Below, one piece after another: positions 1 to 64,000 of a DNA stretch of 64,000 nt. Under the pieces are notes generated by a model. The model saw nothing but the letters and a program-made list of their open reading frames with translations. It was not told the DNA's origin and ran no database searches. Position 1 is the first letter of the stretch. Every line of letters begins with the position of its first letter. The translations under genes and the position numbers were made by a program. This stretch comes from Eledone cirrhosa (Eukaryota): assembly GCA_964016885.1 (NCBI GenBank), contig OZ024758.1:10664001-10728000 (forward strand). Direction: 5' to 3'.

Positions 1-2693
1 ACAAAGTCAACTATCTCGCATCCTCCCAATCAAACGAGTTTCTTGCAATAAACATATGCACAAAACCACGCAGGCACGCATTTGTGTACTGGTATGACAT
101 AAGTGCAAGTATATAGTTACACACACCTGATATATATTTACAAATTCTTGATTTAAACAAAACAATCTTACCACTATAACCATCCTGAAATGTGTCTTAT
201 CTTATATTCAGTCGGGACCCATCAAAGAGGAGATTATCTAATATTTTCTTTCTGTAACATCCTCTAGAGTGATTCGAGTAAGATTTGACTTCTATTTCTA
301 GAAACTCAAAAGCCCATAGTGGATCTTAAAGAGAGAAACCGGGTTATTAGATGGCCGTTATTATTTAAAATTGATCTTGAGTCCTGGCACGGAATCTGCA
401 CTCATCTAGAATAGAAACTGTTTTTACATCCGGAAAAAATATAATTTGGTATCCTATTGTTTCGGAACAATAAATTATCCTATCCGATATTTTGCAACTC
501 CGCCGTTTCCACTGTCCTATTTCCGGTAATATTATTAAACATATTAAATTGTTTAGAACATTGAAAATCAAAGCCAGGCAGCTATACAAAATTAAAATGC
601 CAAATTCTTTGGTGTTTATCAAATCGAGTCTCCGGCTTTTTGCAGTTCCCTAAACAGGAACCAAATTAAAATCCAAAGCAATAAAAAAAAAAAAATGAGA
701 CATTTTTTTGGAAATTCCAGTCAGAATTGTCAACTACGATCAAGCCTGGTTTAAATGAAATATAATATTGATTAAAATAATTTGATTGATTATAATTACT
801 CGGAATTTAATTAATGAAATTTATTTTATTGAGCAAAGTTAAATCTCTGAAATGTTTTCTCTCCATTTTTAATTTCGTGCTGGGATATTATATAATTGTT
901 GGATGTGGAACAATGGTTGCGAGATTTATAATTTAGAAAATATAGCTTAATTATGGACATAAACACTTAAACAAACAGAAAAATCATGTATGTAATATTT
1001 TTTTTGTTGTCTATATTTTCAAAAAGCATTTGTGAAGTAATTTGTAATATATGAACATATTTTATTCAGGAAATAAATACAACTACATTTATAATATCAT
1101 AATCACAAACAGAAAAAAAGAAAGAAAAATGAAAATACAAAATGTGGGGCAATAATGGTGAAGTGACAAACTTTGTATCTTTGGCTGGGCGGCCTATCCC
1201 AGCTGTGCTACAAGGACAATATGACAAAAGTGTTGGCCCAGAGCACTGCCTGCGATACCCGCTACATCAGCCATTCAGCTTCGCACAGCACCTTCCTCAG
1301 GGTAAAACATGGCGTTTCGGAAAATATGTATGTATGTATGTATGTTTGTGTATGGGAGGGATAACATCTAAAATACTATACATTTAATACATACTCACAT
1401 ATACACACAAACTGATAAAAGTTTATATAAGTTAAACAAGTATAAAAGGAGAAATATATTATATACAACAGAAGTATTCGCAAAACTGTTCACATAGCTT
1501 TACATTAACCCCGAGGTTTTCACATGTCAACTGATTTATAGAATTCTCACTCAGAGAGAAACAGCATAAGTAATTTTATGTTAGAGTGTCTAGGAAATAA
1601 TTTAAGAATAATAAAGATCATCTTCATGGTGAAACCACCCCGAGAAAACAACTAAAATCTGTAAGAGACTATCAAGATAGTGAATCTATAATGAAAGAAA
1701 ATATACAAATGAAACAGTTTGGTAATGAAATCCTCACAATACCGCATGTAAATTAAATTCTACGAAAACAGCGTTACTCACGTTCCTTAACAACAACAAA
1801 CGCTGGTGTTTAGGTAGCGCCCAGTAAATAAGAAGAAATCAAAAGAGATCTGATGATGGGGTGGTGATTGTGGCCAAACAATTTCTATAGCTAGTTAGAC
1901 TGCACTAACATCTCAATTGTGTATAGCCACGAAACAAATAACTTGTTCCAAAGATTCTGTATCGATATGTCGATATTAAACAACCTTTGGCTTCACTCCC
2001 CCTCCCCTCTCCACTTTTTTTCTTCAATGGTCAACTTACATTCTCAATGTTTTGTAATACTATTCTTATAATTGAATCGTATTGGAAGTAAGAAAAAAAT
2101 TAATAAAATAAAACTAATTAAGTATATACAATAAAGTTTTTACTTGACAGCTTCAATCAAATAAGCGATACCCTATCGATATATCGATGTAGACACACAG
2201 GCAAAACATTTTCTACAACTTATAACGTTTACTGTAATGAGTTAATGTATAACGTGTGATTAAAATTCATCAAGTGGTGTTTTACTCTTAATGGATTATG
2301 TATCAAACATCAACTTATTTTGTCGGGTGTGAGTTGTTAGAGGAGAAACACCAAACAGCCTGTTATATTGGACAGCTAATCAATGATGGAATTTAAATTG
2401 TAAATTTCCATTAAGTTTAGAAAAATAAACATTTTATTCAATTAAATATGTTTTAGTAATAAACCAGATATTTGATATATGATATAGCAAATATCAATCG
2501 AAAATATCCGAATTGTGGACGATTAAAATGAATCCTGGTTTCCTATGTTTGAATCATCCTCAGATGATGTAGGAAAATATTTAAAGAGAATATCTTTTTG
2601 AATGATCCACAATACATTCCTGACACTACCAGAAATGTGTAATACTTTTTAGGTTAAAGGAAATTAGATTGTGGAAATATATTATATTAATAT

Positions 2694-2865
2694 TATCGGT
2701 AGTGGGTCGGACGCCATGCTTTGCAGCACAGTTACGTCCCTTTACGGACAGTTCAAATCCCGCCGAGGTTAACTTTGCCTTTCATCCTTACGGGGTTGAT
2801 AAAATAAAGTACCAGTAACACACTGGGATAATTGCTGGCCTTGTACCAAAAGTAGAAACAATTAT
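2694..2865 (+). mobile_element. tRNA-derived SINE (family S1), 5'-truncated
   Basis: Matches the ~190-bp repeat found about 21 times here: B-box GTTCAAATCCC, central GCCTTTCATCCTTACGGGGT(C/T)GATAAAATAAAGTACCAG, 3' end AGTAGAAACAATTAT. Confidence 0.9.
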
Positions 2866-3540
2866 GTTTTTACAATGTATGAGATTTCCTTAAGTAATCC
2901 AAGGCCCATGGATGGATTCATATGAATACTCCTACTAAACAAGAAAGCTATCATTGGTAATCATATTTACTTAATACGTCTGGATATAATTAGAATGTTG
3001 TGTTGATTCATTAATATATCTATCTATAGTTTCGCCTTTGTTTATACTCACTAATTGATTGAGATATGTAGGGGGTCAATTATCGGGGGTTCTTGGATAA
3101 TTATTGATCGGTATTGAACAGAATTACTATTTTCGAGACGAGGACAAATCCCTATCAACACTCACCATATTTATTTATTTCATTAAGCGCCAACCACACC
3201 TCACCCTACCCCCCAAATCCCTCCCAATGACGATCATCACTGTCCCCCCCCCCCCTCACCATCTTTATCATCATAATCATCATCATTATTGTCATCGAAT
3301 TATTCCTCATCTCCACCACAGACAAAGTGAGAGGAATGAGAGAGGGAGGGAGGGAGAGAGAGACTCAGAACTTGTTTGGTACAATATTTTTGGAGCCCAT
3401 AAAGATAAAATGTAAAGTTGACTTGGTATTTAGTTTAGAATGATGAGAGACAGAATAAATAAGGATTCTGTTAATCGAGCCCCTTTATTAATACAGAGCC
3501 GATAATATTATTGGTATTTAAATCTTAGATACAGACCTAT

Positions 3541-3632
3541 CAACTGTCCCCGTCTGACGGGGAGATCTCCCATCAACTCCAGAGTGGCTGGGAGATGTAT
3601 TCTCTTGCGAAAACGGGTATAGATTTCATTAT
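3541..3632 (+). repeat. Dispersed repeat, possibly a MITE end, interrupted by S1 SINEs
   Basis: AACTGTCCCCGTCTGACGGGGAGATCTCCC...TCTCTTGCGAAAACGGGTATAGATTTCATTAT aligns by eye with 44012-44102. Confidence 0.6.
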
Positions 3633-3644
3633 TTAAAATATAAC

Positions 3645-3750
3645 CCCGCCGAGGTTAACGTTGCCTTTCATCCTTACGGGGTCGATAAAATAAAGTACCA
3701 GTAATGCACTGGGTAATTGCTGGCCTTGTGCCAAAAGTAGAAACAATTAT
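3645..3750 (+). mobile_element. S1 SINE, 5'-truncated
   Basis: 3' half of the S1 consensus, flanked by ATTATTTAAAATATAA on both sides. Confidence 0.9.
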
Positions 3751-3761
3751 TTAAAATATAA

Positions 3762-3964
3762 GGGCGGTGGATTGGCAGTATCGGTAGAGGGTCGGACACC
3801 ATGCTTTCCAGCATAGTTACGATCTGAGTTCAAATCCCTTTACGATGTGAGTTCAAATCCCGCCGAGGTTGACTTTGCCTTTCATCCTTACGGGGTCGAT
3901 AAAATAAAGTACCAGTAATACACTGGATAATTGCTGGCCTTGTGCCTAAAGTAGAAACAATTAT
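3762..3964 (+). mobile_element. S1 SINE, full length, with duplicated B-box segment
   Basis: Starts GGGCGGTGGATTGGCAGTATCGGTAG (A-box-like TGGCAGTATCGG); TACGAT(C/G)TGAGTTCAAATCCC occurs twice; TSD TTATTTAAAATAT. Confidence 0.95.
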
Positions 3965-5104
3965 TTAAAATATCCCCATTTTGCTTAATTTCTCCCCGTT
4001 TTGGGGTACAGTTTTTAATGGTACTCCCCGTTTGGGTTTTTAGAGTTGATGTTCAATTTTAAATAAAATATATTTTGTGGAGAGAGATCAGTGATTTCCC
4101 GTTCAAGATCTAATCCGGATGTAATATCTTACAATGTCCAACTAATGTAGAAAATGTTTATAATTATAAAATACAGTTGTCGAAGTGTCCCAAATGATTC
4201 CTGTAAGATAGGCTTCAATTTAATTATTAATTCAGCAGATAGAGATTGGTAAATAATTTGCCAGAAAACGGAGGACAGTGATAATATAAAGGGTAACACA
4301 TTTAGTCAGTATTGGAGAGATGTCTGGTTTAATTCCATCTGATTGTATTATGTTTTCATTAAAATCTAATAGAAAAGACATCACCCACATTTCAGATTTC
4401 CCAGTTTACATAAAGCTAATAAAAGAAATTAACTATTGATGCACACACAGTCATTGCTTCATATATATACAACAATATCCTCTTTGTAATGTAACTTCAA
4501 TAACATTTTTAACAGTTTAATTCGATGAATTTAAATGATGTTTACTACATTACTCAATATTTTTTACTATTCAATTGTATTTGGCGATGTTATATTGAAT
4601 TAAAGTATAAATTGTTTGCTTTTTTTTATTACATGAAATGAAATCTAAAAGACACTATAGACGTAATAAATTTGCTTTTAGTTGCACAAGTCATTTGTTT
4701 TAATATTTAATTCCATTCTCTGAGAAGTATTTTATGAAATCTCCATGGCTTTTATTCCCACGCTCAACGTTTGGTAAGATTTACACCTACGTAGGTAAAG
4801 AAGCAATCATTTCTACTGCCAACAACCTTCTTCTCTGGAAATTCATATTTTTCTTTTACAGTTTTTATGAACTATATACAAAGATATCTTAAAATACATT
4901 TGAGATTTATTTAACGTAAACAACGACGCATTCCTATATGAAAAATTTTATCATTTGATAAATCGGTGTTTTGTTTTCTACCTGACGCCGTGTTTTCTCT
5001 TTGTCTCATTCTTTTAATTTATATACATAAACACCACACACATACACAATCACACGCATATACAAACACACACATACACAAACACACATACGTATACATA
5101 TATT

Positions 5105-5256
5105 AAATATCTTTTTGTCTTGCAAACTGCGTAGATTATTGTTCGTTTTAAAGATAAAAAACTGAATTTTATAGTTGGCTTTACGACCAGAACTCTCCCA
5201 TAATATATATATATATATTATGAGAGATGTTCTGGTCTTGAAGCCAACTGATAAAT
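5105..5256. repeat. TA-associated short repeat family P3, two inverted partial copies around a (TA)n
   Basis: TTTATAGTTGGCTTTACGACCAGAACTCTCCCATAA (5168-5203) is an imperfect inverted repeat of TTATGAGAGATGTTCTGGTCTTGAAGCCAACTGATAAA (5218-5256); a third similar copy lies at 5776-5863. Confidence 0.5.
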
Positions 5257-5334
5257 ATATATGGAATTTTTTCTCTCTCTCTTTCGTCTGCGACTTCACA
5301 AAACTTATGTTTACCGAATTCGTAGACCAGGCCC

Positions 5335-5381
5335 CTTCTTCTTCTTCTTCTTCTTCTTCTTCTTCTTCTTCTTCTTCTTCT
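5335..5381. repeat. (CTT)n microsatellite, possibly the tail of a minus-strand LINE relic at 5382-5560
   Basis: Perfect trinucleotide run; the LINE link is only a weak impression. Confidence 0.9.
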
Positions 5382-5718
5382 CCCCGTCAGACCTGTGCGA
5401 AATTCCTTCCTTGCTCACATTTCAACCAGGTTTGATGGTCCTTTGTCTCTTGTTCACGATTTCACCGAGTTTATATTCATAGAGATCTGGGACTTGTCTA
5501 TTTCTTCTCACTTTCCGTTGCTTAAACCATTTTGTTTGTTACCCTAACGTCCCCTTTATTTACGTGTCCCAACGACTTTTTTTAGCCGTTGTTGTTCGCA
5601 CCAACCTGAGGCATATGGCCCTTAAAGCGATGAAATGCCTGGGACGGTTGGAGGGTCACTGATGAAGGACTTACTTTTTCATATGCACCACCATTTGCAA
5701 CGCGCAGCCATCATTATT

Positions 5719-5775
<57 letters not shown>

Positions 5776-5777
<2 letters not shown>

Positions 5778-5968
5778 TATTCTTGCCAACTGAATTGGCT
5801 AAATCTAATTAGACAAAAATACTTTATCAGTTGTTGGCTTAAAGAACAGATCCTCTCGCATAATGTATATTAAACAGTTCACAATATTTTTGTTTATGTC
5901 TATTATCTCATCCCTGTTTCTTTTCTATACAGCTATTACTCGTGTTCTGAAATCACCACAGTGCTGAA

Positions 5969-5970
<2 letters not shown>
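5776..5970 (+). repeat. TA-flanked insertion, family P3
   Basis: Unique sequence bounded by (TA)n on both sides; its first ~90 bp resemble 5110-5203. Confidence 0.45.
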
Positions 5971-6027
<57 letters not shown>

Positions 6028-6060
6028 TATATTTATATATATAGACAGATAGATAGATAT

Positions 6061-6430
6061 CTTTCTTTATTTGCCACAGGGGCGTACAAAAATGGAACAT
6101 TACAAGACGTGACGGCGGGGGGTTTTACATAAAAATAACTTTAACATTAATAAATAACAATAAACTATATATAATAAAATAACAATTGAAATCCCCAGTA
6201 GGGGTGATCGTTACTGCAGGGTTGTTTTACACCCCGTGGATAGAACAACCCACAACACCAGGAACACGTTTTGTAGGTGTTCCCGTCTTCCCCCTGTTTA
6301 TCTTCCTCAACCTACAGGTTTATATACAGAGAAGGCCCATTCACTCGGGCCATTTTTGCCACATTCACCCACCTTTCAGCAAATTTACTGGGGTGTAGCA
6401 CCCCCTCTATCCACTCTCACCTTCCTTCTG
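6061..6430 (-). mobile_element. 3' end of an L1/Tx1-type LINE (ORF2 C-terminus plus 3'UTR), 5'-truncated
   Basis: Higher-GC island; the minus strand translates RKVRVDRGVLHPSKFAERWVNVAKMARVNGPSL, resembling an L1/Tx1 ORF2 terminus, then a UTR ending CCCCTGTGGCAAATAAAGAAAG; (GATA)n on both flanks. Confidence 0.6.
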
Positions 6431-6879
6431 ATAGATAGATAGATAGATAGATATGAAGAGATACGAAATTTGTAAAACGAAACCAGTTAGACCACAGGAG
6501 TGTTCTTTACTATAACTGAATACGATGTACGTATGAGGGTTAACATTCTATATGAAATCGTGTAAATGCGTAAATATATAGCGATATAAATAAAGATGAA
6601 TATGGAAGCTTTATTTCTAAGCAGATATATACACCTATATGTTAACAAGGGACTGTCAGTGTGACTACTTGTTCTGTTCATTTTTACTAGTTTCTTTCAC
6701 TCTATTACTATCTGTGTGTTTGTTTGCACTGTTAATATGTCAATGAATTGAGCTACAATATAATTATTATTTCTGTCACTTCATAATTATGCACATTGTA
6801 TTATGTACACTAACATTATTGTCGGTGAATCCTAAACATTTTATGATGTATAAATTAGTGGCGCAGTAAGAAGCTTCCG

Positions 6880-8200
6880 GTTAACTAATTGCTCGGGAAA
6901 ATCATTCAGTTTCCATGACTTGAGACCTATATTAATATATTTATGAAATACTTGCACGTATTGGTATGACATATACCTGTCCAAATTTGTATGTGGTATT
7001 CTGCCTATGTAAGAAATAACTGAAATATTAAACCATAATTTCTAACGTAAATTCAAGACTAGAATATACGAGAGAGTTAACATCAAAGATATCAACAGTG
7101 AAATGGTAAAAGGCAACATTAAGCTTGAGATATCTAAAGGTAAAGATCCAGAACAAAATACCTCAAGATATGTTATCGAATAACTGTCTCAATGTACATT
7201 ATTTACCAAAAAATGAGAGTGCCAGCGTCATCTCTCGATCTACTCGAAACAATACCTCTCAAATCATATATAAGTCTTAAAGAATTGGAAAGCACATTGG
7301 TTAATGAATTCCTTGGTACATTATTTCTAAAACATAGTCTGTGTTCGATTCCTTTCGTCCTTTGCCTTTCAACTCCTGCTAAATAACTATATCACCCTAG
7401 AAGTGTTTGGCAGATAATACATAGAAGAAGTATAGACATGCCCGAGCACTTGATGAACGCCGTGCGAGATATGGGAAGAGAAAGAAGATAAAACCTAAAT
7501 ATAAACGAATATATAGAAATTTATAATAAACAATAGACATGTTTCCAAAGCAGAATAAACTAGTACATCATATACAGAATACCTATTGGATATTTCAAGT
7601 GATCGACCGTTCAAAAATATAAGCTTTCATAAACCAATGAAGGAAGTGCGACAGAATTATCCACTTCCAATTCATTTAAGCGCTGCAAAAGAAAACTACA
7701 ACAACAGAAACTAACACATAATAACTGAGCTCTAAATACACAAAGAAAACAGATCATATATAACTCGGAGATAAAGCATAACATGAAAATCAAATCTTAA
7801 AAAAGGGTAAAGAAATAAAAGCCTCAAACGATAGAAAATATAAATATAGAGCTACAACAAACATTTACTGAAAAGCCGACACTGAACAATAAACATAACA
7901 AAAGCCCAAATTTTAATAGCTTATTCGTTGTTTAATCATCAATGAGAGGATTCTATCAGAAACAATAAAAACCAGAATTTACCATAACAAATATGAACAG
8001 AGAATCACGAGGAAATATTAGCAAAGATCCCCACGAAGAAAGGCTTTTTCACAAATAAATTTATACATTCAAAAGCTTAAATTTATTCAGTAGCTATGAC
8101 AATACCGATAGAAATCGATTTAGTAAGGCTCTTTTCAGTGAAGCCTACTAAAACACGGAATTAATAAGAAGTTAAGATAACCGCCATTCAGCGAAACAAG
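6880..8200 (+). mobile_element. Highly decayed non-LTR retrotransposon reverse transcriptase region
   Basis: FLKHSLCSIPFVLCLSTP (about 7324-7380) resembles the FQGDSLSPLLFVLC RT motif; a YKYLG-like remnant near 7757; purine-rich coding-like strand with many stops. Confidence 0.45.
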
Positions 8201-8494
8201 GGGTGTGATATAATGTAAAAAGAAAGATGATTAAAGAAAACGAAACAAATATGAAAATATAAGAGTTAAAATGAAATAAGACATCCTCGATATATAAAGA
8301 GAGAAGAAAGAGAGTAGTTATCTTTATGAGGGAAGGAGAGAAAATAAGTTAGACATATTGAGAGAGGAGGAAGAGAATAGGTTAAATATATTGAGAGAGG
8401 GGTGAGAAAGTAAGTTATTTATAGGGATAGGGAGACTACGCATCGAGTGTTTGATTTGGTGAACCAACAATAACTTGATGTCACAATCCCTAAA

Positions 8495-8579
<85 letters not shown>
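8495..8579. repeat. (CT)n(AT)n compound microsatellite
   Basis: Direct reading. Confidence 0.95.
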
Positions 8580-8580
8580 C

Positions 8581-8752
8581 GGTTCTATCCTGTACGGTTC
8601 TATCCCGTACGGTTCTATCCTTAGAAGGTTCTATCCTGTACGGTTCTATCCTTAGAAGGTTCTATCCTTAAAAGGTTCTATCCTTAGAAATTTCTTTCCT
8701 TAGAAGGTTCTATCCTTAAAAGGTTCTATCCTTAGAAGGTTCTATCATACAG
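8581..8752 (+). repeat. 15-16 bp minisatellite GGTTCTATCC(TGTAC/TTAGAA), about 11 units
   Basis: Direct reading of tandem units. Confidence 0.95.
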
Positions 8753-9340
8753 ATTTTTCAACGTACCAATATTTTGAAAAACCTCATTCCACTTCTACGT
8801 ACTAATATGAAAACCATTCTAACCGTAACCATCCCTTCCAGTTATAGGAATATATTATCAGATATTTTGTTTTTAAGACGATTGAATATGATTCATGGAA
8901 CATTTAGCTGCTATTTCTATAGGATTTAGTAGATATGCAGAGGTTCCATCATTGCCCCACCCCTGGGTAAATTCTGTCTACTAGTATGGTGTATTTATGT
9001 TTCGTCACGATCTTTATCGGAACCAATGCTCATTTAATTATTGGCATCAATAAAAATTGGTATCCGAAACATTAAGCCACAGGCGGAAGTACATAAAAAT
9101 GAAAGCATTGCATGACGAAAAACCTTAACATATAGACGAATATCAAATAAGCAAATCAACTGTCAAACCAACATTATTATCTCAAAATTTACAAGGAAAT
9201 TTAGCTATTATAAAACCACTTTAAGATTTAGCGAGAAAAAACAAAACTCGAATTGTAGAAGCGTGGGCGAAATATTTTATAGTTTTTGCTTTCCTAACTA
9301 CATACAAGTCAGAAGAGATAAAAAGTCTGTCCTCAAATGT

Positions 9341-9472
9341 AATAATTTCTAATTTAAGCATGAGGCCAGGAATATTTTATGGGGAGGTAATATCGATTTA
9401 TCGAAGAATAAATGATAAACCTCGATGACATTTGAACCTAGATCGTAAAAGTCTGGAACAAATACTGCAAAA
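9341..9472 (-). mobile_element. Old diverged S1-related SINE relic
   Basis: ATTTCTAATTTAAGCATGAGGCCAG and CCTCGATGACATTTGAAC resemble the reverse complement of the S1 tail and B-box. Confidence 0.5.
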
Positions 9473-9608
9473 CATATAGTTACGACCCTCTTCGTTCTGA
9501 GTTCAAATCCCGCTGAGGTTAACTTTGCTTTTCATCCTTACAGGGGTCGATAACATAAAGTACCAGTAATACACTGGGATCAATTTAATCCCCTCCCTCC
9601 AAAATTGC
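9473..9608 (+). mobile_element. S1 SINE variant, 5'-truncated, longer 3' region
   Basis: B-box and central domain present; GGGATCAATTTAATCCCCTCCCTCC replaces the short form after CACTGG. Confidence 0.85.
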
Positions 9609-11180
9609 GTAAATCATAAACCATTATTTCCGTAGTTTTATTTTAATATGTGCTTTCACTGTACAACCAGGCGTTCTGTGGTGCACTAATTTGCTTTCAT
9701 TCTATGTTTTTCTGTTATAATGCAAGCATTTCATATAAAATGTGTTCAGTGATAGTAGAGATAGTTTATGTATGTTAGATATCTGTATTCGTGTAAGTTC
9801 TCTGGCTTTTGTTATATATTTGTGAGGGTCTTTTTTAAAAACCATTCCCAAGAAATCTATTATTGTAAAGATTTAAATATTCTGAATATCTCTATTTCTC
9901 CATCATTATATTTGCATATCTTCCCCATTCATGGCTAGAAACAATTGATTTATTGTTCGTCGCACCCTCCATAGTTAGGTTTTGTATTCGGTTTCATTAC
10001 ATGCTTTTGTCAGTCCTTCGGTTTCGGCATTAAATCATTCCCTTCTCAGCCTATTTGCTGAGTTGTATTTTTTCTTCATTCACGCTTGCTTTGTATAGTC
10101 ATGCAAAGTATTCGCCACGTAGCAACTTTCCTTGTCCTCGTGTCATCATGACATCGTGTAATACAGTTTTCAACTAGTTTAGTATCTTTCCATCTTTTGT
10201 TTCTACATTCTCTTCACAAATATCTGCTACCAGTCTTTGTTTTATGTTTAACAACATACTTTCACAATGAAATACCAACACTATCACCACCAACACATGT
10301 ATCACCAACACAACTTCAACCAAGCACAGAAGCGGTTAAATCGACAACAGTCATCGTAGAAATTGTAAAAAAAAAAGAATTGATATTACTATTTAACATC
10401 TACACAAGCGGCAGCAAATTTAATGGCTTTTATCTTGGTTTTACAAGAGCAACGAATATATTTATTCAATATTACCTGCTGTAACAGAAATAAGTCTTTG
10501 GAATTCTAGACAAAAATACAAAGTTTATAGGGGACCTGATAAAACGAAACACACAGGACTTTAAAATAGAGTGTCACATACAGTTGAATCAACTGTATTG
10601 TGAGTGTTACAAAGCTCAACGTTGATGCCAGGGAAAATACATGGAAGGCCTGTGAGAATACGATATGACATATAAGGACATGAAAGCAGAATGGGATTGT
10701 GATGGATCGCTGTCTCAATGAAGAGAAGATAAATGGGATCATCAACATCCTAAACGCTTGAAAATGTGTCTTACAAATATACATAGGTCTGGCAACAGGG
10801 TTACCCCCAATTCCAAGCCCTTATCAACTCTTCAAAGCACACATTGAAGATAACAGGAGGCAGGAAGGTAAAATACTGCGCCCTACATTGAAACTGCTGA
10901 ACATGTCTTATCTGTTAGGTTTGCATGTCCCTACTGAAAGATTTATGTTAGAATAAGATAATAAATTTGAACACATATCATGGCCTGTTGTAAACTGAAA
11001 AGATTTAGAAGTGTTCTCACTAAGATTGCTTTTCTCTCCTTGATTTCCAGATATCTGAATGTTATCTTATACCTGACTGAATATTTCACAATCCGATTAT
11101 GATTGTCATGATCTAAAACATATATTTGCCCAATATATGATTTATTAAAGATATTTGCTGCTAATCTTAACACACACGCA

Positions 11181-11227
<47 letters not shown>

Positions 11228-11229
<2 letters not shown>

Positions 11230-11265
11230 CAAAGGAATTGTGGTAAGGAACCAGAAATACTTTTT

Positions 11266-11267
<2 letters not shown>
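11228..11267 (-). mobile_element. P1 element, internally deleted (both termini only)
   Basis: AACAAAGGAATTGTGGTAAGGAACCAG (P1 fixed end) joined to ATACTTTTTCC (hairpin end as in the 11831 copy), inside (TA)n. Confidence 0.8.
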
Positions 11268-11302
<35 letters not shown>

Positions 11303-11304
<2 letters not shown>

Positions 11305-11543
11305 GATGATATTAAATAAATGGAAACTATATTTATAAAACCATATTTATTCTATTATATATATTGGTACACTTTCATCAGATAAAATACAAAGTTTGTT
11401 TTATAAATAGAGACATACCCATGAAAATCCTACCTAATCGGTTGGAAATTCAATGGATAGTGAAATAAACTGTTGAGTGCTCTAAATCAGTTATACACAT
11501 TTATATTTGTCGGACTTTCAACAAATTAAATACCTCTTCTACT
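11303..11543 (-). mobile_element. P2 TA-targeted element, diverged, ribozyme stem II/GAAA lost
   Basis: Shares ATGGAAACTATATTTATAAAACCATATTTATT and TTTCATCAGATAAAATA with other P2 copies; head-to-head with the next copy. Confidence 0.85.
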
Positions 11544-11554
11544 TATATATATAT

Positions 11555-11814
11555 GTAGAAGTTATATTTAATTTGTTGGGATACAACAAGAAAATATTTT
11601 TATAACTGATATAAAGCACTCAACAAATTTTTGGAGCTTCCAACCGACATGGTCGCATTCTTTAAGGGTGTGTCAATATTTGTTTATAAAACTGATCTAT
11701 ATTATATTTTATCTGATGAAAGCGCACCATAATTTGCTTTGGTGTCCTTGAAATATGTAAAATGAAATAAATATGGTTTTATAAATATAGTTTCCATTTG
11801 TTAATATATTGTAT
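11555..11814 (+). mobile_element. P2 TA-targeted element, apparently full length (~260 bp), Penelope-like non-autonomous candidate
   Basis: (TA)n on both sides; strong similarity to 46071-46255 and 51875-51954; carries a hammerhead motif. Confidence 0.85.
11705..11769 (+). ncRNA. Hammerhead ribozyme motif (type I minimal), cleavage region degenerate
   Basis: TATTTTAT-CTGATGA-AAGCGCACCA...TGGTGTCCTT-GAAA-TATGTAAA-ATGAAATA. Confidence 0.65.
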
Positions 11815-11830
11815 TATATATATATATATA

Positions 11831-12009
11831 GGAAAAAGTATGACCCCGACGGCAGAGCTCAAGCCGTTTCGTCCAGAAATAGCCGTCGAAACGGCTTGAG
11901 CTCTGCCGTCGGGGTCATACTTTTTCCTATTTCCCACTCTACTACTCTAAGTATTGAGTACTCTGGTGCGTTATGGTCCATCTGGTTCCTTACCACATTT
12001 CCTTTGTCA
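11831..12009 (+). mobile_element. P1 TA-targeted fold-back element
   Basis: Perfect ~44-bp arms (11828-11871 and 11887-11930), then a fixed ~80-bp tail ending GGTTCCTTACCACATTTCCTTTGTC; (TA)n flanks. Confidence 0.9.
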
Positions 12010-12549
12010 TATATATATAATGTACATAAATATAGATATTGTAGTTGACAAGTGTGGACTAAACGGGAAATATCTATCATAAAGTCACATTCTATTATAG
12101 TTTATTATACACGACTGTCCCAAACAATACACTAATCATTCGACAGAGGGACAGAAAATGAATGAGAGATAGAGGGAGACTTTGAGAGAGTGTTTCCGGA
12201 ACGAAGCTTTCAAATACATTTCCTTGTATATGTTAGCAATTATCCGCTGAAAAATCAAAGACATTCAAGTAATTAACTCCCTACTTATGCAACTTATTGT
12301 CCTAATGAAATCAAATAAAGAATCTCACAGAATTCAATATTTCTACACACACACACACGCACACGCACACGCACAAAATCTAATGAAATAAATAAGGTTA
12401 ACTTGGTTTCATAATCAGTGATATATACAGGGTTTAGTTAATTATATTTAAAGAAGGTTCAATCCTGCAGTCTAGTTTATTAAGTTTGAACCTGGATCAA
12501 TAACTAGGATCATTTGCACAGCAACAACAGAGACTAACCATTATATACA

Positions 12550-12739
12550 GGGCGGTGGATTGGCAGTATCGGTAGAGGGTTGGACACCATGTTTTCCAGC
12601 ATAGTTACGTCCCTTTACGATCTGAGTTCAAATCCCGCCGAGGTTGGCTTTGCCTTTCATCCTTACGGGGTCGATAAAATAAAGTACCAGTAATGCACTG
12701 GATAATTGCTGGCCTTGTGCCTAAAGTAGAAAAAGTTAT
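12550..12739 (+). mobile_element. S1 SINE, full length
   Basis: Full consensus; TSD TTATATACA (12541-12549 and 12736-12744). Confidence 0.95.
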
Positions 12740-12947
12740 ATACATATATATAGTAAATTTTTTTAAAATTTAAAAAAAAATTTTTCTTATTTTACGTCTT
12801 TTATATTATTGTTCTGCATCCTCCTGCATTGAACCACCTAGGTACTATGACATAACCTGTGTATTTGCTGGCATTAGCGTACATCTGTGCGCTTATGTTA
12901 GTAGATATATTAAATTATCTATATACATATATATATATAGATAAATA

Positions 12948-13046
12948 CAGGGTATCCCAAAAATGTATACATACTTCAACAGCATTCTAATAAATATTCC
13001 CTGTACAAGTAATCAAAGTGTGTATACAGCTTTTTGGGACACGCTA
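12948..13046. mobile_element. Tc1/mariner-type MITE
   Basis: Imperfect terminal inverted repeats CAGGGTATCCCAAAAATGTATACATACTT / AAGTGTGTATACAGCTTTTTGGGACACGCTA with TA at both ends. Confidence 0.75.
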
Positions 13047-13642
13047 TATATACATATATATATACATATATATGTATATATATTTATATATATATATAAG
13101 TATGCTAGCAGCCGACGTGCACGATAGTTATATCTGTATATATACACAGATTTGATAACCGAGATTACACCGATGTATATATAAATATAAACATATTTAA
13201 TTTGTAGTTATGTACAATTGTCATAAAATAAGAATTTCCCTATAAATTGAAAACACCTTAAACGCCTTTAATCGATTTTTGGACCTAATTCAACCTCCGT
13301 CATGAAAATTGGAAGAATTTCTTCATCCATTAAAGTATTTCTATTTTATCATTTGCGGTTAATTCAAGTGATTTTAATAGAATTGCTAACATTATATTAT
13401 GCATAAACTCTTTATAAATATATACCATAAATTCGTATCTCTACAGAAACAGTACAGCATATAAGCAAAATAAACATGTATTGAAGTATTTGAAAATATC
13501 GTCGCGTCAATGCAGATAACTACAATAATAGTTGATAACTATAAATATTAGATGACAACTATATAGAGTTGAATAAATCGAATAAAATCCGCAATTTATA
13601 CAAAAATTGTCAGTAGTTATCTATTATTATTATTATTATTAT

Positions 13643-13828
13643 TGGATTGGTAGTATCGGTAGAGGGTCGGACGCCATGCTTTGACGCATAGAGTCACGGC
13701 CCTTGCCATTCTGAGTTCAAATCCCGCCGAGGTTAACTTTGCCTTTTATCCTTACGGGGTCGATAAAATAAAGTACCAGTAATGCACTGGGTGATTGCTG
13801 GCCTTGTGCCAAAAGTAGAAACATTTAT
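13643..13828 (+). mobile_element. S1 SINE, subfamily B
   Basis: Diagnostic TTGACGCATAGAGTCACGGCCCTTGCCATTC; inserted next to an (ATT)n run. Confidence 0.95.
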
Positions 13829-14270
13829 TATAGTCAACTGCACGGTGGTGACAATATTAAACAATTTTAAAATTTTCTAATGCTTCATACATTACTAAAT
13901 ATTGTCCATATATTGAGTTGTTTTAGCAAGATTAGCGGCGTTTTACTGACAATTTGCTTGACACATCAAAAAAGCCAGCAACCTCATGGACATTTTAAGA
14001 TACGACTAATTGAGCAAGTAGTAGAATTGTAGGATTGGCAAACTAAACACCTTTAAGTGTGTACTCTCCCAATGCATTAAGTTGTATTTCTTGATTGAAT
14101 AAATGTATTTAAGAAATACATTTTAAGTGTAAATAAAGTCACAATGTATTACGACACATCCTAAAGGAATTACATTAAATTGTGACTACGTTTCTTAGTG
14201 CTCTTTTTTTCCTCTTTTCCTCTGATTTACTTGAAGTAAACTTTCTAACTACATCATAGCCATATCTGAG

Positions 14271-14331
<61 letters not shown>

Positions 14332-14521
14332 TGTTACACTTATTCTCCTCATTCTTCAATAAGTAGGATAACATCAGTTACGAGGAGAGGAGAGACTGGC
14401 GTGCATGGGCGACTGCTGGTCTTCGACAAACAACCCTGCTCGGACTTGTACTTCGGAAGGGAACATTCTAGGTGAAAATCGTATGGTCATTCGTGACCAA
14501 AGGGGCTTTTTACCAATTATA

Positions 14522-14663
14522 TATCATTTCATTTTACGTCCGCTTTTCCCTGCTTGCAAGAGTGGGACGGGAACTGATGCTGGCTTGATTTCTACAACTG
14601 GATGCCCTTCCTAACACCAACCTCATTTACAGTGAGTGCTAGGTGATTTTTTGCCGTGGCACC
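14522..14663 (-). mobile_element. 3' part of a second SINE or retro-repeat family
   Basis: CATTTTACGTCCGCTTTTCCCTGCTTGCAAG is the reverse complement of 41940-41972; GGATGCCCTTCCTA recurs at 50591. Confidence 0.65.
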
Positions 14664-14704
14664 TCCACGACCACTTTGCAGTGGATTGATAGGGACCCCA
14701 ATCC

Positions 14705-14840
14705 TATCATCTCATTTCTACAGCTGAGTAAACTGGAGCAATGTGAAATAAAGTGTCTTGCTCAAGGAAACAACACATCACCCGGTCTAAGAATTGAACT
14801 CACAACCTTTCGATTGCAAGGCCAATGCTCTAACCACTAA
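14705..14840 (-). mobile_element. tRNA-derived SINE head (different family from S1)
   Basis: Minus strand TTAGTGGTTAGAGCATTGG...GAGTTCAATTC (A/B boxes) followed by TTCCTTGAGCAAGACACTTTA, a common SINE central motif. Confidence 0.75.
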
Positions 14841-15328
14841 ATAATCGTCTATAGTAAACTAAAACTCAGATAAATGTGAGAATACTAAATTGTGTTCGAA
14901 CATGTGATAAATCAAATGTAATTTAACGAGTGGGAAATGCGACTAGCACGAACAGACGAGATAGGATATAGACGGGCGAAAGAAACCTGGCAATGTGACA
15001 AACACAACAATAACAACAACTCCTCCGATCCTAACCTGATTCCTTCTACTGTGATGGATTGGTTGAATTGATGGAAACTCGGATGAGATGCCGTGTAATA
15101 GTTTTTCAACTATTTGCTGCTAGACGTAATACGTCACACGGTTTAACGCCATAGCTTGACAATAAGGCCACAACCTTTAACGGTTTCATGTTCCCAGTTT
15201 GAGTATATATTCTTACATCCTCTCTATCCATAATTGAATTTTTGTTTACATTAAATATGGATATAATGACTCTATCGAAGGATGCACTCGAAATCAATGC
15301 TTTATGATTCAATATATGTCTGCCATAA

Positions 15329-15452
15329 GGCGTTGATGTGGCAGAATTGTTAGAAGGACAGATATAATATTAATAGTATTCATTTCTGCTCTCCACACTC
15401 TTCTTAGTTCAAATTTTGCCCTCGTCATTTACGAGGTCGATAAATAAAGTAC
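15329..15452 (+). mobile_element. Old S1-related SINE relic
   Basis: TGGCAGAATTGTTAG...AGTTCAAAT...GAGGTCGATAAATAAAGTAC. Confidence 0.6.
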
Positions 15453-15593
15453 GTAAGTGAATCCGTCCTTATGTCTATCACTCGCTTTCTCCCTATTTCC
15501 CGAAAAGAAATCAGTTGTGTTGAGACGAGGAGAACGATGGCTTTACCAGAAATGAATGAACAAATGCTCAAAACACGCCGCCATGAAGAGTTA

Positions 15594-15668
15594 AGGGACA
15601 GATAGATGTCTGATGAGATTGATGTCTGATGAGATTGATGTCTGAAGGGACAGATAGATGTCTGATAG
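15594..15668 (+). repeat. Short tandem duplication of GATGTCTGA-containing units
   Basis: GGGACAGATAGATGTCTGAT twice, with GAGATTGATGTCTGA twice between them. Confidence 0.85.
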
Positions 15669-15952
15669 TTGCGTGTGACAACCATCTGTACTTGGAAGGT
15701 AGAGTGAAGAGTAATATCAGCTGCATAGTTAACTGTAACATCAAGTAGGTCAGTAATAATCAATGAAGAACTCATAGGTACAGCATATATGTAACTGAAG
15801 TGTGTAGCTGTAGTTATTGAATTATTGTTTGAAAAGTGAAATTTTACAGTAGAAATATGTCTACAAGTTAAAAAAAGAAACTTGATAGTTTAAACTTATA
15901 TATGCAATTGCAAATGAAACACAACTACACACAAACACATACACACACACAC

Positions 15953-16007
<55 letters not shown>

Positions 16008-16349
16008 CACATCACATTAGAAGCAAATATATATACATGAAAAGGCATATATAGATTTACATATAGACAGACGGGCGTATATACATACATCAATATACAG
16101 TCCCCCACCCCATATATGTATATATATATATATATAGTGATGCACACATAGAAAGCTATACATGGACATATATATATATATATATTCACACAGTTCAAGA
16201 GTAACCAATCTTAAAGAGAGATATGGAGATAGGAGAGGAGATATGAGAGGAGAGATTGGTGAATTAGTTAGAAGCCAAACTAAAATATGTTGACAATCTT
16301 TTAATAATATCTTCCTTGTGAAAGTTGTGGTCTTGCTTTGCTTAACTAA

Positions 16350-16408
<59 letters not shown>

Positions 16409-17469
16409 CCCCACATACTTATAAATACACACTCACACATATATACATACATACACATACTTATATACAAACTTTATTGAGGTAATAAACTTAAAATTAG
16501 ACATTTAATAGTCTACAATGAACGACGATTCAACATGTAACCAATTCTATGACTTTATGACTATATATATTAAATATACGAAAGTTTAAATCCCAAATAC
16601 AAAAACCTAAAGATAGTATTGATTATTTCCAACTTAACTTGTGCTGGCACCTAGATATTTCGGTGAAAATTCCCTTCTTCAATCACAGCTGAACATATTG
16701 AAAAAGTATATATATAGCAGTTGGGAATGTCACGAATAGTTCGTATATAAACTCCTATAAAAAGGATAAAAACTATGTTGTATTAGGGGTTATGATTTTA
16801 TGGGATTTAAACAAATGCTAGGAACGTTTCCCTTATATAGCAAAGTAAAACGTTATGGATTATGTAAATCATATTACTTCCCAGTTATTTGAGGTATGTA
16901 TATACACATGTGTACACACAACTAAAGATATATATATTTATATTTCGTTGTATATGCATTCACATAAACACACACACACAAGTACATGTATAGATGCATA
17001 CATACATATATCAAACGTGTGTGTGTGTGTGTAAATGCATATATAAACATTTACATACATATATACATACATGTATACGTACATATATACGTACACGTTC
17101 ACAGATATAAATGCATTAAAATATTTATTAAAAATTTTGTTTGGAAAATGGAAAAAACAAACATAGCTTGTTGAAAATATTTTATCATAGGAAAATCCAA
17201 AATTATAGATAAAGTGTAGGTGTTTAATAAAACTTATAATAGATGAGAGAAAAAAATAGAGAAAAATATATATTTTCCCAGCCGAGTAAAGATAAAAATT
17301 AGATTAGACATTGAGAAATTGTAAATATGTTTACATCAGATATATTATGGCAGCATGATATCATTAAATTGTTGTGTCAGATGACAGTTTTTGAAATATT
17401 TAAAATATATAAATATATGTAATATTAGCGATTGATAACGTATCGAGAGATAGATCTAAAAGAGGGAAA

Positions 17470-17532
<63 letters not shown>

Positions 17533-19082
17533 TTTATAAATATGATAAAACTATATCTGTATAAATACAGAGTGTATAACTGGGACTGCACCATCGTGTA
17601 TAAATATATACACGTATCTAATATGTAGACATGGAAACATGCCAGAAAATACGAATTTCCCTGTAAATTGAAAAAAATGATAAACATCTTTCGAATGTTG
17701 GATCTAATTGGACTCTCATCTGAAGACGTATATCGTCAAATCAAAACACGAGAAAAAGACACACACACACACACTCACACACACACACATATATACATAT
17801 ATATGTATATGTGCGTGTGTGTGTATATATATAACTGTTTTCAGAAAAGGAAGGTAGGGGCAAATACCTCAGTTAATTCTGGTACTCAAACAAAAGAGAA
17901 ATAAAAATGCAGAACAACTCTGTAGAACCCCCCCCCCCCCCCCCCCCCCCTTTAACAAAACTCACAAAATATTTTAGTGACTCTTTGGCTTTGTACGAAC
18001 CAAGGTAGAAGACTATTGGAATAAATATCTAAACTCATTTCCTGATATGGAAGTTTACAAACACTTAGCTACATTCTGTGTATTCTCCATGAAAATAATT
18101 GATTTAGAAATAGATATCACTTGATTATAAACGATTTGTAGGGAGGTAATTAATTCGAAATCTTGAGCGAGGTAATCTTTGATCTGTTATTTAAAATAGA
18201 AGCTTAAGAATGTCATGAATCATGTGAGAAAGACCTGTCAGACTTTACCAACGAACTGTATAGGAACCAGATTCTTGTTCATGAACCCCTAAAATACCTT
18301 AGTGAACTGTTTACATTTGTACTAACGTAGGTTGGAGACCACTTGGTATAAATAATGCGAAATAAACAGTTTAGAACAATTTAGCAAATTACGCAAATAA
18401 CAAGAAAACGTAGGACGACTATTTCTTGTTGTTATGTTTGGTTGTAAAACGTAGAAAAAAATGTCACGTCTCTCTTTATCTTCACTCAGCAGTAGCAAGA
18501 TGAGGTAATTCTTAATTATGTTTAACGGCATGCCTGATAATTGTTATGTCATTTAATAAAGGAAATTTGTTTTGATGATGAAAGGAAATAATACTTTTAA
18601 TCGATTTCACTATTTTTATATTCTTCTCAAAATAAAATCTGAAAATGCTTAATTGCCATAATTACTGATTACTGATTTTAATTAGTGATTAAAATTCTTG
18701 TTCAAATATTAATAAGATTCCATCCCTCGTCCGATTATATGATTAAATCCATTCCATATGGAATGGATTTAAAAGAATAATAACAACGTAGAAGATAATT
18801 CCGAAACTAAAATTTTCCCGAGCCTTTTTTTCTCCCTGCCTACAGCACTTCATCACCTGTCCATCCTCCCCCTCCTCCTCCGCCTCCTCCTACTTATCAT
18901 CATCATCCTCTCACCATCTCCTCCTTCTCCTTGTCACCAACATCATCATCATCATCATCTCACCGCCTCCCCCACCACCTCTCTCTAATGTGTAAGATGC
19001 TGTAGCCAGCCTACTGCATAACGTGTCATTACTTTATGTTAGTGGTTTATTAAGGTAAACCCGGTGCATTATCAGCTTTTAT

Positions 19083-19275
19083 GGGCGATGGATTGGCAGT
19101 ATCGGTAGAGGGTCGGACGCCATGCTTTCCAGCATAGAGTTACGGCCCTTTCCATTCTGAGTTCAAATCCCGCCAAGGTTAACTTTGTCTTTCATCCTTA
19201 CGGGGGTCGATAAAATAAAGTACCAGTAATACACTGGGTAATTGCTGGCCTTGTGCCAAAAGTAGAAACAATTAT
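19083..19275 (+). mobile_element. S1 SINE, full length
   Basis: TSD TTAT(C/T)AGCTTTTATGG. Confidence 0.95.
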
Positions 19276-19631
19276 TAGCTTTTATGGCAACGGTCTCTTC
19301 TGAAATCTTAACAGCTTAGTGAAGAAATTCAGTGCTAAACCTGTTTTCAGTTTTATTTCTCATATTCTATTGTTGACATCAAAAGCAGTAATTATATTAT
19401 ATTCTACAAACGCCACTATTAGAATGCAATTTAAATTTTCTCAGACTAGACTTTTTTTTATCGATGATTAAAAGATTGTTTTAAAACTGAAATTACAGTT
19501 ATTGATGTTTAGATCCAAATCAGCAGTATTAATAATAGGACCATGTAGTCTCAGGATCGACTAAATGCACCAGAGTGGTGCCCCAGCATACCTGTAATCA
19601 GGTAGATGACTAAAATGTCTAAAACAGTGTA

Positions 19632-19664
<33 letters not shown>

Positions 19665-19666
<2 letters not shown>

Positions 19667-19808
19667 AACCAGTAAGACCCCGACAGCTGAGCTCGGCTTG
19701 AGCTCAGCTGTCGGGGTCTTACTGGTTCCTATTACCTACTCTACTACCTCAAGTATTGAGTACTTTGGTGCGTTATGGTCCACCTGGTTCCTTACCACAT
19801 TTCCTTCG

Positions 19809-19810
<2 letters not shown>
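19665..19810 (+). mobile_element. P1 TA-targeted fold-back element (short hairpin)
   Basis: Perfect ~30-bp arms with a GGCTT loop; fixed tail ending CATTTCCTTCGTT; (TA)n flanks. Confidence 0.9.
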
Positions 19811-19857
<47 letters not shown>

Positions 19858-19940
19858 GCATATATATAGGCAGTAGCACAAAGACAGAGTTTAAGCATGA
19901 TAGAGATGTATAAGTATACGTTACACGTTTATATATATAT

Positions 19941-20132
19941 AACGAAGGAAATGTGGTAAGGAACCAGATGGACCATAACGCACCAAATTACTCAATACTT
20001 AGGGTAGTAGAGTGGGTAATAGGAACGAGTAGGACCCCGACGGCTGAGCTCAAGCTAATTCTGGACTAATTCTGAGTCCAGAATTAGCCGTCGAAACGGC
20101 TTGAGCTCAGCCGTCGGGGTCCTACTCGTTCC
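19941..20132 (-). mobile_element. P1 TA-targeted fold-back element, inverted relative to the 19665 copy
   Basis: AACGAAGGAAATGTGGTAAGGAACC start; nested hairpin 20019-20135; (TA)n flanks. Confidence 0.9.
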
Positions 20133-20158
20133 TATATATATATATATATATATATATT

Positions 20159-20232
<74 letters not shown>

Positions 20233-21602
20233 CATGCACACATACACACGCACATGCACACACACACGCATATATATATATATGCATATGCATAATACAG
20301 ATGGTCACGAACGGAAGTCTTTCATCATAGGTCTCCTCAATTAGGTTTGACTTGGGGGTTAAACAACTATAACAAGAAATCCTCCGCCTCAATAATTCTC
20401 ATCCTTTCTCTTGTCATTTGATCCCTCAGCTTGATATATTTTACCACTTACTCCATTACACACTTGCAAAGTTATACACCAAACAATCATTATACACGAA
20501 AGCTCATGTCATTGTTAAAATACGACACGCAAGACAAGATGTTAGCGATCACAAACACACAGACAGACACATACACACATATAGACACATACACACTGAC
20601 GTACATATTTATATTCACTCTGGACTCGCCTACATACACGCAATGGCTAAAACCTTACTGACAAACGCAGAGGTATATATAAACATATATATAGAGATAT
20701 TGCTGTCAGTTTATTCAATACCAACAATTAAAAGCCAACCAAGGTGTCAAAGCAATTACATATGTGTTAATTGAATAGTGGGGGTGTTTAAATAAATGTA
20801 ATCCTTTCATACAAGAATTCAATATAGAAATGTAGCGCATCGAAAGATATTTCTTTCTTTAGAAGTCACGCAAATCCTCTATTAATGTTGTGATAGATAT
20901 AGAAATGAACAGATCATACAATTATTATGGTCAGTTGTGATGTTAGTAACATAAAATAACTTGTAGTTCGTATGAATAGAAAACGGTTCGACTCCCCAGA
21001 AACTTAGAAAGATTGCTGGATAAACGGATACATAATTGTTTAATTTGATTGTGAATAACAGTACATTACACAGCTAGAGTTTAGATATAAAGGTCAAAGT
21101 ATACTTATTGAAAAATATTGAGATGTTAGAAATATTTACTCAGTTAATAAGGTAATTATTTTAATTGTGTCCAGCGAAAGTTTCAGCGACCCATTATTAT
21201 GCATTTTAGATTTTTTGTAGGTGGCGCTTATCCATTTTAAAAGTTCTGAAAATAATTTCCAACAAAATTTATACCAGAAAAATATTTCTAATAAGATTCA
21301 CGTTGACATCAAATTCGAAGATAATATAGCTTTGTATTTCCACTGGATAAAACTAAGTTTAGGGCCGAAACACTCACTTTAGGAGGTTGCTTCTACTCTA
21401 AAGATCTCCTGCTCTCCACTTCTCCTGAAAGTTTCTTACTACTCTGTACATCGCTAGAAATAGGAAACACTGAAAGAATGCGGCGCTCATCTGATCTCCG
21501 AGATTTCATTAGTAATGAAAATAACTACAATTGGTTTAAAACGGGAATAGGAGTCGGCTTGAGAACTTGACACAGAGATGAACCATGAAGACTTGCTCTT
21601 AA

Positions 21603-21659
<57 letters not shown>

Positions 21660-22022
21660 CACATATACACATATACACATATATATATATATATATATAT
21701 ATTTATTTCTAAAGAAAGCAGATGTAATGAATAAAGTGTTTGTAGAAATAGTTCATTGTCTGGCAAGTAAACACTGAGAACCAAAGTAAATAGAAATGAA
21801 ATTTCACACAACCTCTCTTCGCTTTAGATTCAATTTACGCAAAGTTATCAGCCAATTGACATGGAAGGCAAATAGCAAAATTTCCAATGCAAGTTGATGT
21901 GCGTCAGTCTGTGAATAGAATAAACTACCGCATACAAACGCGTGTACTTGCATATACACGTGTATATAGGTAAACACGTACATGAACACAATACAACACA
22001 TTTATGTAAGTATATATATCCC

Positions 22023-22063
<41 letters not shown>

Positions 22064-22065
<2 letters not shown>

Positions 22066-22253
22066 AACAAGTAAGACCCCGACGGCTGAGCTCAAGCCGT
22101 TTCGACGGCTAATTCAGTACAGAATTAGCCGTCGAAACGGCTTGAGCTCAGCCGTCGGGGTCTTACTTGTTCCTATTACCCACTCTACTACCCTAAGTAT
22201 TGAGTACTTTGGTGCGTTATGGTCCACCTGGTTCCTTACCACATTTCCTTCGT

Positions 22254-22254
<1 letters not shown>
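22064..22254 (+). mobile_element. P1 TA-targeted fold-back element (longest hairpin)
   Basis: Perfect ~52-bp arms with an AGTACA loop; fixed tail; (TA)n flanks. Confidence 0.9.
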
Positions 22255-22320
<66 letters not shown>

Positions 22321-22575
22321 ATGCTTATGTGTATGGACGGTTGTTTATACGTATATATATATATAAATACATGCGTGAATGTATGTATACATCTATCTAT
22401 ACATAGCCATACATATATTAACATCGCCGTCGGCTTTCCCCTTGTATGGAGGATGAGATTGTCCACTGTTTGAATGTATGTGTCAAGTGTAAACGTAGCT
22501 ATGTATGTGTATATACACACAGTCATACACACAACGAGGAGTGAGCAAAATACCCACTCTAAAATATATACATAC

Positions 22576-22619
<44 letters not shown>

Positions 22620-22638
22620 ATATATACATATATGTATA

Positions 22639-22671
<33 letters not shown>

Positions 22672-23056
22672 ATCATATGTATATATGTATAACTTACACA
22701 CACACACACATATATATATACGACATGTTATAAAATACACACGTACGCACAAATACAGACAAGCTAACACATACACACACTCTGAATTATATATGTATTT
22801 CCTCCAAACTCGATTTCTACTATCCAAATATAAACAGACGCAGCTATATACTTATATACACGCTTATATACACATATGTAACAATACCCACTATATAATT
22901 AAAATATATATAACTATGCATAAACGTTTAGACACGATATAATATAAACCAATAATTGAGTTTTCTGATCAGACCAAATATTATTTACGCTATGGCATGT
23001 TAACAATTCTGGCTGAACTGGAGTCAATAATGTAAAGCCTGTACAGTTAATACATG

Positions 23057-23106
<50 letters not shown>

Positions 23107-23544
23107 TGCAAATACCAATTAAAATTTACATTGAAAAATTATTTTTTAAATTGAAAACTCGTATCTCAGCCAAGGAGATACAAAAGTCAATATTTGTTAT
23201 ATTTTTCTGAGCATATGAAATATCGCTCAGTCGGCGGCTAAATAAAACAGTTTATCTCATGTGAAGTGGTGGCGGAATCTTAGAATATTTAATCGTTGTA
23301 ATGAGGTGGAGGGTTTCTTATAAGTAGCAGAAACGCATCTGGTCTCCCCCACTAGTTCCTGCTCCTTACTTGTAAGGGGTTGTAACGTTAAAGTTGTAAC
23401 TTAAGATTTGCTCCTTTCTGGACCATCTCTGTATCTAGCCAATTTCAATAATATTTGTATATAAATAGTTGTGTCTCTGTTTACATGTATATATGTATAT
23501 AAATATATACCTACGTATGTATACGTGCACACACACACACACAC

Positions 23545-23594
<50 letters not shown>

Positions 23595-24437
23595 ATATAT
23601 TTACATACGTATATATTTACGTATGTTTGTGTTTTTCCATACATTAATTCCGTTCGCCACACAAATCAAATTACTATCGCCATTACCATCCCCAATACAA
23701 CACCCTACCATCTCCCACAACACAAACTACCACCCAACACAATCACCAGACTCTCCCACTCCTCCCCTCTACATAATGAAATGTTTTGACTCTTGTTATG
23801 GCAACAACAGTCTGTGAAATAATTCATTTATTAGTTAAATTCCACCTAAAACATAGGGCTTCTGCTTACTCCGGTATGAGACTATAAATAAAATGTTTGA
23901 TTATAAAAAAAATGTTAGAAATATTTTAGCGTATTTCGGTATCTAATAAGTAAAATTACGCCCGATGATTTTGCATTGATAGGTTTATTGATTTTTCTGA
24001 ATGCTATATTCGATCTTCTTTACTGTGAATATTGGCGTATGTGTATTTTAAGGATGTTGCAATTAACTAATCTTGTATGACTGATTATCTCAAGCTCAGT
24101 TCTAATTGAGAAGTCGTATAATCAAAGACCTACCGCTCTGACCATACTATATGTGTATGTATATGTATGTATGTATATGTATGTATGTATGTGTGTGTGT
24201 ATATGTATGTGTGTATGTGTATGTCAAACTATATTTTACATGTTCTTATTCAATCCGATAGGATTGAATTAAACTTGACTGTTATTTCTGTTATGTCACA
24301 TGACTATGCAGAGGCCTCCATCAATTTACACCAGGATGAGTGCATTCTGGATGAGTGCATTTTGGTTAGGGCGAATATTTATGCATATTGAGGACTGAAA
24401 TTGGAACCTGTTCGCATATCGCGCAACGTTCCATTAA

Positions 24438-24625
24438 ATAATTGTTTCTACCTTAGCACAAGGCCAGCAATTACCCAGTGCATTACTGGTACTTTATGTT
24501 ATCGACCCCGTAAGGATGGAAAGCAAAGTCAACCTCGGCGGGATTTGAACTCAGATCGTAAAGGGACGTAACTATGCTGGAAAGCATGGCGTCCGTCCCT
24601 CTACCGATACTGCCAATCCACCGCC
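24438..24625 (-). mobile_element. S1 SINE, full length
   Basis: 19-bp TSD CAACGTTCCATTAAATAAT; extra TGCCAATC duplicated at the 5' junction. Confidence 0.95.
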
Positions 24626-24874
24626 GTTGCCAATCCAACGTTCCATTAAATAATATCTGTTAGATCTGGTAAAACATTGGCGAAGAACAATCTATAAAGT
24701 AACAAAGCGATAAAGCAAATACCTCCACCCCCATCCCAACTAAAGAGAACAAGAACATTTAAAAAACACAATTCTAAACACTTCTAGAGATGCTTTTCAT
24801 AGACAATAATTTTAAAAGTTAAACACATTTTCAATCGTTAAATGTAATTTCTAATAGACATCCTTATATCTGTT

Positions 24875-25408
<534 letters not shown>

Positions 25409-25917
25409 CAACAAAATCATAGACACATATATAGAGACTGAGATGGGGAGAAATATTTAGATGAGACATGTTTTGAAATAAACCAAGAGAAAGAAGATAA
25501 AGAAAGAATAGATATGAAGAGAGAAAGGAAGTAAAGAAATAACAGCTATAATTCATTGAAATATAACTATATGAGTGGTATATCTACACGATTTATTGAT
25601 TTTAATAGCAAATGGCCTTTCACTTGCAGAAGGAAAAAAGCATTAACGAAAGATTGTAACAATGTTAGGAATTCACCTATATAAAGATGTAAATGAAATA
25701 TATACAAATATACGAACAACGACAACGACAGAGAAAAGACGGAATATTTTTTGAAAAAATTTAATGAAAATATAGAAACATAAATATACACGTGACAGTA
25801 TCTTATAGAAAATAGATTTTATTATAAATTTGCAGATTCTGAAGCAGACGGAAAACTTTTTAAGTCATATCTATTTATTAATTTTGTAAATATCGACACT
25901 CCTTACATCTCTATATC

Positions 25918-26057
<140 letters not shown>

Positions 26058-27088
26058 TAATATATAATATATATCCCTGTCATAAATATTTCTTTCTAGC
26101 CACGTTTATAATGCAAGGTAAACGTAGATTACAACAATCTGACTTGTCTCCAAAATCGAGCAAACATCAGGAATTCATTCGTTTTGGGGTGCAGAATTTC
26201 TAGCCATTTTAATCAGGTTTTTCTCAAATTGAATTATTGTGTATTTGACATCTTATTGATTATATCTAAATGTTTGAATGTGCGGCGCCCATTGTTGCTA
26301 TTTTCTTCTCGTTTCATCACCATTGACCTTTCTTTAACATTTCACACCCTTATCATACATGAACCGATTCCATCAATAGAAACCTAGAACATAATCTGCA
26401 ATCAGATCGTGTCAAGCTTGTTTCCTTCAACAACAAAAGGGAAAAAAAATAAAAAAAAATAAATATGAAGCCTCCGAAACTCGTTATGAATGCAATGCCT
26501 TTCCATCACTGATAATCTCTACATTTGATCTTACATCTTCAACATACCAAATAATTAACCACAGACTACTACTTCTCCTCAAAACCAGGAAATACTCCCA
26601 GTAGTTGCACAATTAATCAAACTATACAACACACAAGTAAAACCTAAAATGGAGGAATACTGCTCCCACACCCTGAAATCGTTTACTAATACTTTCAAGA
26701 TTCTAGTTTACAGGTCTGATATTTCTTAGTGTCCCATCTTTTACTTCTACAACAGTTTCCAACTTGACTTATCTTGTACCATCTACTTACAGGTCCACCC
26801 GAATTACACGTCTCCTACCCCACATAATATGGGTGTCATCTCCTTCAAACCCCTCTATATCTACATCACCGAGTGCTTCCCCTTTAGAAATTCATCTCTC
26901 TAGAAATCATCTCTCATCGCCCTGTCAACATGTAGTTATTTAAGGACATAAATCCCGGCAAACACCATTTAGAAGACCCCCTCCCCCGGACTGCATGAAC
27001 GCAACTTATTTCTCCAGACCAAATTGTACATTCCAATGGATTGTTGCAGAGACAACACCTTTCATCATTTCTCAAACATTGCACGGCA

Positions 27089-27161
27089 GATCGTTGTACG
27101 ATAATTGTAAATGACTATGTACAATGATCGTTGTACGATAATTGTAAATGACTATGTACAC
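27089..27161 (+). repeat. ~35-bp direct tandem duplication
   Basis: GATCGTTGTACGATAATTGTAAATGACTATGTACA twice. Confidence 0.9.
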
Positions 27162-27717
27162 ACATTCTCACATATTGCTTTTTTTTTTTTTTGATCCATT
27201 GATATTTTACTCGGATCAAAGTGCTACTATAATTTAGATTACTACTATTATTGTTGTCATGGTTGGCTTATTAGCTCTATAGACTATTACCACAATTGGC
27301 TCCTTCAATATATTGATTGAGAAGTCTGATAAAGAATTAGTACAAATAGAAACTAAAATATTTAGAGTAGTCAATGAAACTGACAGAACGCTGATAAAAC
27401 AAAACACAAAACAACAACAACAACAACAAAAAATAAAACTTAATAAATTAATAAATAAACGAATGGAATTCGTGACATCAAAAGAGACGCGTAATAGAAA
27501 ACTCATCGAATATTGGAGACATAAGATGACTTATAGAATAAAATAAAATAAATGTAATATAATCAGTGATTATATTTAGGTTCCATCGAGATTTTGTGAT
27601 AATTGTAGACAGCAGACGACCGAGACATTTATTTATAGGATTTCAGTATAATACAACTTTTATGCGGTGTAAATAACGCCCTACTTTACTTTGCCTTTTG
27701 GATCGTTCAATAAGTAT

Positions 27718-27910
27718 TAATTGTTTCTACTTTTGACACAAGGCCAGCAATTATCCAGTGCATTACTGGTACTTTATTTTATCGACCAACGTAAGGATGA
27801 AAGGTAAAGTGTAACCTCGGTGGGATTTGAACTCAGAATGGCAAGGGCCGTAACTCTATGTGTCAAAGCAAGGCGTCCGACCCTCTACTGTTACTGCCAA
27901 TCCACCGCCC
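27718..27910 (-). mobile_element. S1 SINE, full length, subfamily B
   Basis: TSD CAATAAGTATTAAT. Confidence 0.95.
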
Positions 27911-28325
27911 TACAATAAGTATTAATAATATATGATAGTGGATCTAAAATTTTTTATAATAATTGAATTATCGGGCAACTCTGAAGGTTTCGTCTCCCTG
28001 TAATACCAGTTTTGTGTAAACCCTGTTTTATATAAACGAATCTGAATGCAACAATTGATTTAGTTACTCTTATCCACAAATGTATGTACAAATATCTGTA
28101 CATATATCTGTAAATATATCTGTACATATATAAATCTGAACAAGATCAATTCTGACGATTATTCAGAAATATTTTCAGATTTAAAAATGTTTCTGTTTTT
28201 AGAATATCATAAGTTATATTTTCAAAGAATTTCAAAACATTCTAACTTAAAGATTCATCTCATTTGCTTATATTATCCATATAATATTCACAGAGGAGTG
28301 GGATGACTAACCTAAAGGAAAACGA

Positions 28326-28525
28326 GTGTATGTGTTTATGATTATTAGTATATAATGTGTATGTATATCTTTATGATTATCAATGTATAACATGTATGTA
28401 TATGTTTGTGATTATCAATATATAACATGTAAATATATGTTTGTGATTATTAATATATATGTATGTATATGTTTGTGATTATTAATATATATGTCTGTAT
28501 ATGTTTGTGAATAGTAGTATATATT
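28326..28525 (+). repeat. ~30-bp minisatellite (GTATATGTTTGTGATTATTAATATATAT-like), about 6 units
   Basis: Recurring TTT(A/G)TGATTAT at ~30-bp spacing. Confidence 0.85.
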
Positions 28526-29213
28526 TATATGCTAATATATTTATGTGAAATATTAAATTATGTACATTAATTTATGCAATTAAAAAGATACTAAAAAATA
28601 ATAATAATAGCAGTGTTTTGTTCTCCGTTGAACATGGCAACATAAACATGTCACAAACATCTTGATTATAACATTTTAAAAAGCTATCACACAGACAATT
28701 TATATCCAGTTATTTATAGAATGCTTTTAAAATTCATATATTCACTTTTGTTTTAATATCAATGAATTTCCTTCTTAATCGGAAAACAGACTAAGAATAG
28801 AACAAAAGAATGGCAATCGATCACTTTTTTTTACCAGCTTCCCAACCCAAATATTTCTAATTTTAGTAACAAGAGCTTGTTCTGTGTGTTCAGCGGGAAA
28901 TGGCGTTTCTTCCTATATCTTTAAATCTTGCACAAACGTAGACTAATATTTATCTAAGATCTTCTCAACAAGTGTTGCGATCATTTAGAAAGTGAAAATT
29001 GACAAGATGGTTTTATTACGGATGACAAAATAGCTCCCTTCTCTCCCACTGTCCCCTCCTCCATGGTTGATTCATGTTGTGCATGTTTGTTAAGAGATGA
29101 TCATTTCATTGGCCGGTCTTCAACCACCACATAGTCAATATCGATGGATGAACAGAAGAGTAACTACTACTTATCGATAGTAAATAGTTTAACGCAAAAA
29201 TAGCCACACAGAC

Positions 29214-29794
<581 letters not shown>

Positions 29795-30354
29795 GTGTGT
29801 GTGTATGTATATAATCTATACATATAAGGCTGCATATATATACCTGTGTTTAAACGTATTCAAGGATCTTTAAATCTTGGCAACCAATGTTTACAAACAT
29901 ATGTATACCTATACATATATAGGTATACATACGTTTGTGTATGTAGGTATGTGTGTGGTCACGTGTACGTACACATACCATACACATACCTACATACACA
30001 AACATATGTATACCTATATATGTATATATAGTCATATGTGTACATGTATCTATTTATGCATACACCAATATATATATATATAGCTTTGTTGAATTAGCTT
30101 CTAATGAATTCTGTCAACCAATGACCTACACCCCTCCCACTCCCCACCCTCTCCTACCACTTGTAGAGACCTATATATACCATAATTATTTTTTGATACC
30201 CAGATTCCTGATGATTTCTGAAGAATGAAATAGTTCTAGTCCTGTAGAATCTCATCTATATTAAAACCTATATATATGTATATATATATATATATATATA
30301 CCCACACACATTCATGTATATATGTACACGCGCATTCATATATATATATATATA

Positions 30355-30488
30355 TAATTGTTTCTACTTTAGGCACAAGGCCAGCAATTAGCCAGTGCAT
30401 TACTGGTACTTTATTTTATCGACCCCGTAAGGATGAAAGGCAAAGTCAACCTCGGCGGGATTTGAACTCAGATCGTAAAGGGACGTAA
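30355..30488 (-). mobile_element. S1 SINE, 5'-truncated
   Basis: Reverse complement of the S1 3' two thirds. Confidence 0.93.
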
Positions 30489-30850
30489 TTAATATATATA
30501 TATTAATGCGTATACACCATACACGCATATATATACACTCAAGTCTGGATTCTTTCATAAAGGTTTCAAGAAAGTTCCAAACATTTGAAACCACCATGTT
30601 TGTTTGGTCAGTTTTAGAAACGTCAGACAAATCGCTCTGATCTACAAATTCGAAATACTTTGTCGTTCAGTGAGTTAGTGGAGTGTAGATATTCAGCTCA
30701 AGATATCAATAGGAAACCTTTTGCTTATAAAATGTAATGAATGTGAAGTCATGCTCAGTGTCATTGGATTGTCAGAGCTGTTGATCTGCATCATACTAAT
30801 TCCCTTTCGTATTTACAGTCAATACCGATCAACATGCTTCGCGTTATTTA

Positions 30851-31011
30851 ATAATTGTTTCTACTTTAGGCACAAGGCCAGCAATTAACCAGTGCATTAC
30901 TGGTACTTTATTTTATCGACCCCGTAAGGATGAAAGGCAAAGTCAATCTCGCCGAGATTTGAACTCAGATCGTAAAGGGACGTAACTATGCTGGAATGCA
31001 TGGCGTCCGAC
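30851..31011 (-). mobile_element. S1 SINE, 5'-truncated, first of a tandem pair
   Basis: Bounded by CGTTATTTAATAAT. Confidence 0.93.
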
Positions 31012-31019
31012 GTTATTTA

Positions 31020-31206
31020 ATAATTGTTTCTATTTTAGGCACAAGGCCAGCAATTACCCAGTACATTACTGGTACTTTATTTTATCGACCTCGTAAGGAT
31101 GAAAGGCAAAGTTAACCTTGGCGGGATTTGAACTCAGACTGTAAAGGGACGTAACTATGCTAGAAAGCATGGCGTCAAACCCTCTACCGATACTGCCAAT
31201 TCACCG
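31020..31206 (-). mobile_element. S1 SINE, near full length, second of a tandem pair
   Basis: Bounded by CGTTATTTAATAAT. Confidence 0.93.
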
Positions 31207-31434
31207 ACGTTATTTAATAATGATCTTCATTATGCTTATACATGCATGAACACTCGGATATATATATATATATATATGGAGAGAGAGAGAGAGAGAGAGA
31301 AATATATAGATGGATAGATAGACAGAAATATAGACAACCAGATTAATAGTTATTTAGATAGAGAGATAGTCAGTTAGAGAGATACGTAGATAGATAGGGA
31401 GGCAGACAGATAGAAATATATATATATATATATA

Positions 31435-31687
31435 ATATAAGATCAAAAGATGGTTAAAAGAGTTCCAAGTATTTTATTATGCGCATTTCAAAAACAAATA
31501 TCATCATGGGATGATATCTGCGTTATCATCATAAAAAACAGGGATACATGATATGAAGCTTAAAAAACACTTGTGGATAGTGAAGTTTTAAATCAACATA
31601 TTATTTATACTCCAGTCCTAGAAACTGTAGAGTGCTTCTTATCCGAGATTTGCATTGCTTCATTGTGCTACAATAAAACTCACCTCC
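31435..31687 (-). mobile_element. P4 TA-targeted element with a degenerate hammerhead motif
   Basis: (TA)n flanks; both ends shared with 51749-51842; minus strand TGATGA-hairpin-GAAA-TGCGCA-TA-ATAAAATA at 31470-31538. Confidence 0.7.
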
Positions 31688-31706
31688 TATATATATATAT
31701 ATATAT

Positions 31707-31756
<50 letters not shown>

Positions 31757-31979
31757 TAGCATAACACTTCCACTGATAAATTGATATATCGAAAGAGATA
31801 TTGATACAATCATAAATAACGCATAAATAACGCGAGGCTTAACGTGTGTGTTTGCTTTATGTATGTTAGTGTTTGTATCAGCTATTCTTTTCTTGTAAGA
31901 CATCTGTTTGAGAGATGTATTTCTGATATTAATAGTGATAAGTGTATTTGACTAGAAGTTGTTATTGAAGGGGGGAACG

Positions 31980-32540
31980 ATTTCTATGTAGTAAAATGGA
32001 CTGTTCTGTATCTCTGGAACTTCATTTATAGCTAGCTAATTCCATATAGATCTATGACGCAATGCTGTTCATGTGTGATCAGTACATTCGATTCATAATT
32101 GATGGGTGACCATTACCGTTCTTATGAAGGGCAACAGCTCTATATATCACGCTATGAATCACAATATGAAACTATTACCAAATTCTCTTCTAAATAACTA
32201 AATGACATTCATGGTAGTTTTTCAGTGCTCAAACTTATATATGCACAGATCTTTCGTTCATATGTGAAAACTAAAACAAAGCTAAATTCTCTAGAAGATA
32301 GCAGGCCAAAACGATGGCAAAAAGAGCCCCTTAAAGTAGCTAATGCCCGAAGAACAATTCTTGATAGAAATATATAAAGGAAAATCATAAACCTGGCCGG
32401 TAAACGCAGAAAACGTGTGTATATAAGACAGTTTATGGCTATGGTGTTAATTCTATAACGGTATAAAGCTAAGGGGCGCCCTTTTGTAACCCACGTTTCA
32501 TACATTAAAAGAGGTTGTTCATGACATCTGATCCCTTTGA
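31980..32540 (+). mobile_element. Decayed RTE-type LINE, C-terminal region
   Basis: Remnants resembling WAG (TGGCCGGT) and GYKAKGRP (GGTATAAAGCTAAGGGGCGCCCT) in the expected order; frames broken. Confidence 0.4.
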
Positions 32541-32570
32541 AGAACAATTACATTTTACAGCATTCTTCCT

Positions 32571-32708
32571 GGCGATAGATTGTTAAAGTTGTCAGAAAGT
32601 TGGATTGAATGATTTGCGTTATTAGTTCTGGCTGGTTGAGTTTCTGAACTCAAATCTCGCCGGGATTAATTTTTTTACCTTTCATCTTTTCAAGGTGAAT
32701 AAATAAAT
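32571..32708 (+). mobile_element. Old S1-related SINE relic
   Basis: CTCAAATCTCGCCGGGATTAA...CCTTTCATCTTTTCAAGGTGAATAAATAAA. Confidence 0.6.
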
Positions 32709-33326
32709 GATTATTATTCTCATTCGATATCCCTTTCTCACATCTGTTCTACTCCTCCTCTCCATCTAAGAAGTTGGCTGTGGTCAGACGTGAAGAAGGA
32801 TGAGCTCCGTCTGGTTTAAATGCCTAGAACCATATAGATACATATATAACGACTGCGCCCTCACGATTGATGAAATAGTAAGGACCTACGTACAACATAT
32901 CATAGCATAGCATGGCATAGCTCTTACTTCTGAAAATATTTTTACTAGATTTCCTACTTAAACATCTAATTAATCAAGTGCCGATGATGATGATGTCGTT
33001 AGAAGGACATTGACAGTAAAATACGAAATAAATAATATTTTTTCCAAGTCTCTTTAAGAAGAGACATCAAATATAATTAGTTACTTTCTTATCTCACTTT
33101 CCCTCTCTTACATGTAAGCACGCATATTCAGACAGACTGTTGTATATACAGATATCATATTCAGACACACTGCAGTATATACATACATATACATAAAGAA
33201 GCACACACAGTGAAGCACACAGAAAGAAATTAACAGACACGCACATACACTCACACACAGACACACACATACACTCACACATATACATTCACACACAGAC
33301 ACACGCAAATATACATACACAGATAC

Positions 33327-33398
33327 ATGTAAAAAGATATTTAGAAATATGTAAAAGCAAAGACACAAAGATACATATTTCTAAATATCTTTTTACAT
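33327..33398. repeat. Perfect 27-bp inverted repeat with 18-nt spacer
   Basis: ATGTAAAAAGATATTTAGAAATATGTA / TACATATTTCTAAATATCTTTTTACAT. Confidence 0.9.
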
Positions 33399-33462
33399 AT
33401 AGCTAAACACGCTAAAACAGTGTGACAGTCAAACACACACATACGTTATCTCTTAATCTTTC

Positions 33463-33467
<5 letters not shown>

Positions 33468-33512
<45 letters not shown>

Positions 33513-33630
33513 TGTATAAATATATTTATGTATATATATATGTGTTTATATATATATATATATATATTTACATTATGTATAAATATATTTATGTATATAT
33601 ATATATATTTATATATAATGTATGTATATG

Positions 33631-33679
<49 letters not shown>

Positions 33680-33834
33680 ACACATATATATATATATATA
33701 TACACACACATATATATATATACATATACATACATTATTTATACATATATATATAATGTATGTATATGTATATATATGTATGTGTATATATATGCATATA
33801 TTTATGTATTTATATATGTGTCTATATAAATATG

Positions 33835-33871
<37 letters not shown>

Positions 33872-33886
33872 GTATATATATATATG

Positions 33887-33961
<75 letters not shown>

Positions 33962-34006
33962 GTATATATATATGTATATATATATGTATATATATGTATA
34001 TATATG

Positions 34007-34037
<31 letters not shown>

Positions 34038-34038
34038 G

Positions 34039-34071
<33 letters not shown>

Positions 34072-34480
34072 GTATATATATATATGTATATATGTATATA
34101 TATGTATATATATATATGTATATATGTATATATATGTATATATATATATGTATATATGTATATATATATATGTATATATATATATGTATATATGTATATA
34201 TATATATGTATATATATATATGTATATATATATATGTATATATATGTATATATATATATGTATATATATGTATATATATATATGTATATATATATATATG
34301 TATATATATGTATATATATATATATGTATATATATGTATATATATATATATGTATATACATATATATGTATATATATATATATATATAAATATGTATATA
34401 CATATATATGTATATATATATATATATATATAAATATGTATATACATATATATGTATATATATATATATATATAAATATG

Positions 34481-34518
<38 letters not shown>

Positions 34519-34533
34519 TTATATATATACATA

Positions 34534-34617
<84 letters not shown>
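33468..34617. repeat. ~1.15-kb (TA)n array with TG interruptions
   Basis: Direct reading; source of the spurious YI-repeat ORFs. Confidence 0.97.
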
Positions 34618-34620
<3 letters not shown>

Positions 34621-34835
34621 GCACACAATATTCTGGTTCAAACGAGTGTTTACTACAGCAATAGAATGGACTTCGAATTTACAATATAAAGATTGTATGT
34701 AAAGATAACAGATTTCCATGTAGTTATAAAGTTTACGATTTAGTAGAAGTTTATCACAGGACAACGAACTTGTATTGATGTTTATGAGGTTCGGCTTCAG
34801 TTGTCTCGATGAAGAATAATCCACACACCGACAAC

Positions 34836-34839
<4 letters not shown>

Positions 34840-34921
<82 letters not shown>
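34840..34921. repeat. (GA)n microsatellite
   Basis: Direct reading. Confidence 0.97.
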
Positions 34922-34923
<2 letters not shown>

Positions 34924-35059
34924 TCAGTTGTTGTCGGAGTGAAAAATATGATTGATTACAGGAAAAAATGTATATTTACAGAGACGTACTCTGATACACG
35001 CACACACATACATATATACATATGTATCTATATCTATATATATATATACGTATATATAT

Positions 35060-35682
35060 GGTGGCTGCCAACTCGTTTTCGAGTACGGCCACTACTTTAT
35101 ATCCATGTAGGACAACCCCGACCGATGCGCTGAACGAGTGTGACTTTTTAGTCCAGCCAGCGACTTGAAAACTCTGGTACAAACACTACACTTGTGACAA
35201 TTATTGAGACATAGTGCTTTGCCCTTGGTACCATGTGATGACAAGTGCAGAGAAATCTCCAGATATAAAGCAATGCCTGTGCCGTGAAGCTTTTATAGTG
35301 AGCAAAGGCACTGCACAAAGCCAGTCCCACTCTCTTAACCAAGATGATATTTACCAAAAAGAAGAACAAGTCAACATCATTGGATACCATCAGGGTTACA
35401 GGTGTTATATCAGAGTTTTCCTTCTCCTAGAATTCTGCCTTGACAAAGGCTAAGGGGTCATCTCTCCCAGTGATTTTGGATGGCCATTGACTTTTAAGAG
35501 CTCCTTTGCCCTTTGACAGGTTTTGTTTTTAGTCCTGCAGGATGTCCAAAGTCACGCTCCTCACCAAGAAACCTTGGTGGGGTTGCCAGTTTAGTCGCCA
35601 ACGACCCGACCATGAGACAGGTTGTACTGGGATACATGTTACCAGTAGCACCAAGTGGTGACCTGACAAGTGGTGACCTGAC
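35060..35682 (-). mobile_element. RTE-like LINE 5' region or RTE-derived non-autonomous element inside (TA)n
   Basis: Higher-GC island bounded by (TA)n; minus strand AAGGCAGAATTCTAGGAGAAGGAAAACTCTGAT resembles RTE 5'UTR motifs (from memory). Confidence 0.5.
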
Positions 35683-35704
35683 GTATATATATATAGATAT
35701 ATAT

Positions 35705-35770
<66 letters not shown>

Positions 35771-35913
35771 CTTATGCTGATGCGGTCAATAGCCCTTGGT
35801 CACGCATCTTCACATATATGTAAATAATATATAAAGTATATTTATAAGCAACATAAACAATAAAGTTGTTAACGTAATAATATAACTGAAAACATTATTT
35901 TCAATGCTTTGTT

Positions 35914-36121
35914 TTGACAGAATTAGTAGAACGACGGATAAAACGTGTTTGCTGTATTTGTTCTGGGTTTTTACGTGTTGAGTTCAAGTCCCGCCGAGGT
36001 CAACTTTGCATTTCATCCTTAGGAGGTCGATAGAGTAAAGTACCATTCAGTTCTTGGTGTTGATTTAATCAACTTTGTCCTTCCTTCAAATTTCCTGGCT
36101 TTGTACCTGAAATTAGAAATC
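35914..36121 (+). mobile_element. Older, longer S1-related SINE
   Basis: GAGTTCAAGTCCCGCCGAGGTCAACTTTGCATTTCATCCTTAGGAGGTCGATAGAGTAAAGTACCA plus the long 3' region. Confidence 0.85.
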
Positions 36122-36245
36122 AAAGGTCTTTTTTCCCTGAACGGTAGCTGTACATCTATATAGATATGAGAAATAAGGTGAGAGAATAGTACGATAGATG
36201 GACGGACGGATTAATACACAGATAAAGAAATAGTTATGCAATGAA

Positions 36246-36434
36246 ATAATTGTTTCTACTTTTGGCACAAGGCCAGCAATTACCCAGTGCATTACTGGTA
36301 CTTTATTTTATCGACCCCGTAAGGATGAAAGGCAAAGTTTACCTCGGCGGTATTTGAACTCAGAATGGCAAGGGCAGTAACTCTATGCGTCAAAGCATGG
36401 CGTCCAACTCTCTACCGATACTGCCAATTCACCG
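36246..36434 (-). mobile_element. S1 SINE, full length, subfamily B
   Basis: 18-bp TSD GTTATGCAATGAAATAAT. Confidence 0.95.
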
Positions 36435-37292
36435 ACCTTGTTATGCAATGAAATAATATGAGAATATTATATTAAGCAAAACATAATTATCATTCAAATT
36501 TCATATCTACCAAAATACCAACTGGAACTAATACTAATGCTGCACATACCATACGACGAACTTAAAGATATATATTCAGTGATTTGCTTCTGAATTCAGT
36601 CAATTAGTGTAGTCTTTAAAAAAAAACACAGCTACTTCATTGCTTTAACCAGAACGTCATATACAAGTTGAATAGTTTCAGAATTACTCAGTGATGATCA
36701 AAAGAAAACAAATAGAATAGAAAATCAAACACATAAAAAGAAACATTAAAAAAATGTGTAAATAAAGAATTTGAATTGAAGATAAAACTTTTGATACCAA
36801 TTATAATTAGAAGTAAGCACTACATTGAAGTGGTAAAAAAAACATTATTAATCCCTGCTTATGTTTAAATCATTGATTTCAGAAGAACCTACTTCAACTG
36901 GGTGCCTGCTATAGTGTATGAGGCCAAATATTCGATTTGACGAATTATTTCTAAAACTGATCGATAGAAGATGGCTTGTTACTGTAAAAATTTGTGAGAC
37001 TCCTTTATACGAGTGCACGCAAAGCACACACAAACACACTGGCATATGCATTGTTCATACACACACACATGCACACAAATATATATATATACGTAAATAC
37101 ATACATACAAACACATACACGCACACGCAGATATATATATATATGTGTGTGTATGTATGCATATGTATATATACACATACATATTAACAAGGAGTAGAAT
37201 CTTAACCTCATTGACATACCCACTCTGCATTCCACCATGCATCGAGTACTACTCTAATCTGTGGTCTTCCAAGTTTTGACGCTGCAGACACT

Positions 37293-37418
<126 letters not shown>

Positions 37419-37469
37419 CTACCTCTATTACCACACTGTCGTCTTCTAAAGAAATTATTTTTATTTACA

Positions 37470-38190
37470 GAAGCAATAGACCTTTACTATTTTCAAACAT
37501 TTCCTAAGTAACAAAGCTGAATATAATGATTTGCTTTACCATAAAACTGTAAAAAAGGATTAGTAGCGGTTCTTCTTATCTCCTGAATGTTTTAATTTCA
37601 CGTGAAGATTTTCTTTGAATGGCAAACAATTTTCCCCAGTCGCTACATGTATACGGTGAATGTTAGCGAATGTTAGCGAAATTTCGTATTTTCGTCTGAC
37701 ATAATCACACGTCTTAACGAGTTCAATCTGAGATTACAAAGCGATCCTCAGCTCATATGTGACATATACTCTGCAACTACATTTCCTTCTGTGAAAGCTA
37801 CAATTAAAAAGCAAATCCTCCATTTCCTTTTGAATTCGCTCACCATTCTCACTAGTCTGAAACTGTAGATTCAGCAGAATTTCTCAGATCTTGATGAAAA
37901 TGCGAAAGCATTAAAATTCTTTCAGAATCCATTTGACTGCATTATCTAGAACAGACGTCAAATCTTCAACTGAAACTTACTGACGTGCTGTCAAATGAAA
38001 TGTTAAAAGACAAATATACAAGAGCAATCGTAATTAAGGTTTATAAGTAAATGCCGCTGAGGCGACATATGTACTTCTTTAAAATCGTTTTCTCTGGGAT
38101 ATGTGTCAGTATTTGACACAATTTACATATCTAAGATTTCAGAGATAAAGTATATTTCAGAGATAAAGTATATTAAGTATCTTTATATCG
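37470..38190 (+). pseudogene. Decayed hAT (Charlie/SPIN, GTF2IRD2-like) transposase, C-terminal half
   Basis: Collinear motif remnants across broken frames: AEYNDLLYH (37517), SDIITRLNEFNLRLQS (37695), FQNPFDC (37920), LQLKLTDVLSNEMLKDKY (37964), SVFDTIYISK (38106), compared with DLLYHTEVRWLSRG, DI..HLNELNLKLQG, FGSTYICE. Confidence 0.8.
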
Positions 38191-39518
38191 GTGTTATTTT
38201 AAGTCTTTGTAGTCAGTTTATATTACAAGAACCGCAATTCTTTTACTTAATTAAACCATATTTCCCCTTCATAATTATTTAAAAAGAGTTTAGAAAAGAA
38301 GAATGTGGCAACTGTTGGAAGAAATAATATTCTAAGCAAAGATGAAAAACATTTCACTACTGCAGAATAACAATAGATGTTTGCTCACAGTCGAAACCGA
38401 CTGAAGATCCATAATTTGAATCTCTCATATTTCTTTTACCAGACATTGAATCAATCAGAAGATATGAGTAGCCATATTTATGCTATATAATGTGTCAGAG
38501 AAGCGGTGGCATGTTTCTTATTACGCTCTAAGTTATTAAAACCTCTGCATAGAACGATATATAGTTAAACTACGTGAATATCATATAAGTCTCACTGGTA
38601 TATACAATTTTCCAAATCATACCCATATATTTCTCCATCAATCAATCCAAGAATCAATATTCCCTTATAAAGGTGATGAATCATGCTCCAAGATTTGTTT
38701 GTGTGAATGTCTATTATTGTGTAGATTGTACAGCTTATGGGGATTGTGAGATTTGGCGAGTGTGTGCTTCTGGTGATATATTTGTATTCAAATATTGCAA
38801 AGCTTGCGATTTTAGCTGTTAATCACACCTCGAAAATTTCCTATTGAACATTTATTTCATCGTATAGAAGAATTTATGTCGTATCGAATGAGACAGTTTT
38901 TTTAAAAAGAAAATCTTTTGGGAATAGCAAGGCTTCTAATACATTTATCAATTCATACATCATTAATAATATTTGTCTCTATTTGTGATGTGAAAAGGAC
39001 AATAATATGCAGAGAAAAATGGATTCAGCTCAAAATCTCGAATGGATTCAGAAAAGAAAACAAAGCGAATAGTCAGACAATCTAATCAGACAAATGAAGA
39101 GTAAAAATAAAGAAATGATTGCAAAGAAAAACATGAAGAAAATCATAGAAGAAAAGAAAAATATTTTATTTGACGAAGAAGAAATCTCCCATAGTTTAAA
39201 GTTGGTGGAATACAAAGTTGTGATGGTGGTGTCTTTACAAATGACGTGGAAATGAAAAAAATAACGATAAAAATACCAATAATGAAGTTAAATGTGAAAA
39301 TAGCTGAAATGGTTTTATATTGTCGATAAAACTAGAAATAACTTTGTAGAGACTTAGCAATTGCCTAAATATGACGGGTATTCTTGGTAAATAAATGTAC
39401 AGTTGGTGTGGAATACTTTACAAGTTTACAATACCGACGATAAATTATGAAGAAGCCATATATATATATTTATATACAATATATTAATAAATGGAAACTA
39501 TATTTATAAAACCATATT

Positions 39519-39584
39519 TATTTTATTATACTTATTTCAAGGGCAACCAAGGCAAATTTTGGTGCGATTTCATCAGATAAAATA
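39519..39584 (-). ncRNA. Hammerhead ribozyme motif (type I minimal)
   Basis: Minus strand TATTTTAT-CTGATGA-AATCGCACCAA...TTGGTTGCCCTT-GAAA-TAAGTA-TA-ATAAAATA. Confidence 0.7.
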
Positions 39585-39730
39585 CAGATTTGTTTTATAA
39601 ATAAATATTGACATACCCGGAAAATAAGAGAACCTTAACGGTTGGAGCTATCCAGCAAGCTCCAACCGTTAAGGTTGTCTTTTTTCCAGGTATGTCAATA
39701 TTTATTTATAAAAATCATCTTATTTTATCT

Positions 39731-39797
39731 TATTTTATCTGATGAGGACGTACTGTTGAAGTTAGCTCAGTACCTCTGAAATATGTATAATAAAATA
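39731..39797 (+). ncRNA. Hammerhead ribozyme motif (type I minimal)
   Basis: TATTTTAT-CTGATGA-GGACGTACTG...CAGTACCTCT-GAAA-TATGTA-TA-ATAAAATA; perfect 8-bp stem I; predicted cut after 39789. Confidence 0.78.
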
Positions 39798-39843
39798 TAC
39801 TTGATCACAGTGAAGTTCTATTTTTGTTAATATTTTAAATTAT

Positions 39844-39933
39844 TATATATATATACTGTATATATATATATACTGTATATATATGTATATATATACATAT
39901 ATATACAGTATATAAATATATATATATATACAG

Positions 39934-39967
<34 letters not shown>

Positions 39968-40013
39968 CTGTATATATATATATATATACTGTATATATAT
40001 ATATATATATATA

Positions 40014-40104
<91 letters not shown>
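39844..40104. repeat. (TA)n array with CTG/CAG interruptions
   Basis: Direct reading. Confidence 0.95.
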
Positions 40105-40106
<2 letters not shown>

Positions 40107-41310
40107 TTTATATTATAAAATATTGGTGTTGTGACTATGAAAAAAAATCAATACTTTAAAAACCAAGATATTAGCCTAGAATAATCGCCATTATTCCAGG
40201 AAACGTATAACGCACGATAGAATGTGTGATCAGAATATAATGGTTTACTACAGTGAAAATGTCCTTTTGATACTATAGCCCTATAAAATAGACTATTGCA
40301 AAACACTTGACTTGGCTTCAGTTCTTTCAGTTTCTAAAGAACCGCCTTATGTCCCCATTCTATATCTCTTTTGTGTGTAAGTATGAAAAAATAATGTTGG
40401 CGCCATTTTTGATTCGGCTTTTCTAAAGAATATCAACTTCACATTTCTTATTTTCTCTCTCTCTTTCTTTCTCCATTAAATTTATCTGTTTGATGGAGGT
40501 CGTGTTTTTGTCTCTGTTTTTCTTTCATCGCAAAGTAATAAGATGTTCGCAGATGTTCCTCATAGAATGACGATGATACTAAGAACATTTAGTTGAACTG
40601 CAAGTATACGTTTTATTGGTTTAATCTTGTAGCTTATAATTAAAACATATATGTAATTAAGAGGAAAAAACATACACAAATAAAGATTGGTTTATATTAG
40701 TTATCTTTCGGCTATTTCTGATATAAAATATAAAGGAAATGTTTGGGTTTACATCAAAACACAACTTTTATTCAATAGAACATTATACAGATAGGTGATT
40801 TAGTGCAGTAGTCGTGTCGCTTGGTTTTTATTAATAAACTTCTGAACAGTGAATGACCGGGTGAGCGGGGTGGGGGTATATACATGTAACCGCAGCTAAG
40901 TAATTGTATAACTTCCAGGTCTTTCGGAAACGAATTGAAAGTAAATTTGACCGAAGAATTCTTTTCAAAGGCTGGTCCGATGCTGTCCAAATATTCTGTT
41001 CAAAGAATCTTTGAAGTCATATTATTCAAAAGAAAGAGCGACTCTCAATGAATGCTCCAGTGCAAAATTCTAGTGTGGTTACCAACGATGATGATCTAGC
41101 AGAAATCAATCTCCTTAAGTAACACACCGAAATTTTCACCTTATTACTATTGGTAGAATCACTTTTACTACCATTGATATCAACATTGCTTTTAGTGCGT
41201 CTGTCTCGGGAATATCTACGTAAAAGTGACACGGCGTGAGTTCATTCTGTTTTGTATCATCTCTCTCTCTTTCTATCTTTTTATATATATTGATACATAT
41301 TGGTAGATAG

Positions 41311-41429
<119 letters not shown>

Positions 41430-41935
41430 ATATATGTACAGTCCTGTGTATATATTGATCATTGCCAATGACAAATGCATTAATAACAGTGAAATTCAAA
41501 GTTATGTAAACACACTTTGGTTGTTGGTGGAGGTGTACTGTGTAGTGGTCGGGATGTGTTGTTGTAAACAACGACCTTTGAAGAATATATTCATGGCGTC
41601 CCACTCTAAACTGATATCATTTAGAAATATATCACATGAAAACGAAAAGTATCTCGTATGAAATATGTATTTATTTCCACTTGCATTCAGAATGTCGGTC
41701 ACTTTACAATTATGTTACATAAGAGCATGTTCTAAAAACAATTGTCAAAACAAAGCACTAAAGATACACTAAGATACGTGTTTACGAAACATCAACTTCT
41801 CCACTGAGTTGGGCAAATCACAATCAACATAGAAGCTAAGTCCATTCCGAAAACACCCCTGCATTGCCACTTGTCATCTGTTTCATGACACCTTTCACAT
41901 CTCCGTCAGTACATACATACATACACACACACACG

Positions 41936-41978
41936 CACCCTTGCAAGCATGGAAAAGCGGACGTAAAATGATGATGAT
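41936..41978 (+). mobile_element. Retroelement 3' tail fragment ending (TGA)n
   Basis: CTTGCAAGCATGGAAAAGCGGACGTAAAATGATGATGA, the inverse of 14522-14558. Confidence 0.6.
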
Positions 41979-44011
41979 ATATGCATATATACACACACAC
42001 ACACACATATTTCTTGGTTATCATGCATCAAGGTTGGTTAGTCGATGATATAGATTGATTTGATAAATTTGATACACACATTATTGTCAGTCAGAGAACG
42101 AAGAATCTTTCTCTCTCTGACTCTTTCTATTTCTCTCTTCTTTCTTCCCCATCTCTCTATTTATCTCCCTCTCTCTCTATCTATCTATCAATCTCCACCT
42201 TATAACCTTTCTTACGATTTATTCTTTCCTCTAACACACACATTCAGACAGGTTTTCTTCCCTGGCACTCTCCCTCACTCCAATATTGTTTTACTTTCTG
42301 GCTACATGTAACGAGTGAGCTGTGAATTGTGATGACGGATGGCCTAGAGATCTAGTGCGATGTATAAGTTACTCAGAAAGAGAAGTGTTTCGTGTGACAG
42401 GCGGTGAATGAAAGGACTAACAGTGTAGAGTGGGTTAAACAATCGTTTTCGCTTTTAGAAATTGGACATACACAGATAAGAATTTCTCGTAAATGTACAA
42501 ATGAATTAATGAAAATCTGACAATTGGGACCTCGATACACAAACAAAGTATAGGATATGAGTGTATCGTGGAACAAAGCGTGCTCTGCAAATCGAGAAAA
42601 ATTAATTCTCTTTTAGAAAGCGTACAACAGTGAAATATCTGTGAGCTCTTTTCCAAATCAATGACTGGATTTATCTCATCTGAGAAATCAATACAATAGA
42701 AATCAACAGCAATGATAGTATATATTAATATAGTATGTATTAATATATACAGCGTATATGTATGTAGTAGGGACGAAAATGAGCAGGAATCAATCAATGA
42801 AATGTTGTCATATCTGTTTGTTCGCTCATTCTGCTTCTCCGAAGTACAAAACCTCAGGTGGATGTTGTCTTATATCCCCAGAAATTATGTTCAAATATGA
42901 AGCCCAGCATGCCCATTGGAATCAGATTTATCGTGGTATAGCTAACACTACAAACAACCAAACTTGTGACTATTCGTTCCAGTTCACATGGGAAGGTAAC
43001 AGAACAAGACAAGAACACTTAGGACAAATTGTGCTTTTCGAAGAATTGCACAAATGAGACAAAAACAAACGCTACAAACCAATTAACACCAACTGAAAAG
43101 GAAGAAATAAAAGACATAGTCTAGCCAAGAAGAGAAAACTAGAAGTAAATAGTTTGGACTTTTATTTCTACAAAGAGATGGCAGGGAACGTGTAGTGACA
43201 TGTTAGACCTCGTTTCTGTCTGATTGTTTCTCTTCTCTTTCAGTTAAAAGTACATTGTAGCTAACAACTAACACCAGTCGAATGTCATTAGTTTCAATAA
43301 TATAAATATAAATATTAAAGAAATACTTAACGATTTAAATAAAATATATTTTGAAATACTGATTAATCATTATTAATGATATGAGACATTTATCAATTCA
43401 TTGTTAATGGCAACTATAACATCTATCACTGGTAGTAATTTATTCATTTATTTGTTATAAACATTATATTGAGTGAGTATGGTCGAGTAGACAAAATATT
43501 CGAATGTTTTAATGTATTGTGTGTTTATATCTCACTAGAGTCTTTTCATTATTTTTGTTTTATTATGAGCAAAGTTGACACGTCTACTGTTGCCGATGAT
43601 TTTGTTGTCTGCCAAAAAATAATAATAAAAAATATATATATATATCAAACAATAAAAAAAAATATTTGAAATTCAGATATTTAACAAATAATTGATTACC
43701 GCCACATTTCAACGACGCCCGAAGGTGTCTTCTACCATAGTTTAAATTTCAATAAAATATTTTAAGGGGAATTTCGGCAAATGTGTGGAAATTCGTTGTA
43801 TTCTTTTGTTACTGACTCTATTAACAATATTTGGAAAAGTATGAACTCTGCAACTTCCACTTACTTTCTAATAAAATACTGGAGCTTTGTGTCCGGTTAA
43901 AAGTGTACTAATATTTTCAGAATAATATTTTAACATAAATCATCTATAAATATACATCAGTAAGTATATTCGTATGTAACAATATTTTAATGCAAAATCT
44001 TTACACCCATT

Positions 44012-44102
44012 AACTCTCCCTTTCCGACGGAGAGATCTCCCACCCATTTTGGGGTGGGTGAGATATGTCTTCTCTTGTGAAAGTGGGTATAGCTTTCATT
44101 AT
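44012..44102 (+). repeat. Second copy of the 3541-3632 repeat
   Basis: AACTCTCCCTTTCCGACGGAGAGATCTCCC...TCTCTTGTGAAAGTGGGTATAGCTTTCATTAT. Confidence 0.6.
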
Positions 44103-46070
44103 GTAAACAAGTTTCTAAGCGGAATCGTCTAAAGAAAACTAAGTGGAACTAATAATTGTAATAAATTAGCTGACATTTTACTCTTCAATTATGGATTGAT
44201 AATTGGAAATAAGCCAAGACAATACGCCTTTACTCTGCCAAATATATAAATCCGCATATGGCCAGATTTTGTGTATTAAGAAATTAAAACCATCAAATAG
44301 GAAAATTTGTGATGCATAATCATGCGATTTATTCAAGGCTAATTCCTCGAAAAGTTTTACCTCGATTTATAATCTTTAGTAAGTCATAGAGAGACACGAG
44401 TTTCATTCATTACACAAACCAACTATTCTTACCAACATTTAATATATAACTCTCATGGAGACATGACGTATATTTCATTGTTCGAGAGAAATATTTTCAG
44501 AATAAGTTTTATAGTAAAAACACGATGGGCGGAGCACTGGAAGGTATATTGTAACATTTAATTACACCGACGCATGATCAGAAATAGAATCTTATTGGAG
44601 TTGTTAACAACTTTCATCCTTCCTGGGTAAAGAAATGGCAGTCAAGTACTGGGGTTGAAACCTTCGACAATTTTTCTCACAATATTTATAGACTGGAAAT
44701 TAATTTAAAGTCTGTATTTGGTGTAAGCCAAATTTATACCATAAAAATAATGTTTTGACGAAGAATACTAATTTCTTTTACCAATGCGTAAATGATTTAG
44801 CCGCTACAAATCTTATAGAACAATTTTAAACTATGGTCCATGAATACAGTGATTAGATTCCAGCTTACTATTCTAGGAATAGAACTTAGATAAATTTCTT
44901 TAAATTTGCTTATTTGCTTATTCAAATCCAATATACTTAGTTACGCAGCTAAGATAAGACTTTAATTATCTTTAGTTAATTATCTACTCCATTCTTTGCT
45001 TCATTAATATTTCAAGCTTCATTATATTCTTTTTCAATATAGTATTTCTGACATTTTTTCTTATATTCAGTCCAAGGAAAATTTAATTTAATTTTCAAAA
45101 ATGGGTCTCGTCGCTAACTTCCATTGAGAATGAACTACTTTACTTAGCCTTATAAAATATTTAACATGTGTCACCCTAACAATTTTATTTATTGTGTTAT
45201 GGTGTATATTAATTATGAATGATATATTTATTAAAGTATATGCCACCTTTAAATTATACACACCTTTGTGCTTTCAACTCATTTCTGAATGAATTTTTTT
45301 TCAATTGTAATTAAAAACGAATTCCTGAAAAATAATACAATTGAATGTAAACAATCTAAAATCTTATAATTTAAAATGTATGATATTCCAGGATACAAAT
45401 AATAGAGATAGGAAAAGAAATTGCCGTGGTTCAAACACCGCGATTCTGTTATTAAAGAATAGCAAAACTAATTACCGTCACCAAAAATTTAATTAGTGAA
45501 CACTAAAGTAATTGGAAATTGGAAAATTTTTTGCAAACTTTTTAAGTTATAAGATTATCGATATACGTTGTCTCTGATTATGTCGATAATTCTTCTGTTT
45601 CCCGCAGAGGGGAGTGAAATGTCATCACGTTTAAAAAACTTACAAATGACATTAGATGCGTAGGAAGTATTCTAGAATAGAAGTATTCTAGAATAGAAAT
45701 TAACATCTAAAATCTTATTACACTGATGAAAGAGTAATACGTGTATAAGGAAGTGTCTATGTAATCACCCATGAAATTATATCGGGTCGTCTTAATAGAC
45801 GACATATTGGATAATGTTTGGAGTTGGCTATGACGTAAAATAGGGTGTAATGGATATGATTGGAATACATTCATCGGAGATTAGCTCAATTATAGATGAC
45901 TTGTGTTAAGTCAAAAATAATATCTTGTACAGTTGGAGATAGAAATGGTAATAGACAGGAATATACAGTTGAGTTTGTTTGCATCACCAGTATCAACATC
46001 GTATGTAAGTGTGTGTATTTGTGTATATATATATATATGTTTGTGTATGTATGTTGGTGTATATATATAT

Positions 46071-46253
46071 GTTGGGAGCTTCCAACAGAAATGGTCGCAT
46101 TCTTTAAGAGTATGTCAATATTTATTTATAAAACTGCTCTATATTATATTTTATCTGATGAAAGCACACCATAATTTAACTTGGTGTCCTTGAAATATGT
46201 ATAATGAAATAAATATGGTTTTATAAATATAGTTTCCATTTGTTAATATATCG

Positions 46254-46255
<2 letters not shown>
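46071..46255 (+). mobile_element. P2 element, 5'-truncated at an internal hairpin
   Basis: Begins with quasi-palindromic GTTGGGAGCTTCCAAC; highly similar to 11633-11814; (TA)n flanks. Confidence 0.9.
46147..46211 (+). ncRNA. Hammerhead ribozyme motif (type I minimal)
   Basis: TATTTTAT-CTGATGA-AAGCACACCA...TGGTGTCCTT-GAAA-TATGTA-TA-ATGAAATA. Confidence 0.75.
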
Positions 46256-46297
<42 letters not shown>

Positions 46298-46312
46298 TTA
46301 TATATATATATT

Positions 46313-46383
<71 letters not shown>

Positions 46384-48730
46384 ATATTTATATATATATT
46401 TATATATATATGATACAGTAGCGCACGAGCCTGTGCTCTCCTGCATTGAACCTAACCCAAATATTCAAATATTTTTATTTATAATTTGATTATTTTTGTC
46501 TCTAAACATTTTATTTTTTTAGTCAGTTCTACCAAATTTAAAAACAAATTACGACATTGTACCCTGGAATTACACATTACACGGACAGTGCGATTATAAA
46601 GCAAATTAACCATAATTGTGCAGTGTGTGGCGCTGGCATCACACACCCAAACTTATGAAACACGATGAACTATATCGTTGCTAACAGATCAATATGCTAA
46701 TTAAAGCAGCACAACCCAAGGAAAACATCAGGAAAGAAATATATATTTTCTCTAATTACAATAATATATATATATATGTGTATATATGTAAACACATACA
46801 CATGTACACACACACACACACATATATATTCAAGTGTGTAAACATATCTATTTATTTATATAATATCTATAAATTTAAGCAGTATATTTTATTTTGTTGT
46901 ATTTCACTTTAATTATAAAACTGATTTTAAAAATGATATAATTCATCGTATTTCATAATGTAATTACATTCAACGAGACTCTAGAAACTGAATTGAATTA
47001 CTATATTTAAATTGGATGGATATGTTTTCGGATCTCTTGAACTTGTCGCCATGTTGATTTTCTTTTATTGATCATCGTCTGGTCGATATATACAATCTTA
47101 CTAGTATTTTTGGAATTATGTAATTTAATAAATCCTCTCTCCAGACATACAAAAGTTATTCAATAAGCTATACTAAAGTCATAGCTTTATGAACAAAACT
47201 ATTGCTGTGTTGTTGCTATCCGAAATTCGACGAAGCGTTGACCCTTTAAGTTTTGGCAGAATCGAGCCGCCTGGAGATTTATAGTGAGAAGATTATATAG
47301 AGTGAATGGCTGACAATGGATAGACGTGGAAGAATGATAGAGGAGAGAGGAAATAAGAAATCAAAAAGAAAGAAACACACATTAACGGAAGATAGACAAT
47401 TAGAAAAAAACAGAGATAATAAGGAGATAAGTGAAGGGGGGAAATAACGTAAAGTGAAAATAGTGGAGAGAGAGAAAGAGAGAGAGAGGATGACGTCTGG
47501 TAAGGGGAATTCTTAGCAAAAGTAAAGTTCGATACATGATTTTATGTTTGCATGTAAATTAATGTAACCCCTGAACAAAATAGTTGCAAATATTTGAAAA
47601 CATTTAAAACAATGGATTTCTAAAAAATGTAGAAATATAAAATATTTTTATTTGATGATGTAAAGGACATGAAACCATTTTGTCGTAACTTCAGGGGGTG
47701 TTATAAAACATCTTTGAAATGCTTTCCATTGATATTCTAATGAGAGTATAATAAAGGAATCTATAAAGAACGTTAAATAAACAAATATGCATACTAATAA
47801 GCCACTAATTGGCAGACTCACTAAAGCATCGGATTAAATGCTTTACGATATTTCTTCCGGTTCTCTTCGCTCGGAGATAAAAAACACTCCGAGGTGCCAT
47901 TCATAATATATCATACCAGTCCACAGTAGTTGATTGGCAGAATTGGAAGATATTCGAACGTGACACCTTGTGTTATCCCATCCGGCAATTTGTGTTCTAA
48001 GTTTGACTACGATGCGATGGATGCTAGGCAGAGTAAGCCTTTGTTTTTCCCTTGGGTAACATCACTGGTGTTGTGGAGGGGGTGATTTAAAAGAGGATCT
48101 GCAAAGATCCTATCAATCGAATTCCACTGACGAGGCACTGGTTAATATAAAGCTATATTACAATACTAAGGCAGCAAACCATTGGGATTGAATCCGGAAC
48201 GACGCGGGTTGGAAGTGATACTCTTCTCTACATAAATATGCTTGCATGTTTCACAATATTTATATTTCCAAATCAATACCTTAATATATAGACATCTCTC
48301 AAATAAATACCAATAATTTGTTAAGGAGGTTGGATATTTAGAGAATAAATTAAGTTCATGAATTTATTTAAATATTACATAAACATTCATCTACTGAGTC
48401 TCTGATATTTGCCCTCGTATTTATTTTGCCAAGTCTATACGTCTGCAATAGTTGACTTGCTTCCAAATATTCAGACGTTCTGACATTTATCAAACTGTTT
48501 TGTCACAATTATGTCTGTAATGAAACAACTTTTCCATATTTTTACAAGTAGCGATCGTCCTTGTTATATTCCAAACCAGACAGATACTTACATATTAACA
48601 AATCAGGGAGATCTTACTTCAGCAATGTTAAATATATCGAAATATAGATGTAGCATAAATTTGAAACTACCAGTCTAATGCGTATAACTTGCATAGTTTT
48701 GGCTATGTAATTAATTAAATAAGAAATATA

Positions 48731-49097
48731 TACTGGTACTTTATTTTATCGACCCCCGTAAGGATGAAAGGCAAAGTTAACCTCGGCGGGATTTGAACTC
48801 AGATCGTAAATGGACGTAACTCTTTGCGTCAAAGCATGGCGTCCGACCTTTTACTTAAATGTTATAATTGTTTCTACTTTTAGGCACAAGGCCAGCAATT
48901 ACCCAGTGCATTACTGATACTTTATTTTATCGACCCCGTAAGGATGAAAGGCAAAGTTAACCTCGGCGGGATTTGAACTCAGATCGTAAATGGACGTAAC
49001 TCTTTGCGTCAAAGCATGGCGTCCGACCTTTTACTTAAATGTTATAATTGTTTCTACTTTTAGGCACAAGACCAGCAATTACCCAGTGCATTACTGG
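48731..49097 (-). mobile_element. Circularly permuted S1 tandem dimer, 180-bp period
   Basis: Lines 48781 and 48961 are identical; the array begins and ends at TACTGG inside the SINE. Confidence 0.93.
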
Positions 49098-49894
49098 TTA
49101 TAATGTCGGTGAATATCGTGCGGAAGAGTTATTCTTCTCCAGGATCAAACTGAAAGAAATTTCATTGAATTTTACATCATATACGTTTAAAGGCTGACAG
49201 ACAGACAGACAGGCCAACCGACAGACAGACTAACAGACCGACAGACCTGCAGACAGTCAGGCATACAGACAGACCGATGGACATGCAGACAGTCAGACAT
49301 ACAGACAGATGTTGTTAGATAGTTGGTTGTCAATGTATATAATTTATATAAATTTATTGATAGATAAATTGCTTTTAATAATAACTTAACCACTGTCATT
49401 TCATTCTGTTATTCCGTCATCACATGTTATCTGTTCTTGAGGTTTGGAGACGATCAAGTGACTTTAGGTCAAACATTGCTGTACATATGAAGTTATGTTC
49501 TAAACATTCAAAGACTTCTTTTTAGTTGAGTATAGAATAAAAGGAATCTTGAAAGAACGTTAAGTTACGATCGTTTATAATTAAGTATGGATGCAAATAT
49601 ACATAGACGTATTCAAACATTCCAGTATGATTATGTAATCATAAATATTGAAATAGAAATGATACGACTATATTTAGGAGAAATATCAGACAATTTGCTG
49701 AGACCACAAGATATTTTCCCAGTTTTTATTCCAGTAATTACGGAAGCAGATATGGCGACAATGTTACAATGTTCACTACGCAACCGTGTTGTACTAGACT
49801 CGACACCACTAGTTAGTACCTTGCCAAATCCAAGTCACGTGTTGATTTGTAGCTTGTGAGGGGAATTCGGTGGATAAAACTATACACACACACG

Positions 49895-49953
<59 letters not shown>

Positions 49954-49968
49954 GTGTGGTTTGTTTGT

Positions 49969-50089
<121 letters not shown>

Positions 50090-50142
50090 AATATATAAAT
50101 ATATATCAAGTAAGTATGTTTTGAAACAGTGAGCGAGTTTGA

Positions 50143-50354
50143 AATTAGAAAATATATAGCTTTCACCGTATTTTTGACTAAAGGAATTTTTTTAGCTTGA
50201 TAACGGGGTTTAGAACCCTCAGATAAATGGAAAAAGATGAGTATGTACGTCAATACTCATCTTTTTCCATTTATCTGAGGGTTCTAAACCCCGTTATCAA
50301 GCTAAAAAAATTCCTTTAGTCAAAAATACGGTGAAAGCTATATATTTTCTAATT
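50143..50354. repeat. Perfect ~102-bp inverted repeat with 8-nt spacer (family P5), ending in (TA)n
   Basis: Arms 50143-50244 and 50253-50354, spacer GTACGTCA. Confidence 0.93.
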
Positions 50355-50422
50355 ATAAATATATATATATATATATTTGTGTGTGTGTGTAGTTTTTAAC
50401 AGTTTATTAAGGAAGGCTATAA

Positions 50423-50519
50423 ATAATTGTTTCTATATTTTGGCACAAGGCCAGCAATTATCCCAGTGTATTACTGGTACTTTATTTAATCAACCCCGTA
50501 AGGATGAAAGGCAAAGTTA
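50423..50519 (-). mobile_element. S1 SINE, 3' half
   Basis: Reverse complement of the S1 tail and central domain. Confidence 0.9.
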
Positions 50520-51020
50520 GGGAGGCTGCCATGTCCTTGAAACAACTGAAGGGTCCTCCCAACCCTTTGTTTGGAAAGTTTTCTATGGTTGGATGCCCTT
50601 CCTATCACCAACCACTTTACAATATATACTGGGTGTATTTATCATGTAGATCAATAAATAATGGAATACAAAAACCGACCAACGGATGAATTAGTAATGA
50701 CTTTCTTTACGATACACCACGTGACAAACACTCTTGTTACTCCCACCTTTAGAAATGCTCTTATCCAATGAGTGAGGTGGTGGTGGTGGTGGGGCTGTAA
50801 CAATCGAAGCCATTGATCAGAAATTGTGATATAAAATGCATAAAGGAAACCAACCGACTGTCAGATCGGATCACTGGTCTTTCGATTGTTGATATTAACT
50901 ATTGAGCTATTGATCGAACTCCTGACAGCTGCCTCACTTTTGCTTCCGGTGACAGACGGCGGGCTTTAAATTCATAATACACAAAACTTGAGCAGGTTCT
51001 GGAAATTTATTCAGTCCGAC

Positions 51021-51205
51021 ATTGGCAGTATCGGTAGAGGGTCGGACGCCATGCTTTGCCGCAAAGAGTTACGGCCCTTTATGATCTGAGTTCAAATCCA
51101 GTCGAGGTTAACTTTGCTTTTTTATCCTTACGGGGTCGATAAAATAAAGTACCAGTAATGCACTGAGGTAATTGCTGGACTTGTGCCCAAAGTAGAAACA
51201 ATTAT
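51021..51205 (+). mobile_element. S1 SINE, near full length
   Basis: Consensus match. Confidence 0.93.
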
Positions 51206-51387
51206 AATAATTCCGTCCATACAAGATATATGAACACACACCATCAACATGAAAGACAATATTGACTTTCGCAGGATTTGAACGCAGGGAACCGGAACGA
51301 ATACCGAGGCATTTACTCCGACACTCTAACAACTGACAGAATCCTGTCAGGAGGACTGACGCTCGTCATCTTCTCAAATAAATATTC

Positions 51388-51545
51388 ATAATTGTTTCTA
51401 CTTTTGGCACAAGGCCAGCAATTATCACAGTGTATTACTGGTATTTATTTTTATCGACCCCATAAGGATGAAAGGCAAAGTTAATCTCGGCGGGATTTGA
51501 ACTCAGACCATAAAGGACCGTAACTGAGTTCAAATCCCGCCGAGA
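51388..51545 (-). mobile_element. S1 SINE, 5'-truncated, with a fold-back inversion at the 5' junction
   Basis: 22-bp inverted repeat 51485-51506 / 51524-51545 containing the B-box. Confidence 0.92.
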
Positions 51546-51748
51546 ATGTCCCATAACAAGGACACAATACAACACTTTTACGTGATATAAGCCATAGTGA
51601 AATCTACATAATGACGTTTCACGACACAGAATAGAAACAGTTCCACAGAAATAAGAAAAATACACCTAAAACGATATATTTTCTCTAATTTCCTTTTGCA
51701 TATTACGTCTCTCTCTGTCTCTAATATATATATATATATATATATATA

Positions 51749-51842
51749 GAAGGTGAGTAATATTGTAGGACAATAAATCTATCCATATATGAGATATGTA
51801 GCACTCGGAACTCTTTTAACCATCTTTTAATTTCTTCTTTAC
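51749..51842 (+). mobile_element. P4 element, internally deleted
   Basis: AGGTGAGT...ATTGTAG and GGAACTCTTTTAACCATCTTTT match both ends of 31435-31687 in reverse; (TA)n flanks. Confidence 0.75.
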
Positions 51843-51874
<32 letters not shown>

Positions 51875-51954
51875 GGAAAGTTATATTTAAATTGTTGGGT
51901 TACAACTAGTAAATATTTATAACTGATATAAAAGCACTCAACAAGTATTTGGAG
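51875..51954 (+). mobile_element. P2 5' fragment
   Basis: Matches 11555-11637 and stops at TTGGAG, the internal hairpin. Confidence 0.8.
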
Positions 51955-51960
51955 TATATT

Positions 51961-52328
51961 TACGATATTAAATAAATGGAAACTATATTTATAAAACCAT
52001 ATTTATTTCATTATATATATTTCAGGGATATCATATTAACAATATGTTATGCCTTCTTCAGACAAAATACAATATAGACAGTTTTATAGATAAATAGATT
52101 TGACATACCGTTCAACATCGACTTGTATTTGAAAAAGTTGATTTGCCAAATCAACTTTTTCAAATACAAGTCGATGTTGAACGGTATGTCAAATCTATTT
52201 ATCTATAAAACTGTCTATATTGTATTTTGTCTGAAGAAGGCATAACATATTGTTAATATGATATCCCTGAAATATATATAATGAAATAAATATGGTTTTA
52301 TAAATATAGTTTCCATTTATTTAATATC

Positions 52329-52331
<3 letters not shown>
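51961..52331. mobile_element. P2 perfect palindrome (two 185-bp arms, 1-nt centre at 52146)
   Basis: Arms read as exact reverse complements around GATTTG-C-CAAATC. Confidence 0.93.
52223..52288 (+). ncRNA. Hammerhead ribozyme motif (type I minimal); mirror copy on the minus strand at 52004-52069
   Basis: TATTTTGT-CTGAAGA-AGGCATAACATATT-GTT-AATATGATATCCCT-GAAA-TATATA-TA-ATGAAATA. Confidence 0.75.
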
Positions 52332-52372
<41 letters not shown>

Positions 52373-52393
52373 GTGTGTGTTTGAGTGTGTTAT

Positions 52394-52450
<57 letters not shown>

Positions 52451-52454
52451 AGTG

Positions 52455-52518
52455 TGTTGTTGATGTTGCTGTTGACGTTGTTATTACCGTTCTTATTATA
52501 TTTGTTCTCATCGTCGTC
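52455..52518 (+). repeat. 64-bp segment duplicated at 55773-55836
   Basis: TGTTGTTGATGTTGCTGTTGACGTTGTTATTA(C/T)CGTTCTTATTATATTTGTTCTCATCGTCGTC, one mismatch. Confidence 0.9.
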
Positions 52519-52908
52519 GTATTTATATATATATATATATATATATAATGTGTGTTTGTGAGTGTGTGTGTATGTATGTATAATTTCAGATTAATTTATC
52601 GATATTGCTTTATTGTATTCGTATAGTTGGACATTACATTCATCTTCAATTCCCTAGAATGGTGGCACTTTATTTCGTGAGTCACCAGAGCAGCTGCTAT
52701 ACAGAATGTCCTGACATATTCTAGCGACAGTCTGTGTCTCTGTTAAAAAAAATTCAAACAAAGAGCAACAAATAATATCCGATAACTGCCTTTAAATTCC
52801 TTGTAGACAGTGAGTTTCTATGTTTAAGTTCATTGAATTATAAATATATATAGAGATAGATAGATAGATAGAGAGATATATAGATAGATAGAGAGAGAGA
52901 GAGACATG

Positions 52909-54014
<1,106 letters not shown>

Positions 54015-54032
54015 TGGAGTGTGATATAAAGA

Positions 54033-54134
54033 TGTTTCATTTTAAAATGTGTTTTTATTGTATATCGACTGTTACACATCTTTCGTATATCAAGCGGTCG
54101 ATATACAATAAAAACAACATTTTAAAGTGAAACA
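54033..54134. mobile_element. Small fold-back element or MITE with ~37-bp imperfect arms, next to (TA)n
   Basis: TGTTTCATTTTAAAATGTGTTTTTATTGTATATCGAC / GTCGATATACAATAAAAACAACATTTTAAAGTGAAACA. Confidence 0.7.
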
Positions 54135-54135
54135 C

Positions 54136-54190
<55 letters not shown>

Positions 54191-54191
<1 letters not shown>

Positions 54192-54279
54192 GCTGGAACC
54201 AATGTGTGCACTCGATGACACCAGTATATATGTATATACACCCTAATATGTCATTGAGTGCACACATTGGTGCCACCTA
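54191..54279. mobile_element. Small MITE-like element with 23-bp inverted repeats
   Basis: ACCAATGTGTGCACTCGATGACA / TGTCATTGAGTGCACACATTGGT, one mismatch; TA flanks. Confidence 0.7.
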
Positions 54280-54310
54280 CAGTAATAAAAGTACTGTAAT
54301 ACATACATAC

Positions 54311-54436
54311 ATATATATATATATTATATATATTATATATATTATATATATATATATAATATATATATATATATATTATATATATATATTATATAATATA
54401 TATATATATAATATAATATATATATATATATATATA

Positions 54437-54472
<36 letters not shown>

Positions 54473-54493
54473 TATATATATATATATATATAT

Positions 54494-54540
<47 letters not shown>
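54311..54540. repeat. (TA)n/(GA)n compound microsatellite
   Basis: Direct reading. Confidence 0.95.
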
Positions 54541-54544
<4 letters not shown>

Positions 54545-56786
54545 GTACACCCATGTATTTGCAGGGTCTTCTTCACAGGTCTCCGTGCAATGAAACGGTT
54601 CATTTCAATGTATACAATATTCTAGTTACTTTTGTGTTAATACTTATTGTTGTTACTTAACACAATTTGATGATATATAATTTAGTCATTTCTTGTTAAA
54701 TATTATATTCGGTAATATTGAAGTTTGTTGGAAACCTTTTTAATATTGGTTACTTGTCCACTGTTTGCAATTTAACACTTAATATTGCTGACGTTGACAC
54801 ACATTTGGGAGTTAAAAATGTGAAAATATATTTTAATGTTAATTATTTTGTCTTCAATGCTGTCTAGATGTTGATGTTATTATATTGTTAGAAATTTTCA
54901 TTTCATAGTCTAAAATTATATGACACAAAAAGCATAGATACAAGAGAATAAAATCAATATTTTTAGTTGTCTCTTCTAGAACGTAATTTTGTGAATCGAA
55001 TATCGTGTAACAATGTATATCAGAAGATAAATTAAAACCTTATTATAATATAGAATAAAATTGAATTGTAAGATAAAACATTTAAAAGATAAAAGAAAAC
55101 AAGTGAGAAATTAAAAATATATAAATAAAAGATGAGTGTCCAATTTATGTTTCATGAAGCAAAATAAAATTAATGACGAAAAATAGGCAGGATAATGATG
55201 ATAACACTCTGTTATTTAGCTTACACATCTAAAATACTTAATGTAACATAATGTAATTTCTGGCTAACCCAACCCATATTGTATGAGAATTATCTTTAGA
55301 GAGAGAATTTCTTTTTTATCTCGACGTCCGGAACAATTTTAGTTTTTATTATTAATGTTTATGTGAACAAAGCAGGGATTATATTATCGAATGTGTCTTT
55401 AAAAGCGGACCAGCCTAATGTATTTAGGACTACCTTATAAAATGTTTCTTATTTTGATATAGTAGGGAGTGATTAGAAGGTGGTTTGCCTGCTATTTCTT
55501 GTAACTCACCTGACTCAATGGCGCTTTCCGGTTAGTTCTTGGCTGGTCTCCAATTCAGTTAGACATAGCAAACATATTTTTGATCTAAAGCTTATAGAGA
55601 GAATTTATTTTCTTTGAATACACATGGAAAAAGAAATGGGACATTAGCTTTTGAAACGTCTTCAACACTGCTGACTAAATTATTTATTTCAAAGTCAATT
55701 TGATTACTTCTACACCAAACATTTGTAGCAAACTCACAGTTAATACAACGGACGGTTTTCTTTAGTTATTGTTGTTGTTGATGTTGCTGTTGACGTTGTT
55801 ATTATCGTTCTTATTATATTTGTTCTCATCGTCGTCTTTGTCATATCATCCTAGGAGCGCGCTGATCGCTAAAATCTACTATGAAACGTCCAGAGTCTCA
55901 ACAATTACATTATATATTTTGTAAACCGTTAAAGTGGTTTTTGGTTGTTATTTTTAGCAGTTCAAACCCTAGAGCAAAGACTCCGATACCTCGATCCATT
56001 GTTGATAATAATTTGAATGTATATATTAATATCGTCATTGTGTATGGATCTATAGACAAAACCAGACTTTGTGGTTAGTTTTAAAACATTGATATTCTGA
56101 TATTCCAGTGCGGATTGTTTCAGGAAACATTTAACAGACAATTAAGTTGATAGTCAACTTGAAAAAAAATTATATCTGAAGTATTGCATTTCAGATTTTA
56201 TATTTTGATTAAGATGCTTGCAGAAAAAAAAAAAAAAATCATTTCTAGGTGAGCAACATAGACTGAACAAAGAAATCAATTACACTATTGATCTGATTTT
56301 AACATATGCAACTGTAAAAGATTTTTATCAAATCAACTTCAACAAGAACTGTCTGTCTATAGAGATCAATCATAATATGAAGTATTAGAAATAACAACTA
56401 TGAAAATAAATAACTGATATTAGGTGTGGTTCTTTAACAGTTGGGAGTTATTTAAAAACAGTATATTTGTGAACACGTTATTACGTATGTCTCCCTTATT
56501 TTGGTAGTTAGCTATGGTGTAGGTACCTTAATGAGTAACGTGTTTAAGGTCTGATCAAGGCTATGGCACCTCAAGACTTCTAGATGCCCACCCCCTCTGG
56601 TATTATCAAGAATATAAGGATAGCTTCTAGTAAAATAGAAAGTGATATAATAATATATTTCTGTTTTTTGGGATATATCGACAAATGTCTGCTAACTTCG
56701 GAAAAAAATCTAATATCTAAATATTGTTATTTTGTTTATATATGAAATTATGTATATTGCTTTGATTCCCATTCCAATCAAACCTA

Positions 56787-56835
<49 letters not shown>

Positions 56836-56856
56836 CACTATATATATAATATATAC

Positions 56857-56914
<58 letters not shown>
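56787..56914. repeat. (TATC)n and (GA)n microsatellites
   Basis: Direct reading. Confidence 0.95.
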
Positions 56915-56917
<3 letters not shown>

Positions 56918-59028
56918 ACATATATATGTGTGTGTGAGTGTGTTTGTGCTATGCATACAATTCAATAGCCAATTGCTTGCCAGATGTTTTGTGCATTATC
57001 TCTTATCTTTTGATCATATAGTGTTTGTTTTAAAGTTCTAATTTCACACTTCTAATCTCCTCTGCAAACATTGATCTACAGACTATTATGTCGTGGTCGA
57101 CTTAAGCTCACAACCATATCTACATCTGAAAAAACAACAACAACAGAGACAATAGTAACACTGTAAAGATTTATAAACATCATTAGCAATAAACAATACA
57201 GAAGTTCAATAAATAAAATATGTTAAATTGTAACACTAGAATAACAAAACATTCTTTTACGAACTGTTAACTATAAAAATACACTTCACAATTCCTCTTA
57301 TTTGAAAAGGGCGACAAAGCGCCGACATATAAAGTACAAGTGTTTTGTTTCGTATTTCTTTGTTTACTCACGTTTTCATTCTTATATTTCTAATTTACAT
57401 TATACTGGTTTACAATTTAAATAACATAGAAAACTAGAAGTTCTTGCTATCTTTTTTTAAATCAAATGTACCTATTATGAAACAGTAACACCTTCCTTCC
57501 CAAGCAAAGTATGGTGCCTGACACCTTTACCAATACTGCCAATCCTATGTCCTTATTTGATGATACGTATATTAAAATCTAAGTAAACATCCAATATCTA
57601 ATCATTAGTTATAAGATATGTTGCGAGAATCTAAGAACTACAAGAGTGGCATCATTATAATACAGATTCGTAGATTGCTTCAATTCCATTACACAGTTGG
57701 GAATATTTAGTTTTATCTTCAATACTTAATATTGATAAAACTAGAGGGAGAGGGGATCTAGAAGACCTTAAAAACGTTACTCATTATTGAGGCCACCAAT
57801 GAAATAATTTTAAAAACTCTATATTTTGCATGGGTTATATGGACCGAATTGATAATATATTAGAATAATTGAAATTTCACTGATTTCAACTTTGCAATTC
57901 TGTTGAGGTCGATAAAATAATTCCCAGTTAAATTACAAACCTTTTTAGAATTGTGAATATATAAAAAAAAAAAAAAAATATTTCTCACAAAATAAACCAA
58001 TATTTAGAAAACCTGGAAACAAATGGTTTACTGCATGCATAACCTATATTTCGGATAGAACGAAATGTGACCAGAAAGTGAATGTGATTTAATGTTGGAG
58101 TAAATTCATCGCACGCACGCAACTAATCTTCTTGGGAAAAGCATAACATTGAAAATGTCCAATTTTTGTCTCTTTCTAAATTGAGGGTCTTTATGGCCAG
58201 TCAAACGATAACAATTCCTCACTAATTTGTTGGTTTCCATCATTTGTTCATCATTTCTATAACATTTAATATTCAACTCTGCTGGTATAATTGAGTTACA
58301 GCTTTCTCTGACGATTCACAATTAAACGAATTCAATCAATGACAATTTAGCAATGGAAATTACACTATGGAAATTACCTTGATTCTTATTCATTTTATGC
58401 GAACACAACTGTATTTCAGTATTTTTCTTTTCCTATTCACATTAGAAGATTCTGTTCGTTGCTGAAGACCTTTAAATTTTCTCGTATTCCTTCTGTCTTT
58501 CAACCCTCATAGAATTATCAATGAACAGGTTCAGGTTTCCAATACAAATAAACCAATATTTAATTAGATGCTATGAATGAGGTCGTTTGTACTAGAGGTA
58601 ATCTCTAGGGCGACCCTGACTGAGAATCAACGTGAATTTCTAAAGGACACACTTTCACCCCTATATCCTCACAATACTCTCGGGAATGTCATGGAAAACA
58701 ACTGCTTTCATTCTGGGTTTTTTTCCATTTCTTTAAAGTGTAGGGAAATAATGTTTTGCGAATCAGAAGGAAATATTAGATTCTTTATTTCCAAAGCGAG
58801 AAATAAGGATCTAATGTTTTAAATAAAATAAAATGCTGTAAATAAAAAAATAAAAAAATTCAACTCCTATTTGATATCACCGAAGAACGCTATGAAATTA
58901 TAATAATTTCTTGTTGACAAATTGCTTTATATGAAATGTGAAGCGAAGTTAAATGTTGATATTAACGATATACATTGTATCAATTACATTGTTGTACGTA
59001 CATTGAAACGTGACGCTTATAAAGTAAT

Positions 59029-59412
59029 ATAATTGTTTCTACTTTTAGTACAAGGCCAACAATTATCCCAGTGTATTACTGGTACTTTATTTTATCGACC
59101 CCGTAAGGATGAAAGGCAAAGTTAACCTCGGCGGGATTTGAACTCAGAATGGCAAGGGCCGTAACTCTATGCGTCAAAGCATGGCGTCCGACCCTCTACC
59201 GATACTGTTAATCCACCGCCAGTTATAATTGTTTCTACTTTTGGCACAAGGCCAGCACTTACCCAGTGCATTACTGGTACTTTATTTTATCGACCCCGTA
59301 AGGATGAAAGGTAAAGTCAACCTCGGCGGGATTTGAACTCAGATCGTAAAGGGACGTAACTATGGTGGAAAGCATGGCGTCCGACCCTCTACCGATACTG
59401 CCAATCCACCGC
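59029..59412 (-). mobile_element. S1 heterodimer (subfamily B 59029-59220 plus subfamily A 59225-59412) inside one TSD pair
   Basis: CGCTTATAAAGTAATATAAT at 59014-59033 and 59410-59429; only AGTT between the monomers. Confidence 0.93.
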
Positions 59413-60784
59413 TTATAAAGTAATATAATATCACTAACTGGGAATTGAAAACATACTTTACTTTCGTCTTGCTGAAGTTTCACTTCTAGCATTCCAGTAC
59501 TTGCTAGAATAGCAACAATATATCTTTCTTTAACCCCAAATGAATAATGTATTGTATATCCGGAAATCTAATATCAAATATTACATTTGTAGTAAAACAT
59601 ATCTCAACACGTCCTTCTCAATTGTTAATATTTTGAGTTTAATAATCACAATTGTCGACAAGATAACGGATTGTTATATGAAAACATGTTTTGTGTTTGT
59701 AATGTTTTACGCTTAGAAATGTACGCTATGAAATACGTTTAATTTATTTAGAGTAACATGTCTTATGGCTGTAAAACATACGGTATATATTTACAGGTAT
59801 ATGGACTGATATTGTACATGTTAGATGTAGTGGCCATAGATATATTTACAGTCACTGTTAAGATATAAAATGGAACTTTTGATGCTCAAGCTGGTGCATT
59901 ATCGATTTAGATTTGTGTTAAAGTTTTCTAAATGTAATTCCATAACAATAGAGAAGGATATTGTTAGTAAAGTTATGAAAGTAATCGACGATTTATGACC
60001 TATGTTCTTAGGTTATTAACTTGAAACAAGTGTAACCTTCTAAGTTGGAAGTCTTTCGACTAAACACGTTCAAATTTACACGAATTATGAGCATAACAAA
60101 ACCGAACAAAATGATGTAGTATGATTAATTTTAAACAAATGTATGAAACTGCTTTTCTTAATATTGTATACACTGCATGAGTCACAAACAGCAACTAAGA
60201 CTATTTCGTTTAAATAGTTTTAAATATCATTCCTATATAAATCGTGAAGTCAAGACAAATGACTCCGGGAGTCTGTAGTTTTATTAGTTTCATAGCATGC
60301 AGTGTGGACTTTCGCAGCAGAACAAGAGATAATATTTCAGTGAACAAAATTCGAGAAGTAGCTCCGATTCCTTATCGTAATACTTTCTCATTTCATTTGT
60401 CTGACGACTCATAAGAAAGAAAGCCTTTGTGCCATGAGAGAGTAAACACATCTATATAAACCATTTTGTTGAAAGAAAAAAATCAATAATCAAAGTTAGA
60501 TTATTATGAATGCGGTAAAGAATGACTGAATAAAGAATGTATTTAGAGTTTCTACATAATATTCAATTTAAATTTCACCAACAGTCCATGTCTATATAAT
60601 GTGGAAAATCCTGAAGATTTTTCTCCGGCTGAAATGTTTGTTGTTCTGCTAGAAATCGCGTTATATAAATCATAGTTTTGATTGAATCTTCGGAGATATA
60701 TAGGAAAACGGCAAGTGTAACGATTTTCGATAGTTTCTAGCTAAATCGTGAATTAAGTTTTGTTTGACCATATGAAGGGTTGTG

Positions 60785-60981
60785 GTTGTTTTTGCTAAGA
60801 CAGGTCAGACGTGATTTAGAAAACCTATGATCACAAACATTCCATTCCGTCTGTTTACATACTTTAAAATACTTTATTGAATGTGCCTTTCATATCTAAC
60901 AAGGTAAGGTATGATTTGCGGGAGATTTAACAGCTATTTCTAGTAGATAGCGTGACTGTATAGAGATTTTCTCGTTGGCTC
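60785..60981 (+). repeat. Old dispersed repeat family with core GATTT(G/A)GCTGCTATTTCTAG
   Basis: Related fragments near 270-325, 8895-8955, 55475-55540 and, inverted, 59500-59540 and 63345-63530. Confidence 0.55.
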
Positions 60982-62250
60982 TATCATAGAACAAACTTGA
61001 GCTAAGAGCGGAAAGCTAACTGTAACACTTCTCGCTAACTAGTGAAGTCACTAAAATAACTAGTTATTACTTGAAACGACATGATACAACCAATTTGTTA
61101 TTCTCCCAATTATCAGACAATCTTACAAATATACCTCTGCTGTCTTCCTCCCTATAAACACCCATCGACATCAAAATGATTTACTGAATGTAGTAGTGTG
61201 TACCGATGTTATTATATTATGGGACATGAATCAGTAAATAGTTTCCCTTTGTTCATAACATTTAGTGTATTAGTTTTTATGCCTATCACTACCGCAATTT
61301 ATAATAGAATAGTTTTTGTCTCTAACTTCAAAAAGCTTTGAAATTAAAGCAACCACAATACAATTTTTAATGTACATCTTAAAAGTGTAAATAATTCCAG
61401 AAAGACATTTTATTTGGGAAATCAAAATTATAACATACTTTCTATTATGCTGTGGAGGTTTAACAAGTTATATTAATAAGTGAATAAATAAATGAAATAT
61501 TATTTATATTAGTTTTTGGTTCAAACCAAAAATATCGATTACATAGAATTGATATATTAGGATGACACATGAAAGAGTAATGGTTCGTTCTCTCCAAATA
61601 TATTTTATGTATATCGTAACTAACAACTATGAATTGCACGAGATGTTAAACATACATAAAACTAAGAACAAGAGAATTTCATTTAAAACCTCCTATATTT
61701 AGAAAACAAATGATATGAATATTGTTTGGTTTTATTTTGTGTAAAACAATTCCAATTAAAATAGTTTCTGATATATTTTAAAATCCAACGAAACAAGATA
61801 GGCATCTTATGTCACGCTAGTGTAAAACAGAAAGATGTTTCGCGTGGGGAAATTGCATTTTATTGTACATACTACATATACACACGCAGATGAGAGGTAA
61901 AAATTGTATGTGCCTTTGGGCTGCATAACTTTATTGTTCGAGTTCAAATTACGCTGTGGTCGTCTTTCTTATCATTATTCCAAAGTTGATAAACTAAACA
62001 AACAACCAGCCGAGTGCTGCAGTTGATCTTATCGTCTGTATCCATCAATCACATTTGTGGCAGTGTGGCTGTTAGAAATAATATTGAAACGAACTGAGAC
62101 CCGAAACGTCAGCAGACATCAGTACAAATATATTGAATTAATATTATTGTAAATACCGCATCTTATATTTGATTTTAGATTCCCTTCATTTCCTGACTTA
62201 TGAATAAATATTAAAATTGAATGTGTGCATACATTTACACCACCAGCACC

Positions 62251-62380
<130 letters not shown>

Positions 62381-62909
62381 ACATGTGTGTGTATTTATTT
62401 ATAAACCTATTTCTATTTACGTTCATACATTACTTATTTTAAATCTTCTGATTTCATGCGAACAAATACACATACAAACATTAGCGCTCAAACACCACTA
62501 CTGTTTGATTAAAGATAAGAAGAGAATGGAATATTCAATAGTTTGACCTAAAAAGAATGTGCCCGTGCTGCTTTCGCCAGCGAAATAGTCAGATAACTTA
62601 CAAAACAAATTTGGTGTTAAGGCTTTGTTTAAGAACATTACTATACATTTAGATAGAAATAGAAGAGAAATACTAATTCTTATGACTTCAACCGAAACGA
62701 GCCTATATCTGAGAGACCCCCAAACGTTTTAAACCATCGCTCAGCGAGACCAGACATGTCAAAAAATCAGTAAACGGGATATAAACTAAACAAACAGTAA
62801 AGAAATAAAAATATGTGTGTGTGTCTGCGTGAATAAAAAATAAACGAAAAATAGTATATCAAACGATACATAATGAAGATATATATTAGTTTAAGGCTGT
62901 ATATAGTAG

Positions 62910-62960
62910 GAAAAGAGTCTTAACGTTTCAGACGCTAGTCCTTCATCAGCAGATAGAGAA
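62910..62960 (-). ncRNA. Minimal hammerhead core in a probable Penelope-like fragment
   Basis: Minus strand CTGATGA-AGGACTAGCGTCT-GAAA-CGTTA; stem I is not convincing; (TA)n begins 40 bp away. Confidence 0.55.
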
Positions 62961-63000
62961 ATAAAAGAATAAATAGAAAGTAAGATATAGGAGAGTGAAA

Positions 63001-63070
<70 letters not shown>

Positions 63071-63229
63071 AGGATGAATATAAAATGAAAGTGCTTTTGT
63101 TAAAAAAGGAATCTATTAGGTATTCTACATTTTCTCCGGAATATAATTTATACTCGTTGAGCAAACCTGCACGTACGCTGTTCATCTCTAACGTAACGAT
63201 ATATTATCACTACATTATTGATAACCTGA

Positions 63230-63266
<37 letters not shown>

Positions 63267-63939
63267 CTCCCAGAGAAACGTCAGGTTTTGGCCAATATGT
63301 TCTATCTCCGAGCATGGTATCATCGACCACTTTGGGGAATCCTGCTCAATCTGCTAGCTTGATCTGTTAAAAATAACTGCCATACATCTCTTTAAAACAC
63401 GCACTATTGTCTTACAAAACAAAGGTAGATTAGATAGTGTATTTCTGAATACAGAATGTCTAAAATATTATGTTTCCGGTTAGAAATCCTTTAATCATAG
63501 GCCTAGCTTTGAGGCTTAGCAACAGCAATCGAAAGAGACAACATAATTATGGCTGGTCTATTGCTTGCATGCTTGCTGCTTGTTTGTTATATTCTCTTCA
63601 ATTATGTGATATATGTTAGAGGAAAACACCGGAATACGGATACATTAACTCACAGGTATTGCAGCTTTGACAACAAAACCTAATAAATATTTTCCTTGTT
63701 CACTCCTAAATTGTGACTGTCATTCGAGTAGCTTTACATCTTAATTGTTTTATGTACTTTTGTAATAGAAATTGCTTCAGCAATTTACGCTTTTTATTAG
63801 GTCTTTTTTTTCTGGCTTTCCTTCAGATCGTTCATGCTTCTTTTTGTGTATTTTTTTACTTAGTTACTACAGCTGTTGTTTGTAAACCTATTGCTTGTTA
63901 GTGCTGGTAATGCAGACACACATACACACACATACACAC

Positions 63940-64000
<61 letters not shown>

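What the first reader, a model, noticed from the sequence alone, without database searches (positions are those of the whole stretch)
22064..22254. P1: fold-back hairpins rebuilt at each insertion, with copy-specific substitutions mirrored in both arms
Seen in sequence: four copies share a fixed ~80-bp tail, but their arms differ: GGAAAAAGTATGA..GGCAG (11831), GGAACCAGTAAGA..AGCTG (19665), GGAACGAGTAGGA..GGCTG (20022), GGAACAAGTAAGA..GGCTG (22064). In every copy the opposite arm carries the exact complementary changes. The turning point differs per copy, yet the inverted arm always stops at the same internal TTCC|TAT and runs into (TA)n. Inference: one arm is copied from the other during integration (cDNA snap-back) and then anneals to the TA target through the internal TAT. 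Inverted 5' ends are an established feature of Penelope-like insertions.
Basis: partly seen in the sequence, partly recalled or inferred. Interest (0 to 1): 0.82.

Follow-up and report, generated by a model that had tools for sequence, protein, structure and literature searches.

The report
Penelope-type inserts copied from both ends
These DNA hairpins are real, short insertions of an abundant repeat that likely moves with Penelope-type jumping genes, and their mirror arm was likely made by both cut chromosome ends copying the same RNA from two fixed start points, not by one copy folding back on itself.

Summary
The four hairpins are there as described, all in (TA)n; a fifth, missed copy (E, 11229-11267) exists. 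The inverted arm ends at TTCC|TAT in 5 of 5 copies and in thousands of reads from three other individuals. But the 'copy-specific' substitutions are common family alleles (7 of 7 at 12-36% of reads), so mirroring shows only that both arms share one source. Two copies do not fit simple snap-back: E's arms share no sequence, and C's inverted arm holds 12 nt that its main arm lacks. The anatomy (inverted 5'-truncated arm, one-sided tail, TA target, 3' half of a hammerhead-like motif) is the known Penelope-like signature, here with an 80-nt tail. Best reading: both target strands prime reverse transcription at two fixed RNA sites 80 nt apart and the cDNAs join at variable points, as the in vitro work on PAc would predict; short fold-back is seen only at a junction. 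No parent RT gene and no CUGANGA half were found. The scan reported two-ended priming before on other DNA of this genome. A variant of a known kind; moderate interest.

The parts
22064..22115 (-). Copy D inverted arm, 52 nt, outer end at TTCC|TAT running into (TA)n
   Evidence: sequence; 52/52 complementary to the main arm
22116..22173 (+). Copy D main arm
22134..22162 (+). Hammerhead-like 3' half in D: GAAA, 6-bp stem with palindromic GAGCTC loop, GTC putative cleavage triplet (after 22156), GGGGTC; no CUGANGA half found
   Evidence: motif scan, coordinates; ribozyme identity is inference
22174..22253 (+). Copy D tail, 80 nt, between the inner (22174-76 TAT) and outer fixed end; never duplicated in the inverted arm of the five window copies
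   Evidence: read loose ends behind 22176
11831..12007 (+). Copy A: 41-nt inverted arm (11831-11871), main arm (11872-11927), tail (11928-12007)
19665..19809 (+). Copy B: 30-nt inverted arm, 5-nt loop, short main arm (19695-19729), tail (19730-19809)
19942..20132 (-). Copy C: tail 19942-20021, main arm 20022-20067 lacking 12 nt, 7-nt templated fold-back 20068-20074, inverted arm 20075-20132
11229..11267 (-).
22025..22063 (.). (TA)n target tract left of D; all five copies have (TA)n on both sides, so no target duplication can be read
22254..22286 (.). (TA)n target tract right of D

Best explanation
Each copy is likely one retrotransposition event in which both cut strands of a (TA)n target primed reverse transcription on the same source RNA, at two fixed sites 80 nt apart, likely by a Penelope-like reverse transcriptase and endonuclease acting on this short non-coding template. 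Shown: two fixed outer ends (tail end and TTCC|TAT), both in (TA)n; variable inner ends; arms of one copy carry the same subfamily alleles; arms need not overlap (E). Inferred: RNA polarity (hammerhead-like half, then tail); one strand primes at the tail end, the other at the inner TAT; the two cDNAs stop independently and are joined head-to-head with 0-3 nt of microhomology, an extra base or a short fold-back; the tail is the RNA between the two start sites, so it is copied once; the enzyme is a PLE protein encoded elsewhere.
For: Inverted arm ends at TTCC|TAT in 5 of 5 window copies and in 3853, 3615 and 3463 reads of three RAD runs and 123 contigs of X1. E: arms with no shared sequence, both A-type. 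C: inverted arm holds 12 nt missing from the main arm. Of 15 joints shown (24 listed in all), 14 change strand; I read 13 as head-to-head, and in 5 of these 13 one arm starts at 22116-22126 and the other inside the tail (22185-22215); the microhomology I computed under that geometry (3, 2, 3 nt) fits the tool's values (3, 2, 3-5) for the three such rows with non-zero values; joint 22116/22185 is in all three individuals. A-type copies pass an earlier ATA (11917) before the fixed stop, so microhomology alone does not set the end. PMC11167929 (parts 1-2 of 4 read): PAc cleaves and extends both strands, starts at two internal RNA sites, the tail is the sequence between them, a dimer is predicted. 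Inverted 5'-truncated copy plus one-sided tail and (TA)n targets are PLE marks (PMC8557442 passages; PMC3846280 passages). Arms of one copy match in subfamily in 4 of 4; chance for templates drawn independently from the genomic pool is at most 0.003.
Against: No RT or GIY-YIG parent found: 0 of 86 window ORFs match such Pfam families; none of 10 short sequence motifs tied the family to the Naiad/Hydra/Chlamys sequences of PMC8557442's supplement (two isolated short hits). The tail is 80 nt, against 30-40 nt in print. The CUGANGA half was not recovered. E and C could be later deletions; A, B and D fit snap-back as well. The joint table does not show the outer ends of the long arms, so those joints also fit snap-back with 70-96-nt loops; joint 22178/22229 has both arms in the tail, which breaks the two-site rule. 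Overlapping arms from one RNA need strand displacement, a multimer or a circle, none shown. Frangieh et al. do not show an inverted product. Only 19-24% of reads at 22170-74 leave into (TA)n, so many copies may have no, or a very short, inverted arm.
Confidence: 0.62

Rival explanations
1. cDNA snap-back: one cDNA from the tail end folds back, copies itself, stops at the inner TAT and anneals to the TA target.
For: A, B and D have inverted arms contained in the main arm with loops of 5-15 nt; main arms of A, C, D start at nearly one place, as if the first cDNA ran to a preferred stop (R2 snap-backs occur after full-length cDNA, PMC11371274 passages); a 7-nt templated fold-back sits at the centre of C; Arkhipova et al. 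proposed self-priming for palindromes at PLE inverted junctions (PMC3846280 passages); it explains matched arms without further assumptions.
Against: E and C need a second event each (2 of 5 copies); it gives no reason for one exact stop in thousands of reads while an earlier ATA is passed in A-type copies; mirrored substitutions are common alleles and so are no evidence for it.
Confidence: 0.2
2. Master elements already carry the hairpin and move as DNA (MITE, or Helentron/HINE-like with a subterminal inverted repeat); centres vary by later deletion.
For: Both outer ends are fixed and E keeps both ends as an internal-deletion derivative would; the alleles are subfamily alleles; five copies cluster in 11 kb, as local hopping might give.
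Against: The repeat is not terminal (80 nt from one end); five of five centres differ and reads show many more; contigs that continue as a hairpin centre carry a small share of depth (about 21,000 at 20066-68 against about 850,000 at 20075-77); the centre of C has an insertion, not only a loss.
Confidence: 0.08
3. Arms were made or homogenised after insertion by replication template switching or arm-to-arm conversion in the palindrome.
For: No mismatch in 157 paired positions of the four perfect arms; long perfect hairpins are known to be unstable (established knowledge, recalled).
Against: The mirrored alleles are inherited family alleles, so nothing needs conversion; it does not explain the exact stop at TTCC|TAT with (TA)n beyond it in every copy.
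Confidence: 0.07
4. Assembly or polishing artefact.
For: No long read or single contig spanning a whole window copy with its flanks was seen.
Against: The arm-to-(TA)n junction is in raw reads of three other individuals and hairpin centres are in short-read contigs.
Confidence: 0.03

Closest known systems
Penelope-like element insertions with inverted pLTR and tail (Arkhipova et al. 2013, PMC3846280; Craig et al. 2021, PMC8557442; passages read, and motif searches in the latter's supplement)
   Same: Inverted 5'-truncated copy next to a direct copy, tail at one end only, head-to-head geometry, (TA)n targets (Naiad, Hydra), no readable target duplication.
   Different: Whole insert is 39-191 nt with no ORF; tail 80 nt instead of 30-40; parent clade not identified.
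PAc (Poseidon of Anolis) in vitro (Frangieh et al. 2024, PMC11167929; parts 1-2 of 4 read)
   Same: Two fixed internal RT start sites that bound the tail; both target strands cleaved and extended; AT-rich target.
   Different: That paper does not report inverted two-armed products; its sites are 30-40 nt apart; PAc is autonomous.
L1 twin priming and dual priming (Meyer et al. 2010, PMC2837659; passages read; Ostertag and Kazazian 2001 seen only as a reference)
   Same: Second target strand primes internally on the RNA, giving an inverted arm and a variable internal junction; E looks like the classical gapped product.
   Different: In L1 the internal site is not fixed and the arms do not overlap; here the site is fixed and the arms usually duplicate 30-58 nt.
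Type I hammerheads of PLE pLTRs and metazoan non-LTR retrozymes (PMC4209133 and PMC7229834, passages; 10.64898/2026.07.22.740005, abstract and outline)
   Same: GAAA, stem III with palindromic loop, GUC, conserved 6-nt strand after it; short, non-coding, very abundant.
   Different: No CUGANGA half recovered; no tandem arrays in the window; stem III is 6 bp, longer than the usual 1-2 bp.
cDNA snap-back at R2 5' junctions (PMC11371274; passages read)
   Same: Antisense copy at the 5' junction; short fold-back at the centre of C.
   Different: No fixed stop is described in the passages read, and snap-back cannot add sequence absent from the first cDNA.

Membership tests
EN+ Penelope-like element or its non-autonomous derivative | Inverted 5'-truncated copy adjacent to the 5' end (head-to-head) | tested here: met
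   5 of 5 window copies; head-to-head joints in reads; polarity itself is inferred
EN+ Penelope-like element or its non-autonomous derivative | Tail at one end only, 30-40 bp in print | tested here: inconclusive
   One-sided tail present in 5 of 5, but 80 nt long
EN+ Penelope-like element or its non-autonomous derivative | (TA)n or AT-rich target | tested here: met
   loose ends
EN+ Penelope-like element or its non-autonomous derivative | ORF with PLE RT and GIY-YIG domain, or 3' end shared with such an element | tested here: inconclusive
   No such ORF among 86 window ORFs; no genome held; no link to published consensus by 10 short motifs
Type I hammerhead ribozyme | GAAA, stem III, NUH, with C before GAAA | tested here: met
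   A, D and the inverted arm of C; the B allele keeps a G-U pair
Type I hammerhead ribozyme | CUGANGA with stem I and II partners upstream | tested here: inconclusive
   Absent from the truncated copies; loose ends upstream are mixed, agreement 0.46-0.47; no Rfam hit, but Rfam also missed the plain CTGATGA..GAAA motifs at 39.5-39.8 kb
Type I hammerhead ribozyme | Self-cleavage | not testable with these tools
   needs in vitro transcription
Type-SGC (non-circularly permuted) hammerhead | Blocks in the order site, GAAA, CUGANGA | tested here: not met
   GAAA precedes the site and no CUGANGA lies in the ~140 nt on either strand
Non-LTR retrozyme | Tandem 170-400-nt units, circular RNA | tested here: inconclusive
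   No tandem array of this family in the window; RNA not examined
MITE | Terminal inverted repeats of fixed length | tested here: not met
   One repeat lies 80 nt inside; arms of 11-58 nt

The most novel reading that the evidence does not exclude
A dimeric Penelope-type enzyme copies one RNA molecule twice, from two fixed start sites 80 nt apart, one on each strand of the cut target, so the inverted arm, the one-sided tail and the variable centre of PLE insertions all come from one two-ended reaction; this miniature family, with gapped (E) and overlapping (A-D) products side by side, is a ready 140-nt substrate to test it.
Probability: 0.45. Interest if true: 0.6.

Novelty: new variant of a known kind. 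Interest (0 to 1): 0.33.

Why it matters
How Penelope-like elements build their inverted ends and tails is named as an open question in PMC8557442. These copies are small enough to read whole, and they separate the two candidate mechanisms: gapped copies like E and unmatched arms like C are expected from two-ended priming and not from snap-back. That links the two RT start sites seen in vitro to the inverted genomic structure. The structure itself is long known, and this scan has noted two-ended priming for other families of the same genome, so the gain here is one more family, an unusually long tail and a direct case against snap-back.

Tried and rejected
No whole genome is held, so no genome-wide copy set. 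Pattern scans: metagenome contigs 0 and 0, viral contigs 0, genome contigs 17 loci, all chance-length matches of 19-28 nt. Runs X16 and X17 of other organisms: nothing laid (no proof of absence). No RNA holder listed. Rfam: window-wide search gave microsatellite and hairpin noise below gathering scores in the 150 of 279 rows shown; 0 matches on 22110-22258. Pfam: 1 weak unrelated hit among 86 ORFs. My first idea that C shows the native long stem II upstream of AGTCCAG was dropped: depth falls there and the 7 nt are a local templated insertion; a native stem II with a TAATTT 5' strand remains possible. HDV-like, pistol and type II or SGC hammerhead folds were tried by eye and did not fit (pistol and HDV consensus recalled, no call). 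A downstream 'start-site hairpin' suggested by earlier scan notes was looked at only by folding two tails and gave nothing consistent. Four joints with a partner at 22170-22174 may be split alignments of a subfamily with an indel there and were not counted as tail joints; joint 22176/22256 was left out as tail-to-tail. Paper searches for twin priming in PLEs found no paper that states it; the library lacks most subscription papers and bioRxiv supplements are closed, so this is no proof that it is not in print. Earlier-findings look-ups by sequence, near and by words were empty.

Full report
Observation. The window is AT-rich animal DNA full of microsatellites; its repeats recall a cephalopod (recall, and an unchecked scan note). 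In common orientation each of A-D reads (TA)n, inverted arm, main arm, 80-nt tail, (TA)n. The arms are perfect over 41, 30, 34 and 52 bp. Over the first 30 nt the two arms of a copy are identical in 4 of 4 copies, while copies differ at 2-5 of 30 arm positions and 2-9 of 81 tail positions. The inverted arm ends at TTCC|TAT in all. So the description holds, with corrections below.

The family outside the window. No genome is held, so I laid public runs on the main arm and tail of D and on the longest arm of C. The family is abundant: 19,651 contigs of X1 and 23,778, 24,557 and 27,730 reads of three RAD runs of the same species label were laid; these are no copy numbers. Behind 22176, 3853, 3615 and 3463 reads and 123 contigs run on into (TA)n, which is the inverted arm's fixed end seen in other individuals. 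These are 19-24% of the reads at 22170-74. Short-read contigs hold hairpin centres with indels of several sizes. The structure is therefore not an assembly artefact as a class, though no long read of these five loci was seen. The RAD library is cut at AATT (22123), close to the turning region, which limits what reads show upstream.

The mirrored substitutions. All 7 non-D alleles in the first 30 nt of A, B and C are among the 40 best-supported variants shown (114 more not shown), at 12-36% of reads in each run and from well over 100 read starts. They are subfamily alleles, not changes that arose at these insertions. Mirroring therefore says only that both arms came from the same source. That is still informative: if each arm were drawn independently from the genomic pool, matching in 4 of 4 has a chance of at most 0.003, with the caveat that the RNA pool at one time may be dominated by one source.

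Copies that snap-back does not explain. Copy E (11229-11267, minus) has the first 11 nt of the A-type inverted arm, one extra base, and only the last 27 nt of the tail, with (TA)n on both sides. Its inverted arm has no template in its other arm. In copy C the main arm lacks 12 nt, between two GC dinucleotides, that the inverted arm keeps. Either could be a later deletion, but that needs a second event in 2 of 5 copies. In reads, 14 of the 15 joints shown (24 listed in all) change strand. I read 13 as head-to-head; the microhomology computed under that geometry matches the tool's non-zero values. In 5 of the 13 one arm starts at 22116-22126 and the other inside the tail, and one of these is in all three individuals. 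The table does not give the outer ends, so these joints are compatible with E-like gapped products but also with long-loop snap-back, and joint 22178/22229 has both arms in the tail, against a strict two-site rule. A-type copies contain an ATA at 11917 that offers the same 3-nt match to the target, yet A and E stop 11 nt later at the common site, so annealing to TA does not by itself fix the end. Short fold-back does occur: the centre of C has a 7-nt insertion that is the reverse complement of sequence 4 nt away.

What the sequence is. The main arm holds GAAA, a 6-bp stem closed by a palindromic GAGCTC loop, GTC and a conserved GGGGTC, which is the 3' half of a type I hammerhead as described for PLE pseudo-LTRs (PMC4209133, passages). 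This sets the likely RNA polarity with the tail at the 3' side. The CUGANGA half is absent from the truncated copies and was not recovered from loose ends, which end in AATTT and are otherwise mixed; membership stays open. The block order excludes the SGC type that other scan notes describe for another family. The main arms of A, C and D start at (A)GT[C/A]CAG; whether this is the RNA's 5' end or a hairpin loop where cDNAs stop and anneal could not be decided. No RT or GIY-YIG frame lies among 86 window ORFs of 62 aa or more (low-complexity frames left out).

Mechanism. PLE insertions often carry an inverted 5'-truncated copy and a 30-40-bp tail at one end, and Naiad and Hydra elements target (TA)n (PMC8557442, passages; PMC3846280, passages). 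Purified PAc cleaves and extends both target strands, starts at two internal RNA sites, and the tail is the sequence between them (PMC11167929, parts 1-2 of 4). Put together, this predicts what is seen: one strand primed at the tail end, the other at the inner TAT, two cDNAs of independent length joined head-to-head, overlapping (A-D) or gapped (E), with shared alleles. It is the PLE counterpart of L1 twin priming (PMC2837659, passages), with a fixed inner site. The fixed ends, variable centres and allele sharing are shown; RNA intermediate, enzyme and two-ended priming are inferred. I noted this reading before seeing the scan's earlier notes, which give it for other families in this genome; they are unchecked and are not counted as support. 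A second, unrelated hammerhead-motif family in the window has a head-to-head pair at 39.47-39.84 kb whose arms have different stem II sequences and no TA between them, which fits priming from both ends on two different RNAs; it is one case.

Rivals. Snap-back remains possible (0.2): it fits A, B and D, is seen for R2 (PMC11371274, passages) and is close to the self-priming idea in PMC3846280. DNA-level mobility of ready hairpins, later arm correction and artefact are weaker, for the reasons listed.

Novelty. The anatomy is known. Six paper searches found no paper that states two-ended priming for PLE inversions, within a library that lacks most subscription papers; bioRxiv supplements were closed. 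New here are a miniature family with an 80-nt tail and two copies that argue against snap-back. Verdict: real, a variant of a known kind, interest 0.33.

Noticed in passing
window:11229-22253: All five copies lie within 11 kb, none in the other 53 kb; 5 random picks among 33 merged (TA)n tracts span this little in 0.6% of trials (post hoc). Local re-insertion or a permissive region.
   Followed up: partly
window:39470-39840: Head-to-head pair of a second family (CTGATGA..GAAA motif): central 19 bp perfect, outer arms with different stem II and 3' ends, no TA at the centre; looks like two different templates joined in one insertion.
   Followed up: partly
window:51956-52336: 381-bp hairpin of the second family, arms 99% identical and ending at the same site (no tail); it sits next to an upstream piece of the same family (51875-51955).
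   Followed up: partly
window:11304-11817: Two diverged (66%) opposite arms of the second family around a short central TA run, nested between copies E and A, which face it symmetrically and are both A-type.
   Followed up: partly
window:46072-46255: One-armed copy of the second family between TA runs.
   Followed up: no
window:50143-50354: 212-bp hairpin, 98% complementary, of another family, near TA runs; no hammerhead core seen.
   Followed up: no
window:30842-31176, 48731-49096, 50423-51545, 59028-59412: Tandem and inverted copies (169-195-bp units) of a repeat containing GGATGAAAGGCAAAG, recalled as an RTE/SINE-type 3' end of cephalopods; not tested.
   Followed up: no
window:22126-22170 (reads): Reads show a further subfamily with a different sequence upstream of 22126 (about 1500-1800 reads per run, agreement 0.66-0.71), changes in the stem III loop and an insertion before TTCC; a good entry point for finding the parent.
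   Followed up: partly
window:22127-22156: AGCCGTC occurs twice around ACGGCT, so the motif can fold either as the hammerhead-like stem III or as a competing hairpin with a CGAA loop; the 12 nt missing in C lie in this competing hairpin.
   Followed up: no
window:22166-22183 and 22227-22242: A loose direct repeat (GTTCCT..TACC.AC) spans the inner fixed end and recurs about 20 nt before the outer end.
   Followed up: no
window:24875-25408, 29214-29790, 33468-34617, 52909-54500: Very long degenerate (TA)n arrays of 0.5-1.6 kb.
   Followed up: no
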